Position numbers and translations under genes: made by a program | The notes under the pieces: model-generated | Database searches by the model: none | What the model was told of the DNA's origin: nothing | Seen by the model: the letters and a program-made list of their open reading frames with translations, nothing else | Part shown: piece by piece, positions 1 through 64,000 of the stretch | Layout: each line of letters starts with the position of its first letter | How positions within the stretch are numbered: the first letter of the stretch is position 1 | From: Pavona decussata | Taxonomy: Eukaryota | Direction: 5' to 3' | DNA length: 64,000 bases | Assembly: GCA_977016875.1 (NCBI GenBank) | Contig: CDRNST010000013.1 | Location: 806,001-870,000, forward strand

Positions 1-155
1 TGGCTAAATGACAAAAAGGTCCTCGGAATGGAATTGTCTGTTAAATTTTCCCATTTTCATGGTACTTTGTTTAAATTACTCCAGTTCCACAAAGTTGTTT
101 TTAAAGGATACATGGTTTGCTTCTCAATATTTTTGAATATTAGGGTAATTGGGCT

Positions 156-421
156 ACAACCAGTTGCAAAAATAGTGAGACACTCCAACCAAAAATCGCC
201 CTTTACCACTTCAAATTGCTGCCGCTCATAAATCTGTGAGACATGACAGTACCCCCCTCCCTCCCCTCCATACAAAGTTGTTCCTCCAAATTTTGAGCGT
301 CATCTTGCATTGCTAACAGCATTGATAAGGGGGGGAGGGGGAATGGAAAGCACGTGATCACGGCAACTTCATTTAAGGCCAAATATGTTACAGTGTCTCA
401 AGTCTTTTTGCAACTAGTTGT
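156..421. mobile_element. 266-bp non-autonomous TIR element (MITE), copy A
   Basis: TIR ACAACCAGTTGCAAAAA...TTTTTGCAACTAGTTGT; near-identical to 1805-2070 (2 differences seen); flanks CT|element|CTGAG. Confidence 0.85.
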
Positions 422-735
422 CTGAGTTAGGGGTGAACATCCAGGCCCTTTTCTCGGATGTGGAGGAACGTACAAATGATGTTGACCTAAATTTGGAAAA
501 TGCAACATCTATTTAGTACATCACTGGACATTTTAGGGTTCTAATTGGGGTGGAAGTGCGCTAAATAGGCCGTTCGAATTCCCGTCACGTCGAGAATGCG
601 TGACTTTTGCAAGATCACAATAAAACCAAAACACTTGCACTAATGTCATTTGTAGTCAATCCTAAATAGTTATAAATGGCCAACGATAAAATACAGTCAG
701 GGGTGAAAGCATTCCATGTGTTATGTACCATTTTA

Positions 736-838
736 TGACGGTCTACCATCACAACACGGTCTACCATCACTACAGTAAGAAATATGATATGTTATCTATT
801 TTTAAGTCATTCGCTATGGTAGACCGTGTAGACCGTCA
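736..838. repeat. Iteron-like direct plus inverted repeat (ACGGTCTAC twice forward, twice reverse)
   Basis: TGACGGTCTAC (736-746) pairs with GTAGACCGTCA (828-838); ACGGTCTACCAT (756-767) pairs with ATGGTAGACCGT (816-827); AT-rich spacer. Confidence 0.8.
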
Positions 839-1138
839 CTGCAAAATTCGATAGTGGTATCCTGTTGTTTCGTGAGCTTCCCTGCAACAAACCCAGTGTT
901 CAACTTTTGTGTTAAAACTGTTAAAAGAACGGACAACAGCTTCCGCGAAAGAATATCTGCTGGGAAACTTTTCTAAATCGGCGTGGCTGTAGGTGATTAA
1001 ATACACTTGCCAAACAGCTCTCGCATTCATAACTCTCTCTGATGCACCCGTGTTGCTAGCTTTTCCTCCAGCGTCTGTACTATTTTCTGTATCCGTGGTG
1101 TCCGAGTCACTGTTGCCATACTCTTTGAGAAATTCCAT
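836..1138 (-). pseudogene. Truncated HUH endonuclease (Rep-like) N-terminal domain
   Basis: VYLITYS resembles RCR motif I (gemini FLTY); WVCCREAHETTGYHY resembles the run-up to motif II (CRExHxxGxxHxH); ORF is cut inside the HUH motif. Confidence 0.7.
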
Positions 1139-1804
1139 TGCAAACAAGTTCAGAGAGTAGCAAATAACCATGTAAGTGGCAAACTCGCGTTCGCCGCACT
1201 TTAATTTACGCACGTGTAAGTTTCACCTGTCGTAATAGCAATGCAAACACGTCCTGAAAAATGTAACTAGCTTAAAGCAATTTGCTGAAATAAGCGTGTA
1301 TCACAATGTATATTCACAAAGGTCTAATTTTCAAGACTCATTTCTAAGCAACTGGTTTTCCCCTTAAAACGGCACGCGATCACAATAGAACGTGTGTTTA
1401 TGTCCCTAACAAGAACGTCAACAAACGCTTATCTCCGAAATCTAATGACGGTTTTGGCGCAACCTATGCACGTAAATAAACTTGTTTGACGTTAATGCTC
1501 AGTAAATAACTTTGAATCACGTCCTTACAGACCGCACAAGCGAAAATGGCCTTATATCACTTCTTTATTTCCAAACTTAGGCATATTTTCTGACTTGCTA
1601 ACTGAAAACAATGAAAATTGCGGCTATGACGTCATTCCAAAAATAACCCAAAATTACCTTTCTTCTTCTGCCATTTGTAATCCATGAAACATCCACCAAT
1701 AAAACCCAATTTTGCCAAAACCCCTCACAAATAGCCAAACGTAGACCACTTCCCAAAGCGATCCATAAACTAACAGAATGCTCATACAGCGTCAAAGCGC
1801 TCAG

Positions 1805-2070
1805 ACAACCAGTTGCAAAAATAGTGAGACACTCCAACCAAAAATCGCCCTTTACCACTTCAAATTGCTGCCGCTCATAAATCTGTGAGACATGACAGTA
1901 CCCCCCTCCCTCCCCTCCATACAAAGTTGTTCCTCCAAATTTTGAGCGTCATCTTGCATTGCTAACAACATTGATAAGGGGGGGAGGGGGAATGGAAAGC
2001 ACGTGATCACGGCAACTTCATTTAAGGCCAAATATGTTACAGTGTCTCAAGTCTTTTTGCAACTAGTTAT
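1805..2070. mobile_element. 266-bp MITE, copy B
   Basis: Direct copy of 156-421; flanks CTCAG|element|AG. Confidence 0.85.
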
Positions 2071-2246
2071 AGTTACATACCATGGCGCATTAAGGTTGCT
2101 TTTTTTTTTTTTTTTTTTTTTTTTGAACTGTCCTTCGCTGTGATGGTGGACATAAACTCGGTTTTTTTCAAGTCTTTAACGGTATTTTTCACCTCAGTGA
2201 GACTGTCCCTTACTTCAGCGGGGAAAAAGAGGACTTCCGATTTACT

Positions 2247-2455
2247 CTAAGTAAAGATACCTATTGTGGCGTTCTTTGTGTGCCAGATATCATGCAAATC
2301 CAATTCTGACTGCAGCTGCTCTATTGCCCCATGAGAACAAAACAATGCAGCACCCCATTCTCTTCTCCAAAAGACCTGATTTTCCTCGGTGGAATGTGTT
2401 TCTTGCAGGAAAACAGTATCTGGTTTTTGTTTTCCCAGCCAAGTAAACATCGCCT
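2247..2455 (-). mobile_element. L1/Tx1 APE endonuclease fragment
   Basis: FTWLGKQKPDTVFLQETHSTEE...WRREWG...FCSHG matches L1-type APE motif (LQETH). Confidence 0.75.
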
Positions 2456-3689
2456 GGGTATCAATGAAATAAATTAACCTTCACCATTTGTAGTAACAAA
2501 AATTATCAAAAAGATAAACACAAGAATTGTGGAGGAGGTGATCTTTATATGGTTTTTAGTAAATAGCCATAAACACATAACTCTGATTGAAAAGTTTAAA
2601 TCCGAGCTTTGATTGCTGAAAATGTTTCAGGTAAAAGAATGATACATGTACATGTATGGTGTCATCATAACTACAGTTTAAAAAATAGCTTACATACAAA
2701 ATTTCATACAAAAAGACATCTGTTTAAAATCCGCACCTATTCTGCTATGTACAAGCAATTCCAACATTAAACCATATAGCACTAGATACCAAATGCATGT
2801 TACATTGCAGTTATGTCCTCTGTTGCAGACATGACCTTTGACATTATGTGATATGATGGGCCAATCACATAATGCAATCTATCTTAGCCCACGCAAATTA
2901 AGACTGGTAAAGAGACTCCTTTGCAGTTTGGTCTTGGAGCAAAATTGATTTTTCGATGGGGTGAGGGTAAGTGGCAAATAAATTTGACTTGATTTGAAAG
3001 CAATGAAAAGGCGGCTTACACCGATTGATTTCGAAAGCAACAGTATATGTGTTGGTGTTCAGTTTCCATAAGCCTTTAAAGACCTTTTTTATACTATCTG
3101 CATACATAAAAGGATAAATCAATATAGTACGTTGGAAGTGTTAAGCAAAACAGTGGCGATTGAGAGAAGGAAAGGTCAACATTGAACTTACGACCTAACC
3201 AACAAGAAGGAGGACGCTTTTTTTCCCGACAAACAGGAGAGCTTCAAACTCAAGGATTCTCCTTGATCTTCGTATCATAGCATTCCAAATTTTATCTACA
3301 AACTTAGTGCGGCCTAGTTAAAAGGAAAATTGCTGCAACTTAGAGCGCAATATTTTTGGCAACGTTCTGAAGTTTTATTACAATAGTACTGTTCCAATTG
3401 TTCAGTTGTGTCCTCAGTCTGAGGAAGTGCTCGCTTTCATCTAATGCCTGCAACACTTCTTCCATGCTGGTCAATCGTTTGATTTCCACCTCCTCACCCT
3501 CATCAATTCCTTCAACTTCAACTTTATTAGGTGGTTTTTGAAAAAAAATTACATGTACAATTTCTTGGCACCGCTGGTAGCAAGGCTAATCTAGTCTTGC
3601 CAGGATGTCAAAAAGAAAGAATGACTTAAACTGCTAAGTATGAAGGCAGACTGAGCTATAATATCAAAGATACAAGAATAAGGAAAGTT

Positions 3690-4440
3690 TGAAATGAAAT
3701 GAAATGATCTTTATTAGGGCTCCAAGAAGGCTCTTCAGTCCTAATTTACACAAATTAGTCATTGTCTACAAAAGGAAAAATACCTATCAATCCTAATTTA
3801 CAAATGTATATTAAATATTATCTAGAATAAAAAGGGCGTTCAGTCCTAATTTGCAAATAATAATCATCGTACAATGATACAATTAACTATTTGAAAAATA
3901 TAATTGGAAAAGATAATCTTTCAATTTCCTCTTAAACATTGATAGGTTCCGCATAGTTACTGATCGGTACAGAAAAGATTGCTGCCTAGCAGCAGATTTG
4001 TATCCTGGAATATCTAATTTGTTCTTATTTCTAGTATTTCGATCATGCACAGTAGCCCTGTGACAAACCAGGAACAGAGATATCGAGGTGCTAGTCCCTT
4101 AACACATTTAAATGTGAGAACGCCAACAGTATTTTTCAGCATAATACTGACAGGAAACCAATTTAAGTCCCCCAGGACAGGTGTTATGTGTTTGAATTTT
4201 CTCGAGCCTGTGACAACTCTTGCAGCAAAATTCTGGACAATTTGCAGTTTGGAGACGTTCTTCTTTGATGTGCTGGACCATAGAGGAAAACAATAAAATA
4301 ATCGACTTAATAACAAAGCGTGGATAAAATTCTCTAAAGACTTTGAGTCAAAAAGATATTTAATTCAGTTAATCTGGCATAGGCTAGCGAAACAAGATGA
4401 GACAGTGTTCGTAATATGATCATCAAAGCTTAGCGTTTCT
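3690..4440 (-). mobile_element. CR1/L2-group LINE 3' end
   Basis: SRLFYCFPLWS...LQIVQNFAARVVTG...HITPVL..LNW is the post-RT region; (TTTCA)n-like tail near 3690. Confidence 0.75.
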
Positions 4441-4705
4441 TGGGAGGACTAAAATAATTAAGAACTTTTTTGAGCTCCTTTAAAGGCAACACAGGAGAAA
4501 AGACAAGGAAAACATGAAATACGGTAGGAAGGAAAGGAATGACAAAACGGTAGTATACAACTATGTCAGTTGTGATTTGACTTTTGTTACTAGAGATTCA
4601 AAATCGTAATACAAGTCTTCAGAATCTAGGATGTTAAATAGTACAATTTTGATTTTCTTTTTGAATAGCGATTTGGGTAATATGCGGAGCTTTGTTGGTA
4701 ACTCA

Positions 4706-4995
4706 CAGAAGATGACAGAAGACAGGAATAATAAACACCATGTCTTACTCCCAGAGAGGAACACCTGTCATTACAATTTGAGGAAGAAACGAAAATTCAA
4801 CGCTAATTTTAAGACAAACAGATGAAAGAACTCATTCCTTCTTAGTAACGCGCTCAAATTGTAATTTTTGTCATTTTATAGCAGTTTCTTAACCTTTGTA
4901 ATTTTTTATAAAATTTATTGTAAAAAACTATATAATTCAACCCCTGGATTGCAATTTAGTTTTAATAAAGCATCTATCTATCTATCTATCTATCT
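4706..4995 (+). mobile_element. 5'-truncated LINE 3' end with (ATCT)n tail and 8-bp TSD
   Basis: LLPERNTCHYNLRKKR; AATAAA then ATCT repeats; GTAACTCA duplicated at 4698-4705 and 4996-5003. Confidence 0.85.
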
Positions 4996-5711
4996 GTAAC
5001 TCATTCCACAGCTTCACACCGGCTCTAGAGAAAGATTGTCTTTTTATCTCCAGCCTTGATCTTTGTATATAAAAATTATCAGATACGAAGATCGTGTATT
5101 ATAGGAATGTACTTTCTTTGTAGGAAGAAATAAATCTTTGAGGTTTGGAGGGACACAATCATTATTAACGTTGTGCATCATTTCAGCCAGCAGTTTATAA
5201 TATAGACAATTCAGAGGTAAGATTTTTGCGTTTAGGAAAAACGGGATTGCATGGTCACCTCTATCAGCAAACTGCATATAACGTAGGGCACACTTTAGTA
5301 GAATAAAAAGTTTACTCTATTGGGTTTTGCTCACTCGTCCCCACACAACTAGTCCATAATGCAAATAGGGAGCAATAAGGGAATTATAAATGCTAGTGAG
5401 GGAATGAAAAGGAACGAAATGCCTAAGTTTTGACAACAGACCAATGGTTTTACTGACTTTTAGAATAGCGGTATCAACATGAAATTTCCATGACAACCTA
5501 TAGTCAATGAGGACACCGAAATATTTTACGTATTCTCTACATTCCAGATACACATAGTTATTTGTTAGGGGATCATTGATATATATTCTGGTAATGAATG
5601 GGAGTCTTTTCTGGTACGGCGGGAGATCACAAAGTTAGATTTTGTTAAGCTGGGGTTAATTTATTCGATATTAGCCATTGATATATATTTTGTTCAGCTC
5701 AATATTCATGG

Positions 5712-5898
5712 CAATCTCGTGCCCAGTGTCTTCAGGCTTTTTGGTCAGCGGGGCAACGCCGGGAAGACTCTGGCTGTTCCGTAACGGTTTCCATTGTTTT
5801 ACCGCAGAAATCCTGCGGTAATAAAATTCGATGTCCCCAGAGTCTTCCCGGCGTTGCCCCGCTGACCAAAAAGCCTGAAGACTCTGGGTACTAGATTG
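5712..5898. mobile_element. Foldback MITE with 9-bp TSD (AcademH-like non-autonomous)
   Basis: ~60-bp TIR CAATCTCGTGCCCAG.../...CTGGGTACTAGATTG; TATTCATGG duplicated at 5703-5711 and 5899-5907. Confidence 0.8.
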
Positions 5899-6639
5899 TA
5901 TTCATGGTATTTTCAAGGAATTTAAGATTTTTGCTAGATGAGAGTATATTAGTATCGTCTGCAAATAATTACAAGTTAAGTTTTTTTGAGCTAGAGCGTA
6001 TATCATTAGTGTAGAAAAGAAAGAGCAAAGGCCCCAACACAGAGCCCTGAGGGGCCCCACAAGTTATACTAGTCTTCTTTGATGACATTTGTCTGACAAA
6101 AGTCACCTGTGTTCTCTCTAGATAGGACCTTAACCAATCATTAATTATTCCATGAAAACCGTAAAAATCTAGTTTTTGTAGCAAGATGTTATGTCAAATG
6201 CTTTTTTTAAGTCTATGAAAACGCCACACAAAACTCCCCTTTATCCATATTTGAATGAATTGCATTAGCTATGTCAAGAATTGTGTGATCCGTTGAATGG
6301 CCATGTCAAAACCCATACTGGGGTGAACAAAGAGGATTATTTTTATTAATAAAGGATTTCATTCTTTTATATACGAGTTTTTCAAAAATTTTATTGAAGC
6401 ATGATAACAGAGAAATTGCTCTGTAATTATTAGGGTCTGTTTCGTCATTGGATTTGAAGATCAGAATTACTTTCGCCACTTTAACTTTAGATGGGTGATT
6501 GCCAGAGTCAACTGATTTATTAAAAATCTGTGCAATAATATCACTTATGATATCGGATGTGGATTTAAGTATGCTGACTTGGCATGAATAGAATCCATAT
6601 GATTTGTTGTAGGCCTAGAGAGAATTTCAAATTTAACTT

Positions 6640-7590
6640 CATTTGATGTTATAGGCTGAAATAAAAATGATGACACAGGTGATTTGCAAACTTGCATGGA
6701 GAAACAGATTTTGCAATTCTCTATCCTTCCATCTTTTCAATTCACTCACTGGTCTTAATTTTCGGTTGAAATCATGTGGAAACTCCACATTTAGCATGGC
6801 CTCATCGATCTCTTCTTTGAAATTGGCAAGGAATCCATTGTCACTTTGATGGTCTAGCCAGATGTTAAGTCTTCTTAAAAATTCACTAGCAAGAACGAGA
6901 TGCATGTAGTCCAACAAGACTTTACACGGAACATCAAGAATGTTCAGAAGAGGAAAAAGACCCTGAACACCAAATACTGACTTCCCAGTTCTTTCTGCTT
7001 CCTGTACATGGACAAGTGTTTGGGTGTGTCCATTGAGGTGGTAACTGATCAGTGTAAGGGTAAATTAAAATACTCCCTTTTTCTTGCTGAATTCCTTCTC
7101 CTGGATGTAAGTAAATGGAGCAGCCACTCTTGGCATTAAACTGACAAAAATACAGGGATGGGGGGTTTTCAAAAAGATCAACAAGATAGCCAATTGTAAA
7201 ACGACGTTTTCCACAGAAATGTTTGCCAGTCTCCTCCAACTTTCACTTAACCATGCTGAAGCTGCTCCAATTCGGTCACAAATTTCTCTTGGAAACGTTC
7301 AGATCTGGCCTTTTTTGGAGTGCAGGAAAGACCACAAACCAGGATATTTGGAAAACAATACCTCAGTTTGGTTGGATGTTCCACAACAAAACAATGAATT
7401 GGCCAGAGATTAATAGTCTTGAATTTGACTGCAGGTGCTCCATCTATGTGGTATACCAGTGAGATCAGCTATCCTACATCATCTTTGCCTGGTGTTTGCT
7501 GATACACTTTACCACAGCAAATATCATAGAAGAAGCGTTAACCATGAACATGGTCATGTTGTTATTCCTTTATTTTGTCCCAATATACTG
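6640..7590 (-). pseudogene. EnSpm/CACTA transposase, middle region
   Basis: DICCGKVY, ISLVYHIDGAP..K...NLWPI, QFNAKSGC...HPG, DYMHLVL, FPHDFNRK.R......WK..E. Confidence 0.8.
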
Positions 7591-8057
7591 TTAATATCAA
7601 AATATAAAAAAAACAGGATGTTTAAGGGACTGTATTCCTATATTCTTTACTTTGCAAGATAATAATTATCTTGGAATTTAGAAGAAAGCAACTATCAATT
7701 ATCAGAATAATTTTCAATACATGTTGTCAGAAGAGTTGTTACAGTCGAAATTCCCATTAGTGACTATTCACAATGTCATGCACTGGTGGTGACGATTACA
7801 GGATGTGGTCACTTATGAGAGTACAGACCACGGGGGTCTCCATTTTGAATCATAAGCAGATGGTAACAGCAGCACAGTTTAGTCCATACTCTGATTCCTA
7901 GAAACAACAAGACAATGATATTTTCGCTTACATGTAAATCAGACATGAAGAGCCTTGGATGTGACTTTGACTAAAAATAGAACACACTGATCATTTGCTT
8001 TAAAGATTTCCTTTTTGCAACCAATTTACGAATCACTTGCTACAGGTGGTCAGTTAA

Positions 8058-9534
8058 AGTGCCTATGAACTAAAAATTGTTTTCATTTAGTTTTAAAGTT
8101 TACCTTTAAAATACAGGTTTCCAAGGTTTGAGAACTGTAGACTTAAAAATGACGATTTTACAAGCCTTTAAAGTCGTGCTACTTTACTCTCAAAAATGGT
8201 ATTTGAATCGCGCGACCAAAATATCACGTGATATCAACCTCTGATGTCACTTTCTTGACAAATTCGTTCCCGCAATATGGAGGAAAAGAAGCAGCGAGGG
8301 CGGTATTGCATTGCTGGTACGCCAAACCAGCAAAGCTGCCAAAACAGATCGTTTACCCCGGGTATAGGAATGTACCAATTTCCCGCTGATCCAGCTGTGA
8401 GGGCCAAATGGGTCCAGTGTGTCCGTAGACATAGGCATGATTTCAAGAACCCAACGTCAAAATACACTTCACTCTGTGTGGCTCATTTCGAGGATTCGTG
8501 TTATGAACGCAGTTTATCCGTTCTAAGCAGCATGGAGGCCGCGGGGATGAAAGTAAAGCATTGCCTGAAAAAGGACGCGATCCCAACGAGGGATACTACT
8601 ACTCCACCAGGTCAAGAAGAACTTAGCGAGCGAAGTAAACGACAGGTGAGACAAGTTTCATGCTTCTGTTTTTACACCTCATGGTCATTGTTTCACGACC
8701 TTCTCTGCGATCGCCGTCGCCGATATTGTTGCGAGAAAGGTTTTTGTTTTGATACATGATTCTGACTTAAACATTGTAAGAATTAATTCCCAAAATGATG
8801 CTTACAAAACCAATACAGGTTTTTTAATCCTTATACATTTATAAACTTAAGCTTCACTCAAATAATCGATATTGTGAAATAACATGCATAATAATAGTTT
8901 GATTTTCCTCGTGGTTTTGGTGAAGGTGAAGGTTTATTATAGGGTATTTATTTTGAAGAAAGGACTTAGAATGTAAGTCTTACTTAGTGATACATGTACA
9001 CAATTTGCAAATACATGTATGACGTTACAAACTATTCGTTGTATTTCTTTTAGCTGAAACGTGATGCACTACAGCCTGTGTGTATCAAGCAGACCAGAAA
9101 CACGAAGGAAAGTAACATCTTCAGAGAGTAGTACATGCACCACACCACCGTGTCCCGAGAGTACAACAGTACCATCTTCTGAGGGCACTGTAGTATCATG
9201 TTCAGAGAGACAAGAGTCGCATTTCTCAACCCCCTCTCAAGGTGTAGAATGTGAAGATACCCATTCAAACGTCGATGATGAGATACCCATTAGCACACCA
9301 TCATCGTCTAATTTTGTGATGGGTATATCGACTACAGTTGCGAGCACACCACTTTCATCAGCCCAAAGCTGTAAAGGGTGTGCCAATTATCAATCAAGGT
9401 GCCACAATTTAAAGAGAGTAAATGGTCGGCTGAAATTAAAAGTGTCCAATTTGCAAATGAAAGTGTCCAGTCTGAAGAATAGCATCAAACAGATAGAACA
9501 TGTGGGTTTTGTTGAACTTTTGCCTCAGTTTTAG
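8058..9534 (+). mobile_element. Kolobok-type element 5' part with THAP-domain gene (exons ~8277-8645, ~9054-9501)
   Basis: TTAA|AGTGCC terminus; THAP signature C..C, FP, W, LC..HF, AIPT; CAG|GTGAG donor. Confidence 0.65.
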
Positions 9535-10504
9535 TTGTTGCTTTTTTTTTTTTTTTTTAAGAAGCCAAGTAGGATGTACATGTAATACTACAAGTGCTAG
9601 TACAGTGTACTGTTTCTATGACGACAGCCACTACCACCAAGTGCTGTCACTCCTACTGCTACTATTACTACAATGGAACAATTGAAAGAACACGAGAACA
9701 TGTTTGATAAGTGGATAACATTAGCCGTGCTTTTTAGCTTGGGAAAAGGTTATCTCTGATTGGCTCTAATGGCCAATAACATTGGAAAATGAATAACAGC
9801 TTTTAGTGCCAATTATAATGTAAAAGTATTAATTAATTTGAAAAGGTGTTTATTATAATCAAATTAAAACCTCCTGGCTCTTTAACCGAGCGATTTTCAG
9901 AGAGGACAGGTGCTGATTTTACCAAGTCTTCAGGCATAAAGTGAAAGGGATGGCAAATGGTGAATTTGAAACAATCATCTCTCTATGCAAGGGAAAAACC
10001 CTTTTGAACTAAGATCGAGACTAACTATTTTGCCGAAAAAATGAGACTGCAAGACATACACAGCCGCTCAAAAACGGAGACAGAGACCTGTGAAATTTGA
10101 CTACAATTTTAACCCTGCATATTTTCAGTATGGCCATTCACAATCACTAGTAAAATAATATGTTGTTGTCAGGTGCTTAAACAGAACCCTACATTATCAA
10201 CTGGGACACTCTCCATTTGAACATGCATGGCAAATTTCAAACTCATAACAAAGTATTGAAAATTAGTAAATGCAAATAACTTGCATTTTTTAGGTCACTG
10301 CACACCATATCTCGGAGGGCTGCTCTTGCATAACAGTAACTGATTGATTTTTATGTTAGTGGGTAGTTCGTCCACCTTCTAATCCCGAACCTACATGAGC
10401 ATTTCAGGAGTCAGCATTGCCCACATATCCATAGTCCGCTTCGCCCACTCTGAGTATTTGGGTATTTTCTCCTGATAGTGTCTACTCCATGGGTCCTGTA
10501 CTAA

Positions 10505-13500
10505 TAAATATATGTTATTCACCAGCCGGGAGGTCCGTATTGGGAAAAACTGTGCCGGAGGTCTTGGCGGCCTTGGGCAGTATCCAAGACCTCCGGCACA
10601 GTTTTTCCCAATACGGACCGACCTAGGCTGGTGAATAACATTTTTATTTCTTTCTCAAACCCAACGAAATGCTTGCAAAAAAAAAAAAAAACCTGAACAA
10701 TTTAGGTCTGTAATTATGGCAAGATCTCCGTAAACTGAACAATTTTCTAGCAGAAAACAGAGGTAATGCAAATTAAAGAAAGAGGCTTCACTGAAACGTT
10801 TTTATTTGCGTAATAATAAAGGTGATTCAAAAGGCTTCCAAACAAACTTTGAAACATTTTGTATGAATATCTGTCACGATCTGACACCTGTCAATCAGAG
10901 AGCGCGTAGGAAAAAAGCGCATGTACACTTTTGAATGAACAACAGTTCAGGTGTCAGTGTGGCAAACAAAGTGAACGATATTTTCGTCAAAAACAGTCGA
11001 ATGAGCTAACGGAAAGTATTATCCAAAGAACTTGATTAAGTTCAGTTAACTAATTAGAATGGGAATCATCGCTGATGATTATTCTTCTTTTCTTGGGTTT
11101 CCAGGACTTTGGGCATTCTTCTTTTTCACGGTGAATGTTAAATGTGAAAGAACAACCTTCAATCTTCCCGATGCAAACGCCTGAGAAAACTCCTGGCTTA
11201 TTAACATCTTTGGGAAGCTGAGTCACCGGCAAAGTGCTGCTCTCGTGGAGGCTGCTTACTGTTGATGGTTGAGTGCTTTGTTCACCGGAGTGGCTTAAAA
11301 TCAAGGACATTTTTCGCTGATGCTCAAACGACGCTGCTTTGTAAGAATCGAGGCTCCTCAGATTTCTGTGACCCCTTAGTTGAGCGACGTAATTGACGGG
11401 GACTTCTGCATCCATGAGGCGAGAAATACACTTTTTTCGAACGGAGTGGTTAGTAATATTCCCCTGTAAGCCTGCTGCTTGTGCTCCTGTTGTCATCAGT
11501 TTACCAATCTCGTTTTTGCCGAGTGGTGCCTTCATGTACCAAATGCTGTTGCCTGGTCTTCTTCGATGATTGATAGCAAAGTAAAACGGGCTGTCAGCAT
11601 TGTTTCATTTCTTCTGGACGGTGCCTTTTTTTTTGTATTTTATTAATTTTTCACCTCAGAAGTGACAGTCAAAAAATACAGACAGAATATATACTTATTT
11701 ACTGACCCCCCTCCTCCCCCTCAAATAATCACACACATACACTTAACACGACGCACAATCACACAGCTAACAACAAGCCCTTAGACAGGAATTAAGATAT
11801 TATAATATAAAATTGTGAATGCATGTTTCGAAACACCTATTTATCTTCAAAAGGGACACTTGCCCCATTTCAAAGAGTGTGCTTGCCTTTTGTTCTTCCA
11901 TGTAGAAATCTGGCATTCTAATAAGTAAACTGACTTGATTTGTCCTAAGAGAACATTAAAGAGTGGTTTTGAATTGTTGATCCTACAATAGTATATCTAT
12001 TGTTTAGCAATGAGAATAATGTGATTCAACAACAGAAAGTCCTCCTTCCTTTGCCAATCAGCAAATATTATATCTACAGCAGATAGTGATTCAACCTTGA
12101 TATTTATGTTGTTGCACCGCATTACAAGTTTCTCCCATAACGTTGCAGTGAAAAGGCAAGTCACAAATAGATGTTCAAGGGATTCGTCATTCACACCACA
12201 AAAGGAACAGGCTGAAGAATCTATTTTGCCTATTTTCTTTAAAAACGTATTTGTTACTAGATACCTGTTCAAGACGTTATATTGAAATTCTCGTGATTTT
12301 GTGTCAAGAGCGACTTTAAACAGCAAGCTATAAATTTCCTTCCATTCCAAACAGACATTATCAAAGCTTTCATTATACCTCAATTGTGCTGTTGGCAGAG
12401 TTACCAATCCAGAAATTAATTCCCTATAGATGCTTTTAGACAACGCTTTGTCGATCAAAATAGCTTGATTATTTAAAACAAGTTGAATTTGATCATGAAG
12501 AACAAATGGTCTTTTATTCACATACCCATTCATTTTCAGAGATTGCCGCCACGGTGCAGGAATAGCGTCGATAAGGGCCATCAGATCAAAAACGTCTTTC
12601 GGAGAAAAATCCAGCTGGCGTACATTGCATTGACTAATAAATTATTTACCTTCCGTGACTAAATCACGTATTCTAATTAATCCCTTACTAGCCAACCTTA
12701 TGTTGAAGACAGATTTACCATTAATACAAATGAATTTATTATTCCATATGATAGTGTTGGATATTTCTTCATGTGACATTTCAAATTCATTCTCATATGC
12801 AGCTGCGGAACATTGTGTGAAACACTTTAAACATTCCTGGTAAAAGCTTGGAAGATTAATAGGGAGTCTTTTAACTTTAAAATCACAACAGAGAATAATT
12901 TTATCCCCAACCGGTTTCAGGTAGTGTGACAAAATTGTTTTCCAAGTACAAGGTTCCTCATCTGCAAATCTCTTGCAAACCATTATTCTTTGGGTCTTAA
13001 TAATAGATTCCAAATGCGGGGCTTCCATTCCACCATCTTTAGTGTCACTAATTAGGGACGTTCATTTTACCTTGTCTTTGCCTTTCCATATAAAATCAAA
13101 GATGATCTTATTGGCCTCAGTTACAACTTCTTTGTCAATGCAAATTGAACCAGCTCGATACATTAACATCAAAATCACAAAGGTTTTTATAATCTGAATT
13201 CGTCTGATGATTGTCAGATTCCTCCATTTCCATAATTGGAGTTTTGTTTTGATGGCACCTATTATTTCTATGAAGTTAAGCTTCTGTCTCAGAGGACGGT
13301 TATACGTGAAGTACACTCCTAGAACTTTCACTGCTTCCTTAATCTCAATATTCACCGTACTTCGATCTCGAATGGGGACAATAATAGAGTTCCCCAGAAC
13401 CAAAATTTCTGTTTTATCAAAATTTATGATAAGGCCCGAGAGGTTCCCAAACTTCTTAACAGCTTCAAGGAATACGCTTAGAGATTCGTCATTCCTTAAG

Positions 13501-15230
13501 AACTCGGTTAAGTCATCTGCAAAGAGCTCAAGTTTAATTTCAGTCCCATCCACAATAATTCCTTTATTATTGTCATTTTTACGTATACTTATAGCTAAAA
13601 TTTCAAGGACAATAATGAACAGGTACCGAGAAAGTGGATCTCCTTGTCTCACACCTCTTTGTATCTCAAAAGGTCCGGTAGAGAAACCATTGTTGAGAAC
13701 ACAGCTTGAAATATTTTGGTAAAAAGTGCGTACCTACTGTATGAAGGATGGACCAAAATTAAAGGCAGCCAGGGTCCTATACAGAAAGTTTATGCCTACT
13801 GAGTCAAAGGCCTTCTGAAAATCAACTGCTATCATTTTACCATTGAGTCTGTATCGTTCTGTAATATTCGAGTACGTCATCAATTGCCCTTATCGTGTCA
13901 TTGATTGTTCTTCCCTTAACATATGCATACTGATTATGATGAATTACTTTTGGTAGAACAGACTGCAATCTCAAGGCAATAGCTTTGGATCCTATCTTGG
14001 CATCCACATTAATCAAAGAAATGGGCTTCCAATTCGAAATTTTCCGTTTATCTTTACCTTTCTTCTCGAGCAAAGTTATTACCGCTTGTTTTTGTGACTT
14101 TGATAATTCACCTCGATCATATGAGCAATTGAGGCTGTTCACAAGGAATTCACCGAAAGTTTCCCAAAAAGTGATATAAAACTCTTCTGTGAGGCCATCG
14201 TTACCTGGCCATTTATTTTTCTGAAACGTTGACTTTTGAATTTCTTGTAGTAATAAACTGGACAACGTTCGTTGTTTGTTGCCTGGGCCGTTGGATTAAA
14301 CGCTCATGTATCACCATTGCCACGGCGGGTCTTGGATCCTCTCTCTGATTTCCAAATCAGAACTTCGTTGCCTGTTTTGTTGTCTGTTTGAAGAACAATA
14401 TCCATTTGAGTTTTCTGCTTTCATCTCGGGCACAGAATCCAAATTGAAGGGCCAATAACCACCAAACTGTGTGTTGGAGCGCTTCAGGGTTTTCATCGCC
14501 AAATTCACCGGAACGAAACAACAAATCTTCTTCAGTATTGGATAGTTCTTTTGCGGCATGAGCGCGATTTCCTTTCGCTTCTTCAAAAACCAGCTGTTTC
14601 TTTTTAGAAAGAAGAACTTCCCTGGACTTAAGGAACTCTCGGTCTTTGAGAATGTTTAGTTTGGAGTTCTTGTCGTTTAGATATCACTGCAGGCTTCTTT
14701 GAAACGATTGTAGCGTGGCTGGCTCATACGCTCCGCCATCTTTCTTCTTTATCTCCATCATGAAACGACATATCGAGATGTTTAGCTCGTCCGCAGGTAT
14801 GTCCTCAATTTTTCTGGCTTCACCCACCTCAAGAACAAATCTTTTCCAAACGTGTAAGTCGTACTCTGTTTTTTTCACTGTGTTTTCCAGTCGTTGTGAT
14901 AAAATATACTTTTGCACACTCACCATTGTAAACTGGACATTTTGCTGGTTTTCTTCATGTTGCGAACCAATGTTTTCTTTAGCATTGTAATTTTCCATCT
15001 CGTCGGGATAATAAAACTGGCTTCCGCTGTGATAGCTTTTGTCTGAGTCTATGTCGAAATTAGTACTTGCCATAAAAAAAGTGAAAGGTTTACATGATAA
15101 GCTTAAATTTATGAAAAATTGCAACGAAGCAAGTGATGTAATCGACGACTCATCACGCAAGGGATACCACCCGCTGTGAGCGGGCCGGATGGGAGAATAC
15201 TGCCCGCTCACGCACTGAGAAAAAAATAAA
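10505..15230 (-). mobile_element. Crypton (tyrosine recombinase, DUF3504-like) split by Tx1
   Basis: N-part 14238-15073 (ENTVKKT...RFMMEIKKKDG..YEP) and C-part 11050-11621 (PLGKN, TNHSVR, GHRN, DSY catalytic motifs); terminal palindrome 10512-10640. Confidence 0.85.
11630..14229 (-). mobile_element. 5'-truncated L1/Tx1 retrotransposon (RT + zf-RVT) with poly(A)
   Basis: PGNDG, WKPISLIN.D.K, RQGDPLS, FADD, CSFC...ESLEHLF..C; poly-T at 11626-11634 on +; approximate TSD AAAAG(T/G)CA. Confidence 0.9.
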
Positions 15231-15349
15231 GACTGCTTGCTTACTAGAATCTCTGCATGAGCATGGATATGTGGGCAATGGTAACTCTTGAAATATTTAT
15301 TATTTTTAGTACTCAGTCATGCTGGTGATGTTTCAGGATAGGACAGACA

Positions 15350-16650
15350 TACCCACTTATTCCTTCTTCCTCTGATTGTACAAATCACATTGGAATGTTA
15401 CGCCAGGCACCAAGCTGGACTGTCCTTGTATCTTTTAGTGCTTGAAAGTGCATCCCAGGAATCCCATTTTCATTGAAGGCTTTTAACATCACGTCTTCGG
15501 GTTCTTCATCAGGAACCAATAAGCAGATACTTCTCAGTTTCTCATACTTCTAGAGCACAACAAGACCAGTGCCTTTGGCCAGAAAATAGTACTTCACTTT
15601 GCCAAACTCATAATTGAAAACGGCAGCTGAACTGGACAATAAAGCTGCAGCTGTCTTCCTTGCTAATCTGTGGCGCATCTGACTATCAATTACCTTCCTG
15701 TTGGCCAGATGGACTTCCTCGCCCTGCAAGTCTAGCTGCTGGATCACTGTTTCAGGCAGTTCTGGGTTATTTGTAAAAGGCAGCATGAAGTAACAATGAC
15801 CCTCAAAGTGATGATGATCTTTGTCCTTTTTTGTAATTATGTGTTTTCGATGAAGGACTTCACTTCTGGCTCCATAGTTTCACATTCAACCAATGAGCCA
15901 GGGTTTTGGGCAAGGAGGAAGTTCCTTATGATTTCGGCAATTATTCCACAGGTTCCATGAAATTGTCATTTTAAGTGGCTTATCATTGCTTCACACACAA
16001 AACTAGAATCGAGAATAAGAGGGCCATGCTTGCGTACTTGATCTGGGAGATGTACTATTGCATGGGAAGTGTACAATCGTGGACAAAACTGTTAAGAAAC
16101 TTTTGTTCAATCTCCAAATTTGACCGCTACAATAACACATCTACAACACAGCCCCCCTTCCCCTCATCAATGTTGCGCTGCTGCTGAAAAAAAGCCAAAG
16201 TCATCATCCAACCTTCAAGGCAACATTGAGTTTGGGGGAGGGGGAAGTGAAGGTTTGCTACTCTCCAGGCGGTGTTTTCTTTAAGGCAGATTCAAAATTC
16301 GCAGTTTTCTTATCCAGTTTTGTCCGCGATTGTAGGTCTCTTCTGTTTCACCATGGTATCTTCTAATGAGCAGTTTTGCAAAGTCAGTATCTCTGTTGGT
16401 AATGGTATCAGCCGCAAGCAAACGGATGGCATTAAAAATAAGGGTGAACTGACAAAAGTACTGTGGAGGAAAATATGGTTTCACAATGGGAAGATTAATC
16501 CTTCCATCGTTTAAGTTCACTCAATAGCCTCACCTTATGGTTGAAGTAATGAGGGAACTTAATTGCCAACATTGCCTCATCAAAAGTCTTCTGAAACATC
16601 GGATAAAAATCCATTGGCGCTGTGAAGAGTTATCCAGGTATTGTATTGAC
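15350..16650 (-). pseudogene. EnSpm/CACTA transposase, C-terminal half (paralog of 6640-7590)
   Basis: NGFLSDVSEDFDEAMLAIKFPHYFNHKVRLLSELKRWKD; SHAIVHLPDQVRKHGPL...F.CE...L...HGT. Confidence 0.75.
16074..16332. mobile_element. MITE, TA-flanked
   Basis: TA|CAATCGTGGACAAAACTG...CAGTTTTGTCCGCGATTG|TA; internal C/G-rich arms like those of 156-421. Confidence 0.8.
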
Positions 16651-16659
16651 GTTTATTTG

Positions 16660-17245
16660 CCTTTTGTTCCTAATATATTTACAATTAGTTCATTGTTTAA
16701 TGTATGGCGAGGTGACCTCTCGAAACAACCAGTCTTATAGTTGAGGCCACCCCGTACATGACAATATATGCTTACATAGTTTTTACAACAAGTGTGTGGC
16801 TTTGCTAATTCAGTTATCATTTTACTAAAAATTCTAGCAGTTTATTCTTAAAGTTAGGAAAACTTCTCAAAGAAGTGATTGTAACAGGAAGAGAATTCCA
16901 GATCTTTGGACCTTGGTAAAGAATTGTGAATTTTTTCAGATTAATTCGGCAATGATGCACGTAATAGTTGTTGGCAGTTCTGGTGCTATAGCCATAAATT
17001 TGACTGTTTGTCAAAAGCAAGTTGAAAAACAAAGGAGGCAAAAGGTAGTTATGATAACAGTACATAAATTTCGCTATTTGAAACGTGTTGATTTGATAAA
17101 TGTCTAAAATTTAATAATTTGGAGAATAAAGGAGCAGAATGTGCTCTATAGTCTGAATTGGTAATAGCTCGCACAGCCCGTTTTTGCAAACAATAAATTC
17201 TATTTAAGTAAGTTACCTATGTAGACGACCATGCAGAGTTAAACA
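16660..17245 (-). mobile_element. CR1-group LINE 3' fragment
   Basis: YGYSTR, FTILYQGPKIWNSLP....FKNKL. Confidence 0.75.
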
Positions 17246-17259
17246 CAGAGACAACAAGT

Positions 17260-18341
17260 GAAACGGTATTTCTGCCATGTGCGATCTAGCTACATCAATC
17301 ATCTATATCCCGGATGAGGGACCGAGAGAGGTCTTGGGGCTAGTTCCCAACAGTCCTCACTGTTGATACATGTACCTACCGGTACATACAACTCCATTAA
17401 GTTTGCAATAATAATTATTTGTACCTCATCAGCAGTCAGGGGAAAGATGGCTACCTGTTTACAATTCCCAGTTTTCTTTTTGTTCTTCTTAGCTGGAAAT
17501 GCTTGTTGCATGTTCTTTAGTACTACATCATCTGTGGAGAAAATTAAACAACAATGAACTAATAATTATGTATCAATACAGTGGTTACAAAAATTGCTTT
17601 GGAAAAGACGTACGTACCTTTAGCTTCATCCCTTGTTTGAGAAAACCTCTGCGATAAGAATTCTTTCTACTTTTCAAACTGGCTTCTCCAAGCATGTAAG
17701 GCACCTCAACTACTGTGACATTTGTCAGTTTCTTCTCAAATTTCAGGATCCTGAGTAGTTCTTCCTCAAGCTGAAATCCATAAATAAAGAAGCTGCAACT
17801 TTCAGACGTATAGTGGTTTAATTTGTTTCACTCCAAGATCAGGGGAATTCTAGAGCAAAATTATTGGAGTTGTTTTCAGTATTCTAAGGCCTCTAGAAGG
17901 AGCAATCGTATAAAGGCAGCTTAAGTACAATTCTGAGACAAAAGAACTAAATGCAATAACAAGTTTACAATAACATTTGTAAAGCCATGTCACAAGTATA
18001 CTTGACTTATTTTAGTGATTAACATCAGCTCCACCATCAATTTAAGATTAAGGATAAGCATTGTTCTGTCATTCCAGTTTGAAGCAGATGTAAAAAAAAA
18101 ATATTTAAGTGAATTATTGAGGTACCTGATCCCGTGCACTAAGAACATTAAACTTTGCAATTGTTTCTCTGATTCTTGTTTGTACGTGAAGTTTTGTAAT
18201 CCAGTTTCTTTGGGCGAAAAATCCAGCATCCACAAGGTCCTTTATGACAGTCAGATCTGGAGCTCTCTTCCCAAGCTCTTTTTGAAGCCGTTTAGTATGT
18301 CTTTATAACGAGACTTCATCATTAACTGATTGTTGGGTTTC
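17260..18341 (-). pseudogene. Spliced ORF relic, probably EnSpm accessory gene (SAMD3-like)
   Basis: Exons with GT-AG sites; RHTKRLQKELGKRAPDLTVIKDLVDAGFFAQRNWI, LEEELLRIL; same strand and upstream of the EnSpm transposase piece. Confidence 0.35.
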
Positions 18342-18689
18342 TATAGGGGACATATAAAAACACTTAGCGTTAGACACTGACATTTATGCACATCTTAAAA
18401 CAGAGGGACCAAATTAAATTAACGTACAACGAAATCTCCAATCAAATTATTAAAAACAGACAAAGAAATTGAAAATAGTCTAAGATAATAAGCCAGTCTT
18501 TGATTTATATGAGATGTGACATCATATACATACATTAATTTTATTACAGGGTATGAAGTTCGTATTTTTTCCTATTTATTCCTTTTTTTTTTTTTGGCCT
18601 GCTTCCTACTTTTTCCTATTTTTAAAAGAAATTGCTATTTTATCCTATTTTTAGAAGTTTTACTAGGGGCACTAAAACACTTTCAAATA

Positions 18690-19112
18690 TTTGGGTCAAA
18701 TATTAAGGGTCATGTTTCCAGACAGCAAAATTGCAGCCGTCTTCAGCTTCAGCTTCAAGTGCTTCCTACATGATTGGTGAAGGGTTGGCACCTTATTTCA
18801 AAACAGTCATTATTGAAGTTGTAAAAGAAATCTAATCTTCCCTTTACCATGCACTTTGATGAAGCAAGCACTGTTCAGGTTAAAAAGCAAATGGAGTGGA
18901 CGCTATTGGTCACCCACTCACAATGAAAGTTTGGGTCGCATAATACACATCACTATCACTCTTTTTTGGTCATGCTGAAAGAGCCAAAGTGGCATCAAGG
19001 ATGTTCAGTCAAATGAAGGATGATGAAATTCCTATGGGAAAACTAAAGCACTTGCTAGAGATGGCCTAAATGTAAAAAAAAAATATATTTTGAATGAATT
19101 GCAGCAGATGAT
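18690..19112 (+). pseudogene. hAT transposase fragment, part 1
   Basis: GLAPYFK, FTMHFDEASTVQVKKQM, LFFGHA, DGLNVK (DGPNVN-like) across frameshifts. Confidence 0.7.
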
Positions 19113-21205
19113 TTAAGGCGGGGCTTAACCTAAAAAACAGGTTTTTTTTCAACAATTTTTCATGTTTAGGAGTTTGTTCTAAACCATGACAAACTATATA
19201 TTTGTAGAAAGCTCAGACCAAAGATTATGAAAAAAATACTATTGTGCCACAAAACTTTATTGTAACCTGATATCAATCAATTCTGCCACCTACTGGGCAC
19301 TACCAGGGCTTACTTGAGAAAAGATAACTCCTGCATGAATTGATCAAAATGAGTATTTTTTTACGATTTTTTAAAGAAGACAGATTGGTTATTATTTTAA
19401 GCATAGAGATTTGGAAATGTTGAAAACACACAAAATGGCGATCAATTGAATATGAGATGGAAAATCCAGCATGTGTTTCAATGCATAACTTTAAGCACAT
19501 GCACCATATAGAAACGTTCTACCCTTAAAACACCCAACTCACTGCGAACAACAAATCCTGAAAATTGCAGCTCAATGGGATAAATCTTTGTCAAGATATC
19601 TTTTCTCAAAGGCAAAAATACTGCGTTTTGTAAAAATGACATTTAAACTTACGGATAACACTAAAATACAATTTTTGAAAATTTTTTAAGCCTAAACAGT
19701 GTCCATTTTGTTCTTATTTTGTCCACAAGAGCTCCTGCCTCATAGGTGACTCCTGCTTCTCGTAGGCCTTCTTCTCGTCGGGTGTGTTAGAGCTGCTCGC
19801 CTTGACGGTGCTTTTTTTCTTTTTCTGTTGCCTGTAAATCAGACTTGCGTCGCCTTTTCTTATCTATTGCCTACAGAGACTCCACTGTGGATACTCCACC
19901 AGGAATAGACGGTAGCTGCATTGTTCTCAGTCTGCTGCTTGCTCCACTATGGTAATGGCAGACTGCTGATCCCACAGAACAGCGAACAACTTTAGCACCA
20001 TGGTGCTTATGTACAAACCATAGAGTTTACACACTCGTTGGGTTTTTTGTTGTGCCCAGAACACATCTCTTGAGAAGTTTGTCATCACTTAGTGAGACAA
20101 ACGTGGGTTTAAGGACCTCCAAAAAGACCTCAGGTAGGCAGTTGTCAATCTTGTATGTTGCATCTTGCTGCCATTTGCACCAGGAAGACTCACCTTGAGG
20201 ACAGAATCGATGCTGCTTGGGAAGGTCTTGTGCCTTCACAGAATGGTGAAGAAGGCGATAATATTCTTCCTCATTGAATACACAGCCACATCTACTTCTC
20301 TTCTTGTTGGAATGGATGTCTTCACGGTGTTTTAGCGAATACATGCATCAGGAGTTCTGGACGTCCTGTTGGATTACATGGCATTGTGGGTAGGCGGGCT
20401 CAGAAAAGTGGGCATCAACTTGCAGCTTCGCCATATTGGATTACATCGAGTGGCTTGGCTTCAGAGACCTTTCACGCAAAGAAACCCTTCCTTTGAGCAC
20501 AATTACTCGTGCAGGAATATAGAAAAACTAAATAAAAGGTATTTTAAAGGTAAGCTATTGTTTCATAACTTTTTGGCAACGTCATTCTAACGATTTTAGG
20601 CTGCAGAGTGTACTCAATTTGAGATGCATGGGATTCTTTTAAAGTTATTTTCTGGACAATAGTTCCAACTTTGCCAGGGTGGGGTGAGGGGCAATCTTTC
20701 TGTGTGGTGATGCTAAGTCTATTGTCAGGGTTTAGGTTCAAATTAGGCTCTGTTTTGGGTGTCCTGGCTATTTTGACAGCTTTTCAAATTTTTTGCAAAT
20801 TATAAATTTAAATTGTCATTAAATTGATCAACAAAGGACACACTATGCTTCTGTAAGCATATTATGCCATAATATGTTAAAGTTAAACACTTTGAGTGGA
20901 ACCAAACAAAGACTTTTAAATCTTTAAAACTACAAGTTGCACATCTGTCTGTTTATATGGGGGCCCCTTCTGGGTTTAGCCAGTTATTTATGAGAATTTT
21001 TTATTGTTCATGCTAAAATGCAACCAGTAGAAAAATTATTGATGCTTCTTGGTTGATTTCGTGCTTATTGTTCACAACTTACGAATATTTCAAGCAAAAA
21101 TGACATTTGCTTGTGTGTGAAAATGGGCACTCTCAAATCATAAATATTAGAGCTCAGTGAATCACTCACCATAAGAAGAAAAATTGAACTTAGGATTATT
21201 GGGAA

Positions 21206-22826
21206 ATGGGCTGCTACGACCTGTGAGCTTTATGGTTGTAACAATAGCTCAAGCATGTGTGACTGCCAGCCACCCTTCAAATTATTCCCGTTACCGACAG
21301 AAAAGAAGAACCCGGAATGCCGATTACAATGGGCAAAAAATGTAAGCAGAAACAGTTTGAATGGGACTCTTTGGATGCCTAACAAGGATTCAAGAGTTTG
21401 TAATCTACACTTTGTTGATGGTGAACCAACGGCTGAAAACCCAGACCGAACTTTGCAACTTGGTCACAACAAGAAAACGAGAGCCTCCAAACGCCCAACA
21501 CCAACGCCACGGGATAACTCTCTTGCAGTAAGATCCAGAAAACGAGCTAAGCTAGATACATGTAGCAATGAAATACCAGTACTTGTTCTTGACCACTCAG
21601 CCGACAACCTGGCTTGTGATGATGTTGAGTTTCAAGACCCTGAGCCCTCTACTTCTATCAGTGATTGTATTGACATAGACAGAGCATCCGTAATTCATGG
21701 CCATTGCTATGTCTATGGCTGGTATGAAATTAATGAAAATTCGAATTTTTGCATGAACACATCTTGCTTTAAAAGCAGGCAAGACAAAGATGAAAAAATT
21801 ATGGAACTTTCAGAGAAAATACCGGAGCTAAGTGAAACGTGAAGTTGCTGGAAGTTCAACTTGTGGCTAAACAGGGTAAGGGATTGAAGCATTCAGATCT
21901 GAGAAATAACCAGACTGTAAATTTACTGACTGATATCCCATCAGAGCCTGCCTTTCGCAAATTATTTGACTCTGTGAAAGGATCTATAAAAAAGTGAGAT
22001 ATTGGAGTGGCCCTAAGAAAACCTCCAGAAAAGACAGGAACTTTAGGAAAGCACCCAAAAAATTTGGACCAAAACGGGATCTTTCTCAAAAGGACGAGTT
22101 TTTTTTTTTAACACTAATGAAACTGCGTTTGGGATTCACTAATGCAGACCTTGCACAAAGATTTGGCATTTCACGCAGTACCGTATCAACTATTTTCAGC
22201 ACATGGGTCAAAATTTGGGATAGTGAACTGAAATGCCTAATATACAATCCTAGCATGGAAGTTGTAAAGAAAACACTGCCAAAGAAGTTAAAAAACCAGG
22301 ATACTGCAAGGTGCGCCATATAATAGACTGCACTAAAATTTTTATGGAGACCCCAAGCGTCCCTGTAATTGAGGCATCGACGTGGTCAGATTACAAGCAC
22401 CACAATACTGCAAAAATCCTAGTTTCAATCACTCCAAATGGGGCCTTCAACTTCATCTCAGAGGCATGGGGTGGGCGCACCTCAGATGTCCATTTGACAA
22501 GGGAATCAGAGCTTTACAACATCCTTGCGCCATATGATTCAGTAATGGCAGATCGTGAATTCACTTTTGCAGAGGATCTTTCGCTTCACAGAGCTGACCT
22601 TTTTATTCCGCCAGGGAAACGTGGACAAGAACAGTTCACGAAAGCTGATGTACAGAAAACTAAGACAATAGCTAATCTACGCATTTTTGTAGAACAGGCC
22701 ATCAGGCGGCTGAAAATGTTCCGTATAATCAAGAACGAACTGCCTATCTCTCTTATTGGTAATCTTGATAACATTATCACTGTCAGTGCAGCATTATCCA
22801 ATTTGTACAAGCCCCTTTGCAAGTAA
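21206..22826 (+). pseudogene. ISL2EU-type transposase (THAP + HTH + DDE_Tnp_4), frameshifted
   Basis: THAP (LFPLP..W..VCNLHF), LTLMKLRLG...LAQRFGIS, IIDCT, YKHHNT, WGGRTSD, MADR.F, RIFVEQAIRRLK. Confidence 0.85.
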
Positions 22827-23399
22827 CACTTTTTTTTTTTGGCTCAAGATATAGAGTAAAATGTGTAATTCACGAGAAAATCCATACCCCCACCATGGAG
22901 GGAAATTGGAAATTCCAGGGGTAGGGGCAATTTGCTGCCTGTTTTATAGGAGATAAACATCCATAAAACACTACACGTTTCATTTGGAAATTCATTAAGG
23001 GTTGGGGGCTCGTTTGAAAAATAATTCCCTCCATGGTTTGGGTACGGACTTCTGTCCGTTCTGGAATAACATAATTCAAGATATCAATAGTATGTTCACA
23101 GGTTTCCTTCCGCTGATAAGATGACATTACCTCAAATATGCATAATCAGGGGCTTAGCCAGGGGAGGGGGGGGGGAGCAAAGGGCCTGGGCCACCTCTCT
23201 GGAAAGTAATATATAGTAAATATATGGGACAGTCATACAATAACTATACAATAATACATGTAGTTGTTCAATTATATTGTGCAGGCTCCATGGAAATATG
23301 ATTACCTGTTTATAAAATTTTCTCAGTCAGATCCATTTTTTAGGTATTTTTTAAACAATTTATTTTTGCGGTAGTTTCAGGGCTGGTGAAAGGCAATTA

Positions 23400-24068
23400 A
23401 TATAAAACCAGGTTAGATTTTCTTCAAGCCTGTGGCATTAAATCTGATTGTTTCCAAGTGATAGCCCTTTTGTGTGTATAGAAATAAATAGCACAATTTC
23501 CTCTTTGTTATGGCCATCCCGCCCTGGACCTGTGCAAAGTACTGATGCTGCCTCTTTAAAGCTACTTCATAGTAATAACAGTAATTTATGCTCCCTCTCA
23601 TCTATCTTGGTATTACAAACCCAGCAACACATCTACAGTAGGCATTGACTATAAAGCCATTATTATTGTTCACACAAATCCATGCGGAATGTAGTGTATC
23701 CGATATTTTTATTGAATGAGTGCATTTTGCTTTTAAAAGCAATATTCCGAGTCATCTGTGATTTTATGATATGATATCTCTGTCACCCAGCCAAAGTCAA
23801 ACAAACAATATGCCTTCACTTGTTTGTATTCATTTAGAACACGTTTCTGGAAGTCAACATCCTTCCCTGGGTGATCACTCATCAAAAACAATGTTATATC
23901 AATCAGGTTTATCGGCGACCAAGAAGTCATGCTTTCACTTTCCTTCACCCAACCATCCTTCAGTGTCAAAGGATCTGTAACTGAGGTTCCGTTTGGCATT
24001 ATGAGTAATTTTGCCTTCTCTTTATCGGTAGTAGCGATTCGTTCCGGAGGCTTGATAGGAATTCCACC
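23400..24068 (-). pseudogene. YqaJ-like exonuclease gene of ISL2EU (convergent partner), deleted
   Basis: LKRQHQYFAQVQGGMAIT....C.LFLYT; DPLTLKDGW...EYKQ.KAY..F..GWV. Confidence 0.75.
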
Positions 24069-26186
24069 AGGACCGGAACGAAGCCATCCTAACTTGCTCC
24101 TCACAGCTATCACGCCGGACTCGCCACGTACAGTGTCACCTTCGACAATGTTTCATTAAATTATCAGCACCAATATGTATATTGATTGAATCTCCTCCTT
24201 CATTGTCGCAATCGTCGGCCAATTCTAAGCACTCCAGATGAGGAAATTTACAGATGTCAATCTTGCTTGACACCGATGAACATATCACTGGAAAACTCAA
24301 GCCAGTGATTTCAATTTCTTCATGACCGGATTTGTGTAAGCGCAGTTTTTCAACCTCACAACTTTGCTCCCTGAAAGTGTTCAAATGCAATGTCTTGGTC
24401 TTGTAGGGCTTCAAATTTAAGTTCGAGTTCCAAATTGTTGGTCACGTAGGAATGTTGACTGCCATTATCGAAAATAATTCGCACTAGTGTTGATTTGGTT
24501 CCATCTTCATTACTAGCAAAGGTTCTCGCGATTTGCAGCAGTACTGTCTTATTTTTTCCAGATGTCGTATTATTGATCACTTCAGAGCTGTCTGGTGTCC
24601 TCTCCTTGATCAGTGGAACAGAAGTACCTGTGTTTACGGCCTGTTGAATCCCCCACAAATTGATTGATGGTTTCTTTGTTTGTAATTGCGGCATGTTTTC
24701 GTTGACCGACATTCATGACTGCGATGACCAAAGCTGAGGCACACAAAACATCTGTTTTTTCTTTGAAGAATTCCTCTGCGCTTTTGTGGATTGGTGACTC
24801 TTTTGCATGAAGTGGAGTAATGCAGCTCTTTGCAGTACACACAACGAATAGTGAAATTCTGGATACTTTGAGACTTTTGATCATGATTAGAGAGAAAGGT
24901 TGAAGTGCACGTTCCCGAAACCTTGTGAGGGGCGTTGTTCAATGGCGCTGACTTTTGAGTGAAATTGTTGTTGGCTTTAACAGTTTCACGGGCTTCTCAC
25001 GCTTCCAATTCTGTTTTGATGATCTTCATGAGATCTTCTATGTTCCAAACGTCTGTATTTGAATTCCTAGCGATTTGAATTCGAATTTCGGTCGGTAGCT
25101 TTGACATTATCATGGGTATGAGCAGACTGCCACATTCTTTTGAAGAAACACCCAATGAAGCCAAACCTCTCGTATGAATGCTTATCTTGTCATAAACAGT
25201 TCTAAGTGAATGCGGCTTGTCATTAACACAGTTCGGTATTTTCAACAGTTTGTCCATGTGAGCGCTGATGATCTGTTGAGGTTTGCCAAAACGATTGTTA
25301 AGTGGTTCTACAGCTGAGTTGTTGTTGGCTTCGGTTAGATTTAAACCTTGTACGTCGCTGCAGCTGGGCCCTCGACCAGAGATTTCAAGTAGTTAAACTT
25401 GTTGATATTGGGAATTGCTTCATTGGAATGAATAGTGGAATTGTACATATCCCAAAACTTGTTCCAATTTGTCATTTCTCCTCGAAATTAAGTTTGGGAA
25501 GTTTCAGTTTGGTTGTCCTAACTGAGCTCGTAGTCAATGAAGAATTCTTAGAAGACGGATTTTGCCCCATAGATGAAACATTAACATATGATGCTTGAAT
25601 GTTCCACACTCGAATTCTTTCCCAGCATTCCAAGATTCTTGCAATTACATGGTCGGATTCCTCAATCTCTTGGGTGAGTTGTTCCAAATCACAGACATTT
25701 TGTATATCTGTGTCCAGTTTTTCCAGAGTAGTTAACTTTCCCTCCAATTGTCGGTCGATTACTTGAAGTCGGTTCACTTCGAATGCACTTGCGTTGTTCA
25801 GCAATACATCAACTTCTTTTACAATTTAGTAACTGTGCCACAATGGCCACCTCACATTGATCGCAAACAACTCAATGTTTCCTTCGGGTCTGCATTCATT
25901 GACTCTGGGCTAGAAGCGCCCCATGTTGGACACCAATTTGTCGTAAAGCAGATCCAGAAGAAAACCAAACGCAATGACATTCACAAATGATTTAATCGAA
26001 ATTTACTAGACTCGTGCTATTTACAACATGCTCGAAAAGGATAAAACCACAACTGAACTTTGATACACAGACAAAACGATATAAAAGATACAAAAGTACG
26101 TGCTGATGTAATCACGAGGTACACGTCAATCAAATTAATAATCAAATGTCAATCATCAATGTACTGTTTGGATGTACGGTCCAACA
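24069..26186 (-). mobile_element. BEL/Pao LTR retrotransposon 5' part (LTR, PBS, gag, protease)
   Basis: LTR TG...CA 26186-25939; PBS TGGTGTCCAACATGGGGC (25935-25918) close to tRNA-Lys PBS; KLPKL, CCHC knuckles, FDNGSQ.SY, SKLGW..SGP. Confidence 0.85.
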
Positions 26187-26517
26187 AGACAAATAAAGTA
26201 AACAAACGATTTACGACATCCTAGATCAATTTTACGCTGATAGTAGGTCGAAGAAGTCGAATTGTAATCTGTGCAATGCTTGTGCTCGAGAGAAGAATTC
26301 ACATGCAATCACTATCCCATAATAACCTATTTTATGCTAATCCACCTCAAGTAAGACTACTTGTAGTGTCCTTAGTGAGTTGCGTCTGACTATTGGGCTG
26401 CAATCAACGGAAAACACAACAATGCCATTGCCGTTGCTATGGCAACCATACTTAGGAATGAGAGCGCGAAATTTGAAAACGCTCGTTAAAATTTGAATAT
26501 TTCAGTCAAATTCAAGT

Positions 26518-26760
26518 GTTGGTTTCGTTGATCGTGGCAGTTGCATACTTCAAATGGTGCATAACGCCTTTGGTTAAGGCTTACAGAAATATGGCAAGGA
26601 AGTAGACCAGTTTTGTTTGGATCTGCTTGTTATTTTCAAGCATAGTGCTGCTAGGAGGGAAGACCACCAGCAACTACAGTTTGACATGCCCATGGGAACT
26701 GACTTGCACACATTTGAGCAACACATGGAGGTATGTTGTCGGTTACTGTGGCCTTAAAGC
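26518..26760 (+). pseudogene. hAT transposase fragment, part 2
   Basis: FVDRGSCILQMVHNAFG...FKHSAARRED continues part 1 (CxxH region). Confidence 0.7.
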
Positions 26761-27332
26761 CAATTCCATAGACAAATGTTTTTCCACCACTGTTCACATT
26801 CACGGATGGATTTAGCCAGGAAAGGACCTCAATACATGTTTGGGAAAGGACTATTGTGAGTAAGAAATGATTGTTAGAATAACAATAACCATGCAGCATC
26901 ATTAATAAACTAAATTGTAACTGTGTTATTTTATTTCATTTGCCCTCATTATAAATAAGTTGGCACCAGCCTTGTGTTTGCATGTATATAAAACCACAAG
27001 ACATTGATTACTTTATATGTTACAGAGACAGGTGACTCAAAAGAAAATTGTCCAAAACTTTTTACATTTTTGATACTTTTTACAAAAGGGGGCATGGTGG
27101 GAAAACAGACAATAATAACAAAAAAAAAAGTTTTTCATAGAAGTCCAACATTTCTTCAAGTTTCATTTCTTCAAGTCATTCCTATTAAATTAAAGTAGAT
27201 GGTTTAAGGTCTTAAGAAGGTAACAATATAAGATTCTTTATTTGATGTAATTCATATTATAAAGTAATAAAAGTTATTAACTTCTACCCAAGATTTGCTG
27301 GAGTTGATAAAAAGGGTCCATTTAAACACTAT

Positions 27333-27662
27333 CTTAAAGGAATGTTGTTATATTCATTTTGTTTCTTCACATAAAAATCCAAATCAATTTGAAATTGACC
27401 CTAAATTAATCGATATCTAAGTAAATTGGACTGACAGTGACAGGGACTATGACAAAGGACAATTTACCTACTAGAAATTAGTTCATAACATGAATTAGTT
27501 CATAACTTAAAGGAATGTTGTTATATTCATTTTGTTTCCTCACATAAAAATTAAAAACAATTTAAAATTGACCCTAAATTAATCAACATCTAAATAAATT
27601 GGACTGACAGTGACAGGGACAATGACAAAGGACAATGTACCTACTAGAAATTAGTTCATAAC
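27333..27662. repeat. Tandem duplication, 173-bp period
   Basis: CTTAAAGGAATGTTGTTATATTC at 27333 and 27506. Confidence 0.85.
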
Positions 27663-27757
27663 CTATTCACAACTTAAATGGAAAACTGTAATTACTACAG
27701 AAAAAGAAAAGGTTAAACTGTGGTTTAAAATAAAATTAGGAGCTCCTGAGAGTCTTA

Positions 27758-27943
27758 CCTTTCTGGTTTAACGTAGCTAAGAGGATAACACTCCCCCTGG
27801 GTACCAGGGCTCCATGTGCAGTGGAGCCCTGCATCAAACCTCCTTGTAATTGCAGGAGGAACTCAGCCAAAGCTGCTGTCATTTTGCCATCACCCAGCAT
27901 TACGACAAACCCTGTTCTTGCCACTTTGTCCATACCCATTTTA
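27758..27943 (-). pseudogene. Orphan exon, possible SF3/AAA+ helicase-like segment (Walker B to sensor-1)
   Basis: TTTAG acceptor and G|GTAAG donor; TGFVVMLGD...GGLMQGS..G...P.GSVILLATLN. Confidence 0.3.
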
Positions 27944-29405
27944 CTAAATTGAAAAAGAAACAAATATTTAAATGTGCTCGTAATTTTCCAATTAACTGTA
28001 CTCTAACCTTGTGATGCCTATAATACATGTTAGTATTATTATAAAACATATCCTTTGCATCAAGAGGAAACTCAGAAAAAATCAGATCTCCAGATGAGAT
28101 AAGAACCCACGACCATCCATGATCTAGACAGATGCATTTCAACAAGAAAAGACTCGCTTGGTTAATATATATCCTTTTGACATCAATGTATCCAGACTGA
28201 ACTCAAGTGCACATGCAATTTGGAGTTCAAAAAGGTAACTATACCCGTACTCATAAAATTAATCTAGTTCGCAGAAAAAAAGATGATTGCAGTGCACAAG
28301 TAAATAAATAGATCCCCAAGGTCAAGATGGTCATATAGATTTAGAATTAAATTGTTCTTCTTGGACATCCCTTTTTATTATTTAGAGAGGGATGTGGTCA
28401 GCAGTTGTTCAGCCATAGTACAGTGTAACAGCCTTTAATTTTGCTTATTTATTTCTGGGATGGGATACAATTACGGGATAGGAAAATGATGACTGTAATT
28501 ATTAGTTAATTATGCAACACAGGTAAATTGGAATTACTTAGTGAAGTTCCAGACAGACACTGATCTCGTAGGGAGACAATAAAGGGGTGATCTTTCCTCT
28601 GACACCCCTGCCCAGAGGCAAGTATACAAAAAATACAAATGAAACGTAAGATAACAATTTATCTAAAAGATATGCGCCAGCCAAAATTAACAATCCACTA
28701 GGATAAGAGTTGAATGTCAATAATTCATAAAATCAGCGAGTTAATTAATGAGTTAAAGTACTTGGGACCTTGAAAGGTAACAGAGAATTGGTGAAGGTTT
28801 GTTCTACAGAAAGGAATGTAATGTAATGCGACTTACGTCAATTATCGTAAAAAGTATTCTTACTCTACAAACAATTAAACAGCCCGATATACTTACTTAC
28901 TTACTGAATCCTCTTCATCCCTAGGTGGAACATAGGTCCTCAACTAACGCGCGCCACCTAACCCTATTTTGTGCAGTGCCTTTCGCCTCGTTCCACGTAA
29001 GATGTTTCGCCCCCAACTCTGCCATTCTCGTACATCTCCAGGTGTACTGGGGTCTCCCTCTCTTTCGCTTCCCCTGTGGGTTCCACTCCAGTGCCCTCTT
29101 GGGCGCTTTCCATTCAACCAAAAATTCCGGAAATTCCGGGTTTTGTAGCGAATGGAACAGACATTTTCCGGAATTTCATTCCGAAATTTTGGGTGTACCT
29201 CGCGAGGTTGGCCTAAAATTCCGGAAAATCGGAATAACCGGAAAATTCCGTTCCATTCGACCATTCCTGCTTGCGCCCAGTTTCTCAGAGTCCGGAAATC
29301 GAACTCAACATGGCTGCCAATATGGCTGCTCAATATCAGTGTTCCGCTTGCATGCGATCTACTGATGACTTGAATGTTCTTTTGAACCACGTTTGCACGG
29401 CGGCC

Positions 29406-30788
29406 ATGGCAAACTTTGGTAAGTAGTGCGAAAATGCATATAAGCTACGCGCAATGTCTTAAATTAATGTGATAAGCGACGAGCACACTTTCTATTGCAA
29501 GGCAAATATTCCCGCCATTACTGGGTTAGGAGTGTTAATGCATATATTTTGTAGCGTCAACGTTTTCTTTTCGCATTCTTTATGCCTATAATTATAACAG
29601 TGCATGTACTGTTCCCGAGCTAAGTGAAACGGATAATATTAAAGAGTAGATGGATTCACAACTAGAAAGCATGAGGAGCTTCAATTTGCTAAGTTTATTT
29701 ATTAAGCTTGAATTAATATTTTCCCTACTAGTACTAGCAATGCTCAGGGCAAGCGAAAAATGAGATGAATGCTCTGCTAACTTTGAAATGTATATTTAAT
29801 ATGTTAGAAATTCAAATTTCAAGTCGCTAGCTTACTTACAAGCTGTTATTGTAGTTTAATTTCAACTGATCTATACCTGCTGCATCAGTTTTAGGTTTCT
29901 TTTTAAAACACACAATGAACTTTATATTAAGTCTAAGGTCAACTCGGATCTCCTGAATCACATACCATTGATTTAAAGCATGCCTAAACAGATAACTTAA
30001 TTATCCAATACATGCTGTAAACAAATGATTTTTCATTCTTTGACATACCTATTTACTTAAAATAAGTGAACTAATTAATTAATTTCTTGCTTCTTTAACT
30101 GACTTTGCTTTCTGTAGATGCAGCAACTGAAACAGAGTCACCAGAGAGCCTACAAAAGTGGGATGATAAGCATGTCCGCTTGCTCATTGAAAACTATGGT
30201 CAATTCAAACATCTATTAAAGAAAGGAAAGACAACAAAAAAGGATGTCTTCCAGAAAATCTGTAACCACTTTAATGAAACTTCGGAGTATAAAGTAACTG
30301 TTGATCAGTGTATAAGAAAGTGGGATAAACTTGTTGCAAAGTTTAAACAAGTTGAAGATAACAATAAGCAAACAGGAAAAGCAAGACAAACGTGTAAATT
30401 TTATGACAGTCTACAAGAATGTATTGGGGAGAGCTGCAAGGTTAATCCAAGCTATACCTTTGATGTTGCACGTGTGGCCTCTTCTTCATTTGCACGTGCA
30501 GCCTCTTCTTCGTCAAGCCAAAGTGATTCAACTGCAGAATGTGATGACAATGGTGATGAGCTTGAAGATGATGAAGGTGGCAATAGTCTGGAGGGAGCAA
30601 AGAATGGAAATAAAAGAGTAAGAAAAAGAAAAAGCCACTCATCAGCGGCTGAGATGCTTACATTTTTGCAGTCCTACTCAGAGAAGAGAGAGAAGGTAGA
30701 AGAAGAAAAAATCTCCTTACTAAGAGAGAGGCAGAAAGAAAAAAAAGAACTTTTTGGCCAACTTTTGGATGTTCTAAAAAAGAAATAG
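29406..30788 (+). CDS. Harbinger Myb/SANT (trihelix-like) DNA-binding protein, exons 29406-29418 and 30118-30788
   Basis: ATGGCAAACTTTG|GTAAGT spliced to CTGTAG|AT is in frame; KW....RLLI...F..I...F...VTVDQCIRKW..L; no stops. Confidence 0.8.
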
Positions 30789-31267
30789 CTGAGTTAAGCC
30801 TTGTTCTGCAGTGTAGAATCTCAATATGTTGAACATGATTTTTTGCTTAAAGTTGTCATGATTCTACTGCATCTGGACATTTTTCTTTGCAGTGTTGTGT
30901 TATGATTTTATTTATAATGGTCTGTTCCCTATCTAAGCCTTCCCAGCCCTTAAAAAATCTCAGACATTCAAATGTGTCATTTCTCACTTATAGCCCATCT
31001 TCACAGCCAAATGTCTTCCACCACACCATAAATAGTCAATGTTGCAGAGGACTGTCAAATATACACAATAGGCCGGGCTTGTATTTGAGTCTATTCCCCT
31101 TACTTGGATGGAAATGAACTGTACAATTTGTTTGTTGCTTATTCTAAAGCATTCCTGCTGAAAGAAAAATTAAACCAGGGTTTGACATTCATCACAACAT
31201 AGTGGAAATACTAATAATAATGTTGAGGTTGTTAATTATTCTGCTTGAGTTATTAAACTACTGTTAC

Positions 31268-33239
31268 TTATGTACAAATAGTGTTCATCAGATGGGTCCT
31301 TTTTTGTCCAGCTCTTTCATCTGGTTGGTTCCCATTGTCATGAGGATCATCATCACCAAAGTCGCCATCATCAATATAGCCATCATAAAAATCATCATGG
31401 ATAATGCAAAAATTGTGAAGTACACAAGCCGATATTATCAGATGAACTGTAAGTTGTAGATCCATATGATCCAAGAAAAGGAGTTTCTTCCATCGCCCTT
31501 TCAAAAGTCCAATTGCTCTTTCCACTTTCTGCCTCAGTGATGAAAGGACTGTATTGAACCTTCTCTGTTGCCGAGTCAAATGACCGTTATCCCTGTAAGG
31601 AGTGATGAGCCATCTAGAAACAAAACTCATGCTTTAGGCCATCGCAATATTGCCCGGGGGGGGGGGGGGGTACTTCCTTATAAGAGGCTAATGGGGATGT
31701 GCCGCTGGATGGGGTCCCATTTTCACGCCTGGATGGACTAGAATGGGGTTGCATTTTCAATAGTTACTAGAATGGGGTGGCACATTTTCGGATTTTTGGG
31801 GTAAGAAAATTCTATTAAGTAGGGCTTCAAAATGGTCTCGGTTAAAAAGTTCAGAAAGTTGTTGTTTATTAAATGTAACAATCACCTCGCATTACATTCC
31901 GTTATTGAAAGTAGATGAATAAATAGAAAGTGACTTAGTTGGGAAAAGTCACTAAGATGGGGTCTATAACTGGCCACAAAATAGACTATAATGGGGCAGG
32001 GGCTCTGAGAGGCCAGCGCACATACCCAGCAAAACTGAACCCAAGTATCCCCCCCCCCCCTCCCAGGAAATTTTGTAGCTAAAGGGGCTACCCAGATCAC
32101 AGCCATTAAGTAATAGCTCTAAATTTGAAATTCAAAGAGTAAAAGTCTTTTACTGGCAAAAGCATAGCATACAGTGTATGGTAGTTCATCAACATTAAAT
32201 GTACTCCAAAAACAGTTAAGTAGGGAGTGGAGAGAACTACTATCAATAGGTCTGGTAATTCGGCAGTGGTTTTTACTGATGCACACCTCAATAATGGATA
32301 TCCTCCATCTCCAAGGAGATGAGTATCTCCAGGAAACTTATTTACTGCCGTGTGGAAGAGCTCAGAATTACGAAGCACCCTGGAGTCATGGACTGATCCA
32401 GGCCATCCAGCCAGAACATCAGTGAAAACCATATTGTTATCGCAAACAAGCTGAGGAAGTAAATAAATGGCCCCGTGAGAGGAATTCATTGTATTATCAA
32501 TTTCAATTAAATTATATTTATGAATACTTGCTTTTCTGTTACCTGCACATTCAACGAGAAGAACTTTTTTCTGTTTATATATGCATCTGGGTCATCTTCT
32601 GGGGCCCGGATCCGGATGTGAGTACCGTCAATCAAACCAATGACGCCAGGGAATCCCCCTTCGTCTTCAAAGCTGGTTCGTATGGCGAGCTTTTCATTTG
32701 CTGTAAAACAATTGTCAAAGTAACTAGTCTGCAAATTTATCTTTTACTTTTGCTCGGTGCCTGACTAAAGAAACTCACCATTAGGCCATCTGATAAATTG
32801 ACCTGAAAGATCAATTGCCGCTTGTGATACTTGCTTCAGAACCCGGTCCACGCTACTCAGTGTAATGTCGAACCTGTCTGCCACTGCTCAAGCAGGCTCT
32901 TGGTTAGCCATACACCAGAGGAAAGCTAAAACTTGTTTTGGGGGTGGGATGGCAGCTCGCTCCATTCCCAAGTGGTATCCTTCCTGTGGGCATGACGGCG
33001 CGAGTGAACAGCTCGCAAGTTTCTCTTGTCATCCTGAAGTGACCCTTAAACTCGTCAGGAAAATAGAGAGGTATCGTGCTCTCAAAGTAGTCGCGGGCTC
33101 GGTTTAAATCCCTACGCATGTAGGAGATACCCGCACTAAACAGCATTATTTCGTCGTCCTCGTCCAACATTTCGCTAATTTCGACTTCATAGTCGTCGAG
33201 CAACTCTAAGGCAAGTAAAATAGGCAAAGAGTCCGCCAT
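31268..33239 (-). pseudogene. Harbinger DDE transposase (HARBI1-like), 4 exons, disabled
   Basis: IDGTH, GWPGSVHDSRV, LLGDGGY, VERAIGLLKGRW; frameshift near 32960 and TGA at 32888-32890. Confidence 0.9.
31653..32066. mobile_element. MITE with poly-G/poly-C termini inside the Harbinger intron
   Basis: CCCGGGG...GTACTT start and AAGTATCCCC...CCCAGG end. Confidence 0.55.
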
Positions 33240-33634
33240 TATTTTATTCCCCTGTTTATTTGGTATTTTCACGCGAAAATTGGTACGTGATGGACTGGGA
33301 CGGCTCGGTTCAAACCAACCGGAATATACTGTTCCATTCGTCACATGGAATGCGCGAAATTTCATTCCAGAATTTTTGGTCGAATGGAAAGCGCCCCTTG
33401 ACTACGTGTCCATATGGTCTCCTCAGCGTGTGGCCGATCCAACCCCAAGCTCGCTGTCTTATCTCTTCCTCTATCGGTCGTTGCCCTGTTTGTCTTCAAA
33501 GCTCATTATTGCTGATTTTTCTAGGCCACCAAATCCGCAAAATGGTCCTCAGGCTCTTATTGATGAACACTTGCAGCTTCTGCTCCAGTCCCTTGGTCAG
33601 CCTCCAAGTTTCAGAACCATACAAGAGCACTGCC

Positions 33635-34240
33635 TTCACATTTGACCCAAAGACTCTCAGCTTGGTCTTGGTTGTTAGTGCCTGTCTTGCCTTTCCAATT
33701 CGTGCCTTAATGCCCTCATCAGTGCCTCCCTTCTTGCTTACAATGCTCCCAAGGTATGTGAACTTGTCCACTTCTTCAACCCACTCCCCAGCGACTGACA
33801 CACCATCGCCATGTTAGGTACCAATACGCTTTGTCTTGGTGGCATTGATCTTCAGGCCTACCTTTGCACTCTGTACCTCCAAGGCCCGTGTCTTATCCCT
33901 CATGTCCTGTATTCTGTGCGACAGTAGGGCCAGATCATTCACATTTGACCCAAAGACTCTCAGCTTGGTCTTGGTTGTTAGTGCCTTTCTTGCCTTTCCA
34001 ATTCGTGCCTTAATGCCCTCATCAGTGCCTCCCTTCTTGCTTACAATGCTCCCAAGGTATGTGAACTTGTCCACTTCTTCAACCCACTCCCCAGCGACTG
34101 ACACACCATCGCCACGTTAGGTACCAATACGCTTTGTCTTGGTGGGATTGATCTTCAGGCCTACCTTTGCACTCTGTACCTCCAAGGCCCGTGTCTTATC
34201 CCTCATATCCTGTATTCTGTGCGACAGTAGGGCCAGATCA
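33635..34240. repeat. 303-bp in-frame tandem duplication inside the RTE RT
   Basis: TTCACATTTGACCCAAAGACTC at 33635 and 33938; duplicated ORFs 33496-33801 and 33814-34104. Confidence 0.9.
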
Positions 34241-37200
34241 TTGGCAAAGTCAAGGTCTTCTAACAATGTCGTAAAGGTCCACTGAATACCTCTCTTCCTG
34301 TCAAAGGCTGTCCTCGTCACCCAATCCAGGGCGACCAGAAACAGCAAGGGAGATAGCAGGCAGCCTTGTCTTACCACAGTCCTCATATTCAGTGGTTGAT
34401 TCTTCTGCCTATTGTGTAACACCTGTGCAGAGAAACCCTCATAGAGAACTCTGATGATGGTGACTATCTTGTCAGGCATCCCGTAATGCCGCAACAACCT
34501 CCACAAAACATCTCTGCTGATACTATCGAAGGCCTTTTTGAAATCTATCAAGTTCATGTACAAGGAGGACTGCCACTCGATACTCTGCTCTACAATAATC
34601 CGCAGTGTTGCTATTTGATCTGTACAGCTTCAGCCCGCTCGGAAGCCCACCTGTTCCTCTCTCAGCCTTTCATCCAGCACAGTCTTGATGCGCCCTAGGA
34701 TCACTCTGCAAAACGCCTTACTTGCCATGTTCAGCAACATGATCCCACGCCAGTTTTTACAGCAGCTCAGATCACCTTTCTCGTGCAGCTTGATTAGCAG
34801 ACCTTTTCTCCATTCCTCTGGTATCTTCTCCTCACTCCATATCCTGTTGCAGAGGTTCAGAAGAACCTCTGATGTATCCCCTCCCACCTTTATTGCCTCT
34901 GGTGGAATATTGTCACCTCCTGCAGCCTTCCCGTTTTTTAACTTCTTTATAGCATTCTTGATTTCAATACATGTGATGTGAACTGTCTTGATGTTAAGTC
35001 TGTCACTTGGCTTCACTTCTGGTGGGTTGAGCGGCTCTTCATGGTTAAGCACTGTTTGAATGTGTGCCCTCCACCGGTGCATCTCCTCCTCTACTGTCCT
35101 GAGCAACATGCCTGCCTCGTTTCTCACTGGCTTGCACGTATTCTGAAATCTCCCACTTAGCTTTCTGGTGATCTCGTACAAAGTTTTTATGTCACCTCTC
35201 TTTCCAGCCTCCTCAGCTCTCTCAGCTTCGGATTCCACATACACCCTCCTGTCTCTCCTACACCTCCCCTTCACCTCCCTATTCAACTCTTGGTATTTTT
35301 TACCTGCCTCTCTCTTCTGGTTTCTCGTTCTGGACATGTTTGCGGTGTTTTTTGCCATCTTTCGCTGCTCAATTATCTCCCAAGTCTCGTTACTGATCCA
35401 CTCTTTCCCATTTGCCCTACCCAGCACCTGCTCGCAAGTCTCCACGTAACACTGTTCGATGTGCCTCCATTCATCATCCACTGACAGTTCCTCCTTCTCC
35501 ATCAACTGCTGGAGACCCTTTAATCTATTGTGCAGTGCTTCATCTTGCTGACCTCAAAACGCACTCGGCCACTTTCACCCTTTCTCACTTTGGCAATCCT
35601 TAGCCTGACTTTTGCCATCAACAGGTGGTGGTCTGACCCAACGTTTGCCTCGCGCATCGCACGAACGTCCTGCAGGGAGCTCCTCCATTTGTTGCTAAAT
35701 GCCAGGTGGTCGATCTGATTCACAATACCACCATCAGGAGACCTCCATGTCTGCCTGTGACACTCCTTATGGCGGAACAGCGTGCCACCAATGACCGGTT
35801 CATTTGCATGAACAGAAGTCCGCCAATCTCTCACCATTTTCATTCATCTCAGCTCTTGCTCCATGCTTACCCATCACCTCCTCCCTGCCTGTATTGTCTA
35901 TCCCCACCTTAGCATTCATATGTGCCATGACGATCTTCACATCTCTGCATGGCACCTGCTCCAAAACCATCTGTAGCTAGTCGTAGAAATCATCCTTCGC
36001 TTCCTCCATTGCCTCATTTGTTGGGGCATAGCATTGCAATATGGTAACCTGTTGCCACCTCGAGTTGAACCTGGCTCTGATCATCCTCTCAGACACTGGT
36101 TCCCATTCCAGCAGACATTGTGCAGCTTCTTTGGATACAATGAAGCCAACTCTAAAATATAAATATATTTTGTGTAAGGGGTCTTGACAAAGTGCGAGCC
36201 AGCGAATCATGCGAGCCATTTCAGTTTACCTAAATAATACATTGGTTAGCCTAAATATCTGTCTGGTTAGCCTAAATGGTACTCCAGTTAGCCTATAGTT
36301 GGCTTATGTACCTTGTGGTTAGGTTTAAATTTGGGATCAGGGATTTCTGGCTCACATGCCTTGTCCACTCACATATTGTACAAACTTGTGATCAAGCATC
36401 ACAACAGAGTTCCAAATTTGCCTTGGAAGACTTGATCCTCAGCACACATTCCTGGATAATGTCGGTTACGCAGATGCACATGTATCTTAAGTTAATATTT
36501 ACAGCTATATACAGTTGATTAATGTAGATAAGCAGTCAAGTATACCATTGTTAAGATTTTGGAACATGGAAGGACTAGTAAACGAGCATATTACGAGCTA
36601 CAGGGAATGCGTTCACATCCACTATCTTATGCCAGTGAGCCAGTGGTGTGTTTAGACGAGGTTAGGGGACCTTGACATGTTTACTTCCACACTTTAGCTC
36701 ACCAGAAAGCGTGTACGATAACAACTACTTCTGATGTACGCAAAGTCAATAAATAATTGAAATTTCTTAAGCTCACTACTTCCTTGACATTAATACTTCC
36801 GGTATTGAACTAACAGTCAACATCAATGAAATGATTGAGTATTAATTGTGTAATCGATGGGTGATCAATGAGTACTAGATAAGAAATCGATAGGCCACAA
36901 AATTAGAAGCCAGCAATTAGCTGTTGATTGTATTTTTTAGCGATTGATATAAACTCGTGGCTACACAAACCATACCAAATCGAAAATAAGGAAATACATT
37001 TATTTTTTTATTTACATGTGTAGGTCGAAACAATGGCCTTAGAGGGGAAACGTTTACTCCGAGAGAAAACTTGTCAATTGGTCAATGATTACCCATCAAT
37101 TATCAATGACTAATCAGTCGATTTATCATTGGTGTTATTTTTTCTCTCATTTAAGTCAGGCGAGAGGGGTTTTCTGTTGACCAATCACAAATTAAATACA

Positions 37201-37632
37201 TGTAACCAGTGGCACGTGTGTGAAAAGGTTTTGGTTTTGCTTGTTATTGGTTGAGAAAGTGGCACGAATTTTGGTAACTAATCACAGAGCGTACTAAAGC
37301 TAAACCAAGGCAAACATGAAACTACTTTCGATACAATTGAAAATCGCTCTATTCTGTAGACCGGCAAGTTTGATTATTACATTTACTACACAATGTTAGA
37401 AGAAAATTTACAGGAAGCCATTTTAATAGAGGACGGTGACAGTGGCCCTGTTCACAAGTATACATTTATCATTTGAATGAGGAGGCTTATAAAATGGAGT
37501 AGCAAAAATCGTTATGTACAAAACAATAATAAAACAGAAATCGGTTTCACTATTCAAAAGAAAGGATAGAAAAGTTGATCATTAAAAAAAATTCTCTATG
37601 AAACAAAAGGAGAGAGAAGATAGACTTGTGAA

Positions 37633-40019
37633 TTACAGATTTTTCCTGTATGTGGGCTCTGTCTCCTCAATTTTCAAGGTGATTACTTCTGGATCATCTA
37701 CATTGCGAATCTCCACTTTTTCCCCTTCTTTCATCATCACCCTGTACACCATGTCGTCTCTGAATAAAAGCCTTCAGCCACCACTGGTCTTCACAATGAA
37801 ACTGTTGAAAGAGAGATAATTGATTGAGAGAGATAATCTCCACTTTTTCCCCTTCTTTCGTCATCACCCTGTACACCATGTCGTCTCTGAATAAAAGCCT
37901 TCAGCCACCACTGGTCTTCACAATGAAACTGTTGAAAGAGAGATAATTGTTAAGCTTTTTTGTTTCTGAGTATTAAGGATGGTGCCTACAAATACCTTTA
38001 TACAGAGGTATTTGTGCGCAGTTTATTACTATGCGGAAAAAGAAGATCTTAGCAAGGGCTATGGGAATCAAAAAAGAACATTGAGGATAACAATGCATTT
38101 TTTATGCGATAAATAAGAAACAATAATTCTAAAAGTGACAAAATACCAAGGAATGTATGGCACTTATCACTATGAAGCTTTATTATCTCTGAAAAATGCA
38201 TGGTTACCCCAATTTCCTTTTAAAATACCAAGAACACTTGCTAAAATCTTATAAACCGCTCAAAAATATCCCTGTATTAGTAGGCACCACCCATAGGACA
38301 CCCAAGAGCTAGAGATGCGCAGAATGTATGGGCAATGATAAGCACAAGCGCTATCGTATCATCGACTTTCTTGTTTAAATGCCATCTTTTTTACAGGGAG
38401 CTATAAATAATTTAGCCATAAAAGGTTTAGTTGACACTTACATCAGGACAACCGCTATAGGTTCCAGGCCTTGAACATAACACAAAGTGATTTCTCCCCC
38501 CAGTCACATAATAATTGCCACTGCCTCTCAGATTTTTTAAAGATGGGAGACTTTACTTTGCCACTCATCCCCGTTGGAATTGTCCACTGAAAAATGCATT
38601 TATGGCTGCTTCGGATTGCTTTACAACACCTAACAATCCCTACCATAAACGCAAATTGTTCATTATTAGTTTTGTAGCTTTGTCTGCGCACAGTAATGTG
38701 TGTGTGAAATAGGTTGCCATTAACTTGTTACAAAATTGTTACCTCTTATTTGACCATTGCATACTCGCTACATTTCAGGTCACCCCCCAAATTAAGTCGA
38801 TCAGAATTACCAATACAGTCACTCACCCCCAGAAACTTCCTCCCGATAACACGGCCTATTGATTTTAAACTCTTGACTATCAAGCAAATCTGATAGTTAG
38901 CCCAAACCAACCACAAATGTTTAGGAAAACACAAACAACAAAAACCACAAAAGAACATCCCAGGATTTCGTACGGGAATTTTAGTGCACCTGTTTTAAAA
39001 TTCATGTCTCTTTTATGCGTTGACATCTCTTTCTTCCAATTTGTAAACATATTTTTCTTAACGCATGTTTTCGTTCTCTTGTAATTTTCCAAGCATTCCA
39101 CGAGCAATAAAAATAATCTCTTCATTCCATAAATTCAAAATTTCCCAGGATAATTTAAGCCGCGCTGTTAAATTACGCTACATGTAAGTATGTAGGTCTT
39201 GTACATAGCTATTCTCTACTATGTTTTATCCCACTTAACTCATATTAAGTTGAAAATGTTTTGGCCTGACCAGCCTTTATCCTTTGGGGGTGTCTAAGGC
39301 AACGTAGTGATGCCACAATACAGGTTTTAAGACACACCAGATATATATACTATATGTTTTTTTTTTTTCAGTTTCTCTTACCTACCCTGTCCGCACTCCA
39401 CAGAGTGCTTGCTTTTTCGGCTTGTAAAAGTTGAAGATGTCTGCTGCTGGTTTTCTGTGCGCTTTTGAACATCTTGCCGTCTTACATTATGGCAGCAGCC
39501 AGCCACTTTGCACTCCTCCATTGTTCTCTTGCAGGTCAAACAATGTGACAGCACTAGATATCTTGAGAGAGGGATCATAAAATATTGTTCAATGTTAGTT
39601 TGTTTGTTTTAGCCTGTTATTATGAGAGGATACGTCCTTGAAGACATCCTTAACTATTCTACAACAAAAGGCTACTAATTCGTGTACACCCTTTTTTTAA
39701 TAATCAAGAAGTAAAAATTCCCAACTGATTTAGCAGAAAAGTTGCGTTCAAATGAATTGATAAGTTTCTTGATAAGTTTTCCAATAATGATCCACATTCT
39801 CTAATAGATTTAGTCGACGCTTAAGATTGTTATTTCACATAGCCATATTTAGCAGTGATAACAAGTAAGAGTATAATCAACTTTCTCTAGAAGTGCGGTC
39901 ACCACGGTAAGGAGAACAACTTCCTGAGGCGGTATTTTTTTGGCTCCAAGTTACTTTGCGGCTTTTTTTTAGAGATATGTTAATTATTAAGATCTCATCT
40001 TCTTATTCTTTTCCAGGTA

Positions 40020-40051
<32 letters not shown>

Positions 40052-40974
40052 ATTTTTTTGGTTTTTCGCCATCCCCCTTCCCCTAACTCTTTTGATGTTC
40101 TCCTGTACGTATTAAAATTATTTTTCATGTGGTATATAAAACTAACAAAACGAAATTTGGTCACTCCAGTTCTGTAAACAAGAGAAAAATGCCCCCCCAC
40201 CCCCTCCCCCCAAAAAAAACAAATAAAAAAATAAGCATAGTTTTAGAAAGCCAATAAAACGTTTATCCATAACGTACAGTTTTAATCAAATGTCCGACAT
40301 ACTAACGCTGGTTTAGTTCAGCGCAACTGTAATGCAGAAACAAAAGATTAAGGCAAAATGTTGATAAATTACTGTTACCGCCATACCTTTCTACCATTAG
40401 TTCACAGCCCAGGGGGCAAGGGACTTTGGTCATATTGCAAATGGATTCTTTGTGCAATTCTTCTTTCTCGTGCTTCAATTTTAGGCCGCACTTGCATCTC
40501 ACTTCCCCTTTGGGGCATGTTTCCTTGTGCATTTCTTCCTCACTTCGTTTCATCATATCCTTACAAAGATCACACTCGACTTGAACTTCTAAACAGTGAC
40601 CGTCGTGGTCGGCCATGTCATTTAAGGCAACTTGTTCACTGCATCCTTTGCATTTAACCTTGATATTTTCTAACAACTGCTCCACAAAAATATTCCGGGA
40701 TAAACCAATCCTTCTTTGCTGTCGGCACTTGTGGCAGGTTTTGTTGCCCTGTTTTTTAAGTGCCTCAGATCAGTGACCACAAATTGAGTGGCCACATGGA
40801 TTGGAAGTTTGTGCATTAACCATTGGATACGTACTGCAACAAACACAAGAAAATACTCTCAATCGGTTTTTGAATTGAAAAGAAAACTTCAGTTTTCTTG
40901 ACTTACCAAACCTCGCAAGCAAATTCTTGGCAGAAATCGCTCAAATTGATGCTGTCGAAAACTTTTCGGGACAT
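37633..40974 (-). pseudogene. RING (C3HC4) + TRAF-type zinc-finger gene, 4 predicted exons, disabled
   Basis: CEVC...CGHSICGH*...CHKC; repeated C..C...H...C fingers; GT-AG introns; TGA at 40770-40772, apparent frameshift in exon 3. Confidence 0.7.
37709..37950. repeat. 127-bp tandem duplication covering a splice acceptor
   Basis: ATCTCCACTTTTTCCCCTTCTTTC at 37709 and 37836. Confidence 0.85.
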
Positions 40975-42198
40975 GATTATACTGGGACTGCCACGTCAAC
41001 AATGTAATGCGACACGGAAAGAGGATTTGATTAGCTGTGATTAGTTGAACTGTGCTTTAGCAAGTTAATGATAAACGGAGTGATGATCAAACCAGATGTT
41101 CTTTTTCATGTACAACTCTGCAAATTTCTGCCACTTTCAACATTGTAACGTGATCAACAGTTTGTTGATATAAAAACGTAGTTTGGCAGTTAAAACATGG
41201 GTGATGTGCCAATTTTGATTGGTCCTGGTAAAAGGAAAACTGCTCGACGGTGCCTACTTCTGCCCATCTCAGATACTCAGGTTTCCTATGTGTGGTGCCT
41301 CCTAATACGGGGATATTTTTGAGCGGCATTTATGCGGAGAAATCAGAACTTAGTAGGTGCTTTTGTCATCAAAAAAGAAAATTAGGATCTGCTTTTCCCG
41401 CTTAGTCATAAGCTGTGCAAAAAAGGACCTTCGGTATTAGTAGTCATCGCCCTCAATAACTAAGCAGTGAAAACATTAATTACCAGTTTAGTCAGGATTC
41501 GATATACACGGGAAGTGCAAAAACGTAAACTTCGTTTTACTGCAAGTTCTAGCTCACAATAACTGTGCTAGTATTTCAGAATTAAATTAGACAGACCAAA
41601 TTGTGAAATGGTATAGAAAGAACAATTACGTATCTTTCGAGACCTCAAAAATACCACTGAATTGAAGCACATAGACCGTTTTCAATTGGGCCTCAAAATA
41701 ATTAAATTCGCGTTTTGTTTTGGTTTTGTTTTACTTCGCTCTGTGATTGGTGTAGATAATTTGCGCCATTGTCTAACTCAATCAGATGAAAAATAACTGC
41801 CTGATGTGTTTTCTTTTGCTTAGCGCTCAAAGCTTGTACTTACTCGTTTTTTTTTTTGACCCGGGGAAGGGGGTGTTGGGGGAGGGCCTTATGATTTTTT
41901 TTTGTTTTGACTTTACAATCATGACCTCGAATGAAACCGTTCTTATCTGTTGCATTACAAATTAATTTACTAAATGTGCGTATGGGTGATTTCATAAGTG
42001 TCAAGAATTTTTAATGAGGCAAGTATGGAAAAAACAATCATAATAGCAATTAAACTTAAAGAAGATATTTCAACTGCCTTTGTTGCTACGGTGTCAGCTC
42101 TGATTATCCTGTTTATTAATTCCTGAAGCCTTTTAGTATGGACCAAAAAAACGCGATTAGTAAGATGTCTGGGTAATCGGGCATGCGGGAAAGGAAAC

Positions 42199-42614
42199 TA
42201 CAGCCAAGGCTCTTGTAAGTGACCACCTCAGGAATTGGAAAAAGTGGTCGTAACGAGAGCTGGTCACTTACAAGAATGCACTCTCTTAAGCGACCAATAG
42301 CTGAAACAATAGAAGCTGGTCACTTACCAGAGCTTTTGGGATAAAGCTTTCTACCGCTGTCTCAGGGTAACACTCTTGATTCAGCAGTAAATCATCTTGA
42401 ATTTTATATTGAAGATCTTTATTTACCAACGAACATCATTAGGCAGTGCTATATTACTGTAAATGTGGTCACGAAGTGTATACTTTTATTTAAGACTTGG
42501 CCTAGTTCGTATCAGAATCTTTGATTACTGGACAATTCAAACAGGGTCTCACAATAATGGTCGTAACTAGAGCTGGTCGCTTATGAGAGTGGTAGCAAGA
42601 AGAGCTTCCAATGT
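42199..42614. mobile_element. TA-flanked Tc1/pogo-like MITE (related relic at ~7740-8053)
   Basis: TACAG...ATGTA ends; repeated GGTCGCTTA/GGTCACTTA motifs. Confidence 0.5.
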
Positions 42615-43504
42615 AATTGCGAACTACAATGTAGTACAAGTAATGCAAAACTTAACCAATTCCTTTGTTTTTTGGCGTCATAAATGAAGCATGTTGAAAT
42701 TTTAGGACAGTATGAGTTATGTTCTTAAGCCAGTTCCTTGTAGGGTATTATTGTTCACTGGCTATAGTATTGGGCTTCCTGTTTTAAGACAGTCGCTCAT
42801 CCCCAGTGGTTATGTAATCGGTTGCAAAAAGAGTGCGCCTAGTTAGGCTAACCATTGACAGTGAGGAAGCCCAAGAACCAGTGGGGTCCAAGAAGTTGCT
42901 TAGAGAGAAGGCTATAGAGCCACAGGCGTGCGGAATTATAAACAAATGAATAATGTGCTATTGCTATGGGATTTTTGCAATATGAGCTTCCTGCACTATA
43001 AAAACAGAGGAATACCATGAATGCAGTTTTTGCTGTGTGCACAGGGCAGGTTTGTATCCCTCCTCTGATTCTCGAGTCAAGGGAGGGAGGGGAGATGCTG
43101 CGATATTTGTGGTATATCGTTATGTGGTGCTGTGAGGGTAGGATTTTTTTGAGCAATGTAGTGTGGGACTTAATTAAACTAACTAAATGTCTCCGGTTTG
43201 AGTTATTGTTTTAAAGTTCATTTCCGTATACTTGCGTTACTTTTCCGTGGGTATTTGTAATGCTTGACGATAAGCTTGACTGCATGGCAGCGGGGAAATG
43301 GCCTGAATTACAGCTGTTGGTGTAGAAATACCGGGTTTTATCAGAAATTGGTAGTGGAAAAATTATAAAGTAACTGTTATGAGAATTTTACCAGAATATT
43401 CGGCAGAAAAACAAACTCGAATAGGCCATTTTTTTGTTGGTTGGATTGGCTACTCTACTACAAGCGAATGCTACCTGATTTTAGCTAACTCGGCTAGCAG
43501 GAAA

Positions 43505-44722
43505 CCAAAAACGTTTGCAACATCATGCATTGTGGCACAAAAAATTATTGTCTTTGGAGATAATCAATTCCTTTCTTTGATAATGTCTATTAACCATCCA
43601 AGGTAACCAAGCTGGTCAGTCTTAGTAGTTTTTATCACAGAGAACCTGATGTTCTCACGGGTCGGACTTATGTTAAGCATCACAGTGTTCTCTCCCATGG
43701 CAAGCTGCTGCATAATTGTGGTTTGCATCTTCTTTGTGGCAGTTCCTGTAATTGCTAAAAGGGGTACACCTAGAAAAATAAAAGGAAAAACATATCAGAG
43801 AAATTAGGCAAATAATGTTTAACTGATTAAAGCACAGACCCAACTTTTATTTCCAGTTACAATTTATTTTCCGTTAGTTTTGTGTATGGTATGGTATGAT
43901 AATAAATTTGAAAACAAAAATAAATCTAATTTAAAGGAAAACTAGAATTTAACTGCAACATATACATGCTTGAAACTTATTTGTTACATAGTATTATGTT
44001 AATGCATGCAGAAAAAGGTATAAATCTTAAGGAAAATCTCACTACATGTTATAATCAGCATGGATCTACATATTAGGATTGTATCGATAATAAGTATTTG
44101 TCATGCAATGTAAATCTGGACAACAAGTCAATACAGGATTCAATGTTCATTTGCAAACAACTTACGGAATTTACAACATAGAGGTATACAGATGAAGAGA
44201 GGCTGAGCTTCTTAAGTGACCAGCTTTGCATCTTATAGCTTACAAACAAATCAAAATCGAAATACGAAAAATTAAACAGTAAAACTTCTAAGTTTGGATA
44301 AACAAAATAATTGCTAATACGTACCACTACAAAAGGATCGAAGAGTTGACAGTTTGCCAAAATCTTTTCTAAAGGCTTCTGAAACCCTCTTTCCTCTCTT
44401 CTTGCCCTTTCCCCTGAAGTGTAAGATAGTTCTCATAAAATTAAAATCTCAGTAAAGGGTTCGCTGAGCTAGCTTAAAATAATATATGCAAAGACATCGC
44501 ATGGGGAATTCATCGTGTGCGATTTTGTTAAACAAATGAAAGGCAAAATTTAAAATGTGACATAAATTGTACCACTGATCCCAAAAATGACCTCTTATCT
44601 GCTAGAAAGCAGTTAACTTTCCATTTCTCGCCACTTACCAGGTTTCCACTGTGTGACTTTCGTCCACCACGATCAGCGACAACGATTTCTTGAGCTCGGA
44701 GGAGTCGTCCTTTAGCAACAGG
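43505..44722 (-). pseudogene. RecQ-like SF2 helicase relic, 3 exons (AcademH/KolobokH-type)
   Basis: Exon to 44639: LIVVDESHTVETW; exon 44413-44325: EAFRKDFGKLSTLRSF; exon from 43769: GVPLLAITGTA...SPTRENIRFSV...PKTIIFC. Confidence 0.8.
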
Positions 44723-46407
44723 TACAGTTCCTCTATTTTTCTCGCCCCCACCCCGTAGAGCTATAATCCCCGACGCCCGCCCCCTCGGTACATCTAAAAA
44801 TCAAAATGGCTGCCATTAACGCTAAGATGCGCTTGATCTCGACGATCACACGGAAAAATAGGGGACTGTGAACAGTCTAAGAAAAATTACTAGATGCACT
44901 ATTTGTCAAGAAAAAAAATGATTGCAAAAGGGATAAATATTACATGTAAGATCTTATTATCATTTATGGATTGAAAAAGGATTACCATTCACCTTCAAGA
45001 AATTAGGGAATTGCTCTTCGTGTGCCTGTTGTGTGCTAACAGCTTTTCGGTGGGCATTACTAAATCACAAAACATCAGAACTCTGGACACCCGAAACAAA
45101 AAATATTCCAAATCCCACAACCATCTTTTCTCCTCTTTTCTTTTATAACTAGTGCTTCATACCAAGCACAATTGACGTAAAGTGGAAAATGAAGTACAGC
45201 CCTAGTAGGTGCAGTGTATTATACATATCTTAAAGATATGTTTCTTACACTTTCTAACAGTTTTGTCCCGTGTTTGTTTCTTTGTAAACGACGTGCTGAC
45301 CATGCCTACTCTGCAAAACATGTTTTACTAAAAACTAGCTATCATATGGTATACCGACAGTATAATGGTACATGAGCTCATAAACCATGCATAAAAAATA
45401 TGGTAGGTGTATGCATCTTTTGCACTGATTGTAGCCAATTGTCAGGTATTCCTTCGAATGTTTTTAATAAAACAGTTACTCGACTTGTGCTTGTTGAATA
45501 TGAGGTACGCTCAAGGAATAATTTCTAATTATAACACATCATATTGGACTGAGTAAACATCCATGGCATGGATCCCAACATATTACTGAAAAGAGGCAGT
45601 CATTAGATTTTAAACATTTTCGTTTCAATTTTTGTCTGTTTCAAATTGGCGTTTTGTTTTGGAGTCTTGTGGTTTAGTGATGTGCGCCTTATCCATTGAT
45701 CTTATACATGTAATTACCTTTTGCTTTCTTTCCTGAGTGTTTGCTCTTTTCAACAGCTGCAGTCACCAAAAAAAGGAAAAAAAACAGTGTTTTCATTGAG
45801 CGACATGAAACAATATGTTTTTGCCTTGATACTGGGTTTTTGTCTGCATAGTCACTGAAACTTGCAGCTCATTTGCACTTTAAATCTATTGTAATTATTA
45901 CAAAAAAGGTGTAAACTAAGAGAGCATGCATGATGTGGCGTGACATTGCTTTGAATTGCCTGCGCAGTAAGGATGTGCAGAAACAATTAACGCAAAGGTC
46001 CTTAAGTGTAGAATGCTGTTTATAACAGTGAATTGAAACTTTCTCTCCTGGCACCCATGCAATTCTGATTAAACAAGCAATAGTTACTTAATAATGAAAC
46101 AGTATAAAACAAACAGGGGATAAATCTTTGTTGCAGTTAATACCAGTACATGTTTCTTGCAGGGCTGCAAATAACTGTCGGTTATCGGACAATGGGCAAC
46201 CAAAATTTGCCATAGTCCGACGAGATCGCAACCTTGGTCAGACATTTTTTATGGCCAATTTTTTGTTCCAAAAACTATAAGTAAATACAAACAAAATTCT
46301 GATAAAATAACAACGTGCTCTCAAGTACGCATGTGGAAATGAAATACATCAAAGCTGATGAAATCCGAAACCAAAACAACAGAAACAATCGATTTAAGAA
46401 ATACCTT

Positions 46408-48425
46408 TGTCCAGTTATGAGGCCGTTGAACTGGTCTCAGGTCTTAATAACGTCTTAGTGAAGCTTGTTGAGCACAGAAAATCCTAGGCTTATCGAAACA
46501 ATCTAAACCTAAGCGAACACGTTTTTCTCACAACACGTGCTAGGAATCTTGGGAGATTACCCAAACGTCTCTCTTGGCTTAACGATTAGCGAAAGCTACA
46601 CACCTCCCCAACAGGGGGAATCCTCTGTTCAAATCACGAAAAAACAAAAATGTCATTGATATAGAAACAATCTAGTCCGGTCCAATAACAAACAGAACAT
46701 GACAAATCCTTAAAGTTCTTAATGTCTTAATTTCCTCAATACTAATCCACTGACTCTTGAGACTCCTTGACGGGAAATTCGTGGTCTTGGGTACAATCAA
46801 CACCAACTTGTGAATCGGTCTCTTTAAGCGCAGAACTTCATGTGTCCTTCGACCACGACTGTCTAGAAGATATGTTCCGATAGCTACGGTCACCTTTCGG
46901 ATGCAGCCATCATCACTGGGAAGTGTCTCGTCAACTCGAGCAAGCTTCCACTGATTCCTTGGGAGGTCATCATCTCTCACTAGAACTATGTTACCAATCT
47001 TGAGGTTTCGTTGTGGTTTGATCCATTTCTGACGTGTTTGCAGCGTTTGCAAGAATTCCCTCCTCCATCTATTCCAAAATTCGTTTGCTAGATGTTGCAC
47101 CCTTCGCTATCTCTTTCTTGAGTACAAGTCCGCCCTTTGAAAAACACCAGGAGGCGGCATCAACACCTTCACTTTCATTGTAAGGAGATGATTCGGCGTT
47201 AATGGTTCAGGGCAATCTGGCTACATGTTGTAGTGAGTGGTCTAGAGTTGACAATGTTCTGCACCTCCTTCATGAGCATACGGAAACTTTCATCATCTAA
47301 CTGAGGACCGGACTCTTCAAGTAGTGCTGCCAGAACACTTCGCACCGTTCTTATTTGCCTTTCCCATGTGCCGCCCATATGGCTTGTGGATGGCACGTTC
47401 ATCTTCATTTCAAACCAGTCACAGTTTTCCTTAAGAAGGTGATTCTTCACCCTCTCCTGATCTATCTCTTCAAGCGCTTCAGCTAACTCACGTCTTGCTC
47501 CAACAAAGTTAGTGCCACGATCGGACCTGATCTGACATACTGGACCTCGTTCAGCCAAGAAGTGGCAAAGTGCATTTATGTACGAATCGGTCTCCAGTGA
47601 GTTTGACGTCTCGATATGGACTGCACGGGAAGACATACATGTAAATAACACGCCATGACGCTTGACTTCTTTACGACCTTCCTTGATGCTGAATGGACCA
47701 AAATAGTCAACTGCACTGTAGGTAAACGGAGGAACTGCTTCGTTTCAATCTGTGGCGAGGTCTGCCATCTTCTGTAGTTGACCAGGTGTTCTAAGCTTTC
47801 GACAAATGGTGCACTTTGATACGTAGCTGCCTACTGCGGATGTACCACCGATTATCCAATATCCCTGCTGGCGGGATTCGTTGTGGGTCATTCCACTGCC
47901 TTGGTGCCTTGTAGCATGGTGGCAATCTTGGATTATCAGCTCAGTAACATGGGATCCTCTTGGCAATATAACTGGGTGTTTGATGTCTTCTGGCCTGTTA
48001 GCTCTTCTAAGGAGGCCGCCAACTCGCAGGATTGCTTCGGCGTCAAGATACGGGTCTAGATGATGAATACAACTGGTTTTCTTCAGACTTGTGTCCCGCT
48101 GTTGGGCAGCTCCTCTATCCATGAATTCTCCATCAACATTCAGTGACCGCACTGGTCTAATTTCTTCTTCAAAGTGTTCGTGCTGGACACTACGGATAAT
48201 CTCTCGCTCTGCTTGGGCTAGGGTGTCCACATCTGGACTTTGTCGGTGCGCACTGGGAGCTTCAGCAAGCTTGCATTTTGGGGTGCACAAGGACTCTTTG
48301 CTCTTTCTTTCCTTTAAGCGATACTTCAGTAATAAACAATGCCACTGCATTCTTGGCTCTGAACCAGTTAGAGAAGGTGTCCAACCTACTACTCTCAAAA
48401 TTTTGTTATCTTCTGCTAGATCTTG
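46408..48425 (-). mobile_element. BEL/Pao integrase region with PPT and 3' LTR
   Basis: LRVGG, HPVILP, H..H/C..C, LFTCMSSRAVHIE, SDRGTNFVGA, GGTWER, FWNRWRREFL; PPT GGGGAGG then TG at 46600; lower LTR end approximate. Confidence 0.88.
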
Positions 48426-48429
48426 CAAG

Positions 48430-49022
48430 TGTATATATTGACGAGAAAGACCTTGAACTTATCACTGTAATCAGTAAAGGGCAGTTTGGTCGTGTACATA
48501 AGGCCTTTTGGAAAGGTCTTAAAGTTGCAGTTAAGGAGATTCCAAAGGGCTATGGTGATCCAGACCTCGCCAAGGTTGACATCTGCAGGTAAGGAAATAT
48601 TGAGCTATAAAAGCTGTAAACCATCTGCCATACAAATAAGATGAAATCATCCAAATTCACTGTCCATGACAGGTGTGTCTCACTATAGATAGTCAACTTA
48701 CACTGTGAAATACTTTTTGGACGAATTATTTAATTAAGTGTGAAATTCGATCATTGAGTGATAAAGCATTATCTAAAGCCCTGGCAAAACGTTCTAAAAC
48801 CCTGAACAAATGGTGATTATTGTTGATGATAGTTGGAACGAGCGCTCTCGTTTGACCAGCAACCATTACTAGTGACGTGCTGAAAACTAAGGCACTGTTC
48901 ATCAATGTCATCCTTCTTTTTCACAGGCGCTTAAGACATCCAAACGTTGTGATGCTGTTTGGGCACACAATGACAGACAACGACATACTCATCGTTATGA
49001 GTTATATCAAAGGTTGCAATCT
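48430..49022 (+). pseudogene. TKL-type protein kinase N-lobe fragment, 2 exons
   Basis: ISKGQFGRVHKAFWKG..VAVKEI; AG|GTAAGG donor; CACAG acceptor then LRHPNVV. Confidence 0.75.
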
Positions 49023-49851
49023 GGCAGTGGCACATGGTCTGGCGAAACCAACAGTTCATTGGATAAACTACCAAAATACTTAATTAAATTAAACAATTAA
49101 AAAAATTACCCCGTTTCTTTAGAAATATGTCCTTGCCCACATCAACTTGGCTGTCATGGCTGTTTGAGTCAACTGAGACAACTGCAGGTCATTCAGCACC
49201 TTCAGACTTAAACCGGGTGGGGGCATACTTTGTGGCATCATTGAAACACCCCTGGTCCCATAGGGGTGTTGGGTTACTGTGCTGTATAACAGTAGGAGTC
49301 TTGTGAGGTGCATGTAAGTGCCAGCAGCATTTGTGTTGCTCATGATCATTTGTCTGCTTGTCTCTTGTACGTTTTGTGCCATAGCTGTGTGACATGTCTG
49401 ATGACTCACTCTTTGGCTTTAAACAGAACACAATAAGACAAGAAGTACAGTAAATGATCTATCGAACACTCAGGGGACTTTACTAGATATACATACACCT
49501 TAAATATTCGATGGTTTGGCAGATAATATGCGCACATATTGTACGAGTTGAATGCAATGAGTGGAGGGTCCGCAAGTATTATCTGTAAAACCATCGAATA
49601 ACATTTACGTGCGCACCTCAAAACCGGTCAAACCGGGATGGTACAGTGCAAAATGGGATTCTACTGTGTAATACCATGATGCTTGCATATTTTGCGTGTT
49701 CTCTTACCCTAATATAGTAAAATGACGCAATATCGGAAAAATGAAGCTAGACTTTTATTAGAGAGAGGTGTTTATTTTCCTCTTTTATTTTCTCTGGTAG
49801 CACTTCCTTTGTATCGGAGTCTAGTAAAAAATTAGAAATAAATAACCAAAT

Positions 49852-50250
49852 TATTAATTACTGGATGAGGTTGAGCAAAATGTTGTGATTTGTCAGTGTC
49901 AAGCAGATTGATAAATTGCTGAAGCAGAAGGACGAGGCAAATAATTGATCTCCGAGATGTTGACAAATCACGATGATTTGCGATAACTGAGTCCAATAAT
50001 ACTTATAATACTTTGTTTTCATAGCTAAATCACTCTATGACAAATCAGGGAAGTAATCTGCCATTACTTGTTTTCTACTAGAGTGCGGTTACAATTACGC
50101 ATGGGCAGTTTTTTTTTTCAGCACGCACACATTTGGATGGTACTAGATGTACATGCATGAGCAGACCATCATTTGTAGCCAGTTATTTGTAGGCCACGTG
50201 TTGGGATCTTGGTCAATGAAAAGAAAAAACCTACATCGATTGATAATACA
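49852..50250. mobile_element. Non-autonomous element with long terminal hairpin (Crypton-like)
   Basis: TTGTGATTTGTCA...TGACAAATCACGA imperfect palindrome 49880-49975. Confidence 0.45.
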
Positions 50251-50392
50251 AATTATTTATTTGAGAACATGAAGTTAGTTTCACACTGTTAATACATACC
50301 CGGCATAACTAAATGAGCCATTGACGAAGCATGAAATGAGGAACATGTAAAAACAAAAATAATAAAAACCAAACATCCAATTTCAAAACTCA

Positions 50393-51163
50393 CCCATTAC
50401 AATTGGCTGTAGAACAGTGATATTTGTTTGAATCATCCAAAGGCAAAAGCGCAAGGCATTTTTCACAAATGTCATAAACATGCAGTTCGTACTTCCCACA
50501 CACTTCTTGTATTTTGCAGTGAGTAAGTGTTCTGAAGGTTTCGTTTTCAGGACAAGCGGTTTTGATCAAATCTATCATATCTTTAGCAGCTTCGCTGGTG
50601 ATACAATGTCTTGAAACGTACGACAGAATAGCCATGCAAGATTTCTCTTGGTCAGAGAAAGAACCAGCAAGTGAACTGTCGTGATCAGAACTCATCTTCA
50701 TCGGATGTGTCATCATCATCGCCATCGTTGTCACTGTCTGACTCGACTTCACTTCTGCTTACAATATCCTTGAATGAATGGCCATCATTGTCCATGTCGG
50801 AATCTTCACTGTGATCCAAGAATGGAGATTCTGTCAGTGATTCCGACTGAATATTTCCCTCCACCGATTCTGTATTACCTATTTGGGTATATTCGGGTTC
50901 TCTACTGACGCTTGATGCATAAGACTCAACAGATGCAGCGAATGTACATGTAGCTGTGGTCAGTTTGTGGTCAGGTAAAGAAGTTTTTGAACGTTTTTGA
51001 TTAAATCTTGTTTTCCTTAGAATTGATAGACTTGAATCTTGGATGTATAGCTTGTATTTTCTTTTAAAGGGACCTAAAGAACACCAAACTGTCGTTATAA
51101 GTTGAATACCACAAGAAAACAGAAAGAAGTGCTATATACTAGTAAATAGCTTACCTTTTCCAT
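50393..51163 (-). pseudogene. EnSpm/CACTA transposase N-terminus
   Basis: ATG at 51163, short intron, RKYKLYIQD; AILSYVSRHCIT..A..D...LI....P; ICEKC...C....C; GG|GTGAGT donor. Confidence 0.65.
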
Positions 51164-53245
51164 GAATCGATTGCAAATGACGCTCGATTCTTTGTTTCGA
51201 GACAACAAGCACTGGCAAATGGAACACTTATAATAATGATAATAATGATCGTTTATTCAACCTTTTTGCAGTATAAAGTGAATAACAAGGCGGGTCATTA
51301 ACTTGAAGTATTTCCTATTATCTTTGACGACTTCTTCGTAAAGCTGATGGCTTTCTTCCTCGAAATTAAGGGAATCACTTCTCAAATCACGCGACTGGTT
51401 TACAGTCGCCATTTTTTGGCTGATGGATCCTTGCTGGGTCAGCAAACCCTATGGTCAGCAGTTAATGACAGCGAGTCGTTCGTTTCAAAGGTCAATTGCT
51501 GAACAAAGAGTTTTTACCATCAGCACGTGGAAGCATCAAAGGTCAAATTGAAGAACAAAGAGTTTTTATCCTTTTTCTTGTGCCCATCTATTGTCATGTG
51601 ATATGAGGCAGCCAATCAGTTAGTCAAGAGGTGATTTACTGTTTTCTTGTGGTATTCAACTTATTATTATAGGTGCGATAAATTTTATTAAAAGCTTAGT
51701 GGTGAAACGATTGAAGAATATGTAGAACAAACGCAAGCGTCATTACAATAAGAATTAAACTGCGGCGGTATGGGTAAATAGCAAATAAATAACGTATAAG
51801 ACGAAGGAAATATTATTTACCGTGATTTAACAGGATGATTTCACATTCAGAAGTACTGGACTTCGAGCAGCCGACAGCTTCCCTTCAGACTCCACACTCC
51901 ACACAAAACAACAATTGCGTCGAACAGCAAGCTCGCTCGGAAAACTAACATGCCTAAGCACATATAAGATTTCCATACAAGAAAAACTTATAATTGGTAC
52001 AAATTTCTTGGTCCCCTCATCGAAACAGTGAAGATAAACTAGCTTGTTTACTTCAAAAGGACGGTCGGAGTACCCGACAGTGCGTACTGCATTCATTGTG
52101 TTTGAGCCGAAATGTGAGATCACGCGAGCAACGACCGGTGATAATATAGTTGGAAGCAATGCATCATGGGAATGACCTTACTTCCTCAGGAAAACGATTT
52201 CAGCTTGGAAAATTGTGAGGCAGTTTAGAAACCACCATTTTTCTAATAAAGTAAACAGCTGAACCATTTTTCTTCCACAATAGGCCATTCAGAGTTTCCA
52301 TTTGCATGTGTCAAAGAGAGGCAAAGTCCAAATCCTTTGTTATGAAAATGACTCTGCTTGCAAGTGACTAAAAATTATTTTCATACGAAAGGTTTTGCAC
52401 TTGCCTCGCATATACAGGAAAAAGGCAAGTCTGTAACTTTCTGTTAATTAGTTTCCTCTAAATGTTCATACATACAATTAAATATCGTTTTAGAGAAAGA
52501 AATCCATAAAGATATATCATTTTCGACTGTACAGAAACAGTATGTTGATTTCATCTTACAGAAGATTTACACAATTTCACATGGTGCTACATACAGGTCA
52601 CCAGTTTGAACATTGGAGGTAACTATGGTAACCTTTCACCAGCTTGGTTAATCATGTTTAGATTTCAATGACTGACTTAACTTTGTTTTTGTATTAATGA
52701 GATAATGTTCATAGCTTACTGGCTAGTCTATTGGTATAGATGTTTCCAATAAATCTTATCCCCAAGAAATCTCCCAAAAAAGGCTGTGGAGGAGGAAGTA
52801 TTAGTATAATTTGTCAGATTGATTAAATGACAGGAGGTAAACTGACGTAAAATCGATGAAATCTTTGCCTGGTTGACACTCTATCTTTTGCTGGTAAGAA
52901 TGACCTTCCTGCAGTGAAAATTGAGCTGTCTTCTCTTGTGTTTCGCACAAGTCGGTGAATCTGGTATGGATTTTTAACAGGGTTATCATTTGCAGCATCA
53001 TTGCAACCAGGTGGAGCTGCATCAAATGATGGCAATGGGTCCTCTGAAAACCTCTCATTGGCAGTATAGTGGTGAAATGGCAGGGCAGGATCCATTCGTT
53101 TAGTAAACTTACTGAAAAGAATAAGAGGGAAGTGCAGAAACATTGGTAACAATATTACTTGACGATTATTTGGTTCCAAAATGGAGGTTATACATAGTCA
53201 GAGTGTTGAGCATGAAGATGAAATTAAACTACCAGTTGAGATATT

Positions 53246-53627
53246 GTAAAGTATATGAAATGATTCACATATAAACTGCGGATGTAGATGAAAGTGAGAA
53301 GCGATCACTGCAGTGAATTTTCCAATTTATGCAATTTGAAATTAATAAATTGGAAAATTCATTGCGATGATCATCTCTCAGTTTCATCTACATCCGCAGT
53401 TTATATATGAATCATTTCATATACTTTACAATTTTTCACTCCTCACACGGGAAAATGGGAACCCACAATTGACCTTGCTCCCAATGTGTGGCTTCATAGC
53501 TCAGTTGGTAGAGCATCGCACCGGTAACGTGGGGATCACGGGTTCGAATCCCATTGAATTTTTTTCAGGCTTCTAATTTCAAATTGCATAAATTGGAAAA
53601 TTCACTGCGATGATCACTTCTCACTTT
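53246..53627. mobile_element. tRNA-like non-autonomous retro-insertion with inverted 5' segment and 13-bp TSD
   Basis: CAGTTGAGATATT at 53233-53245 and 53628-53640; tRNA-like core 53490-53558 with A box TAGCTCAGTTGG and B box GGTTCGAATCC. Confidence 0.75.
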
Positions 53628-53718
53628 CAGTTGAGATATTAGTAGAGATGTTTTGAGAGTTGTACTAGTATTCGTGTAAGGAGGATTATCAGCTGTTGAC
53701 CAAATAACTCTTATATTG

Positions 53719-54067
53719 AAAGTGAGAAGTGATCATTGCAGTGAATTTTCCAATTGATGCAATTCGAAATTAGAAGCTTCAACCTCCGCGTTATTGGTGC
53801 GATGCTCTACCAACTGAGCTATGAAGCCACACATTGAGAGCAAGGTCAATTGTAGGGTCCCATTTTCCCGTGAGAGGAGTGAAATGATGTAAAGTATATG
53901 AAATGATTCAGCAGAGGTCACTAGTTCGAATCGCGTTGAAGCCTAAATTTTTTTCAGGCTTCTAATTTCCAATTGCATAAATTGGAAAATTCACTGCGAT
54001 GATCACTTCTCACTTTCATCTACATCCGCAGTTTATATATGAATTATTTCATATACTTTACATCATT
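53719..54067. mobile_element. Second insertion of the same tRNA-like family, 14-bp TSD
   Basis: TAACTCT(T/C)ATATTG at 53705-53718 and 54068-54081; reverse unit joined to forward unit at ~53910. Confidence 0.75.
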
Positions 54068-55717
54068 TAACTCTCATATTGTCTGAAAAAAATTATGAAC
54101 TTTTGAACCAAAAGACAAGGAGGCACTCAGTTGTCAACGTGGTAGTATGATTGGACAATATTGTTGAAATATTTCCATATTCTTTTCTTTTTCATTATGC
54201 TATCTGCTCCAAACTTGAAAACCATTTCTAGTCTCCTTAAGTGCACATAACTTCGATTAGTTCAATTTTGGTCTTCATGTGCATACCGCTCAATTTTTCT
54301 CCATTTGAACTTGAACTCTTTCAGTGTAAAATTAGGGCCTAGCCAGCTGTGGCACATGCAGAAGAAGCATTCTAGATCATCAGTCTCTGAACCACGGGGG
54401 TTCTCTTCATAGCCAATCTCCACATTTTGGCAATGCCGAAACTCTTGACTCTCAGTGTTGGTTGTCACCTCAATCACAGTTTCACGGGAAAATCCTCTGA
54501 TGCCACTGATCGGTCTAGACCAAAAAACAAGAGGAACAAAACCATATTGTCAAGTATTTCCTCAAGGAAAAAGCGGTCATGCTCAATAATAGTATTGAGG
54601 ATGGTAACCATTAACTCCTCTGGCTCATGGCCACTGGAACTAAGCTAGAAATAACTTGTGAGAAGGTTAAAATTCATTTACTCCTTGTTCACTGCCAAAT
54701 TAAATTAGAGTCCCCAATGATGCCTTGTTTATGGAAATGTGTTAATAGAACCAAGTCAAGTTTGTGTCATAAAAAACTGAAATAATCACTATTATGAAAA
54801 GTTCTAAGTTCACAATACTGAAGAGGAAATGCAGTGAAAGAGAAAAATTCAAACAGTCTAAACAAATGTTTCAAGGTCGTATTTTAGGAAACATGATTTA
54901 AGCAATTGTTTCAAATTAGAAACTTGATCATCAATTGACCTGATCCATAACAAAAAACAGTAATATATAAAGAATTGTACTTGTTAATGTCCAGGGTAGA
55001 AAAGTCGTGATCCTTGTGCCATGGAATCCATTCATCAAAAATGTAGTTCAGTGTCCGGTAATTCTGGCGACAACGCTGTAACCAAGGGATGCCATGACCA
55101 TCTGAGGCTTCATGCATTTGTGCAATGGTTTCCACGTACTCAGCCTCTGGCGTGTAGTTATTGTCTCGGAAATACTTGGCCACATGGAAAGACAATAGTT
55201 TTTCTGCATCTGGTACAGACTGCTTGCTGGATCCGACCAAGGCAACATGGGTTAAACTAGTGCTCCGATTATGCATGGCCTCGTCAAACTGCTCATAATG
55301 GAGATCTGGATTGCCTCCATCTCTAGTATGCTTTGCCATCCGTTTTAGAAGGTGGTTGTGATCAGACCTCTCATGATGCACGGTGCCTGTAATAGGGTCA
55401 ATCTCAGGAACATAGACATGTAGAGAGAAGTCAACTCCACGTTCTTTCCAGTAGTTCACATCTGCCTGGAACTGGTAAGTGGCAACTACTGAGCGCAACT
55501 TGTCAAGTAGACTTTCAGGGGTATCCCATCTAAATGGACATAGTGTGTAGCCTTCTGGCACAAGCTTTCCAGGGATGAATGTTATTGCATCTTCTAGGGT
55601 CATACCCTGCAAGGTTCTAAGATCTGCAAGTTGGGAGATAACCTCTGTGGGGATTGCTGGGTTTGGATGAGCAACAGTTGGTTGTCCAGCAGCATCAACA
55701 AGGAATAAAATATTAAA

Positions 55718-56203
55718 TTAAATTAAAACCTCGTAAGTTGCGTTGACTTGGGGATTGAAGTGAGCGGTAAGTTCTTCGACGGCCGTTTTGTAATCTTTGT
55801 CTTCGGCGGTGTTTTTGAGTGTGTCGAAAATCTCGTCAACTTCGGGACCGCTGTAATATAGCAGAAGAGCACGTTTTTGTTTTGTGTCTTTGATCCCCAT
55901 GCCTACAGTTAGATTCTCCAATCTGGCAAGCCATTTCTTCCAACTGGGGACTACATTGCCATCTAGATGCACTTGGAAAGCCGGGAAAGTCGGGAACGAA
56001 ACCAAAACCGCTATGTTGTCGAATATTTGTCAGGATTGTTTTGTCCGCCCTTCGGGACTTGAATTGCTTTGTCTGCGCTTTGGGACTTGAATTCTCTCAC
56101 TGGATGCGCTTTGTGGATCCTCGTCGCCAGCTGTGGTGTCTTGTACCGTTCAAGTAAAACCACCGACTCCATGCTGACTCCATATTGACTCCATGCTCAC
56201 AAC
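55718..56203 (-). mobile_element. Gypsy LTR element 5' fragment (short LTR remnant, PBS, gag start)
   Basis: PBS TGGCGACGAGGAT (56129-56117) complementary to tRNA-Ser(GCT) 3' end; WKKWL.RLEN....QKRALLL...G. Confidence 0.75.
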
Positions 56204-57037
56204 ACAAGGGGAGCGGGAGTTCCCTTTTGACCGCGTGCTTGTATGATTGACAGATGTCACAACACTACAGGCCCCTTGTTTACTTCATCCAATATACCTG
56301 AGGTTGCCGTGTCATTTCAAAGCCTCTGGAAACCATTTCAGACACCTGGTGGGATGTTATTTAGAGAGAAGGAGCATGTTATTCAAACCGAAGACAATGA
56401 ACTTGTTTGTAAGGTTGAAACGTTGTGTCTAGAAGTTGAAGAGAATACTGTCAAACTTGTGAAATTACAGAAATACGAAAAGTTGCTAGATGACAAGGAT
56501 GCCATTTTGACAGATCCGTTTAGTGGAGGTGTTCTGGTTGACATTTCAGTGAGTGGACATCTCATCGCCCCTGTTAGAGCAATTTCTCGGAAGGTTATGT
56601 TATATAACTATGAACAAGATTGCAATCTAAATACTAGAACAGTAATCTCAAAGGGAGAAAATGCCTACAACATTCAATGGATTCAATGGACTCTTTTTAA
56701 AAACTCTGATGCTGTTCCAGAGAATATTCAGAATCTCTTATGGAGGGTTTTTGATTTGCCCCCTTCTCCTCCGGAAAATTCCAGATTAGGATCATAGTTT
56801 CCTTTCAAACTTTCAATGTTTACTGTTAAAAGACCCCAACCCTTTGGAAACTGCAATGACCTGCCAGTGGGCTGGGTATGGCCCTGTTCTTGAATCTCAC
56901 ATTTTTTTAAGTGAACAATGTTATATTGGACAGCTACACAAAGTTGGTTAACTTTACAAAAATTTAATCTTGCTTTCAAAAAGCAAAGTTTGATAAAGTT
57001 GTTCTGTTATAAATCTATCCCATTCTTAGTTTTTATT

Positions 57038-57380
57038 GGAGAACCATTATTGTATTTCAAATACTCATTACTGTCATTATTGAGTTAATTTCCATTCTTG
57101 GGGTTTCTATATTTTACATGATAGACTTTGCTTCTGATATTTACATGAATGGATAACAATTTCTTCCCATTTATGGTTTAAAAAGGAGAACCATTAACAG
57201 ATTTCAAATACCCATTACTGTTATTATTGAGTTAATTTCCATTAATGGGATTTATATATTTTACATGATGGACTTTGCTTCTGAATGGATTACAATTTCT
57301 TCCCATGGTTTTTAAAGGAGAACCATTATTGGATTTCAACTAACCGTTACCCTTATTGTTGAGTTAATTTTCATTCATGG
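57038..57380. repeat. Degenerate ~140-bp tandem repeat (about 2.5 units)
   Basis: GGAGAACCATTA...TTGAGTTAATTT at ~57038, 57185, 57317. Confidence 0.8.
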
Positions 57381-57427
57381 ATATTTATAAAAATACATTT
57401 TAAAAACTAATAAACATTAATGAGAAT

Positions 57428-57599
57428 AGGCCATTTCCGAGTTGACGTGAACCTCATTATTAAAGCGAGGCTAAGTGCAAGGTTTTTGTTATGAAAATTG
57501 GTTTTCATTCATATGCAAACAAAACTAATTTTCATATGAAAAGCTTTTGCACTTAGCCTTGCTTTCATAATGAGGTTCACAGCAACTCGGATATGGCCT
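57428..57599. mobile_element. Foldback MITE, AT-flanked
   Basis: AT|AGGCCATTTCCGAGTTG...CAACTCGGATATGGCCT|AT; partial relative at ~52281-52410. Confidence 0.8.
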
Positions 57600-57997
57600 A
57601 TTGGGTATGAAGAACTTTACTAAGAAAAATCCCATTAATGGGAATTTTGTTAAAAGTGTGGCTTTGGTTATTCCCATTATTGGGTTTGCAAATGATGTAA
57701 ATGTTTTTTTGGAAAAATTTCCGGTGCCTTTCACAACGTTTTTGCAGTTCTTTATTTCATCAGCACCGACTATCTTTTTTATGTTGTCCTCTTTGAAGAC
57801 TACAAGGTAGTGGTCTATAGAGTTGATACAGAGGAAAAATATTACAATAAGGTACATCCAACATCATAAAAAGTATGATTATTATAAGTTATGGCTGGTG
57901 GTGGGATTTACTCTCATTTCTCCTGCATTGCCTGGCAGTTATTGAGACGGGAATTGTGCTCGAAAGTGGAATTCGTAATCCATTTTTATGGGAAAAA

Positions 57998-58308
57998 GGT
58001 CATAATGGCAGACGGAGGATTCACTCTCCAAGATCTGTTTGAGTCCCTAGGGGTGAGAGTGATTATGCCCAATTTTCTTAAAGGTAGGGATCAATTTACC
58101 AAGGAAGAAACGGTAATGAATCAGCAGATTGCCAGTGAACGAATTTATTGAAAGGATGATTGAAAAGCTTGAGAACTTCTTTATCTTTGATATCTTTGAT
58201 AGTCCTATTGTTAAAACAATATTTGGCTCCGTCAATCAGATCATTACTGTCTGTGCATTGCTTTGTAATCTCCAAGACCCTGTTATCGCTCCAGAAGGAA
58301 AAAAATAA
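57998..58308 (+). pseudogene. ISL2EU/DDE_Tnp_4 transposase C-terminal fragment
   Basis: IMADGGF...P.FLKGRDQF...IASERIY.ER.I...VCALLCNLQDP. Confidence 0.75.
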
Positions 58309-59557
58309 TCTCTGAGGGAAGAGTTATTCCCAACATGATGGTCAGGCTTTTTGGTGTAGGGGGATGGGGTTAGTAAGTTTCTTTGTTGCTTTTTTTTTTT
58401 TTAAATCACTTTATTTAAACAGTCAAACACACACTACAGAGCAGTCGTATAAAATATTACATGCAAGTGATGCGAGAAAACAAGACATTTACACTACACT
58501 GTTAACTACATGTAACAAAGGTTACAATGAATCTCATTTAAAGAATTTAAACTATTAAGCTACAAAGAAAAACAAAAACAAAAAAATATACAAACAATGA
58601 CAATGAAAATTAGTTGTCAATTTGTGACCTGGAAAGCGAAAACGGGCACTAACGGTTTTCCGTTTAACAGGCAGAAAAACGGATTGCAAACGATGTTAAG
58701 CGGATAGTAAAGGGTTACTGCAAGCATTTACAAGGATTCCAGTTCCGTTTAAACGGATAAATAAAAGTGTTAAATTGTTGGGCAAAGTCCAAAAACGGAA
58801 TGACGTAAACGTTAAACGGTTGCAGAATTTTTTAAATGGAAGGCTGAGAACATTAAACGGTTGAAGAAAGTCGTTAAACGATCATAAACAGAGAGCTCAA
58901 AACGTTGAACGTTTCAATAATAATCAGTAAACGGTTTCAAAAGTTTACAAGGAAACGAATGTAAACAAAATTAATAATTTTGATCAACTGTTGTCAAATA
59001 CTGAAAATAGATTTCACTATAATACGTAAATACTGGAACCTTTTAAATGGAAATCTAAAGTATCTCATTTAGTTCTGTCATTTCATGCTGGACAAGCTAG
59101 CAGCGGAGTATAAAAAGTTATAAACAATCACACATGACGTGAGGCCTTGAATTTGCATAATATTGAAAACATGCGACTTCGCGGACGAGAGGTCACGTCC
59201 GTCATTCAGTCACCGACATCAACAATTTCTAAATGGCGTGCAAAACACACTGATTTTGAAGGGTGAGAAAATTTCCACATTATGCCGAACATTGGTTGTA
59301 TTTTAACCGAACTCACGTGCGGCAAATGAAAAAACGTCATTATTTGAACTTTGAACTGGACTACGGCTAAGTGGAGAGCGCTGAATAAAGCCGAAAGCTT
59401 GTCAAATCTAACCTGAGTCAAGTTTGAATTAAATTTACTACATTTAACGCTTAACATTACCTGTATTACAGTAGTCAGCATTCTCTGTCTGAGGCGAGTG
59501 TAAAGATCTGAACGCTTTTCATAAAGGCAGTAAACAAAACTGTTTAGATATTAGAGT

Positions 59558-60484
59558 TCAACCATTTGTCATTATACGTCCGCAAAGTGGAAATTTCTTA
59601 GATTCTGGTCCGTGATAGAGGACGTTATCGATAACTAGCTCTTCGATGTTGAAAAAGGCTTTCTTCTTGTCTTGTTTGGTTTTTTTGAGAAGCGGATATA
59701 AAGCCTTCCTAATCTCTTCCACTTCGTTGGGAAAGTCATCAGCTACACCATATCTTCTTCCTTTCCATAATTTTTTTATGTGGGATTTTATGAGTTCCTT
59801 GTACTTGAAAAAGGATTCTATGTACCCTTTCAAATTGCATCTCTTCAAGATCCTCGTTGGAAATTTGCATTTCTTTCTTTAAGAATAGCCTGAGCTTTCT
59901 CTCTGTGTCGCTTGGTGACTCATCTTCAGAGTCCTTGATCCCAAAAAATTTAACATTGCTCCAATGGTTGTAGCATTCCTGTTTAATCATTCGGCGCTCT
60001 AGCTGGTCTAATTTATCAAGCTTGTTATTAGCGACACCCAGCTCCTAGGTTGTTGATTTAATTTGCAATTTTAATTCCTTCACTTCTGCTTAAGTGAACT
60101 CGAGGCTTTGCCATAACAATTCCAACTGTTTCATTTTAGCTGGCACATGTTCACCTTCAGGAATCAACAGCAATACCTGATCAAGCTTCTCATGATTGGC
60201 ATCAATTTTACCATTGCAAATTGTACAACCGTTTCACGCATGTCCTTCATTCATAAGTTCATCATTGGTTTGCAATGCTTGTTGTCTTATCCTTTTTCTT
60301 CTCGGTCGGTTCTCTTGACCTTTTTCCGTATTTGCTGGAGCAGACTGTGGCTCTTGTCCCTTTCCCTTATTTTCTTTTGGCATTATGTCTTTATAGTTAG
60401 TTGCCTTAGAAACCAAGTATGATTTACTCACGGGCAGGCAGAGTGAGCAAAAACATGTCCGCCATCTTTCACTGCTCATCCCAG
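59558..60484 (-). mobile_element. L1/Tx1 5'UTR and ORF1 relic
   Basis: NVKFFGI.D...FERVHR, YGVADDFP.EV...RK.L.P; AAGATGGCGG in the 5' region. Confidence 0.75.
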
Positions 60485-60629
60485 TCTCCCTTTGTTGCTT
60501 CCTGAAACCTTGAAAGCCACCCTATTCAAATTAAGTTACACCCTTTTATTGACATGTAATACAGTAGATACCAGCAAAGAGCAACTGGCTTTATATCCAA
60601 CGGAAAAGTCGCTATCCACTAGATGTAAT

Positions 60630-63600
60630 TCATTGGTTGAAGTACATTTTCTCTCCTCGATAGAGATTTATCTGCTGGATAGAGTTGTGGTGTGTTGGTG
60701 TCTTGCCTGTGCTGCTGCTCTCAGGTCCGCTAGAAATGGGCTTTCCATTGTAATTTTCTGTTTTTTGATCACAAGAAATATTGTTTCCAGAGGAGTCAGT
60801 TCCGTGTATTTCGATTGCTCCATTATCATTGTTCATGGCCTTGTAAGTATCCGTGTCCTCGGTTCCCTGAACTACCTTTGTCAGTTTCTCTGGAATACCG
60901 GCAGAGAGGTCGTTATTTACAGTGTTTGCGTTTATATGATTAAATTCTTCATCGTCGTCAGCCAGGTTCTCTGCAATGCCTTCAGAGAATTCGTTCTTCA
61001 TGGTGTCTGAATGTATGTGATGAGATTCTCCATCAAAGGTAGCCAGGTTTTCTGCAATGCCTTGGAAAGGATTTCTGCTTTTGTACTCTCCCACTCCATC
61101 GATATTTCCTTTATCCTCAGAAATTATCCCTCATGCCCGGCCAGGGGTGGTAGTGGGATACGAATATACCCTATATTTTCCCCACAAGATACCAATATAC
61201 CTTAAAATCGTAAAATGTGTCATACTTAATACCTAAAATTATTTTAAAACAATACTAAATACCTAAAAATGAATGAGACAATGAGACAGATCTTAGTAGA
61301 AGAGAAACTCGTTGTTCACTGCCCTCTTTCGCTTCCTTTGCGGCCGACCAACGTCTGTGGTCATCAAATCTTCGTCACCTTGTTCCTCAAAGTAGTTCTC
61401 AGCAAAAGGTTCTTCATCAGCTTCATTGCAAGAGGTGGTGTCAGTGGACCCGTCCAACGAGGCCAGGAGCAGATGATACTCCCCCTCATCTATTTCAATA
61501 GTTTCATTGTCAACAACTGTAATGTTGCTTACCACCCCTTTTATTGCCTCTTTTGGGATGACATGTTCTTCTCCAGAAGTAGTAAATAATAGCAGATCAA
61601 CAACATCCTGGGTGTGACAAAGAGTTCTGACATACACAGCACTTTCACAGTCGTCAACGACATCCTATAATAGTTTTATAATATACAGTGGGCTGTTTGG
61701 AGCAGAACGCAGTTTGTACATTCGGGAAACTACAACATAGGTAGACTGAATAATGACAACGTTATGAGTTGTGCTGGTATCTTGTTGAGCGCGGATGTCT
61801 TCATTTAGAAGCACGTCAAAGTCAACTGAATCTTGTTCTGGGGGTGCAGACTCGTAGAGGTTCAATGGCAAGGTGACTGGCTTGTCTTTCATTGAAAGGT
61901 TCCTTGTGGTTTTCTGCCTGACACTCCTGCCGTTCTGCTGTGTCGACTGTTGGAGCTTGTTTCATTGCTTCTTAGTTAAGCAACCAGACGAAGGCTTTGG
62001 TAATTTCGCAAGGTCGCAGAAGTTTATGTCAACATCGCCTAAAGTAGGATGAAGGTAGTAGGAGACCACTGGATTTGTAAAGTACCTGTAGCTTGTACCT
62101 GTGACACGTTTCAATAATTCGTTGATACATCTGGAAAAGAAGTTTTCAACAAAGAGAGTTAAGAGGCTTACAACGTCAACGTTAGGAACAGACCCCCAGC
62201 ATCAGCGGACGAAGAGACATAGAATTCAACACTGTTTTTGCAAGCTACTCCAAACATACTGTTGACGCCAACACTCACAGAACAAATGATGTCTGCAGTG
62301 ACACTTAGTCCATCAGTTACCATGGTCATCAAATGGATTTCACCTGTTATTTCAGCAACACAAATTTGATTTTTTTCACTAGAGGAAAATGCAATGGCAG
62401 TGGGCTTTATTGAAAGCTTGTTACAAATGGACACGATGTGCACTTTGGAGGATTGGGTACCATCTTCCACAGTTGTACTTTTCCCATGTTCATGTATCCA
62501 GGTTTTTACTACTTTCTGTAATTCTGACTTCTTTGATCTATCCGCTTGTCGCAGTAGTTTTCAGTCATTCAAAGCTTTGCACAGCTGTTTTATGGTCATT
62601 TTCTCTGGGGTTAGGAAGTACTCTCCAGTGAGATCACAGCACGCAATCCGTTTTTCTCCAAGCTCAGCAATTAAAAGAAGGCCATCTTTGAAAGCAATGC
62701 CTACTGGGTTGTTTAAGCCGGAAACAACTTTTGTAACGTCTACTGGGAATGTAAGCGTCCCGAGAAGATCGTTCCCTTGTCCTTGTCTGAGATAAGAAAT
62801 GTTCCCCAAAATGCTGGGCATACTGACACTGGACTTCTTAACACTGGTAGCTTCATAAATACGGTAAACTTCTGGAGTTAAAGTCTGCACTATGCGTTTT
62901 GCATTTGCTAGACCCTGTTGAACTTCTGGTGAGCAGATTTCTATCAGTGTCAACATTCATGAATTCGGTCTTTGTTACTACAAGCAGCCAGTGATAAGTG
63001 AGGCATAAGCAAATGTTTCAAGTTTGAATCTACCCATGCAGTTCCAAGTAGAACAAGATTTACGCGGTTGCCATCTACAAAACGATACCAGTTAGCAAAT
63101 AATTGGGTATGAGATTGCAATTTTTAATTTTTTTGTGAAAGGGTGGGGGAGGGTGTGGAGAAGGGGGCTGTCCCGTCGAGCATCTCGCACGTAAGAACCA
63201 TAAAAACCTGTAAAATGAATTATAAATTTCTGTATCATTCAGGAAAAACTTAATACTTTATACCCGAATTTTGACCAAAAAATGCCATTTACCTAAAATA
63301 AAAAGGCCCAAGATACCATATACCCAAAACCCCTGGCCATGCCTGATCCTTGTGTCAAGGACATTACCCTCCTTCCCATGCAACAGACTTTTGTAGCCAT
63401 GTTTTGATATTCCAACATTCTCTTCAAGGAAAGTACTCTTGTCCACTTCTTCGCGCCTTGTCTGGTCAATATCGCGGTTATTTGGAACCGTGTTAACACC
63501 CCTTGTCATTCTGCGACCACCATTTTTTTGTTTTGTACCCTTCTTTACATCCTCTGTTAGGCTATCATGTTTTTTTTTATTGGGAAGGTACAATTCTCTT

Positions 63601-63923
63601 TGTGTCCGTTTTCCTTTATCTTGATTTCCTGGAATGAAACCATTCTCTTTCAAACCACTTCTCGTCATTGACATTTTTTCCATAATTTTTCGTCCAGCTG
63701 CGACTCCATTTCTATCGTTAGTGATATCGTTTTGACATTTCCTTTGGGTTGCTATCTTTTTCTTGGCATACTGAACTCTTATCCATCTGGCGTTTGCCTC
63801 CTCCTTAAACTTATTGCTTTCCGGTGTTGGCACTTGTTTGCGCTCCTCAAGATATAACGTTGATTTCCCTTTTGCAAACAGAGTTCCCCAATCTCTTCTA
63901 TCGAAGCCGATGGCGTAGCACAT
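60630..63923 (-). pseudogene. Unknown low-complexity ORF with ~27-aa repeats, split by the 61132-63345 transposon
   Basis: Removing the element and one TSD joins ...VLDTRI to ISEDKGNIDGVGEYKS... in frame; GIAENLA/GIAENLA/GIPEKL repeats. Confidence 0.55.
61132..63345 (-). mobile_element. Internally deleted DDE DNA transposon (P-like) with NHL-type repeats and SAP-like motif, 6-bp TSD
   Basis: TIR CATGCCCGGCCAGGGGT versus CAGGCATGGCCAGGGGT; TSD ATCCCT/ATCCTT; FANWY, KDR.M.V..L.EI.S..V, LNNPVGIAF, KPTAIAF, TLFVENFFS. Confidence 0.7.
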
Positions 63924-64000
63924 TGTGACAATCCATCTATTGCCAAGATCCTAAATGTTCACTTCTCTACAATTGGCACTAAGCTCGCAATGAAACTGAA
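63922..64000 (+). mobile_element. CR1-group LINE ORF2 fragment (runs off the window)
   Basis: IAKILNVHFSTIGTKLA matches the pre-RT motif (A..FN.+F..+G..LA). Confidence 0.55.

Follow-up and report, generated by a model that had tools for sequence, protein, structure and literature searches.

The closest described layout is that of KolobokP (Kojima and Bao 2022, PMC9587614), an element of about 4-4.7 kb whose long terminal direct repeats carry inverted repeats of their own. In the available portion of its description, KolobokP combines a DDE transposase with a second gene on the opposite strand, and it occurs as solo repeats, (repeat-core)n-repeat multimers and repeat-less junctions. As it makes these forms without a Rep, arrays alone need no replication. 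The same portion assigns to it a Kolobok transposase, a His-Me finger nuclease and 450/660-bp repeats, and contains no report from cnidarians.

A geminivirus-like transposon of the fungus Tuber melanosporum (Liu et al. 2011, PMC3198968) carries Rep-like and transposase genes in one inverted-repeat element and was recently amplified, according to the part of the account that is available. E1-like HUH-SF3 Reps are described, in the accessible sections of two papers, from the RepE1 cressviruses of sea anemones (PMC11071296), where they are paired with a capsid gene, and from DENSOV_HM in Hydra data (PMC3198968); both are also represented by endogenised fragments. The word "transposase" does not occur in the RepE1 cressvirus paper (PMC11071296). 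On a much larger scale, Teratorn (PMC10175614) is presented in the available text as a 180-kb herpesvirus fused with piggyBac and retaining virion genes, whose concatemer is proposed to be cut between transposon copies. Replitrons (Craig 2023, PMC10288648) of plants, algae and protists are characterised, in the available part of that work, by a Y1 HUH protein related to CRESS Reps, with an HUQ motif and no helicase, by 6-bp terminal direct repeats, and by a Rep that is itself the transposase. A 2026 review (PMC13565253) cites KolobokP and, in its available sections, no Tc1-plus-Rep element.

The element reported here, from the genome of the coral Pavona decussata, shares with KolobokP the long direct repeats with their own inverted repeats, the solos and the multimers. 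It differs in having a Tc1-type DD34E transposase (with DDE_3/Tc3 matches instead of a Kolobok type), a TA duplication, CA...TG instead of RR...YY ends, repeats of 150-280 bp, an HUH-SF3 initiator in place of the His-Me finger nuclease, and a retained central palindrome. Likened by description, the Tuber element also joins a Rep and a transposase, but it is fungal and has a geminivirus-type Rep, interrupted frames and 37-bp inverted repeats, with no obvious duplication, long direct repeats or arrays in the text available. Compared in the same way with the accessible descriptions of the RepE1 cressviruses and DENSOV_HM, the coral element has an E1-like Rep as they do, but a transposase and no capsid gene. 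Teratorn, as far as its account is available, is a large-scale analogue in which a viral replicon is joined to a DDE transposon, whereas the present element has 4 kb, two genes and no capsid. In the open full-text literature, outside subscription journals, Repbase and supplements, no Tc1-plus-Rep element with long direct repeats was found described. The group of composite transposons is real and apparently undescribed, and a variant of the known virus-transposon and direct-repeat hybrids.

The window, that is, the whole stretch of DNA analysed, comprises 64,000 nt (assembly GCA_977016875.1, contig CDRNST010000013.1, positions 806,001 to 870,000 of the forward strand). Judged from sequence comparison, positions 157-2069 are a 1,913-bp, doubly deleted, non-autonomous copy of a young 4.4-kb composite DNA transposon. 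This copy is a dead derivative, and it delimits the cis parts of the element. Its features are as follows.

155-156: left TA target-site duplication, in the context CTA (from the sequence, the family flanks and empty paralogous sites).
157-420, plus strand: terminal direct repeat of 264 bp on the left, bounded by its own 16-bp inverted repeats (157-172, 405-420); it occurs solo too.
421-581, plus strand: leader upstream of the lost transposase gene, together with the inner flank TCTGAG.
581/584: first deletion junction, where 1,254 bp are lost, including the entire Tc1-type DD34E transposase frame (about 360 aa, plus strand in full copies).
584-851: central island, flanked by the two convergent genes and present in all internally deleted variants of the family examined.
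584-604: short hairpin GTCACG...CGTGAC, within the central island.
736-838: palindrome of four ACGGTCTAC repeats round an AT-rich spacer (forward at 738-746 and 756-764, reverse complement at 819-827 and 828-836).
850-851: second deletion junction, with 2-bp microhomology; the 1,227 bp of Rep that are gone begin with the second His of HUH and include the SF3 helicase.
850-1138, minus strand: HUH-SF3 Rep remnant, with its likely start ATG at 1136-1138, motif I at 986-1006 and a cut motif II at 851-889.
1139-1805, minus strand: non-coding DNA upstream of Rep, with the inner flank CTCAGA at its end (1800-1805).
1806-2069, plus strand: terminal direct repeat of 264 bp on the right, bounded by inverted repeats (1806-1821, 2054-2069); its last base deviates from the family norm.
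2070-2071: right TA target-site duplication, in the context TAG.

A preliminary description of this DNA had correctly recognised a minus-strand frame with VYLITYS (986-1006) and CCREAHETTGYHY (851-889), broken before the second His of HYH, as well as the inverted array of four ACGGTCTAC copies, which forms two head-to-head pairs at 738-836, and the hairpin at 584-604. The open frame with these Rep motifs spans 836-1222. The proposed termini AGGCC and GGCCT are both internal (567-571, not 568, and 1548-1552), as copies align past them to 157 and 2069. The 264-bp direct repeats, which are one substitution apart in this copy, and the deletion at 581/584 had been overlooked. Aligning copies, as that description had advised, gave these ends, and empty paralogous sites, located for one of 33 insertions tested, show a 2-bp duplication.

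Other parts of the window contain frames of various kinds. At 2100-2480, a poly-T run is followed by a minus-strand frame that we take to be a LINE endonuclease fragment. Frames at 11997-14295 and 34117-35553 presumably encode LINE reverse transcriptases, and those at 8259-8759 and 21144-21842 are assumed to be THAP-like. Likewise, their motifs lead us to regard 11050-11604 and 14684-15316 as tyrosine-recombinase-like, 22254-22826, 30099-30788 and 32106-32591 as Harbinger-like, and 47199-48458 as a BEL/Pao integrase frame.

Full copies of the element are 4.4 kb long; between their two repeats lie, in this order, a plus-strand frame of about 360 aa, the central island and, on the minus strand, a frame of about 490 aa. 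They bear out the proposal that the window holds a copy, shortened by internal deletion, of a multi-copy element of an animal, with an HUH Rep distinct from Helitron RepHel. The plus-strand frame encodes a Tc1-type transposase (Pfam DDE_3, E 1.8e-14; HTH_Tnp_Tc3_2) with the catalytic triad D161-D258-E293 and a D-E spacing of 34; of 21 families, all have the first and the second D and 20 have the E. The DD34E triad and the Tc3-type HTH typical of Tc1/mariner elements are present in full copies, and the gene is deleted from the window copy.

The second gene is an HUH-SF3 Rep, predicted by structure modelling to fold like AAV Rep68 and papillomavirus E1. It has a single conserved YxxK, an HYH motif and a fused SF3 helicase, so the full-length copies with motif III and SF3 helicase sought by the preliminary description exist. 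Residues H98, H100, Y141, K144, Walker A K351, Walker B D388 and R458 are each 98-100% conserved among 96 homologues. At E ≤0.01, these 96 aligned sequences match REP_ORF2-G2P (58), PPV_E1_C (32) and Parvo_NS1 (24). One full Rep gave sub-threshold Pfam matches only, and the 96-sequence profile gave nothing significant against PDB sequences; a fold search was required. The model (pLDDT 86) has its best matches in AAV2 Rep68 (E 6.5e-12, both domains) and papillomavirus E1. The suggested check of the HUH fold came out in two ways: the window fragment matches no Pfam family, and the full-length model matches Rep68. A capsid gene, which had also been proposed as a search target, was not found, the only other long frame in full copies and metagenome loci being the transposase. 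Moreover, neither viral contigs, in two scans, nor phage records yielded a relative.

Insertion occurs at TA, with CTAG preferred, between inverted repeats. Among 42 outer flanks of the family, 40 start with TA and 38 go on with G. The element ends are CA...TG, and the inner flanks of the terminal repeats are TCTGAG and CTCAGA, of which TCAGA/TCTGA recurs in other families. Inner junctions that lack a repeat retain CATG or CTG in three cases in the family of the window copy, and family F8 supplies four further footprints at such junctions, one of them CAG. Footprints of the CA/TG type are expected from the staggered cuts of Tc1-type transposases. Those found here show that the transposase also cuts the inner, non-TA ends, and they rule out, in both families, the idea that such ends cannot be cut. 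Given inverted-repeat ends, a TA duplication and a DD34E transposase, the element is integrated by the DDE enzyme and not by Rep. In all of these features, including the Tc3-type HTH and the footprints, the element resembles Tc1/mariner (IS630-Tc1-mariner) transposons. These, however, consist of one transposase gene flanked by a single pair of inverted repeats, whereas the present element adds a second gene, has its ends doubled, possesses an internal cis element and forms arrays.

A genome search gave at least 66 matches at 96-100% identity, with 40 of 207 candidates scored, and a search for the end pattern gave 90 left ends (19 exact with TA) and 17 outer right ends. Copies exist as a solo repeat, as a monomer and as (repeat-core)n-repeat arrays. 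The 24 places from the end-pattern search comprise eight solo repeats, six monomers, two dimers, five longer arrays, two truncated copies and one monomer with an excised right repeat. Every array is uniform for one deletion type, and units inside one array diverge by 0-0.4% (few units compared). The left and right repeats have private variants in common in four elements (L034, L078, L090, L091), and no fixed difference between left and right repeats was seen. Separately, a copy on contig C96 stops inside the AT-rich spacer at TTAA, and the 10 kb beyond hold no remainder; this break is probably a later insertion. Family F2 has 340 left-end matches, mostly in arrays of one derivative that lost Rep and retained the transposase, and several small contigs begin or lie within F2 arrays. 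A related element (L139:3475-3993 and 8271-8856) is flanked on both sides by the roughly 27-bp tandem repeat in which it sits.

A chimera illustrates the exchange of terminal repeats between families. In it, a 257-bp F8 repeat replaces the repeat of the window family exactly between CTCAGA and TCTGAG, on both sides and in the same orientation. It occurs with two different cores and accounts for 59 junctions on five contigs (C63, C112, C218, C271, C318), with TA at the outer ends examined; the loci are L036, L196-L198 and L231-L234, and one array has at least 33 units. With F8 repeats at both sides, the chimera can only have arisen by doubling followed by cuts at ends of the inner type. Joints matching it also appear in sequencing runs X6 and X16. 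The private shared variants and the chimera fit a putative path from circle to multimer; they can also stem from events within an integrated array, namely gene conversion or unequal crossover.

Deletions remove both genes yet spare the central palindrome. Nine independent deleted variants of the window family all retain 584-851, and none of 16 deletions touches the ACGGTCTAC palindrome (P ~4e-5, with uniform placement assumed and some deletions of shared lineage). In F8, a family selected by its ends rather than by the island, one of 24 deletions reaches the wider core and none its inner part, in a sample covering 16 of about 35 F8 places. The amplified derivative L080 (C72) keeps the island, inverted. 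Exceptions are an F8 copy without the left repeat cluster (L208) and a single F2 copy without the core altogether (L228). Two further F8 copies (L200, L207) have the whole core inverted relative to the terminal repeats.

The ACGGTCTAC palindrome folds at -23.8 kcal/mol (z -6.9), and none of 200 shuffles is as good. Central regions were obtained from 36 of 37 loci, of which 30 are non-redundant. Head-to-head repeat clusters score ≥4.5 in 11 of these 30, against none of 60 shuffles, and 19 score below this value; at a cut-off of 4.0, the counts are 15 of 30 and two of 60. The cluster spacers are 41-66 bp long and AT-rich, and the repeat sequence is family-specific. CGTGAC was located in the central region of nine of the 30 non-redundant families. 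For a CRESS-type stem-loop origin, the strong palindrome is there, but inspection by eye of the central regions and their spacers revealed no shared, conserved nonanucleotide. Head-to-head clusters round an AT-rich spacer recall the origins of polyoma- and papillomaviruses more than the CRESS stem-loop. The ACGGTCTAC palindrome is a predicted Rep-binding origin.

The gene pair is not confined to one family. In the same genome, other families with Reps 42-55% and transposases 34-46% identical have the same convergent layout, direct repeats of 150-280 bp and CTA/TAG outer flanks. A transposase match is present in 19 of 20 regions examined, and both genes appear in this arrangement in families with as little as 37% Rep identity. 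The metagenome loci number 79; the convergent transposase is seen in 29 of the 31 for which 1 kb or more of downstream sequence is available. Rep and transposase distances are correlated (Spearman 0.67, p 0.0005; 21 non-redundant pairs). Rep homologues number 598 at 90% clustering, and 893 clusters were obtained at 50% with E <1e-30; those under named organisms, with annotations as uncharacterised or NS1-like, come from Acropora, Porites and Actinostola, which points to a coral host.

In one public run, the monomer assembles into one closed contig of 4,151 nt with uniform depth, although a collapsed chromosomal array would look alike, and terminal overlaps are present in four of 79 metagenome contigs, a signal that circle and array give alike. 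In the set of runs X1-X20, 18 contain at least half of the element's sampled words; these runs bear six organism labels or are metagenomes. The near-identical element under six labels may reflect close kinship or horizontal transfer. In the metatranscriptome run X15, a 907-nt contig over the Rep-upstream region and terminal repeat (mapping to L034:6002-6654 plus 2525-2778) has a depth of 740, compared with at most about 61 elsewhere; this peak may stem from an abundant RNA or from an artefact of word counting.

Unit lengths cluster near 1650, 2050, 2440, 2850, 3700, 4090 and 4500 bp, approximately even multiples of 204 bp, and independent deletions converge on 1647-1658 and 2046-2060. The lengths of 23 derivative units fit a 408-410 bp period (R 0.72, p 0.0003) in a post hoc fit to hand-listed values from partly shared lineages. 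The sizes of 39 deletions fit about 214 and 410 bp, again post hoc, hand-listed and without a Rep-less transposon control, and full units alone fit 376 bp, not 408. In a length test stated beforehand, an amplified F2 derivative of 2856-2877 bp (one deletion, eight contigs) fits, units of 2749 (F2) and 3537 bp (F9) miss, and a 2497-bp unit contains an unaligned insert; a search of family F5 for this test gave the already known full copy only. At a guess, a step of about 204/408 bp would reflect nucleosome spacing, as expected if selection acted on circles of chromatin. The KolobokP repeats (450, 660) and those described here (~260) differ by similar steps.

The best explanation, and a reasonably probable one, is that Rep amplifies repeat-plus-core circles into multimers from the central palindrome, and that parts of these multimers are inserted by the transposase. 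When the two terminal repeats recombine, a circle of one repeat plus core would be freed and a solo repeat left behind. Rep, acting in cis or in trans, would then bind the head-to-head 9-bp repeats, open the AT-rich spacer, nick, and drive replication into head-to-tail multimers. From such a multimer, the transposase could cut any left end plus any downstream right end and paste the piece at a new TA, which would remake both terminal repeats from one template. The circular form would have the layout of an ambisense Rep-encoding virus, with the transposase in the place of the capsid gene.

The main alternative, rather unlikely as judged here, dispenses with the free replicon. Rep would nick or re-fire the palindrome of an integrated element, sister exchange or local re-replication between terminal repeats would build arrays, and the transposase would cut pieces from these chromosomal arrays. 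Arrays, solos, core retention, footprints and the chimera are covered equally well in this manner, the homogeneity of each array for one deletion type agrees with it, and the available portion of the KolobokP report offers a precedent in its proposal for the nuclease. Nevertheless, an intact SF3 helicase exceeds the needs of a nicking role, and monomers at separate loci have private variants common to both repeats. Furthermore, the tight convergence of unit lengths (1647-1658 and 2046-2060) fits selection on a replicating unit.

It is improbable that the element is a capsid-less satellite of a RepE1-type circular DNA virus, with a circle that replicates, a helper that packages it, a transposase serving only for residency, and size classes set by packaging. 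The E1-like Rep resembles that of the anemone RepE1 cressviruses in the accessible part of their description, many derivatives are about half of the full unit, and near-identical sequence is found in runs under six organism labels. However, viral contigs and phage records lack a relative, and size classes measuring 0.4, 0.6 and 0.7 of a unit mismatch a single capsid size.

The reading of the preliminary description, in which a Replitron-like HUH transposon or endogenous CRESS relic is excised and inserted by Rep itself, is largely refuted and very improbable. Its HUH Rep stands; its assignment of mobility to Rep does not, given the inverted repeats, the TA duplication and the DD34E transposase of full copies. 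Tandem arrays are typical of rolling-circle elements, and the Y1 HUH motifs are intact, but the ends, the duplication and the Tc1-like footprints, together with the constant DD34E partner, contradict this reading. Replitrons, in the available part of their description, lack a helicase and mostly lack duplications; the HUH domain is common to both, and all other tested features differ. The HYH motif (not HUQ), fused helicase, 264-bp repeats in place of short ones, transposase partner and TA duplication speak against the suggested likeness. A Helitron would have a Y2 Rep with a superfamily 1B helicase and no target duplication, whereas the present element has one YxxK, an SF3 fold and a TA duplication. 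The HUH endonuclease fused to an SF3 helicase is shared with CRESS and RepE1 viruses, and their capsid gene is absent. The element is not a Replitron, a Helitron or a capsid-bearing virus.

Finally, that Rep is passive viral cargo caught between two miniature elements, with arrays made by host recombination, is hardly credible: the layout is composite and KolobokP-like arrays require no Rep (as far as that account is available), but the catalytic residues are conserved down to 37% identity, Rep is congruent with the transposase, and the core is retained with family-specific palindromes.

With amplification of circles by Rep as the preferred reading, a broader proposition has about an even chance of being right: that these are widespread, undescribed, self-replicating animal transposons, each a capsid-less Rep replicon in which a Tc1 transposase took the place of the capsid gene. 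They would exist as nuclear minichromosome circles in steps of about 204/408 bp, be amplified by Rep and pasted as multimers, and have a terminal cassette and an origin exchangeable between families.

Cut-and-paste transposons normally gain copies via host repair or replication timing. If the proposed mechanism is true, an element in which a DDE transposase is joined by a virus-type replication initiator would represent a third solution beside Helitrons and Polintons. It would also provide a compact living example of the passage from small DNA virus to transposon, with the capsid swapped for a transposase. The question left by KolobokP, namely the upkeep of long terminal direct repeats and multimers, becomes testable, as both a putative cis origin and the replication enzyme are open to assay here. 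The element builds arrays of tens of kb in the coral genome, which bears on genome assembly and structural variation, and it likewise bears on whether "parvovirus NS1" or "CRESS" matches in coral data should be read as infections.
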